From contig CM039002.1 in the NCBI GenBank assembly GCA_017499595.2, positions 744,001 through 808,000 on the forward strand: DNA of 64,000 bases. The letters run 5' to 3'. The notes under the pieces were generated by a model. It searched no databases. It had not been told where the DNA came from and saw nothing but the letters and a program-made list of their open reading frames with translations. The DNA comes from Psilocybe cubensis (taxonomy: Eukaryota). Made by a program: the position numbers and the translations under genes. This document shows, one piece after another, positions 1 to 64,000 of this stretch (position 1 is its first letter; each line of letters opens with the position of its first letter).

Positions 1-123
1 GCGATTACGATTGCGATTCGACGACTGGACTTTGAGCTTTGAATCTAATCATCCCATTTCACATTCAAACTCATATCTAAATCTAAATCCAAATCTAACC
101 AATAACCCTCTTTCTCCCCACAG

Positions 124-3100
124 CCCCCGCGCATCCTCGCGAAACTAGGGTTCACACCCAACTCACTCACAGCCCTTCGGCTAGGCGCGGACGACACGCT
201 CGTAGCGGCGGGCGGCCAGGACAGAGAGCTGCATTTATCATATTACACACCATCCTCCTCCTCCTCCTCCTCTCCATCCACGTCCACATCCACTTCAAAC
301 CCAAATGCCCTCTCAAATTCAAGCTCAAGCTCATCCACAAACGCATACACACTCGCCTCCCAAACCCGGCTCTCAACAGGCCACCCAACGCGCCTCCCGC
401 GCACACGTCGTCTCTGGACATACGAAACCCGGCTCGTCGGGTCCATCAACAACTCCGTCCTCCTCCTGCCCCCGGGGGCGAGGGGTATGGGCGCTGCGGA
501 GCCCCGCGCGGTGATTAGCAATAATGATTGGTGTGTGAGGGTGTATGATATCCCGATGAGGGTTAAGAGTGCGAGGAGGGAGTTGGGGTTGGTTGGGGAG
601 GTCAAGTTGGATGTGGCTGTTAATCATTGTGAGTTAAATTTAATTCTATATCTATATCTCTATTAACATATACTCCCCATACAGCCTCGTTATCACCAGA
701 CGGCCGCACCCTCCTCTCCGTCGGCGACTCGCACAAGATATACTTCCACCAGCTATCAGGCAGCGCGCATCTCACATTCACACCCATCCAGACACTCGAC
801 ATCCCTCCGCCGTCCGCGACACCGTTTTCGTCGTCCCGCTCGTCGCCTTATTCGCGGGCGCCGTACTCCTCTTCTCCATTCTCCTCCTCCTTCCAATCAC
901 CGTACTCCTCCTCCTTTTCATCACCGTACTCCTTTTCCTCTCCATACTCCTCCTATTCATCGCCGTATTCCTCGTACTCCTCCTACCCATACACACCAAC
1001 CCAAACCCACCCAACAACACTCACAGCAGCATTCTCAACAGCCTTCAACGCAGACGGCAGCAAGTTCGCGGTCGCGAGTCAGGAGGGCGTCGTAGCTGTG
1101 TGGGATGTGAGGAGTGTGAAGAGGCCTTTGGGGGTTTGGTGTACGGATCGGATGCGCGGGTCTTCTTCTGGGTCGGGGAGTGGTGCGGGTGGTGGGTTAG
1201 GGTCAAGCTCAGGCTCAGGTTCAGGCTTAGGGTCAGGCTCGGGTGGCAATGTAGGAGGAGGACAAGGACAAGGACAAGGAGGCGCAGCATCAGGATACAT
1301 CCACCCACACACGACCCCCCACCTCTTCGACGACCCCTGGGACTGGACACGCGGCACGCGCGCCCCCGGGTGGTGCGTGCGCAATGTCAAATTCAACGCG
1401 GGCGAGGGCGCGCGGATGGGGAAGGAGGTCATGGTGTTTACTGAGGTGGGTGTTTGTGTTTTTTTGGTTTTTTTGTGTTTTTTTGGTTTTTTGTGTTTTT
1501 TTGGTTTTTGGTGTTTTTTGGAGAGCTTTCTTTGGGAGTTTTTTGGGGGGGTTTTGGTTTTTGGAGGTGCTTTTTGGTTTTTTTTTTTTTTTTTTTTTTT
1601 TGCTTCTGTTCTTTTTTTCTTGTGTTTTTGGGAGGGTCCTTTTGCGGGTTTTTTTCTTTCTTTCTTTTTTTTTTTTTTTTTTTTTTTCTTTTGAGAGAGG
1701 GTTGGGTTTGGTGGGTTAGGTTCGGTGGTTGGGTTTGGCGTTTCTGGTGGTTGGGCTTGATGGGTTTTGTGGGTTGGGTGGTTTTGTGGGTTTTTGGCTT
1801 TGGCGGGTTTTAGCGGTCGGGTTTTAGCGGTCGGGTTTTGGTGGTCGGGTTTTGGTGGTTGGGTTTTGGCGGTTGGGTTTTGTGGATTTGGCGTTTTTTG
1901 GTGGTTGCGCTTGATGGGTATTGCGGGTTTTTTTGGCTTTGTGGGTTGGGTGGTTTTGGTGGTTTTAGGTTTTGGCGGTATGTGTGTGTTTTGTGTTTTG
2001 GAGGTTTTGGCGGGTTGTGTTTGGGGTTTCTGGTGGTTTTAGTGGTTTTGTGTTTTGTGTTTTGGAGGTTTTGGCGGTTTTGGTGGGTTGTGTTTTGAGT
2101 TTTGGTGGTTGTGTTTTGTGTTTTGTGTTTTTGGGTGTTTTGTGTTTTGTGTTTTTGTGTTTTGTGTTTTGAGTGTGTTTTGTGTTTTGGTGTTTTGTGT
2201 TTTGTGTTTTGGGCTTTGGCGGTTTTGTCGGTTTTTGTGGGTTTTGTGTTTTGGCGATTTGTGCTTTGTGTTTTGGTGGTTTTGATGGTTGTGTTTTGGT
2301 GGTTCTGTGTTTTGTGTTTGGGCGGTTTTGGAGGTTTTGGCGGTTTTGGCGCTTTGTGTTTTGTGTGTGTTTTGTGGTTGCGCTTTATGTCTGCTTTTTT
2401 GTGAATTTATGATTTCTTTCGCGTTGTATTTTTCTATTTCCCCACTAACCAATCTCTTATACTCATTCTCTCTTCTTTCTTCTCTTTCTTCGCATTTTCC
2501 CTCTTTCTCTTCTCTCTTTCTTCTTCTTTCATTTACCCTCTCTCTTCTCTCTTCTCATCCTCTCATTCTCCCCTCTCTCTTCTCTCTTCTCTCTTCTCTC
2601 TTTCTCTATCCCTATTCTCCCCGTATATCTTCACTCACTAACACACCCTCTCTCCCCCCCTTCCCTTCCAAACCCAACCAAAAAAAAACACCCAACCAAC
2701 CAAATACCGAAAAAAAGCACACAAGCAAAATCCACATAATAGACGCCCAGACCTTCGACTCGCACGATATAGTCACCGTTCCGACCGTGTTTAGTCCGCC
2801 TCGCAAGGCGGGTGCGGGTGGGAGGGTGAGGCCTCAGAGTCAGAGTCAGACTACGAATCCGCGGGTGCGTGTGAGAGGAGGTGTGGGTGCCGCGAATGGA
2901 GGAGCGAATGGAGGAAGTGTTGGCGGTGTAGGAGCGGGAGCGGGAGCGGGAGCAGGAGCAGGAGCAGGAGCAGCACCGAGCGGCCGACCGAGACTCGGAA
3001 CAGGAACAGGAACAGGAACAAGAACGAGACCAAGACCGAGGCTTACAAGGACCACGAGCGGCGTGAGCGCCTCCGCTGCATCTGCAGGTGTTGGTGCCGC

Positions 3101-3772
3101 CGCGCCTGCTTCTGCTATACCTTCTGCTGTAGCTTCTGCTTCGACTACAGCTTCGGCTTCGACTACAGCATCTGCAACACTAGCTAGACAGTCCCCGCCG
3201 ACAAGCTCAAGCACGACCGCGTCGATCGCAGGGGAGATCGCGAGCGCTGTTGACGTGGACGTGAACATGGGTATGGCGCGGGGTTTAGCGCTGGTTGGCG
3301 GTGTTGGCGGTGCTGCTTCGGGTCTTGAGGGTTCGAGTGGAAACGCAGATGTCGACCTGGATGCAGACGCAGACGAGGATGAAGACGCGGGCATGGACAT
3401 AGACGTCGCGCTAGCAGCTGCACAGCGCGCTCTGGCGCGGCGCCGGCGGCGTGTGCGCGGGCCTGTTCGCGTGGGTGTACCCGTGCGAGATACCGAAAAT
3501 ACGGAGAGCATGGATGTGGACAGAGAGGGAGACGGAGGAGGAGAGAGAGAAGGAGGTGGAGGTGGAGACAGAGACAGAGAAGGGGAACGCGCGCGTGCTC
3601 ATGCGCGTGCGATGGCGCTTGCGTTGCCTGTAAGCCACGCGCGTGCGGAGGGCGAAGCAGAAGCGGAATCTCCTGGCGCTGGTACTAGTACTAGTGCAGG
3701 GCTCTCGCCGTTGAGACGGTCCGTGACGGATCCTTCTCCTTCTTCTGGTTCTGGTTCTGGCTCTACTTCAGG

Positions 3773-3805
<33 letters not shown>

Positions 3806-5771
3806 GCAACAGCAGCAACAGCAACCAAGCATCGTCCGAGCGCTAGGCGACGCGTTCCGGATCGCGATTCCCTCTTCGTCTTTGTCTCCATCTTCGGGTT
3901 CTGCTTCGGGTTCGGTTCCGGGTTCTGCGTCACATGCTGCGAGTGGGAGTACGAGTACGAGTGGGGGTGCGAGGACGCGTACTCGTGCACACGCGCACGC
4001 GCATACACGCGGATCGCACTCGAGTTCAAATGCGCGCTCGCCTGCGCGCCGGACGACGAATACAAGCACACCGAGGTCACCACCCACACATAATCATACA
4101 TCAAGGTCTTTACCCACACCTACACCGCCTACCCATACGCATACGCCTACACCGCCTACCCATACGCACACGCATACGCACACACCCACACCCACACCAC
4201 CGCCAATGACGCGCACACCCGCACACAGCGGATACTCGCCGCCCGCTAGCATTGGGGATTCGACGTGGCGCACGCTTGGGGGAGGGATTGGCGTGCGTGG
4301 GCCGTGGGGTGTTTCGCATGTTGGTACGAGTGCGAGTGCGAGTGTGGGAGGGGATGAGAGGATGGATGTTGTTCAGCATGGGGATGGGAGTGGGAGTGGA
4401 GAGGATGAGGAGGGAAGTGAGAGTGAGAGCGAGAGCGAGATGTTCCATGTGCTTGACGAGACGGAGCTCGCGAGGCGCGCGCGCGAGAGAGCGAGGATGC
4501 GGGTTGTTGGTGATGATGATGACGATGATTATGAGTACGAGTACGAAGAGGAAGAGGAGGATGGGGATTTGGAGTATACTGAAGGCGAAGGGGAGGGAGA
4601 GACGGATGCGGACGGCGAGACTGAGACCGAGACGGAGACGGAGCAGGAGGAGGGCATCGTGGTTGTGCCGGACTTGGGGGATCGGGAGGTGGAGAGCGAG
4701 GTGCATGCGCTGCTTGCTGTGCATGGTATACCCAGCCGCATTGGCGGTAGGAGGAGGAGGAGCAGGGAGGATAGTATGGATGTGGATGAGGTTGGTGGGT
4801 TGCATCAGGGAGAGGAGGAGGAGGAAGAGCAAGGAATGTACCGCTATGATGAAGATGATAGACGCGAGCGCGTGAGGCAGGCGCTGCATGACGCGCGGGA
4901 TTATCGGTATGACGTCAATGACGAGGATGTCAACGACGATGATCGGGATGAAGAGCAGGAGCAGGACTGTGTGGAGGGTCAGTCGAGGAGTGTGTCCCCT
5001 TCGCGCTCCGTGCTTGGACGCCGGCGCAGGCGTATCAGACAGGGTGCGAGTGCTACTTCAAGTGGATATATTTCAGGGGGGAGTGGTGTAGGGATGAGAC
5101 GGGCTGGGTTTAACCTCGCGTCCATGTCCACATCGGCGAGGTATGGGAGTGCTGGGCCGTCGCGGTTAGGTGGCGGTGCGGGTGTGGGTATGGAAGAGGA
5201 TGAAGATGAGGAGGGGGAGGAGGGGTGGGGGTCTGGTGTGCATTATGGCGGTCTAGCCTCTGGAAACACGAGCGACGCGGACAAACGCGTCCGCCCGCGC
5301 CGCGCCGGCTCGGGCTCACATCGCGGTACAGGTACACACACTCCCACATCTACATCTGCATCTGCATCTACACACGCACACGCACATACGCGCGCGAGTA
5401 AAACCACGTTGTCGTCATCTTCGTCGTCCCCATCGGCGGCGGGAGCGAGGTTCGCAGGGCGCGTGGGGATATACGACGAGTTGGATATTGCCGGTGTGTG
5501 CTTTGACCCGTGGGGAGAGAAGATGTATGTGCTTGGAGTGGGCGCGGCGGGGTCTGCTTATGGGTATGGGTACGGTTACGGTTACGGTTACGGTGGTGCT
5601 TATGGGGTTGGGTACGCGGTTGGGGGTGCGGGTGCGGGTGTGGGTGCGGGTGGGTATGGAGGAGCAGGCGGAGGAGGAGGAGGAGAGGAAGAGGAAGGTG
5701 TAGGTGCTGTTGTCGAATGGAGTGTGAGAGGTGCTGAGAAGAGGTGGTGGGTTGATGAAGGGTGGATGTGA
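124..5771 (+). CDS. DUF2415 / WD40-like beta-propeller protein, 5' end outside the window; exons about 124-628, 685-1445, 2718-5771
   Basis: Spliced translation gives LVAAGGQ, GSINNSVLL, VISNND, VNHSSLSPDGRTLLSVGDS, AFSTAFNADGSKFAVASQEGVVAVWDVRS, VRNVKF and VFTE|HTSKIHIIDAQTF, ending in DIAGVCFDPWGEKMYV...VVEWSVRGAEKRWW. GT-AG junctions at 629/684 and 1446/2717. Confidence 0.8.
1446..2717 (+). repeat. 1272-bp intron filled with strand-biased simple repeats (poly-T, TTTTG/GTTTT, GGTTTT, then CT-rich)
   Basis: GTGGGT donor after the FTE codons and AAG acceptor before the HTSK codons; the interior is low-complexity throughout. Confidence 0.75.
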
Positions 5772-6983
5772 GGTTTTTTCTTGCTTTGTTTTCGTGTTTT
5801 TTTCTGGTTGTGTTTGTGGTTGTGTTTTTGTGTTTTGTGTTTTTCTGGTTGTGTTTGTGTTTTTGGTTGTGTTTGTATTTTCTCTCTCTGTTTTGCTTGA
5901 TTCTTTGCTCAACATCCAACATCCACATCCAACTTCTATCTTCTATCGTCTCCTCGCTACCTCCCCATTATGAAAAACAAATCGTAAAAATCGCTTCATT
6001 TCATTTTTTTTGGTCGGTCGGTTGTAATAACTAGTCTAAGGACGGTGTATGTGTACAGTATCTGTATGTGTATGTTTGAATTGTAACATGTAACATTAGT
6101 TTGCTTGTTGTAAAATTAAAATTAAATGTTCTTTTCTCTTCTCTACTCTTTACTCTCTACTCCTGCTCTACTCTCTCTGCCTAGTGCCTAGTCCTTCTAT
6201 CTTCTCTTCTTGCGAGGTTGCAACTTTTTTCCCCTTTTTTGTACAGTTTTATTCTTTTTTCTGACGTACAAAAGGCTTAAACTGTGCTTTTGCTATATCG
6301 ACTATGACTATGACAGCTGCATACAGTATCTTGGCTTCTTACCTGTACTCGTATCCGTTCGTGTTTGTACTATTGCTACTAGTATTACTACTACTCTCCT
6401 ACCATTAAGCTCTATAAATCATGCATCTGGATCTGCATTCGTTTCTATTCATTCAGAGTCTCCTGTCTCTCTGTCTTCAGTCTTAGGAGAGTGTAACTTT
6501 AAGTATGACTCGGACGCGTTACTGATTGCACGCGACGCGACACGACATGACACGACGTGATAATTGATCGCGTCGCGTCGTCGTGTCGCGCCGCGTTGGT
6601 GGCTGCGGCTGACCTTGACTTCTGACTTCTGACTTCTGACTGCTGACTGCTGACTGCTGCCAACTATAATATATAATGGCTAATGGCGGCTGACTCGTGA
6701 TGGACGGCTGACGCGCTGAATCGTGATGGACTCTATGGCTGACACTGAAGCGTAGGGTAGGGTATATAACCCCCCACATCTCCCGTTTGAATTCTTTCAT
6801 CAGCCCATCCAAGGTTCAAGGTTCAAAGAGCTTGTTTGTTTGTTTGCTGGTCAATCCGTTCATGTGGCTGGAGGTAGAACCTGAGGTAGAGCCCAAGGTA
6901 CGCAGCATTCCATTCCATTCTCTTCTCCTCGCTTCCTCGCCTCCTCCCTTGCTCAATTATCTCAATTATCTCAATTATTGTAG

Positions 6984-9900
6984 GATGGGACCGCTCGAGA
7001 ATTATCTCGCGTACTCTTCCTCCTCTTCCTCCTTCTCTCCTCCGCGTCCTTGGTCGCTCCAGTCCCTGTGAACCGTCCGATGACCTAGTCAAGATACGTC
7101 ACGGACGACCCCAACCACAACCACCATCGCACACGGCCACACACAGCGCTGCGCTGCGATGCGTACGTGCATGTGTATATACCCGAATCCGGATCGCAGC
7201 TCGTCAAGAACGCTCGATTCACCTCTAACCCCTTAAAACCAAAAAACCAAAAAACCAAAAAAAAATAAAGTGTACTGAGAACGAGAGCTGAGGTTGGGTT
7301 GGGATGGGTTGGGATGGGATGGGATGGTAAAGGCATGTCCTCCTCCAACCTTTAATATTTGATATTTTAAACTTGAAGTGCTGAATAGAATGGGTTGTTT
7401 TGGGTGGGCACTTAGATCAAGGCTTTGAGCTCCGCTCGCTTCTTTACTATTCTTGTCCCAGTCTGACGACAACGGAAGCCTGTTGAAGGACGAGGGTTTG
7501 GAATGGTGAAGGTGTGTCTTTTCCCCCCTAACTTTTATTATTTCATCGTTTCATTAATTTTGGGTGGTAGATAAAGGCTTTGAGCTCCGCTCGCCTCTTC
7601 ACCCTCCCTACCCTCATTCGACGACCAATACCTATACCCCGCTGAGATGAGGGTTTGAAATGGTGAAGGCAAGTCCTACGTCCCTCATTATTATACAATT
7701 CGGGGTATTAACTTGGTTTATTTGTGGTAGATAAAGGATTGAGCTCCGCTCGCCTCTTCACCCTCCTTGCCCTCGTCTCACGACAACGGAAGCCTGCTGA
7801 AGATGAGGACTTGTGATGATGAAGGTTTGCTATATTCCTCATTATAACATTTTTTGGGTGCTGAATGTTAATGATTTAGATAAAGGCTTTGAGCTCTGCT
7901 CGCCTCTTCATTATCCACGCCCTCGTTTGACGACCTGTACCTAAACCCCGCTGAAGATGAGCGTTAGGAATGGTGAAGGCAAGTCCTATATCCCTCATTA
8001 TAACATTTTTTGGGTGCTGAATGTTAATGGTACTTGTAGATAAAGGACTGAGCTCCGCTCGCCTCTTCACCCCCTCACGCCCTCGTTTCTTGACCAACAA
8101 CAAAACCCCGTTGAAGATGAAGGTTTGGAATGGTAAAGGTCTGCTACACCCCTCATTATAATATTTCTGGGTACTGAATGTTAATGATATATATAGATCA
8201 AGGATTGAGCTCCGCTCGCCTCTTTACTATCCATTCCCTCGTCTGAAGACAACGGAAGCCTGCTGAAGATGAGGGTTTGGAATGGTGAAGGCAAGTCCTA
8301 TATTCCTCATTATAATATTTCTGGGTACTGAATATTAAGATTTAGATAAAGGATTGAGCTCCGCTCGCCTCTTCATCCTCCTTTCCCTCGTCTGACGACA
8401 ACGGAAGCCTGCTGAAGATGAGGGTTTGGAACGGTGAAGGTCTGTCCTATATCCCTCATCATTATCCAATTTTTAGGGTGCTAACACATGGATTATTTGT
8501 GGTAGATTAAGGCTTTGAGCTCTGCATGCCTCTTTACCCTCCCTGCCCTTGTTTCTTGGCCAACAACAAAACCCCGTTGAAGATGAAGGTTTGGAGTGGT
8601 GAAGGTACGTCCTATACCCCTCATCATTATCCAATTTTTAGGGTACTAACACATGGATTATTTTGGGTGGTAGATAAAGGCTTCGAGCTCCGCTCGCCTC
8701 TTCATTATCCACGCCCTCGTTTGACGACCTGTACCTAAACCCCGCTGAAGATGAGGGCTTGTGACGGTGAAAGTGTGTCCTATATCCCTCATTATAACAT
8801 TTTTTGGGTGCTGAATGTTAATGGTACTTGTAGATAAAGGACTGAGCTCCGCTCGCCTCTTCACCCCCTCACGCCCTCGTTTCTTGACCAACAACAAAAC
8901 CCCACCTGAAGATGAGGTTTTGGAATGGTAAAGGTCTGCTACACCCCTCATTATAATATTTCTGGGTACTGAATGTTAATGATATATATAGATCAAGGAT
9001 TGAGCTCCGCTCGCCTCTTTACTATCCATTCCTTCATCTGAAGACAACGGAAACCTGCTAAAGATGAGGACTTGTGATGGTGAAGGTACATCTTATATCC
9101 TTCATTAATTAGTGATTTTTGGGATATTGACACTTGATTTGATTTGGGTGGTACTCAGATAAAGGCTTTGAGCTCCGCTCGCCTCTTCACCCTCCTTTCC
9201 CTCGTCTGAAGACAACGGAAACCTGCTGAAGTGAGGGTTTGGGAATGGTGAAGGTGTATCCTATATCCCTCATTATTATACGATTTTCGGGGTATTAACA
9301 CATGGATTATTTGTGGTAGATAAAGGCTTTGAGCTCTGCTCGCCTCTTCATTATCCACGCCCTCGTTTGACGACCTGTACCTAAACCCCGCTGAAGATGA
9401 GGGCTTGGAATGGTGAAGGTCTGACCTCTATCCCTCACTATACGATTTTTGGGTTATTAACTTGGTTTATTTTGGATGGTAGATAAAGGATTGAGCTCCG
9501 CTCGCCTCTTTACCCTCCCTACCCTCATTCAAACAACAATTTATCCCTAGCTGAAGATGAGGTTTTGGAATGGTGAAGGTCTGTCCTGTATCCTTCATTA
9601 ATTATGCGATATTCTGGGATGTTAATACTTGATTTATTTTGGGAACTAGATAAAGGCCTTGAGCTCTGCTCGCCTCTTCATTATCCACGCCCTCATTCAA
9701 CAACCGATACCTATACCCCGCTGAAGATGAGGGCTTGGAATGGTGAAGGTACGTCCTCTATACTCTAACCTTTACTATTTGATGTTTTAAAGTGCTGACT
9801 TGGTGTGTTTTGGATGGTAGATAAAGGATTGAGCTCCGCTCGCTTCTTTACCTTCCCTGCCCTCGTTTCTTGGCCAACAACAAAACCCCGCTGAAGATGA

Positions 9901-10793
9901 GGGTTTGGAATGGTGAAGGTACGTCCTCTATACTCTAACCTTTACTATTTGATGTTTTAAAGTGCTGACTTGGTGTGTTTTGGATGGTAGATAAAGGATT
10001 GAGCTCCGCTCGCTTCTTTACCTTCCCTGCCCTCGTTTCTTGGCCAACAACAAAACCCCGCTGAAGATGAGGGTTTGGAATGGTGAAGGTCTGTCCTGTA
10101 TCCTTCATTAATTATGCGATATTCTGGGATGTTAATACTTGATTTATTTTGGGAACTAGATAAAGGCCTTGAGCTCTGCTCGCCTCTTCATATCCTTGCC
10201 CCCATTTGGCGACCGATACCGAAAACCCGTTAAGATGAGGGCTTGGAATGGTGAAGGTATGTTATTTTTCCTCTAGCCATCGTCATATCATTTTGTTGGG
10301 GTGCTGAATACAAATGATACTTGTAGATAAAGGACTGAGCTCCGCTCGCCTCTTTACCTTCCCTACCCTCGTTTCTTGGCCAACAACAAAACCCCGTTGA
10401 AGATGAAGGTTTGGAATGGTGAAGGTATGCTACATCCCTCATTAATTATATGATTCGAGGTACTAACACATGGTTTATTTTTGCTAGATAAAGGATTTGA
10501 GCTCCGCTCGCCTCTTTACCCCCCACGCCCTCATTTCTTGGCCAACAACAAAACCCCGTTGAAGATGAAGGTTTGGAATGGTGAAGGTACGTCCTATATC
10601 CCTCATCATTATCCAATTTTTAGGGTACTAACACATGGATTATTTGTGGTAGATAAAGGCTTCGAGCTCCGCTCGCCTCTTTACTGTCCATTCCCTCATC
10701 TGAAGCCAACCACACCCAAGGGAGGATGAGGGCTTGTGATGGAAGGTATGGAGTCCCTCTAATCTTTATCCTTCATACATTTTTTTCGACCAG
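6984..10793 (+). ncRNA. Putative multi-exon spliced non-coding transcript (or decayed coding gene) built from repeated exons
   Basis: Every unit has a GT or GCAAGT donor, a branch-like motif (TACTAAC, TGCTAAC, TATTAAC, TGCTGAC) and a YAG acceptor. Exons are about 94-99 nt with no shared open frame. An upstream intron lies at about 6898-6983. Confidence 0.5.
7333..10793 (+). repeat. Tandem array of about 21 units (150-170 bp), each an exon-like block plus a short intron
   Basis: Core GAGCTCYGC(TCGC) recurs at about 7427, 7582, 7741, 7891, 8050, 8207, 8356, 8517, 8685, 8844, 9002, 9170, 9331, 9493, 9661, 9831, 10001, 10171, 10337, 10499 and 10664. A second conserved block is TGAAGATGAGGGTTTGGAATGGTGAAG. 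Confidence 0.95.
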
Positions 10794-12530
10794 CGTCCCT
10801 TTCCGCCTCTTTTTCATTTCACTTTTTTTAATTCTTTCACTGAATATGAATAATACATAGACATCGCTCGAGCATTAGCTCCCGTACTTCCGCCACCTCT
10901 CTGAGTACCCCGATGGCCTATACATCGGATAATGTATACGCATGCTCGTCAAGAAAGCAAGCGACACGCAGAAATAAATAAAAAAATACAACCCAGGTGT
11001 GTCACCTCCATCCCCATCCCCCATCATCATCAAGCTACCAACTAACGCAAATCGGATTCAGAAAACCCAAAAACCCACTTCGCCCACTTTCGTGCGCGAG
11101 ACCCCAAAAAAAGTGAGTGAATTTCCGAACCCAATCTGCATCATGATAATCCAAACCTAACCATGAATCTGTCATAATCATATTATATAGAAAGATGGTC
11201 CCGGGAGTTTCTCGCTCTCCGGCCCTCTACATCAGTTCGCATACGAACGCAATTTCAAATTAAATACCCCAAAGCAGCATCGGAAGGTTAGGAACGCGCC
11301 ACCACCGCCATCTTTGATATAAGTTAGGATAGGAGATGGTAATCATCTTCCATGCTGCAAAAGCTCCAGTGGGGGTGGTCTCCGTCCCCCGCTGTAATGA
11401 ACGTGCATGTCATTGTCAAGGATAGCTGGGGGGCATGCGATGGTCGAGGTGCGTCCCGATGCCCATACCTATTCTTTTATCTACCAGCGTGCTGATTCTA
11501 AGTGCTAGTCGAGATAAACGATCGAGCTCCGCTCTCCTCTCGATCTCCACCATCTATGCCCCTCCCCGTCCGACGACGACGACAACCACACCCCCATTGC
11601 AAAGCAGTCGTAGTTGACGACGTCACGCTCGCACTGCAACAATATACCCGGGTCGCTCAGCTCGCCAAGAAAGCAGGCAACCCAACGCACAAGTTGAATA
11701 GATTAAATACAAAAAATCCAACGTCGCTGCACTACGCGCGAGACCCAAAAAAATCGTGTATAATAGTAAAACCCCTAGCAAAAAAAAAATATAAAAAGTG
11801 TAAAACGGGTTCTGCCTGGACGAAACTGAGTGTCCTGTGGGATTTGACATGAAACACAATAGGCGCTCATACACCCGCGCTCAATTGGTCAACAAGCGAC
11901 TTAACCAGCACCGCTTGGTGATAAAAAAAGCCGCAAACATACCCTTTACGTGCTCACCTTCTCTTGTTTTTTTTTCAAGTTCTCTCCTTTGATCGGTACC
12001 CCTGGGAATAATTTCGGGCACGTCGGTCACTTCAAGGTATCGCGTCGTTCGTCTTTTTGGACTTCAACATAACTACACATCTTTCTTCATCACCAGTCCT
12101 CCTCCCCGACCATCACACCGTCCAGCCAGCTTCTAGACAATCTGTTGCTCCGTATCATACAAGTCTCTGGGACCTACGGGACCCTCCTTTATCGTATCAC
12201 GTATCACTAGACAAGACAACATCTCATCCAAACGGACCGCGAATCGTCTCAATCACAACTAGTATCTATTGGAGCGAAGTACCGAAGTACCTTGTCAGCG
12301 CCCACCGCCATACCCAAGCGAGCAGTACCTGGAGGGTCCAGCAACCAAAAAAAAAGGCAAGGAGTGGACGGCGGTTACTATGGATGCCAAGACAAGTTTT
12401 CACTCTAGACGATCGGGAAGTTGCGACTTCCGCTTGCTAGTTGCGAAGTGGTTGCGTCGGGCCCCGAACTAATGACCATACAATTTTGTCCTTAACAAGC
12501 GCTAGCGGTCGTCATTTCTGGATGTTGAGA

Positions 12531-13122
12531 TCATCCCATGTCTTTGAAGTTCGAATCCGGGAGCAGACAGACAACTTGAAGCACAGGGACGATCCACGTA
12601 CTCGACCTTTCAGAACAATTTAACTTTGGGGGAGGATTGGGATGTCGCAAACTGAAAACTTGGCCAGGTTGGTTCTCGAACACACGGATTGTAAGCGCCC
12701 ACCAAATCGTCAGGCGAAAGAATGTGACTTTGAGCCATAGGTAAAGCAGAAATAGCCTGGCAATAAGGTGTCCCCAAAAAGTGCCAAGAACCGGTACCGA
12801 TGCTCGATTAATAGATATCTGAATTAACAGGGAGCACACAGCGGGCGCCGCAAGGGCGCTCTAGGTCACATCATGGATTGAATCCAATTAGACAGACTGT
12901 GATGTTGATTTCAGTTTTGTGTGCAAGGTTAGGTTCGCTCTGGGAAACCTGCTCCTGAAGATCCTGAAATGCCACATCGATATCGTCCTTGATTGATAAA
13001 TGGACGGATAAAACGGAGCGGAAACATTCTTGACTTTGTCGTCCGTGGTGCGCAAAGTTGAGGATATTCAATTGAAGTAAGGATAGGGATTGTGGGTTTT
13101 GAACTTTAAGGGCAGGCGGCAT
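12531..13122 (-). CDS. Hypothetical protein, two putative exons
   Basis: ORFs 12871-13122 and 12531-12839 join in frame through a GT-AG intron (EINIT|ISINRAS). No recognised motif. Confidence 0.3.
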
Positions 13123-13719
13123 GACGTGGATAGTTGTAAAAATAATGATGAGCCATTCACATTACTATATTGAACAAAGTATACAGAGAGTGTGAGTGTG
13201 GGGAACTGAAAAAGAAGATAAGGTTTCAAATATTGTTCACGAGAACATATTTGATGATGGGGAGCGTACCTTTAGCCTATCTAGCGCATAAATATTGCCC
13301 CTATCAGCCGAGAACTGTTGTGTATCCGCATCACCAGGTCCAATCAGTAAAATGTTTCTGTAGGCCAACTTACGCTGGTCCATCTGCAAGCTCCTTTGTC
13401 ATAAATAGGTAAAACAGTAGATCCGACCATACACGCCCTGAAGCAAAGTGAGGCATTCAAAAGACCGTCTTTGATAAAGAGTTGCGATGGCGTCAGTTTG
13501 GCTAAACATAGAATTTCAGGGCCATTTATAGATTCGGAGCGAGCACGAAAGGTCGACCTGTTGCATACAGTTTGACGAGGCAAAGTCGAGACGCGTCAAG
13601 GATCCTGGCATCCGAGAATTGCGTCATTACAATCCTAGAGAGAGCACTCATTCTTATTTCTAAAGAATCAAGTGAACTGGGATCATGATACCATAAATGA
13701 AAACACAGAGATTTTTAGA

Positions 13720-15588
13720 TCAAAGCATTCCTTTGACGAGCCAGACGATGAACTTCGTTGTCCATCGGACTTCTCGTTGGCGTCCTTGCCATTCGGTTGT
13801 GTGGCTCCTGATATTTCTTATTTCTCGTTGAAGATCCTTTTGGAGCGCCAAAAGTGGCGGGTCAGAGATGGTATGCGTCTTTTCTGGGGAGGCGATGGAG
13901 CTTGCGTGCTGCGCCGAAGGAATGATCAATAGAAAGGAAAGTTCAGTATCGATGTGGGCGGATCGTGAGTTGAGATTCGTAGACCCAAAGAGGGTTAGAA
14001 CAGGAAGACTCGAAGAACTCGGAGAAAGCCAAATGCCTGTAAAGAAACGTGAAAAAGGTGCCTTCCAAGAATTTCTAGATATTTGCAATATGGAATAGGT
14101 TTACCTTTCGCATGGTATGTCCACCCTGGCCTTTCCCATTCGCTCAATAAGATACCTTGCCCCTGTTCTGGGGACTTTCCTTGCCAAATTCTTCCCGCTC
14201 TGGAAACCGCTTTCATGAATCTCTTCTCGTACAATGTGTAACCTTCCGGAATGCGGCCTGAGATTCCTTTTGAACCATAGAAGCCATTTGCCTAACAATC
14301 AGATTAGATATCAGTATTCCCACGCAAAAAGGCAGATTACCTTTGGACTAGAAGCTACAATGCGACAATCAACGCCAGAAGCCTTCATGATAAGGTCCTG
14401 GTAAGGTCTATACAGACTGAAATAGCCACTAGTTAGGTCAAGTAACGGACGTGACATTTGGCCGATATTGCGGAAAAGAGATTTGAAAATGGACTCTTCT
14501 TCCCTGATATTGAATTGCCCCGCTTGGATAATCGGAAAGAGAAGTGCCTCATTGGGATTATTTGGTTCTTTGCTGGTTATGGACGGGTTCAACTTCCGAT
14601 ATTTTGCCTGAAATTTCGAAAAGGCCGACTCTGCGATAGAATTAAAATGGTGCGGATGCGTATTTGAATTAGACCAGAGGAGCGTGTAGGCGTCGTTCGT
14701 ATATGAGTGTGGATTGAGTTGGAGAGTCGACTTTGAGGAATGACTAATAGCAGGTAATAGAGTAAATGAAAAGTTCTTGACAGTTTGAATAAAGTCGAAA
14801 CAATATTGGGCGATATTTGGTTGACTGGAGAAATGAACATAGCGATCTTGACGATTGGTAAAATAGGATTTGTTTAAATTGGCTCTGGAAAAATACAGTT
14901 AAACATCGTCAAGTATGCCTGATGAAGAGACACCATACCCACTAATCATGACATTGTCATCTGCCCCGTAAATTTTGGCGTGCCACGTCCCCCATCCTTC
15001 GTTAAACCGGGGAGGAACTAATTTCGCGAGAATACCTCGGAGACTTGGGCTACGAAACATGGAAACATGCACACGCGATGGAAATTCTCGAAGCAAAGGG
15101 AGTAAGATATGAGCCGTAGAATCCCGCCCTGGACGTGTCGACCGATTAAAATCAAGCAACAGATCAACGTTAAGGCTCGGAATATCGCGCATTCTACGCG
15201 CTATGGTTGATATCTACAAAGAAATAAGGTAAATTCACAACATTGCCTTCGTAAGCCACGTACAAGCTCGTCCTCTTCTGACCCGATGTATAAGGAAGAT
15301 AGAAAAATCCGCCTTTCCGCTTGATTTATCATATTCTATAAAAATTTAGATATAAGAAAGACGAGAGAAAGGACGACATACCAAAAGTGTCGAGTAGAAC
15401 TGAGGTGGTTCGCTCAAAATGCGAATTGAGGAAGCAGGGATTGGAAAAACCGGTTGGGTATCAACTAGTTCCGAGGCAAAAGCGCGTACTGATTGGTCTA
15501 CAAATGTCGTGGATATCCATCTCCGTGAACTTGGGTGAGATATTCGAGAAAATAATGGTGCTTTCCCAAGGGAAAGACGTCGCCACAT
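13720..15588 (-). CDS. PGS1: CDP-diacylglycerol-glycerol-3-phosphate 3-phosphatidyltransferase (PLD superfamily), mitochondrial
   Basis: Motifs LLDFNRSTR, PPRFNEGWGTWHAKIYGADD, LTSGYF, GWTYHAKGIW and TLFGSTNLNSRSAHIDTE; Arg/Ser-rich N-terminal presequence; multi-exon. Confidence 0.92.
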
Positions 15589-16240
15589 AGAAAGGAACAC
15601 AGACGTTCGTGAACGCACCCACCAAAGCGAAACTGCCGCTGCTTGGCTTGCACCTCCAAATAAAACAGCTTATCACGTGATAATCATTGAATCCATTCTA
15701 AATCCAAGTTGTGACACTGACTCTGCTGGCTCTTCAGCGTAATGTGACTCGTACGTATCGCGGTCTCCACCTTACCACCTAACAGCCTCCTTGCATCAAG
15801 AAAAGCACTGGAAAAACAGAAAATGAATTCATTTGAAAAGGTATATCAAATATCCATTTAGGCAATCTGTAAACTCATATGAATCACTGTTATGATCACT
15901 AGTAGTAGTAGTAAGCAATGTTACATGACACATGTGTGAATGATTCGCGCGCTGAAATATACATCGGGCCGCCGAATGTCTGTCCTATTCTCAACACAAC
16001 CCATACATTGATATTTCTCCCCCAGGTCCTCCTCCGTAAGTAAATATCGTAAATTCGATCAAAGCGCCCTGGTGAATTTTTCGTAAATTCTGGATTAGGC
16101 GCCCATCAACGAATATCAGTGATTCTTCAGACTTCGAAGTATAGACATGCGTCATCTCCATCTACTCCTTTGATAGGCTATATCATGAACCTGGTAATGC
16201 TAGGATCCCACATTCATCTTGGTTATCGTGATTTGAATGT

Positions 16241-16866
16241 ATGAGTCAAATTGACGCAGACGTCCCATTTACTCTTTATATTCCCCCTTATAATCCCCAC
16301 CTTCCAATCCAGCCTCTCAGGACTCCCCCACCTTTAGTACATATGGAAAAAGGCCAAGAGGAGGTCGACGTAGCCGAATCTTTTGTCACCGCCTTTTACC
16401 ATGACTCGGAAGATGAAGACGTCTCTGTGTATGTGTTGGATTGCCAATGCGCAGACCTCAATCGCTTACCTCTTCTTGCAGTCAAACCAGGAATGAAGAT
16501 ATATTTGAGCTATATTGGAACTCTCGACCGTTAACACCACTGGAACGAAGAAATCCTGAAGATGCGACCACAGGTTGCACTGGTGATCCAACCAGCCAGA
16601 TATTTCTGATAGGCCCAAAAATGCTATCTCATGACAATAGCCAGAGCGTCAGAGAAGATATCATCAGATCAAAAAGCAACGTGGGGTCGACTGAGAATAG
16701 AGAGGAGAGCGATGCAGCTCCAGCAACCAAAAGGACAATGCCAGAAAGCGAAACAGCTTCAGAAGTATGCAAAATAGACTCTGTTACTTCGCCCACGCTG
16801 ACCGAGTACACCGGTAACCGTTTTCAGGGTCTACCGGAAGAGAAGACACCTGTCGAGGAGGTCTAA
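16241..16866 (+). CDS. Hypothetical acidic protein, start uncertain
   Basis: ORFs 16241-16534 and 16441-16866 join in frame through a GTATGT...GCAG intron. No motif recognised. Confidence 0.4.
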
Positions 16867-18152
16867 ATCAATATCCTTGAAGTAAATTCAAGCTTTTATC
16901 AATGATGTAACTAGAGCAGCTGGAACAAACCAGAGTTTAGGTTGATTTGCTGATACTTTAGGGTTTCTATCCCTAAAAACTGACCGGAGGTGACATTAAA
17001 TTTTTTGCACACATCGTCCCATACGGGAAAAAGCGCCCATGAAATCCATATTTTACAATTCAGACCTGGCTTAGAATATGTGTACTTGCATTTGATCACA
17101 TCAGGCTATTAGTTAGGGGCAGTACCGTCCCTTATGGTTTGATATTCAATATCATAACAATTCAGGGTCAGGTCAGGACCCACATAAAACCTGTAAATCT
17201 AGAGACTTTCCAAATTCTAGAACCGTATGGACGTCTAACTGAGGAATATCCATTTGTACCTATATTTGTTTCTTGGGCAGTGGGGCTAGTAACGCTATGC
17301 CATGATTGCCATCCAATCTCAATCTCACACGGTGGTCAACCACCGAGAAAGATGTCACCGCCACTTTGTCATCCATAATTCCATCACGATGGGTATGTTC
17401 ACTGACCACACCCTTTCCTATATACTATATTACTATTATATCCTGACCCAAATGTGTCATCGGAGCGAAAATTACCGCCGAGTAGTGTTTCATGGACATA
17501 TAGCTCAAAAATTAGGACGATGCCGAGGTAGCTAGGATATTATGACTCTCTACCCGGGAAGGTTTGATAATCTTTACAAAAGGGTGCCTTGTTAACAAAT
17601 CTGCAAAACCTACACTTCGCGAAGCTGCCAGGCGCTTATGGGCGTAGTCCACTCCTTATTAGTGACTTTTTTCGGGTCTTGGCTATGCAATCATCAATCC
17701 GATGTACATTGTAAGTTGCTCCGACTAGTAAAGGTGTCGAAGGGAGATATCATTGGAGATATAGAATATAAGGAGGTGTGACGCTCATAGGGAGGCCGAT
17801 TATTCTTAGTGCATACGGATAGCAGAGATTCCCGAGATCTGTTTTTGGACCTGCGGATACGGCAGGTTATACTTATACTGACAAGCCATTTCGGGTCCGT
17901 CGTCTGCGAACTTACATGACGTGAAAAAGTGACGTACTAGTTTACTGTCCTAAATCGTGAATGCTTTAACAGTCGTACAGCCTTCAAGCGGTAGGATTCT
18001 CAGTTGCACAATTGCGCACTAGGTGAACTATGGATAATATAAATACAAATGCTGCTTAAATCAAGCCTTGATGCCGGATTGGACATTACATTGACTGACG
18101 AGAAACCTGACAAAAAACCTTTTATGCCACGGTTTTCGACGAAATATCCTAA

Positions 18153-18704
18153 TCATCGTCTCTTCCACCACCTCTCAATAATCCATCTTATAGCCATGGC
18201 CACGCATATGGGTCCGAATAGAATGACCAAAAATACAGCTGGTCCAATGAAGCCGGCCGTTGCGAATATAGATAAGTTATTCATCAGTCCACAGGACATG
18301 GCGCCGAAGATGGACCCGACGGCACTGCACAACATCTCCTTGCAGACCATGTGGTGTATCGAGGCGTCATTTCGAAGGTTGTCTCGCCGTGATGCCAAAA
18401 CGAATAGGTGAACAAAAGTAAGAACAGCGCCCCCCCATGCACCGACTTTAATTGACGTTGCAGATGATAGGCCAGAATCGTTCACCGAAAAAGTCAGGTT
18501 AAGAAGTTTATATCCCAGGAACTGAAGTAGGGCGTATTTTGCTGGCGACAATACAGCTTCAGCAACGGCATATGCATCTTCATCGTTCCCCGGCCACGAT
18601 GACTTGGAGATTTGGACACCTTCACGAAAAATCTTTAAGGACATCAAAGGTTGAATGAGAAGAAATTTCTATCGAATACATTGCAAGCGTACCATCATGT
18701 CCAT
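18153..18704 (-). CDS. Hypothetical small multi-pass membrane protein
   Basis: Short first exon MDMM with a GTACGC donor, then an exon of about 160 aa with several hydrophobic segments. Confidence 0.5.
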
Positions 18705-21242
18705 GTCAGAGAGGAAGAAGTTGGAGAGATGAGTTGGTGGTTAGGTTCCTTGGTAGCGAGTATGAAAGGCTCTGGGGAGAATAAAGCCGTACAATGAGAT
18801 GAAATCAACGGTGCCAGTTTGGCACGAGGCTTTATAGCACTGACGCACTTTAAGGTACCTAAAACGTCCTGTTGGGATCTCCGGCTGAGTTGTTGTTTCT
18901 AAACTACTTTGACACTGTCGGACGTCGTGTAGTGATCGGAGCGCTGCTGCAAAGAAGTTTACCCATGTAGATTGTGCTCACATTGACGATTAAAGAGGAT
19001 ATCTGAATCGATTTCGACGAACCTTGACATAATATCAATTGAAGGGAAGAATTAAACCGCAAATCTGGAATCAGCTTGGAGATGACACAAGTGTCTGTGA
19101 ATCGACGGAATCTCCCAGAACTCACAATTTACATAAATCTAGGTAAAATAGATCCCAGGGACACGGCGCCGCATCGCCAGTTTCACTGCTTCCGATAGGG
19201 TGACGATCCTGACAGTATATGCATCATCATAAAAAGTAATTATATCGTCAGTCACGAAACGCACTGGGATACTCGTGACTCCGTAAGTTTGACTTGTTGC
19301 TTAAGTTCATTCACGTTGATATTTTTAAGCTAGTAAGGGGGTTGTGATGGATAAGCACGCATGTTCAAACGAAACTTTAAAAGATACCCTAAAAAGAACA
19401 CGTTTTTTCGTCTTCGATATACCGAAGCCCGATAGCTCGCTGGCATCGGAGGCCTTGTTGGAGCTTCTTGTGAATCGGTTGACAAATTTTGCCCTATTCA
19501 GTGTATATTATGCCCGGACACGAGTCGTAGATACGGAATAGAGAAACACGCCATTGATTTGGCGCCAGGGCGAGCGTGCAAAATGTCTGGTCAATTCCGA
19601 ATTGTGAAATCTGCCTGCCAGGTAGCTCCAGCCTGATCAAAGAGGTTGTAGTGGCGGAGAAGCGGTTACGACGACTGTCAAAACCAGACAGCCACGTGGA
19701 AATGTCAAGCAACAAAATTTGGGGACGATCGAGCAGATGTATTTTTTGAATTTTTAATTTATTGTGAAGCGCTCAGGTTGAAAATGGCGCCACTACAAAA
19801 CTTGACAACCAGAATTCCTCTGGTTTTGGAGAAACAAATAGTACATTTCTGTTGATTTATTACTAGTCTGGGAAACGAAGCTGAAAGTATCTAGGTAGAG
19901 TTGTCTTGAACCCTGTCATTTCAAAATAGTAAACCTACAGGATACTACTACATAGAATATGCGACTTATGGTGAGAGTGTAGTAATCGTACGCTAAAGCC
20001 AAGCCTGCGCATTGTCTTCCATGTGCTAAGCGTGGCCGGTAAGTAGCACATAGCGCCGTACGGTGATGGTACTCAAAGGAGTTGCGATTCATTCGCAAAG
20101 CATTTACTAGGACACTTCTAACTTTAAGAAATTCAAGTTTCAATCCTTGAAATTTTCAGCTGTATGTCATTGCTGAATTAAATTTGGATGATGTCTTGGC
20201 ATGTGCCGCAGCTGTTAATACCGCGGATGGTCCAAAACTACCTCAGGCGCTCAGGAAGTCCGCAATTTGTTGTGCCCCCTCCTCTCTCTGGAAACGGTTG
20301 CAGACCAAAAAACCCTCAGTTAGGGTCATATGGCCTAGGTCTTCTCATAAAAAATAATATGGGTATGCACTTGCGAAGATAGGCAGACACCATTCGTACG
20401 CCCATTCCATAAGGAAGTTTAAATCAACAGAATTAGTAGACCTCGTGAGCACATAGTAAGGTAGCTTTTTTCTTTACGATTTCCAAAAAAAGGCTTTTGT
20501 GAAACCGAGGCTCTGGATGACTCACTGTTGCCGATACACAAATCGAATATTTATGATTTATGGTCGTTACAGCACTGGTCGGCGGACATGAGAAATGCGT
20601 CAAAAACGTTGCGTTGTGGAATGCTAATTGAGCTCGGGGAAGGAATATATTGGTTAATCATGACAAAGTTGTCGCACCTGTCCAGCGTTGGCCGAATAAA
20701 CATCTTGAGTATTAGTAAGCATGCGGGCGAAGTCTGAGCTATCAGGAGTTAGCTGTAGACTATTGCGAGAGGAGCAATCGAATATCGACGAACATTAATA
20801 ACCAAGTAATGTTATTTATTTCGGCAGCTAGGGAAGTCAGCCGAATCATAAAGTTGAAACATAAAGGTGCATTTGCAGATAGCCATATAATCTTCATTTC
20901 GCATCTGCGTACACGCCGATAGAACACTTGCGAAATATCCGTGACTTGTGCATTGTTTTGAAAAAGAATAGATCAAAAGAATAGACCAAGGAAAGAAAAG
21001 GTACTTCATTTAGGAGATCTCGTGCGATCCAAGGCATTGATTTAGCGTTGACCGAAGACCCTTCTATTTTCGCCGACTCGTAGGCAGGTCAAAAATAAAT
21101 GACCAAGGGGCGGGGAAAGAGGGCGGTATCGAAAAGGACTAGGCAATGACGAATCATCCGGAGAATATATTCAAGGGTTATTATGTTCTTGAAAGGCGTC
21201 ATCAAAGCTGGACGCGAATCATGAATAATTTGGACGTATAAG

Positions 21243-22281
21243 TTAGGGCCCAGATTCTGAGGCAGCAGCTTGTTGCCTCTTCTCTGCAGCGGCCTTAGCC
21301 TCGCTCAAGGGCTTGCTCCAGCGTGCTTCCGGTGGGTCCCAGATACCAAACTCCTTCTTCATGTCTTCTATGTTTTCTGACCATCGCTTTTCCCAATAGA
21401 CTGTAATGAGACTCTGCGCACTTCCTCCACATTTAAGGGCCCATGGTACGTATTCAGAGAACAGTCTGGACCTCTTCTGTGCCGTTAACCGTAGAGGCCC
21501 AAACAAAGCAGAAATAGCGGTCATTGGCAGTCCCAGATTGGCAAATTCAAAGTATTTGAGGGCCAGTTCCGACTCGACGTTGACAGGCAAGTTGCAGATG
21601 CAGTGATAGAAATCGTGACATTCACGATATCTCTGCATAACATAAGCAAGTTCAGGATCGTCAATGTATTTTACCTGAAGGACGAATGAAAAGGCGTCGT
21701 TTGGTATGCGGCCTGACAAAGTGTACATGTAACTTACCGGGGCGCGAGTGTCAGGTGTGACCCCACATCTTTCTAGCCAAGTCACATAGGCTCGTCCAAA
21801 AGACCCTTCTGGATATTGCGCTAGTTTGTTCATATCGACCGTAGATGAATTGACGCGTGGTCTGTCTTTCAGGACTTTGCGGCCTTCAGGACTCGCTAAC
21901 ATTCGATCCCTCAAACGTGGAAGGCTGGGGCCGGCGGTAGTTTCTCCAAGTGCAGCAATCATGTCTGCCGAGATGCTCTGTTAGTGCCAAAATAGTATGT
22001 AAGTCTAGAGTAATATAAGCCTCACCTCCTCTACGCGGATCTGCCAACGACACGAAGGCTGATCCCACTGCCAGAAACGCGTTTTCAAACCAACTGAGAG
22101 GTATGTGGCCTTCATATGCTGGTTTTGTTGCAGAGCTTATTCCACGGAAAGATTGGCGAAGCTCATCCCTTGTTCTGCATTGTGGTATCGATAAATGCCG
22201 TGTTTCCAGGAGGGGTGTCGCCAAAGATTTTAATATGCCATTAGAAGCTCGAAATTTTGAAGGTGAAAGACGTTGCATCAT
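21243..22281 (-). CDS. COQ4: Ubiquinone biosynthesis protein Coq4
   Basis: Motifs LADPRRG|DMIAALGETT, LKDRPRV, YVMQRYRECHDFYH (HDxxH), ELALKYFEFANLGLPM and VYWEKRW; two introns. Confidence 0.95.
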
Positions 22282-22921
22282 AATCCAATAGCCCAAAGAA
22301 TATTTGACCGGAAGTCTAACTCGCAGAGCAGTGAGATGTGGTGTGGACAGACAGTGGCCAATATGGGCAGGAGCAAAGGAGGTAGCCTGCAATTCGGAGC
22401 AGTGCCAAGAAGGATGTGACAAGCTTCACGTGAGTATAGTCACATCCTTAAATACTTCTGGCCCTTCAGGCCAGTGTTGATCCAGTACCACAACGATTGA
22501 TCTGGGTCTGCCACCACCATGAGGTCGGAGAAATCGCATGGAACGTGTATACGCTCTCTCCTGATCTTAGGCCCATTTTTGTCACATCATCACAACGAGT
22601 GGCAGGGCATGAAATTGCCTCGTGTTCGGCAACAGTAGAAGAGCAGAGGATTCATTTGATGTTTTTGGACCAATACGCGCCGAGTCTTTACCTACTACAA
22701 TGGCGGCCTACATTCCAAGTGGCATTCGTTCACATTTGTCCCAACCCGGTGTGCACGAGTCAGAATCGTGTAGAAGCCACTGGAGTGCCTTGAACGCCAG
22801 TTCACTACGCTCTTCTTTGCCTATATTATAATATGCTGCATCCATGATCGCTGCTGGGCCACTCCCCTCTTCTTCACTCTACCACACTCTCATTTACTGT
22901 CAACTTGAACATTTCTTTGCG

Positions 22922-23810
22922 ATGGATAATTTTGCACGTCTGGCTGTCATCCAGGGGCTTATTCCTGCTGCGCAGAACACCCAGCCTCGGGTCGGTGACG
23001 ATCGCAGACGCTATGCTGTTTATTTCTCTTCGAGGCCCAGTTTGCTCCCGAAGGCTAGCGAGACCGATGCAGGAAGTACTTGGACTTTCTCCGCGTCGGA
23101 ATTGCCTCGTTCTGGAAGCTCTGGAAGCTCCAACAATACTAGTGTTGAAAGCGGGGTCATGACGCCTGCAAAACGGATTGTCGATAGTTACCGAGCTCGT
23201 CATTCACTGGAACAGATCAGCCAGACTTCTTCTGGTTCCAGTTACTCATCAGAATACTCGCAAACTAATTCGTCGAACAAGTCGTCTCCGTTCGAATCGC
23301 GTCCCTTCCCGACAGGAACCTTGAAACCGAAGTTACGACGCTCGCGCCACGAAGCTCTGCTTACTGCTGTATGTTTGCTAGTGATGGTTTTCCGCTATGT
23401 ATAGTCCCCTGTTGACAGATGGATTTGTCTGCTAGTTGCAGGAAGCGCAAAATATCGCCAATGTGCGTAACCTTGGACCTCACGAAACGATTGCATGCCC
23501 TCGTTCGGGGTGTCACGACTTGCTTCCTGGTATACATGCCTTGGCTTATCATCTAGACATACACGATATACATGACTGGTACGCCTGTTTCAAGTTCCGG
23601 AGTCCAACTCTTTGAGACGACCTATTTATGTGCCACAGTACTATCGGTTGTAATCGCTGCAAAGATCGTTTTGAAGATCAGACGGCACTCCGTCTACATC
23701 AATGCAACAAGTCCCATGTTTTTGCTCTTCCGTCCATCTCTGCGTTCCCTCTTCGCTGTAAGAAATTGATTGAAAGCATCTTGCGCCTTGCTAAATCGTG
23801 GTCTCTTTAG
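22922..23810 (+). CDS. C2H2-type zinc finger protein with Ser-rich N-terminus
   Basis: Spliced exons give CPRSGCHDLLPGIHALAYHLDIH and CNRCKDRFEDQTALRLHQC. Confidence 0.7.
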
Positions 23811-24395
23811 ACGGATTCCAGAAAGTTGTTGCCTTATTACACAAAACGCTCTGACAAAAAGGTTCTATTGTACTATAGGTTCTGGTAATCATGCTACACC
23901 TTTTACGATTCAGTTATCCACATACTACGCTTTGCTTTCACTTGTTATCCGATTTGTATCTTTCGCTGTATACTTACTGTCACTATCCTCAAGAATCTTT
24001 ACGTTGTCTATACACCTACATTAATTAATTAATCACATCTTATCCCCGACCCTTCAGGGTTGTTAACACCCCTTGCTCTTGTGCACACTGTGACATACAT
24101 ACTGTATCGGACGCGAAACGCAATGTTCCGGTGCGGGACAAATCTCGGAAAAGTATGTAGTAGAAATATGTATTTAAAGTTTGTTGTGCCCCTATTAAGA
24201 TTAGATTACATGTTTCCTTTTACTATTAGTTTTACTGACTTCGGAAAGGCTTGATCGATCCCGACGGTGGTTTATGAAAGTGGCAGGGCAATCGACTCAA
24301 ACCTGAATGAATTGCTAAGAATATGGTATGCGGTCATCATTTACATTATAGAGACGCAGGTCCCCGAAAGGGCCAGCCCTTGACTAGATTCCAAA

Positions 24396-49163: not shown

Positions 49164-51026
49164 GGTAAAGATGATGACAACGATAACCAGAAATCAGAGA
49201 ATATAGGTATTCGAAAGAGAGGTTGAAATTATGGGTTTGAGAATGAGACGACGAGCCTGCGGGGTTGAGAAAAGAAGAAACGGTAGTGTTATATCCAGAA
49301 TTTATAGGTCCCGATGACAGGTTTCTGGGAAGAGAAGGAAAGACGATATATGAGATATGAATAAACCGAAAGAGGGAGTGTTCCGAAAGAGACTCTCACT
49401 TCAACTAAGTTTAAATAGTCCTAGCCTGGCCAGGGCACCATGCACACCACGATTCCATATCTGATGAGGAGATGATGCTCTAGTCCGATATGAAAACTTT
49501 ATTGACACCCGATAGGAATCCGCCGGGGGACAAAGCGCCGCATACAGACGCGGTGATACAATGGTTTGAAGGGTTTTTGAAGGAATCGAATATAGCTGCT
49601 AAGCGCGGGCGCAACTCTGCCGCATAGCGGTGTCTAAGATTGTATTGATTGATCCAGTGGCTAAGCGGATCCTCGAAAGAGCTGGTTACGGGTTGAAAAT
49701 AAAGGTTCTTGGGAACTGGAAACACGATGATCGTATATTGTTGTGGATGCTGACAGGCGGGGCGACCCTCCAATTATACGATTTGAATTGTGAAACCCGC
49801 AAGGCGTCGCCTCACCAAGGAGCGCCAGCGGTATCAGGTCCTCGTGTCGGGCATGCCCAAAAGCCACTCTGGACACCGACCATTGATGTTATTACGGCGT
49901 TCTTTTATCTATGACACATATCCTCTCAGACAGGTCGTAGACAGATATCGATACCGGAAAGTTTGTAGGCCATTCCATCGCCGGGTGCCCACAATTCGAT
50001 GGATGTATGCGGTAGGATACCTTTCTTGCCACCAGAACTCTTCAAGTGGGATTCCATATTCTGTTCCGGGAATGGTCTCGCATCCTTACTTTGATGACGG
50101 CCAGAGGAAGATGGCCAGAAAGACTGGGTGCATCACGCGAGCCTCTGCGAACCTGATTTGGCCGCGTAAGACCCGAAACGCGAATGCGCTAACTCGTACA
50201 TCGGAGCCCTCAGCTCCAAATGGAACGTTGGAGTCTCGTTCCACATCTTCTATGGATGATTCCGAGACCAAGAGGTTGGATGGTCATATGAGAGCATGCG
50301 AGAACAGAAACCAAGGTACTAGGACACCAACAATGAATATGTTAGCGGTGACCAAGCGGTGACTCTTGGAAGAGAAAAGCAAAAGTGATATGGCACCGAG
50401 AGCAACTCGCGCCACGTCGGGAATGCCGGACGCGGGAGCTTGAAAGGCGGTGCCGAAAATACAGGGCCATTTCAGGCACAAACGCTGACCGCGGGGTCCA
50501 CGGACACGATACTCGAGACTCGAGTTACCTCGAGTTGTCTCTGTTGAACCTGGTGGGTTGTCGCATATTCTCGAGCGATTGTAGATAGAAATAGAACGAT
50601 GGTACAGAAAACATTTGACCTGAAATCAACCCGAAACCTCAGTTTGAACTCGACGCATGCATTGCGAAAGTATCAAACCCTTATAATTATGATCAGATTG
50701 GATACGTGCATATTGACTACAAGTACAAGTCATCCAACGGGCAGACCGACATCACGACGACAGAGTTCAGCAAAAGACTCGTTCTCCAGGTCTCCATGGA
50801 AGTAATCGGATCGTTCGTCACAAACATGTTTCATTCGCAGACATCGATCCCAAATAGGCATTGGATATTCCTATTGTATCAAACCTGCCGGCACCATTCA
50901 ATCCCAGTTTGGGCAAATACAGCGTCGGACCCGCACAACTACAGCCAAGCATAATCTAAAACAGCTTGGTGTTATCCTAACTACAAACTACAACAGTAAT
51001 ACTCGTCTCCCTACCGAACTAGATTG

Positions 51027-54000
51027 TCATCCCAAAATATTTGGCATGCCATTTCCCCAATCCGCGTTAGACGCTGAACCATCGTTGGACTGGGCAGTAT
51101 AAATACTCTGACCTTGAAACTGATTGGGTATGTGGAATGGGGGATAGCTCAGTAAGGAATACTGAACATTAGCATCATCAACCTCATTGGCTTCTCCATA
51201 GGTTGTGTATTGGGTATAACCCATTTCCGTCAAGGCTAGATCCTGGATTTCCCAGTTATTCGAAATTGGGAAAGATAGGTCAGGGAGGACATGTGCAGTA
51301 GTACTGTCATTTGTCGTGAGATGTCTTGATAATGACGGTTCGTAAACGTGTTGGGGATTTTTGTAGCTCAGTTGGAGTGGTCTCTCAAATCTACCTCGTT
51401 CTGTCAAGGAGTCGCTGACGAGTATAACGCTCTGCATTAAATTGTATACTGATGATGCAGAAACAGACATACCGGAATCGCCCTGCTTGGTTCCACCTAC
51501 ATACAACAAAGAGTGAGCTTGATAACAGACATATATAAAACACGAACCCTTTCTCGCATTCCTCCAGTATATTCATACATGTATTGTAATCATGGCTCTC
51601 TTCTCCTAGCACTTCATCGACCCGCACACTAGATTTAATCTTCTTCAGTTTATCAAGAACCAAAATACCCCCTGCCATGTACGCAGAAAGCTAGAAATAT
51701 GCCATAATTTGTAAGCATACATTCCATAAAATTTTCTAGAGAGACTCAGGTGCACGATTATACTCACCGCTGTAGTGGGAAAGATACACAGCCCACGAGC
51801 CAGGCCCACCTCCAGCACCCTAGCACACTGTATCGCTGCACTCGTGCATTTTTCAAAGCTGGCAGTGGCAACGAGCTCTTCCGTAATATGCCGCCGATGA
51901 ATCTGAATGTCTATGTAATGAAAAATCGTATGGAGGTTAACCGACTGATGAAAGAATATCGGATCCGCTCTGAGAGGATCCCACTGTACTTTTTAACGCA
52001 ACCATCGCACATTATTAGTACATCCAGAGGCAAAGCGAATAGCATGGCGCACGATAGTCAGGTAAGTTGTCTTTCCACTCTATCATGGCCGAGTCGAGTG
52101 CTGCGATCATCCGGGCCTCCCAATCGACTCCAACATACCCAGACATCGTTTTAGATTTTTTGTTGGAGTATAATGTCCTCAGCACGACACTAAGCACTTC
52201 GCAAAGCCTGATCAGGCGTATGAATGCGGTAATTGTGCAAGGTTTCCCGTCTGGCTGCTGAAATGCTTTTCGAGGGTCGTCCATTATCCAGTATTCGTCG
52301 TCGCATGCAATGGGGTATTCAACATCAAATCTGCGCATTTCAAATGTCAAAAATTTATAACTAGTAAAAAGATGTGAGCCAAATCAGAAACCCACATTTC
52401 GTCTTGATATGCACAAGGGCGACCATATAGCGAGCTCAATATACGCTCAAGGCAGACGAGGGACCTAAATCACAAATTTATACTATCACTCCAAGTTGAA
52501 TGGACAGATTCATTCACCAGAAAACGCGTTTTCGCAATTCTTTCTCAGCGGACGGTGGTTCGTTGTGTGCGTTACGCCTATGCAGACCAAGCTCTATCGC
52601 ATGTCTTAGCCCCATGCCAAATACACTCCAAGACGTGTGTGGCAAAGAGGTACTGTAGAGATATTGCCCTGCTAGCTTACAACACCAAAAGTAAGCCAAT
52701 TTATGTCTTGAAAGAAAAAGAAAAAGCTAGCTTACACAGAAATATTGCAAATCATAGATGCTCGCATTGGAAAGCGTTGCCCATCGGTGGACAGGGACCT
52801 GCGAAAAGTATTTCCACCCTGCAGACAAGTGTAACGTTCCATCGTTTATCAGCACACGGGGGTCCGAGCAGTACTTCGACCCTAGTGCACAGACCATCAA
52901 AACTATCATTCCAAATGAGGCATCCCAATGGTGTTGCCCGATAAACAAAGACTTCATGAATGTGGGACGATGAAGCACTGGAATGAGGATGTTGGTTTTC
53001 TCAAAGTAGAGAGATACGAGCTTTTCAAGCAGGTCGTCCTCAGGGAAGATGTATGAAGCTTCCGATGGTGTCACGCAATGTAGTTCCCACTATAGAAACC
53101 TCAGATTTCGCAGTGAAAAGAAAAAATAGTTTTTGCAACGTACTGGATGAATGCCCCAATAGCTACTGATCCTGTATGATTTGAGTTCGGGTTCTGGTTG
53201 CATACCGGTTATTGAATATTTAATATCATTCAGCCGCTTCGAAAATTCGAGTACACTGTTCAAAGTGTCAGCCTAACCTCTCCATCTCTTTCAACACTGC
53301 AAAACTGACCTAGCTTCTCCAAAGTACCGCACGTCCACACTAGCATTCATCGTGAACTTCTTCATCTCTTCTGCCAGCGATACATGTGATAAATCTTCCT
53401 CTTCTGGAGTTTCTTGATCATTGGTATTTGCTGGCAGCGAAAATTCCGTGTCTGGTGATTCAGCAGGCTGAGGGGGCGGATTTGTTACGATTTCGTCAGG
53501 TATGAGTGGTTCCGTGGCATAAGCATCTTGCGCAATCTCTTGCGCTCGTCCAGGTTCCCGACGTATCTGAGACGACAGTGAATTAAAAGATGAGCATCAG
53601 GCCATAAGTCATAACAATTACCTGATCAATAACCCGCTCGAGGGTTCTTATTCTCTGCTCCAGTATTTCAATGTACCTATATGCTCCATTATTAGATCCA
53701 CAAGACATAAACAAGCAAGATGCGTACCCTGCCAGTTGCATCTCTCGTTTCTACAGTTTGTAGAGGTAAACATCTCCAATCTTCCAGACGCAGCATAGGT
53801 TTGATGTACCTTGTGACGGGTTGGCAAATCGTGGCTGCAGTATGCATCGGACTGGCGGCAATTAGTACAGGTGCTCCCAGGTATCGCGTTGCTGTCGCCT
53901 GAGTCACAGTGAGCAGAAACACCATCGAGTTTTGGAATCTGGCACGGAACATACATTTGACTGTTAAGTAAACGCTTAACTTCAGCATGCGATTTACCGA

Positions 54001-54141
54001 GAAAGGAACGTGTACTTCTTACTTACTCTTCTTGACGCGACACTTGTCGCATGCACCACGTAATCTTCGGATTTTTGCTTTTTGGACCGAGCTTGAATCT
54101 GCAGCGTTACTTGCTGGGGGAGTTGGACTTGCCGAAGACAT
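51027..54141 (-). CDS. Zn(II)2Cys6 transcription factor with Fungal_trans domain
   Basis: RLRGACDKCRVKK, CTNCRQSDAYC, LVSLYFEKTN..PVLHRPTF, GLRHAIELGLHR, ELRKRVFW and GRPC; many introns. Confidence 0.92.
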
Positions 54142-55100
54142 GACACGAACGACTTTCTCTTTCTACCACAGTTGAAAGTGATCGTTAAAGTAACAGAGGG
54201 GTGGTTGGTGGTAATGAAACCTTTTGAACGGTCATTTAGCTCGTTGACGAGTTGTCTGCATTGCCCAACGGAGTAGCGATACACGTGAGTTATGTTAAAG
54301 TCATTTACGCGATTAGGATTGTGAAACGAGTGCGGTCTGGATTGAAGTGAAGTCAGGGAGTGCCTCAAATTCAAGATGATGTATTAAATACGTAGAAAGT
54401 CCATCCAGGGCATAAATTTACAAAGAAGAAATTCGGAAAGAATATCGAGAAATCTAAGAGCAAGCCAATAACACAGCCACAAATGAAAGCTGGACAGGGT
54501 CCCACGTGACCATGGCGTAATTATTAATATGGAAATAGCCGAAGGTAGATCTTTTTTTGGCACAGGGGACGTATTACCCCGCATTGTAATTCTTCGAAAA
54601 TTCTCGATGAAGGTTTCCTTGCCACTGCACCACAATTGCTCCATAACATGTTCTGTTGGAGTGCCATGACCATTGAGGGTTATGGAAGTGCTCAAGGTTT
54701 CATACATATTCCAGCATTGTTCCCCGCTACACTCGGAGATGAGTAAAATTGTACGTAGCACCGCCAGTCCCGATTATTGTTGCGAACGACCCGGGTCGGA
54801 ACCTGGGCGCTAACTGGGAGGTGGGAGTGGATGAGGTTAGCGCATCAAAGGCGTAATAATAGGCGAATAAGTGCTAGGCGGTCATGGGTTATGTGAATCT
54901 GAAAGGTTGAAGCTCCGGCACTGACACACCATCATCCTTTTTCCTTTCAAGAATCCAGTCTTCGGTCGGATGAAAACGTGATCGCCCTGGCATTTCCACC
55001 TACATATATCGGTGCACACCTTTTTTCGACAGAACCACCAAGTGCATAGCAGAACACACTAGCAAAAGGCACAAAACCGCCATCCTTGTTTACATCGACC

Positions 55101-56491
55101 ATGTCCGCTCACCCACGACCCATGCAGCACCCGGTTCTACCTTGGGAAATAACTGACGCCATCATCGACCACCTCCACTCCGACGTTCGAGCACTGGCAA
55201 TATGCAGTGCGGTCTGCGCAGAATGGCTCATACGCAGCCGCCATCACATTTTTTCGACCGTCCAGCTGTGGCCCTGGCGGGCCCAACGTTTCTTCGAGCT
55301 TGCAGCGTCCAGGGAGTGCACGTTCGTGAACAAGATCAGGTGCATCGAGGTCGACGATTCGAAAACGGTGAGGAAGGTGGATGGAGATGAGAGAGGAGCC
55401 GACGAACGTGGAGACGGAATGACCTTTTTCGAGGCCATGGCGCATTCGCATTTCTCATGCTTCGCTCAAGTCCGGACGCTCATCGTGCGCAACGTTGATT
55501 GGACAAAGCACCCGCTGCGCCACCAGGCTACCCTGCGTACCCATCTTTCCAAGTTCCATCAAATCGACAGGCTGGAGTTGCACGGCGTTGTATTCCATGA
55601 CATGCGCGAAGTCGTACGGGTCGTCGATGCCTTCCCGGCGCTCTATCACCTCACTGCGAATGTCACATTCATGAAGATGTTGGAGCACACCATCGCTTCT
55701 GAGATGACGAATCACTTGACCAATAAGCTCGGTTCACTTGACTTGGGAACTGATGACAGTATACCTGCACTATTGAGTAGCGTCGTGTCCGCGGACCGTA
55801 ATCCTTGCTCAATCAGGGAATTGAACCTGCAGAATATAAGGTCAGATCATCTGAAGTATGTTCAAAATGCGCTCGAGAGAGCGGGGAGCAACCTACGACA
55901 TCTATCCCTAGGATTTGAGTCGGAGTTGGGTTCAAAATCTTTGCAGGGTATGAGCCCATCTAACGTTGGGTGTCCATTCCTAACTTGGTCTCAACAGAAA
56001 ACACCGACCAGTTGTTAAACTTTTCCCGTTTGAGCTATCTTGAAACCCTGAGCCTGGAGGGATGGAACCTTTTCAGGACATCAAGTATTCAGGACAGAAT
56101 TTCTGTTATTCTGGAGCGTATAGAGTCGTCCTTCCTAGAGTCCATCCGCCTCCGAGTACGTATGGACATTGAAGACAGTGCCATGCAAATGCAAAAATTC
56201 AACTGGTGCCGAATTGAGCGTGCATTGCTGGCACTTAACTTCTTTGGCATGAAGTCTGTCGTGGTTGTGGTTGACATTCCATCGCGAGGGACGATAAAGG
56301 AGACCGAGGTCGAAAACTGGATAATGACGGGTATGAATGACTTGTACTCTCGAGGCGCGTTGCGCGTCAGAGTCGTTCGTGAAGGAAGTACAGAGAGTAT
56401 TAAAACCTCCAATGGTCAGTCGGGCATTGTCATCTCTCTCATCCCCCTATTAACCACGAGCTGTTCAGCAGTTGTGTCGAAAGAGACTTGA
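55101..56491 (+). CDS. F-box-like / LRR-like protein
   Basis: LPWEITDAIIDHL...LAICSAVCAEWLIRSRHHIF at the N-terminus followed by LxxLxL repeats; one intron near 55948-55997. Confidence 0.75.
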
Positions 56492-56804
56492 AATAGTTAC
56501 CTTGGAGGAGTATGTTATGATAAGAGTCCCTTCATTTGGCTTGTCTGTGTATGTTATATGATTATGGTGGAGATTCGAATTAAAATTTGGGTGAATAGAA
56601 GGGAAGAGGAGCGAACGTTGAAAATTGGCTTGAGGGATATGGTGGTTTGAATGCAAAAGGCGTTCCACTCCTTATCTCGCCAAAACACCGAGCCGTGTTG
56701 CGCAACAGATAAGAGGCAAACGGGACGCCGCCCCACATAATATTATAAATAAATATCATACGGCCTCCTCGACTCTTAACGCTTAAAGGTTCAAAGTTTC
56801 CCAT

Positions 56805-56939
56805 GGTGAGATGGCCGAGCGGTCTAAGGCGCCAGACTAAGGTTAACGACCAGGATGTTAGACATCCAATTAGGTAACCAATCATTGGTTACTTAATATC
56901 TGGTCCTCCGGGGCGTGGGTTCGAATCCCACTCTCATCA
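56805..56939 (+). tRNA. tRNA-Leu(AAG) with a 55-nt intron (56843-56897)
   Basis: Acceptor stem GGTGAGA/TCTCATC, D-arm TGGCCGAGCGGTCTAAGGC, anticodon stem CCAGA/TCTGG with CT-AAG-G, long variable arm, GGTTCGAATCC, and a T-run terminator downstream. Confidence 0.93.
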
Positions 56940-57485
56940 CATCTTTTTAAATACCATTTGTGGCACCGTCGTGTGGGTTCAAATCACACTCCTATTTTAC
57001 GGTCAGTTTCTCCTGTATGCCATGTAACTATGCTCACACCATTTATAGATGACCATGGCCATAGTTTTTGATTTTAATATCATTTGACTGCACGTTGGAT
57101 AAAGAATTTGTCCAAGTAATAAGCACGACCGTCGAGTCGCTCATATTTGAATCGAAGTGATAGATAACAATACATTTAGAAAAAAATGGATCATATGTTG
57201 TTTAAATTAGTATCGCTGGTTTGGTGTTTGGTTCCAGCGAAAGACTAAAAAATCTACCAAGTTTGTGATCATATTGCGTGAGATAATGTGTCGGACTATG
57301 CCGAATTCATAGAACTTATAACATAAAATTTTACAGCACGACAGCTTGATATATCACGCGTCTATGTGGGCCTTCTACTTTTCTGTCCAGTTCCCTGCGC
57401 AAATACCTCAGTACAATGTTGCAGTAATAAAAAGCTGATCAATACGTCTTCTTTTTAATGACTTATGATTTATTGTGAACTATCA

Positions 57486-59874
57486 CTATTCATTTGCGGC
57501 TTTGATGAGATCAGCAGCCCTTTCTGCGAGAAGATATACAGAGCCTTGAGTATGGCAGCTTGGAATGAAAGGCTGAGAAAATTAACGCTCAGCAGAGGCT
57601 CGAGATATCAATCAATGCATGACTTACAAACACGGAAGCATCTACAATGCGGACTCCATCGACGCCTTTTAGTGTCAGATTTGCATTCACCACTCCTGTT
57701 TTTGCATTCGCTGGTGACATCGCAGCTGTCCCAACCCCATGAAACGCGCTTCCAGCAATACCACGGACGTATGCCTCTATGAGTGAATCATTTGTTGCCG
57801 TCGCAAGTGCTTGACTGAAATTTCCAGTGACATAGCGGGACCATGCAGGCGCAGAAATGAAGCGGAGAGCTCCTTTAACCGACTCTGCCGCAGCAGAGAT
57901 ATCGAAGGCAGTGGTCAAATACTGCGGGTCAACAATAGGCAGTTCATACGGATTATTGCTTCGTAGGGTGACGGTTCCCCCTGAAGTCACCAGAATGTAC
58001 CCAGGAGTATATTAGATATTCGATCAAGGACATAATTAAAAAACATGAACTTACGAGAAGTGGGTGTACTTGGAACAGTGACGACTGTCAGAAAATTTCC
58101 CGTCGTTGGCATTGGAGTTCCTGGCTGAAAGAAAAAATTCTAGTGCATGTACATTCGATGAAGACTATATCATTTTCTAGATTAAGCATCCTTACGCTGA
58201 ATATAATTTCCCAATGTGGAGTATTCTGCCCTGCAGAAGGATCCGGTGTAGACTCGAAGATGGAATCATTTGACGGGAATCTTGTGAAACCGTAAAAACT
58301 GGCGACAGTGTTTGAGTAGATACCCCTCTTATTTCCACTCCATTGTGTTAGTGCAGCGGCGGCGGCAGTTGCATTTCTGAATATGATATCAAGCGTGCCA
58401 GTGTCATCTACCTCGAAAACATTTGGGATGAGTAAATGATCACTCAGGTTGGCACCAACAGAAGGATTATTAATTGTTGAAGTGACCTGTAAATGATTTA
58501 GCGCCGTGCTATTGCCAATTCCTGAGAGCATGAGCAGCTGCGGCGTGCCGATTGCTCCGGCAGAAATAACGATCTCCTTGGTCGCGGTAACAGTTTGTAT
58601 TTGACCTACAAAACATAAATTAGTTTTTCTATGCACAAAAAAAAACAAGGGAAACTGTATGACCAAGTGTGAGATTTCCTGGAGGGGGAGAGGCCGTATA
58701 ATGTACACTTCGAAATGATGGCAATCCGTTTGTTGAGTTGCCTGACTGAATTAGCGCCGTCGCCGTAACATTAACAAGGACTACCAAGTTAGGCCTGCCA
58801 ATGACGGTGGAATTTAGATAAGCCGTCGAAGAGCTACTGCGAGCTGCTGATCCTATAGTAGATTGAATAAAGCCCACACCAAGAAGATTATGTTCTCCTC
58901 CTCCAGTATCTTCGTTGAACGGGAACTCGGCCAACTGTTGAGTGGTTTCCAAAATTCGTTCGTCTATTGTTCGATTGTTCCCTGGAAGACTGATGAAAAC
59001 TTGACCGTCTGTTCCGTGATCAGCAGGATCACATTGGCCCACTGTGCTATGCCCATCAGCTGGTGCTACTAATTTTTCATGCTGTGATCTCGTGTTACTA
59101 CCTCAGATAAATGCATGCATTTTGCGAGAGTTTGCCTACCTTGAAGACATATTGCTCCATGTTCGTCCATCCCCAACCCGAATCACCAGAGACCGAAGCA
59201 AGTCTATTCCAATCATCTGCCGAACAGTATTGATGAAACAAAAAATCTTGGGAACACAAGAAAGTTATCTGTTAAACATGGCCACTAAAGCATCATCGTC
59301 ACCAAACACTTACTTACGCTACTTGATCCTCCCAATACATGGCCTCTGATATACGGAACTACACGATTGTTCAATCCCGGCTGCGCCTGGGTAGTAGTGT
59401 TCCAATCAACTTGTGTATCTGCCGTTGGAAATGCTTCATTTATTGCGAAATTCGGTCCATAGTAAAGTTACCAACTAGGGGTCATAGTAGGCGCTAAAAA
59501 GGGTATCCGGAGATCAGGGAAGTTTTGGTCACTTTACAAGAAGGAATCTTGATTACTTGGTCGCGACAAAACACCCCAGTTACATACCTTATTCCAGCCT
59601 CAAGTACAATGACAGTCGTGGAAACGTTCTCCGTAAGACGGCTTGCAAGGGTAAGCCCAGCAGTGCCACCTAGAAAGAAAATAAATTATTCCTTGAGCGT
59701 TAGCGCACTTTCCTGCGCCAATTTCATCTCACCGCCTACTATCACATAGTCATAAACCGTAGTGTTAAGTTGAGATGGTAGCGTGATAAGAACAGCTTGA
59801 GTACTAAGCACAAAATAAGTGTGAAAGACGGTGAGCGCGCTTGTTACTAGATAAGTTTGGAGGAAAGGCGCCAT
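57486..59874 (-). CDS. Secreted GMC oxidoreductase (AA3_2, aryl-alcohol oxidase-like), copy 1
   Basis: Signal peptide, YDYVIVGG|GTAG, RGHVLGGSSS, EIVISAGAIGTPQLLMLSGIG, VGANLSDH, AFHGVGTA and PSCHTQ (His/His pair). Confidence 0.93.
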
Positions 59875-60843
59875 TTATGGTTGAACATGGAGATGAGTAC
59901 ATTTCGAGATATATACCTGAGGCACAACTGAGAACTCCGTAGAGTGCGCGGGACAACTTGAAGCATTTTTGCTTCAGACCTTACCATGCGCTGGCAACTG
60001 GGGTCAAGCTGAGAAATAAGAAGCTGCTCCCACGCGGTTTCTCTCAGGGAAAGATTCATAGAGTGGAGGAGGCTTACAGATGGATGCAGCGTTATAAATG
60101 GTTGACCTTAGTTTTTTGGTTTTTTTGGAAATGAACCAGTATTGTCATGTCGGTTTTGGTTTTACAAGGATACCATACACGTAAGGAAATATTTCGTTAT
60201 ACATCTGTGTGTCTTGAAGATATCATAGTACACACCGATATTCTTGGTAGACAAGGAAGCCCTTGCTCTTCAATGGACATTCTATTGGCATCTATATATT
60301 TAGAGTGACGATTAAAGATAAGAACCGGAAATGAGTACCTCAATATCGAATTTACATGCTTACCCAAACTTTCTTGATAGAACCTTCCGCGAAGCTTGAT
60401 GGAGGTTTGAATCTTGGGAAATAAAGCAATAGTTATGGGCAGGTGTGAAATAGGGGCCACCGCCACCTGTTCGCAGGCATTCCTTTCTGTGGCACCATTC
60501 ACAACCAGACCTGTTCAATTGCAGCTTTGTATCAGCAAAGAAACCTCGATTTAGATGTGTTTATTATAGGCTTGCGTTAAATTTATCACAAATATTATAA
60601 CTCATCAGGCGCGCCCAATTGAACAGATCCATTATTGCGGCATGTTAAATTCCCTTTTCCCATCAATACCGCTCTTGGTTTATAATGTGATTTTTATTTT
60701 AAATATGTTGTGGTCCACGCTGCGTATGCGTCGTATTCATTGTTGGCTTTTCCATGTAGTGGTTTAAAAAAACGTACCGTTCCGTGAAAATCTGACCATT
60801 TGTCAATGATTGCATTGGACATAATAACTTATCAGTACAATCA

Positions 60844-63200
60844 CTAGTTATTTGCCGCTTTAATAATGTCAGCTGCTCTCTCTGCCAAGAGATATACGGG
60901 TCCTTGAGTGTGGCAACTCGGGATAAACGGCTGATACCATTAAGCGCTCAGTGGAATATTTGAGTAAAACAAGGCACAGCACTTACAAACACAGAAGAAT
61001 CCACAATACGAACACCGTCAACGCCCTTGAGGGTCAAGTCAGAATTGACCACGCCCGTCGTTGCGTTCGAACTTGACATGGCAGCCGTGCCGACTCCATG
61101 AAACGCGCTTCCAGCGATACCACGGATGTATTGTTCTATAAGTGCATCACTAGTCGCAGTTTTCAGTACGTTGCTGAAATTGCCGACGACGTAGCCAGAC
61201 CATGCAGGAGCAGAGATGAACCGGAGAGCTCCTTTGACGGACTCCACCGCAGCAGACATATCGAAGGCAGTGGTCAAATATTGGGGATCAACTATTGGTT
61301 GGTCGTATGGATTGTTGCTTCGGAGAGTGACAGATCCTCCTATGCACATAAACACAAAACTGCATGAGATATCGGGTACTGGGAACAAAGATAGAGACAC
61401 ACTTGAGGTTGGGGTACTGGGAACCGTGACCACCGTTAAAAAGTTTCCGGTCGAAGGCATAGCAGTACCTGGCTGAAAGAAGAAATTCTAATGAAATGTT
61501 TGTCAGCCTCGAAGCGGACAGCGCTTGCTGATTCTCACACTCAATATAATTTCCCAGTGCGGAGTATTTGGACCAGCAGAAGGATCAGGGGTTGTGTTGA
61601 AAATGCTGGAGTTCGCTGGGAATCGGGTAAAGCCATAAGTATTGGAAACGCTGTTTGCAAAGGAGCCTTTTTTGGTCGTCTTCCATTGATTTAATGTGGA
61701 TGCTTGGGTGGTAGCATTTCTAAGAAGATCATCGAGCGTCCCAGTTCCATTTACTGCAAAGACGTTTGGGATTAGCATATGGTCGCTGAGGTTGGCGCCA
61801 ACGGAAGGATTGTTGATCGTAGTATTTATTTGTAATCGGGCCAACGCTGCGCTATCCCCAATCCCCGAGAGCATTAACAGCTGAGGTGTCCCGATTGCTC
61901 CAGCTGAAAGAATAATTTCCTTCGTCGCTGTTACTCTTTGTATGGTGCCTATAAAGACAAAATAAGCGATTGAAGAATGATATACAAATGCAAAAAAAAT
62001 ATTAACCAAGTGTAAGATTGCCAGGGGGCGGAGTAGCTGTATAGTGTAAGCTTCGGAAAGATGGTAATCCATTGGTCGAATTTCCAGATTGGAATAGCAT
62101 CGTCGCCGTGACGTTGACCAACACAACTAAATTCGGCCTGTTTATTACACTGGAATTCAAATACGTTGTCGAGGAGCTACTGCGCGTCCCATTTCCAGCG
62201 CTGGATATCAGGAAACCTACTCCGAGGAGACTGTGGTCCCCACCGCCAGTGTCTAGGTTAAATGGGAATTCAGCGAGTTGCTGAGTCGTGGCCAGAACAC
62301 GAGTGTCTATCGATTGATTGCTTCCCGGAAGGCTAATGGGTACCTGCCCTGTTTTTGAATGGTCAGAACCATCAAATTGGCCAATGGTGTTATGAAAGTC
62401 GGCTGATGCAACCAGGTTTTCGTGCTATTTACCTTCGTCAGTAAATTTGGACACACAGTCGCGAAATGAATGATGTTCTTGCTTGCCCTTGTGACATATT
62501 TAGCCATTCTGGTCCATTCCCAGTTTATATCACCCGAGATGGAAGAAAGTCTGTCCCAATCATCAGACGAACAATACTGATGGAATAAATAATCTAGAAA
62601 ATACAACGGGTAATTGGTGAAAGGCAGACATGAAACAACCAGTAAAACGCACTGATGCTACTCGAACCTCCAAGCACATGGCCTCTGATATAGGGAATCT
62701 CCCTGTTGTTTAGGCCTGGTTGAGCTGTTGTTGTAGTGTTCCAGTCGACCTGGGTCTCTGAAATGTAACAGATTTCAATCTTTCCTTCAAATCTCAAAAG
62801 ACAAATCACTGACTTGGAGATAAGGTAGGTGCGATAAACGGTATCTGGAGATTTGGGAAATGTTGATCGCTACGTAAATAGCACCAGTTAGAAGTTTAAC
62901 GAGCATTCCAGTTGAGTCGCGTACCTGATGCCTGCCTCGAGAACTATCACAGTTGTTGAGGCGTTCTCTGTCAGACGACTTGCAAGGGTAAGCCCCGCAG
63001 TTCCACCTAAATTAGCCAAAAATGAATAAAACTTTACATTCCAGTTTTATTTTATACCCACCGCCTACGATTACATAGTCGTAAAACGTCGTGTTGAGTT
63101 GCAGTGGCAGCGTAATAAGAACAGCCCTCGCAGGAAGCACTACATAAAACACGAGGCCCACCAGACCGATAGAAAGCCAGGTTCGTAGAAAGTCCGCCAT
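60844..63200 (-). CDS. Secreted GMC oxidoreductase (AA3_2, aryl-alcohol oxidase-like), copy 2
   Basis: Same motifs and a similar exon layout to copy 1: YDYVIVGG, RGHVLGGSSSI, GAIGTPQLLMLSGIG, AFHGVGTA and PSCHTQ. Confidence 0.93.
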
Positions 63201-64000
63201 TCTGTCGATGGATCCCATGCTTTGCATATAGAGGACATGCCCGTCCATGCACCATTTATACCTGCGGAACGCGCAGATAAAAAAGCGATCACGAGGCCAC
63301 TTTTCACTTCGAGCAAAACTTTCAATGCTGCTATTCAAGTTCAAGATGAGAAAGCAGAAGCAGAGCGAAGCCAATTCCACGCGTGGTCGGTCAGGGGCTG
63401 CTGTATGTCGTGTGAAGCGCTTGTGTTTCCAAGATAAGTAGTTGTTGAATGTGTTGTACCTGGTTAACTAGCTGAGTCTTTACAATGCGTCCGCGGCTGA
63501 TTGCTTAGTATGAAAATTCAAACTCCACACCACCATTGGTAAAAAAGCTTGAAAACAATTTTGTTCGAAGAGATAGTGCCTACCTGTCTCGTTTGAGGCG
63601 CATGTATGTTTAGAATGAATCAAGGTCTCGGGCTAAAAGAGGGACAAGAACATGCATAAAATTAGTGGCCCTGCGGAAGTTGTTGGATTAATATACCACA
63701 GCCGCTGCGCCGAGTTCGTAGGTCAAAATAGTGCCGTTCCAATGGTGCCTCGCGATTCTCTGGAGTGTACTCGACGAATCATCCATTATTCATTAAATAC
63801 AACACTGGGGAGTAAATACTGAACACAGGGTATAATATTCTAATCATTCTTATCTACTCATCCATTAGTGGGGGTTGGGTTGGTGTGGTTGATGTGTGGA
63901 AGGCCGAAAGCAGACAATCCTAATTATGCCGTTACTATGGACGTGTGTACATCGCAAGCGTATGTGGGGGTTGATTAGTTAGTAGAAGCGAGTACTGATA

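Follow-up and report, generated by a model that had tools for sequence, protein, structure and literature searches.

Does the apparent satellite in this stretch of fungal DNA, a window of 64,000 nucleotides, represent a passive tandem repeat or a transcribed locus in which an exon and its intron were multiplied together? The original prediction described about 21 repeated exon-plus-intron units between 7333 and 10793. We delimited 21 tandem units across 7416-10745, each of which consists of a conserved block of 93-100 nt, a splice donor, a diverged spacer and a YAG acceptor. Between the blocks lie 20 internal spacers with lengths of 55-73 nt, a narrower range than the 55-80 nt given before. 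TRF reported a single array (7564-10697, period 170, 19.3 copies, 71% matches). The block starts with ATAAAGG in 17 of the 21 units, with ATCAAGG in three and with ATTAAGG in one; the 3' end GGTGAAG, which had been described as usual, is present in 16. The unit alignment revealed a 1-nt indel in the 5' portion of the block, where conservation is highest; it splits the units about evenly. The mean pairwise identity is 76% for the blocks and 57% for the spacers, and the lowest value between two spacers is 31%.

All repeat exons are on the plus strand, with limits taken from the unit delimitation. Exons 1 to 7 are located at 7416-7511 (96 nt), 7571-7668 (98 nt), 7731-7824 (94 nt), 7880-7978 (99 nt), 8040-8138 (99 nt), 8197-8290 (94 nt) and 8346-8439 (94 nt), exons 8 to 14 at 8506-8604 (99 nt), 8674-8772 (99 nt), 8834-8933 (100 nt), 8992-9085 (94 nt), 9159-9253 (95 nt), 9320-9418 (99 nt) and 9483-9578 (96 nt). 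They are followed by exons 15 to 21 at 9650-9748 (99 nt), 9821-9918 (98 nt), 9991-10088 (98 nt), 10160-10256 (97 nt), 10327-10424 (98 nt), 10488-10586 (99 nt) and 10653-10745 (93 nt); the last of these is the most diverged. Position 7333, where the predicted feature began, is a further GC donor. It belongs to a putative first intron of 83 nt (7333-7415, plus strand, AAG/GCATGT ... TTAG/ATCAAGG), which would follow a leader exon. The presumed end of this exon (7292-7332, plus strand) is a G-rich TGGGA/TGGGTTGGGA repeat with TRF rows at 7292-7327, and it finishes with GGTAAAG before the GC donor.

The unit is confined to this locus within the window. An 18-mer anchor, searched on the plus strand with up to 3 mismatches, gave 22 matches, 21 within the array and one in a degenerate copy at 11524; the expectation from shuffled sequences is 0.05, and none of 100 shuffles reached 22. 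There was no further match in the 64 kb. The outlying match marks a diverged partial copy of the last unit with its tail (11511-11760, plus strand), in which a 22nd, degenerate unit occupies approximately 11511-11606. Pairwise BLAST detected only short similarity between the tail and 11514-11753, and aligning the tail with both the upstream flank and the 11500 copy gave no useful information. A metagenome scan with a degenerate 18-mer returned at least 118 loci. We rejected these as homologues and consider them chance matches: the unit pattern anchor-N50-80-GGTRAAGG occurred in 0 of 118, and each of the 80 loci listed had a single anchor match.

The boundaries of the units carry the signals of spliceosomal introns. 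A donor stands directly 3' of the block in all 21 units (18 GT, 3 GC), and the three GC donors are the predicted GCAAGT hexamers at 7669, 7979 and 8291, after exons 2, 4 and 6. An AG precedes every block, as TAG in 20 cases and as CAG in one. The motifs used to draw the unit boundaries include the donor G(T/C), and the invariance of the donor is therefore partly circular; the AG before the block was not imposed. A CTRAY-like branch motif, which had been predicted together with the YAG, occurs 8-45 nt upstream of the acceptor in 21 of 24 introns (500 shuffles: mean 10.1, maximum 18), and the example TACTAAC was found at 8644. When splice positions are compared with the other spacer bases, as the original prediction proposed, the first G and the terminal AG make up three of the six invariant columns among 87, the donor part again being partly circular. 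A gene on the minus strand was rejected; a donor-like GTTAGT is present there, yet the boundaries have no AG acceptors and this strand folds less well.

Joints in assembled contigs bear on the use of these sites. The contigs come from sequencing run X10, which we could only guess to be RNA and which bears on about three of the 21 array junctions; 6800-8409 and 8732-10341, with the leader exon and the first intron, lie outside its cover. In these contigs block ends are joined to block starts at the predicted sites. All five X10 joints are of the GT..AG type on the plus strand, three of them at array boundaries, and none of the five appeared when the DNA runs X5 and X8 were aligned alongside. 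One joint (10422>10486, cut +2) matches the predicted 63-nt intron 10425-10487 exactly; the 3' end of exon 19 and exon 20 are within the contig cover. A second one (10743>10859, cut +2) uses the predicted donor at 10746 and the acceptor at 10860. The last array intron is hence 115 nt long, and the array does not end at 10793 as had been claimed. The third connects the last 37+2 nt of exon 8, cut at the predicted donor, with ATAAAGGCTTCGAGC-type sequence at the start of an exon (8602>10651, GT..AG, cut +2). We did not accept it as exon skipping from 8604 to 10653. The exon starts 8674 and 10653 have 29 nt in common, which defeats 31-letter words, and the joint may thus be the ordinary 8604-to-8674 junction.

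Contig 1 of this run uses the acceptor of the 66-nt intron 10587-10652, includes exon 21 completely and continues into a non-repeat exon (10861-10996). The X10 contigs run on through three further GT..AG introns downstream, namely the last array intron (10746-10860), one of 65 nt at 10997-11061 (GTGTGT...CAG, with a CTAAC branch motif) and one of 78 nt at 11113-11190 (GTGAGT...TAG). Between and behind them are a second non-repeat exon (11062-11112) and further exon sequence (11191-11300), all on the plus strand; the contig ends at 11300, and the transcript may extend further. Another X10 contig covers 11546-11600 in the degenerate copy. Public gene models labelled Psilocybe cubensis also use the introns 10425-10487 and 10587-10652, because frame 0 of the spliced construct contains the complete protein P0002 (65 aa) without a single difference. 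Together, the X10 joints and these gene models support the predicted spliced exon-plus-intron units: the covered junctions are spliced as proposed, in a run only guessed to be RNA. We infer that all 21 introns are removed.

The spliced product has no protein-coding capacity. The 2335-nt spliced construct contains 43, 45 and 38 stops in its three frames, and its longest open stretch is 89 aa. This agrees with the earlier statement that the exons have no common open frame and that exon 9 (8674-8772) has stops in all three. The exon lengths fall into all three classes modulo 3 (10/6/5), which excludes an alternative-exon coding cassette. The diversity among units at the three codon positions is 0.254, 0.214 and 0.159 (permutation p = 0.96 for an excess at the third position). 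Hence, of the three readings that the original prediction had offered, the spliced repeat-exon long non-coding RNA fits best with respect to stops and the missing codon-position signature, the coding cassette is excluded and a decayed repeat-protein gene is a minority rival. P0001 and P0002, both entered as proteins in public records, most probably represent spurious ORFs from the non-coding array. The fact that 10 of the 21 exon lengths are divisible by 3 and that annotators called short ORFs here counts against the non-coding reading.

The exons have in common a module that can fold. A 5-bp mini-hairpin is part of its invariant GAGCUCCGCUCGCCUCUU segment, and a variable loop is flanked by two arms that are complementary to each other, CUUCAYY..CCCUCRU and AUGAGGG..GGAAUGGUGAAG. 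A long hairpin is possible in each exon on the plus strand; 88.9% of 477 cells are paired, compared with 39.5-45.3% when the pairing scheme is slid, and many of the changes in hairpin cells place C or U opposite G. The fold z-scores were -1.1, -2.8, -2.9 and -4.1 on the plus strand (-4.06 for exon 16) and 0.0, -0.7, -2.7 and -0.8 on the minus strand. Covariation in the hairpin was no better than in shuffles: a double change occurred at one pair, and the shuffles averaged 2.6. We therefore regard the hairpin as a property common to the copies and not as proof of selection. A global fold of the spliced array contained 429 inter-exon and 260 intra-exon pairs, so that no single structure is favoured. 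At the gathering score Rfam had no match in the array, and its only match in the 64-kb window was a tRNA at 56805-56939; ARAGORN reported no tRNA. A box C/D snoRNA, considered on account of CTGA and GATGA in the block, was discarded: the canonical C box is absent, CTGA reads TTGA in several copies and there is no Rfam match.

On balance, and with moderate confidence, we favour the view that this locus, in a mushroom genome of the Psilocybe type, produces a multi-exon, lineage-restricted long non-coding RNA from the plus strand, which originated by tandem duplication of an exon-plus-intron cassette and provides a multivalent platform of exon modules. The cassette, an exon of about 96 nt with a spliceosomal intron of about 63 nt, would have been multiplied head-to-tail. 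After the short G-rich leader exon, the transcript would contain the 21 repeat exons (7416-10745), followed by three or more non-repeat exons that occupy 10861-11300 and extend beyond. Once the diverged spacers were spliced out, about 2.0 kb of head-to-tail copies of the conserved module would be left. By analogy with mammalian Firre, the mature RNA would act through these many copies, most likely as a multivalent platform to which a protein or an RNA binds. Pairing of the arms is possible inside an exon as well as across neighbouring exons, so that the RNA may adopt the form of beads on a string or of a zipper. We count it as a sign of constraint on the exons that they are 76% identical and the introns 57%, although both were duplicated together; gene conversion instead of selection could also account for the higher identity of the exons. 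A CCCTCAT box in the introns is complementary to ATGAGGG, which the exons carry immediately before each donor. A more elaborate version is speculative and seems unlikely in its entirety: the 21-copy RNA would be a multivalent scaffold or sponge, its arms would switch between hairpin beads and inter-exon zippers, and the CCCTCAT box would tune exon inclusion or back-splicing.

It is also conceivable, though we think it unlikely, that the array is a neutral transcribed satellite. Exon and intron of a young transcript would then have been duplicated, the RNA would be spliced without doing anything, and the similarity of the copies would reflect recent duplication and gene conversion. Recent block duplication is indicated by the higher-order periods of 330 and 466 and by identical neighbouring units; the exons at 9821 and 9991 are the same, which leaves 20 distinct exon sequences, and 17 of the 20 introns are distinct. 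The lack of covariation beyond shuffles fits this explanation, and so does the fact that neither the metagenome search (among the matches listed) nor a search of 1.84 billion representatives found a homologue. The DNA runs X5 and X8 have joints of their own inside the array, differing from those of X10, which are either rearrangements or assembly collapse. Against neutrality stands the difference in identity between exon and intron of the same age in one unit. In addition, 21 of 21 donors and 21 of 21 acceptors were kept while spacers diverged to as little as 31% identity. The introns at 7979 and 8773 differ in the donor hexamer alone (GCAAGT and GTGTGT), and either form is usable as a donor.

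Two other origins have lower probabilities. We regard as improbable a decayed repeat-protein gene, in which an ancestor with 33-residue repeats, one exon each and possibly WD40-like, lost its frame and is still transcribed and spliced. In its favour are the 99-nt length of seven of the 21 exons, the divisibility of ten by 3, the annotation as P0001 and P0002, and the exon at 8040, where a 1-nt deletion and a 1-nt insertion in the unit alignment restore 99 nt. Furthermore, the last exons can be read through in a frame KGFELRSPL..KMKVWNGE, with an open stretch of 89 aa, and the search of representatives matched, besides P0001 and P0002, only four WD40-repeat proteins (E 7e-10 to 2.5e-4). However, single stretches scored at most 8.9 bits against each of these, and the E-values are sums over 9-15 near-identical repeats. 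Pfam at E up to 10 gave no family for P0001, P0002 and a 91-aa ORF apart from one chance-level row, and no PF00400 (WD40) row for any of the three. We therefore rejected a WD40 origin as unsupported; the likeness is an artefact of repeat summing. The 38-45 stops per frame and the third codon position, which is the least variable, speak against a former gene, and already defective units were themselves multiplied (four exons of 94 nt; an identical in-frame TAA in three copies), which indicates that the array grew while non-coding. Very doubtful is a polycistronic small-RNA precursor, in which Dicer would cut the exon hairpins, with an imperfect stem of about 24 bp, into microRNA-like RNAs and the spliced RNA would be the carrier. 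Every unit has hairpin potential, stronger on the plus strand, and a permissive Rfam search of 7000-11200 (E up to 10) produced five weak, chance-level rows, which are microRNA precursor models. These rows have 15.7-20 bits compared with gathering scores of 48-80, with E 3-8. Moreover, the exons persist in assembled contigs as spliced long RNA (X10, guessed to be RNA), and the arms pair equally well between exons.

The favoured reading of a repeat-exon long non-coding RNA has counterparts in known systems. Mammals have long non-coding RNAs built from repeats, and it is these repeats that do the work. In NORAD-type RNAs the repeat units act as multivalent protein sponges; they share a single exon, and their protein-binding motif is known. 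The RNA proposed here would resemble them, as a working model, in having many copies of a structured module in one mature RNA; it differs in that every copy forms an exon by itself, and we identified no motif for any known protein. The RRD repeat of Firre makes up 7 of 13 exons in humans and 11 of 23 in the mouse, and it serves as a protein-binding and nuclear-retention module at the RNA level (PMC4820808). Both loci have an exonic, locally confined repeat (here within the 64-kb window) in a spliced non-coding transcript. Unlike in Firre, 21 consecutive exons all are repeats, each exon was multiplied jointly with its intron in a compact cassette of about 160 nt, and the host is a fungus; the likeness proposed is one of architecture, and similarity in sequence would not be expected. 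The IPW-A exons of the mammalian SNORD116 cluster are reported to be likewise tandem, non-protein-coding exon-plus-intron units in one long spliced RNA (PMC9369261, PMC4742849). The conserved functional part of SNORD116 is the intronic snoRNA, whereas here it is the exon that is conserved (76% versus 57%). The array introns are 55-73 nt long and have no Rfam snoRNA family at the gathering score or at E up to 10, and therefore host nothing.

The literature searched, with its incomplete full-text coverage, contained no fungal RNA of tandemly repeated spliced exons and described the type only in mammals. If the scaffold or sponge reading is true, no regulatory RNA of repeated exons would have been described in fungi before this one, as far as that literature goes. 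If the module has a partner, a locus as compact as this, with 24 short introns in about 4 kb, would lend itself well to work on cassette multiplication, the upkeep of splice sites in concerted evolution and multivalency in regulatory RNA. For annotation, the two public protein entries P0001 and P0002 are affected. Among nine ORFs that flank the array, Pfam returned a single row, a sub-threshold WD40 match for the ORF at 633-1694.

The original prediction described an array of about 21 exon-plus-intron units at 7333-10793. Delimitation of the units bore this arrangement out, with 21 conserved blocks of 93-100 nt (the repeat exons), splice signals and 20 internal spacers of 55-73 nt (the introns). 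The predicted end at 10793 was wrong, because the last array intron closes only at 10860, as judged from a joint in the sequencing run X10. Tandem Repeats Finder, applied to the window, reported a period of 170 with 19.3 copies and 71% matches at 7564-10697, as well as periods of 330 and 466 at a higher order. With at most three mismatches allowed, the window contains 22 copies of the unit's best-conserved 18-mer, all on the + strand, while shuffled sequences lead one to expect 0.05. Of these copies, 21 fall within 7427-10681; the other, at 11524, is degenerate.

The blocks begin with ATAAAGG in 17 of 21 cases and end with GGTGAAG in 16. The donor that follows is GT in 18 units and GC in three, the latter reading GCAAGT on the + strand at 7669, 7979 and 8291. 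All 21 blocks are directly preceded by AG (TAG in 20, CAG in one). Because the motifs used to draw the unit boundaries contain the donor, its invariance is in part circular; no AG was required of the blocks. Of the 24 introns, 21 have a branch-like CTRAY motif 8-45 nt 5' of the acceptor (shuffled mean 10.1, maximum 18), and the TACTAAC singled out earlier is indeed present at 8644. Six of the 87 spacer alignment columns are invariant, and three of these are the first G and the final AG. Two spacers, 7979-8039 and 8773-8833, are identical over their last 55 nt and differ in their donor hexamers (GCAAGT versus GTGTGT), where positions 2-5 contain three mismatches; either a conversion tract broke off where the exon ends, or the differences compensate for the GC donor.

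Evidence for splicing comes from X10, which is guessed to be RNA; none of the matching runs is recorded as RNA. On 6800-11600 X10 yielded three contigs with five joints, all of them GT..AG on the + strand. One joint, 10425-10487, matches a predicted array intron exactly, another leads from the end of exon 8506-8604 to an exon start, and the others are 10746-10860, 10997-11061 and 11113-11190. None of the five was seen in the DNA runs X5 and X8 over the same interval. Five same-strand GT..AG joints would otherwise be hard to obtain, and we therefore take them as cDNA evidence of splicing, the RNA nature of X10 being a guess. A joint from 8604 to 10653 cannot be taken as exon skipping: the exons at 8674 and 10653 have identical first 29 nt, which 31-letter words cannot resolve. 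Contigs from X5 and X8 also join distant array units (window 7458-10389), with skips of 678, 979, 1905 and 2605 nt and in no case GT..AG ends; these joins reflect either strain differences in copy number or arrangement, or collapse in short-read assembly.

Two gene models in public records, P0001 and P0002, both under the name Psilocybe cubensis, matched a 91-aa ORF from the array in a protein search. P0002 agrees with frame 0 of the spliced construct at every residue and therefore uses introns 10425-10487 and 10587-10652; P0001 uses intron 11113-11190, according to our reading of its tail by eye. The models give independent support for splicing of the array at the level of annotation. They also place the window in that species or one closely related to it, and the presence of an intron-bearing tRNA is consistent with a eukaryote. 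Beyond the array the transcript goes on to 11300 and takes in at least three exons that are not repeat, and a second X10 contig spans 11546-11600 and runs further. The transcript probably ends before about 12500, because the long ORFs from there on lie on the minus strand. The last unit and the tail exons have a diverged, partial duplicate at 11511-11760 (10653-10680 resembles 11514-11540, 10944-10991 resembles 11660-11712, and 11032-11111 resembles 11671-11753), from which intron 10997-11061 is missing.

Each exon has the potential for a 5-bp mini-hairpin, GAGCUCCGCUC, and for a long imperfect hairpin in which CUUCAYY..CCCUCRU pairs with AUGAGGG..GGAAUGGUGAAG; these arms enclose a loop, of which there are about five classes by sequence. 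For four exons, folding of the + strand gave z-scores of -1.1, -2.8, -2.9 and -4.1, versus 0.0, -0.7, -2.7 and -0.8 for their complements. In an alignment of 20 exons pairing occurs in 88.9% of 477 cells, versus 39.5-45.3% when the partner is slid, and C/U opposite G accounts for many of the changes. The predicted structure is plausible, but selection on it is unproven because covariation in this alignment does not exceed shuffles (one double-change pair, shuffled mean 2.6). When the spliced array (2038 nt) was folded as a whole, 429 pairs formed between exons and 260 within them; in this model the hairpin arms are interchangeable between exons. CCCTCAT, or a one-letter variant, also lies about 14-20 nt into the intron in about 16 of the 20 spacers (7512-10652, counted manually from the alignment). 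It is complementary to the exonic ATGAGGG about 20 nt 5' of the donor, and the two could form a predicted stem enclosing the 5' splice site.

The evidence indicates that the array transcript is not protein-coding. Its three frames, read over the 2335 nt of spliced array plus tail, contain 43, 45 and 38 stops, and no stretch longer than 89 aa is open; exon 8674-8772 has stops in all three, as originally reported. Exon lengths modulo 3 fall into classes of 10, 6 and 5, and the units split about evenly over a 1-nt indel in the conserved 5' part of the block (ATAAAGGCTTTGAG versus ATAAAGGATTGAG). Duplication has also spread units that were already defective (four exons of 94 nt, and three copies sharing one TAA), and therefore the array expanded while non-coding. 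Read in the frame of the gene models, the units differ least at the third codon position (diversity 0.254 at position 1, 0.214 at position 2 and 0.159 at position 3), and a permutation test for an excess there gave p = 0.96. Pfam assigned no family to P0001, P0002 or the 91-aa ORF. HMMER, run in full against 1.84 billion representatives, found, beyond the two models, only four WD40-repeat proteins (E 7e-10 to 2.5e-4). We treat this likeness as unsupported because each E-value adds up the matches of 9-15 near-identical repeats to the two repeats of the query, and no single stretch scored above 8.9 bits on re-scoring. A decayed repeat-protein gene, the reading to which the gene models and WD40 matches would belong, is rather improbable.

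Mean identity is 76% among blocks versus 57% among spacers. Since the exon and the intron of one unit are of equal age, this difference points to constraint acting on the portion that the mature RNA retains, or to biased conversion of that portion. On balance we lean towards a lineage-restricted multi-exon long non-coding RNA. Tandem duplication of one exon-plus-intron cassette would have built it, and the repeated exon module would be the putative working part of the mature RNA, acting most likely as a multivalent binding platform. That the array is a neutral transcribed satellite appears unlikely. A small-RNA precursor cluster, in which the predicted hairpins would be the relevant feature, is more doubtful still than a decayed gene.

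The nearest known systems are mammalian. According to PMC4820808, the exonic local repeat RRD of Firre, a protein-binding nuclear-retention module, occurs in 7 of 13 human and 11 of 23 mouse exons, whereas in the array all 21 consecutive exons are repeat. The tandem IPW-A exon/SNORD116 arrays likewise repeat non-coding exons along with introns, as described in PMC9369261 and PMC4742849; here, however, the conserved part is the exon, and the short introns host nothing. A full-text literature search with incomplete coverage brought up no such repeat-exon RNA in fungi or Psilocybe among the titles and beginnings of abstracts listed.

The unit is absent from the remainder of the 64-kb window. A metagenome scan for the 18-mer matched at least 118 loci; those listed were single chance matches, and none of the 118 has the unit pattern. 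Directly 5' of the first inferred GC donor (7333), the + strand carries a G-rich TGGGA/TGGGTTGGGA repeat (7292-7327); judged from its sequence, this repeat may form putative G-quadruplexes in a leader exon. Further upstream lies a large low-complexity ORF system on the + strand (633-5771). Its ORF 633-1694 matches WD40 at 19.3 bits, below the cut-off of 27, and showed no similarity to the array unit at the DNA level. Within or beside this system, itself very low in complexity, lie long GT-rich and CT-rich tandem repeats (1453-2376 and 2453-2619; periods 7, 9, 22, 40 and 64). ARAGORN in its bacterial setting reported no tRNA in the window, and Rfam gave a 135-nt tRNA match, presumably intron-bearing, at 56805-56939 (47.2 bits).
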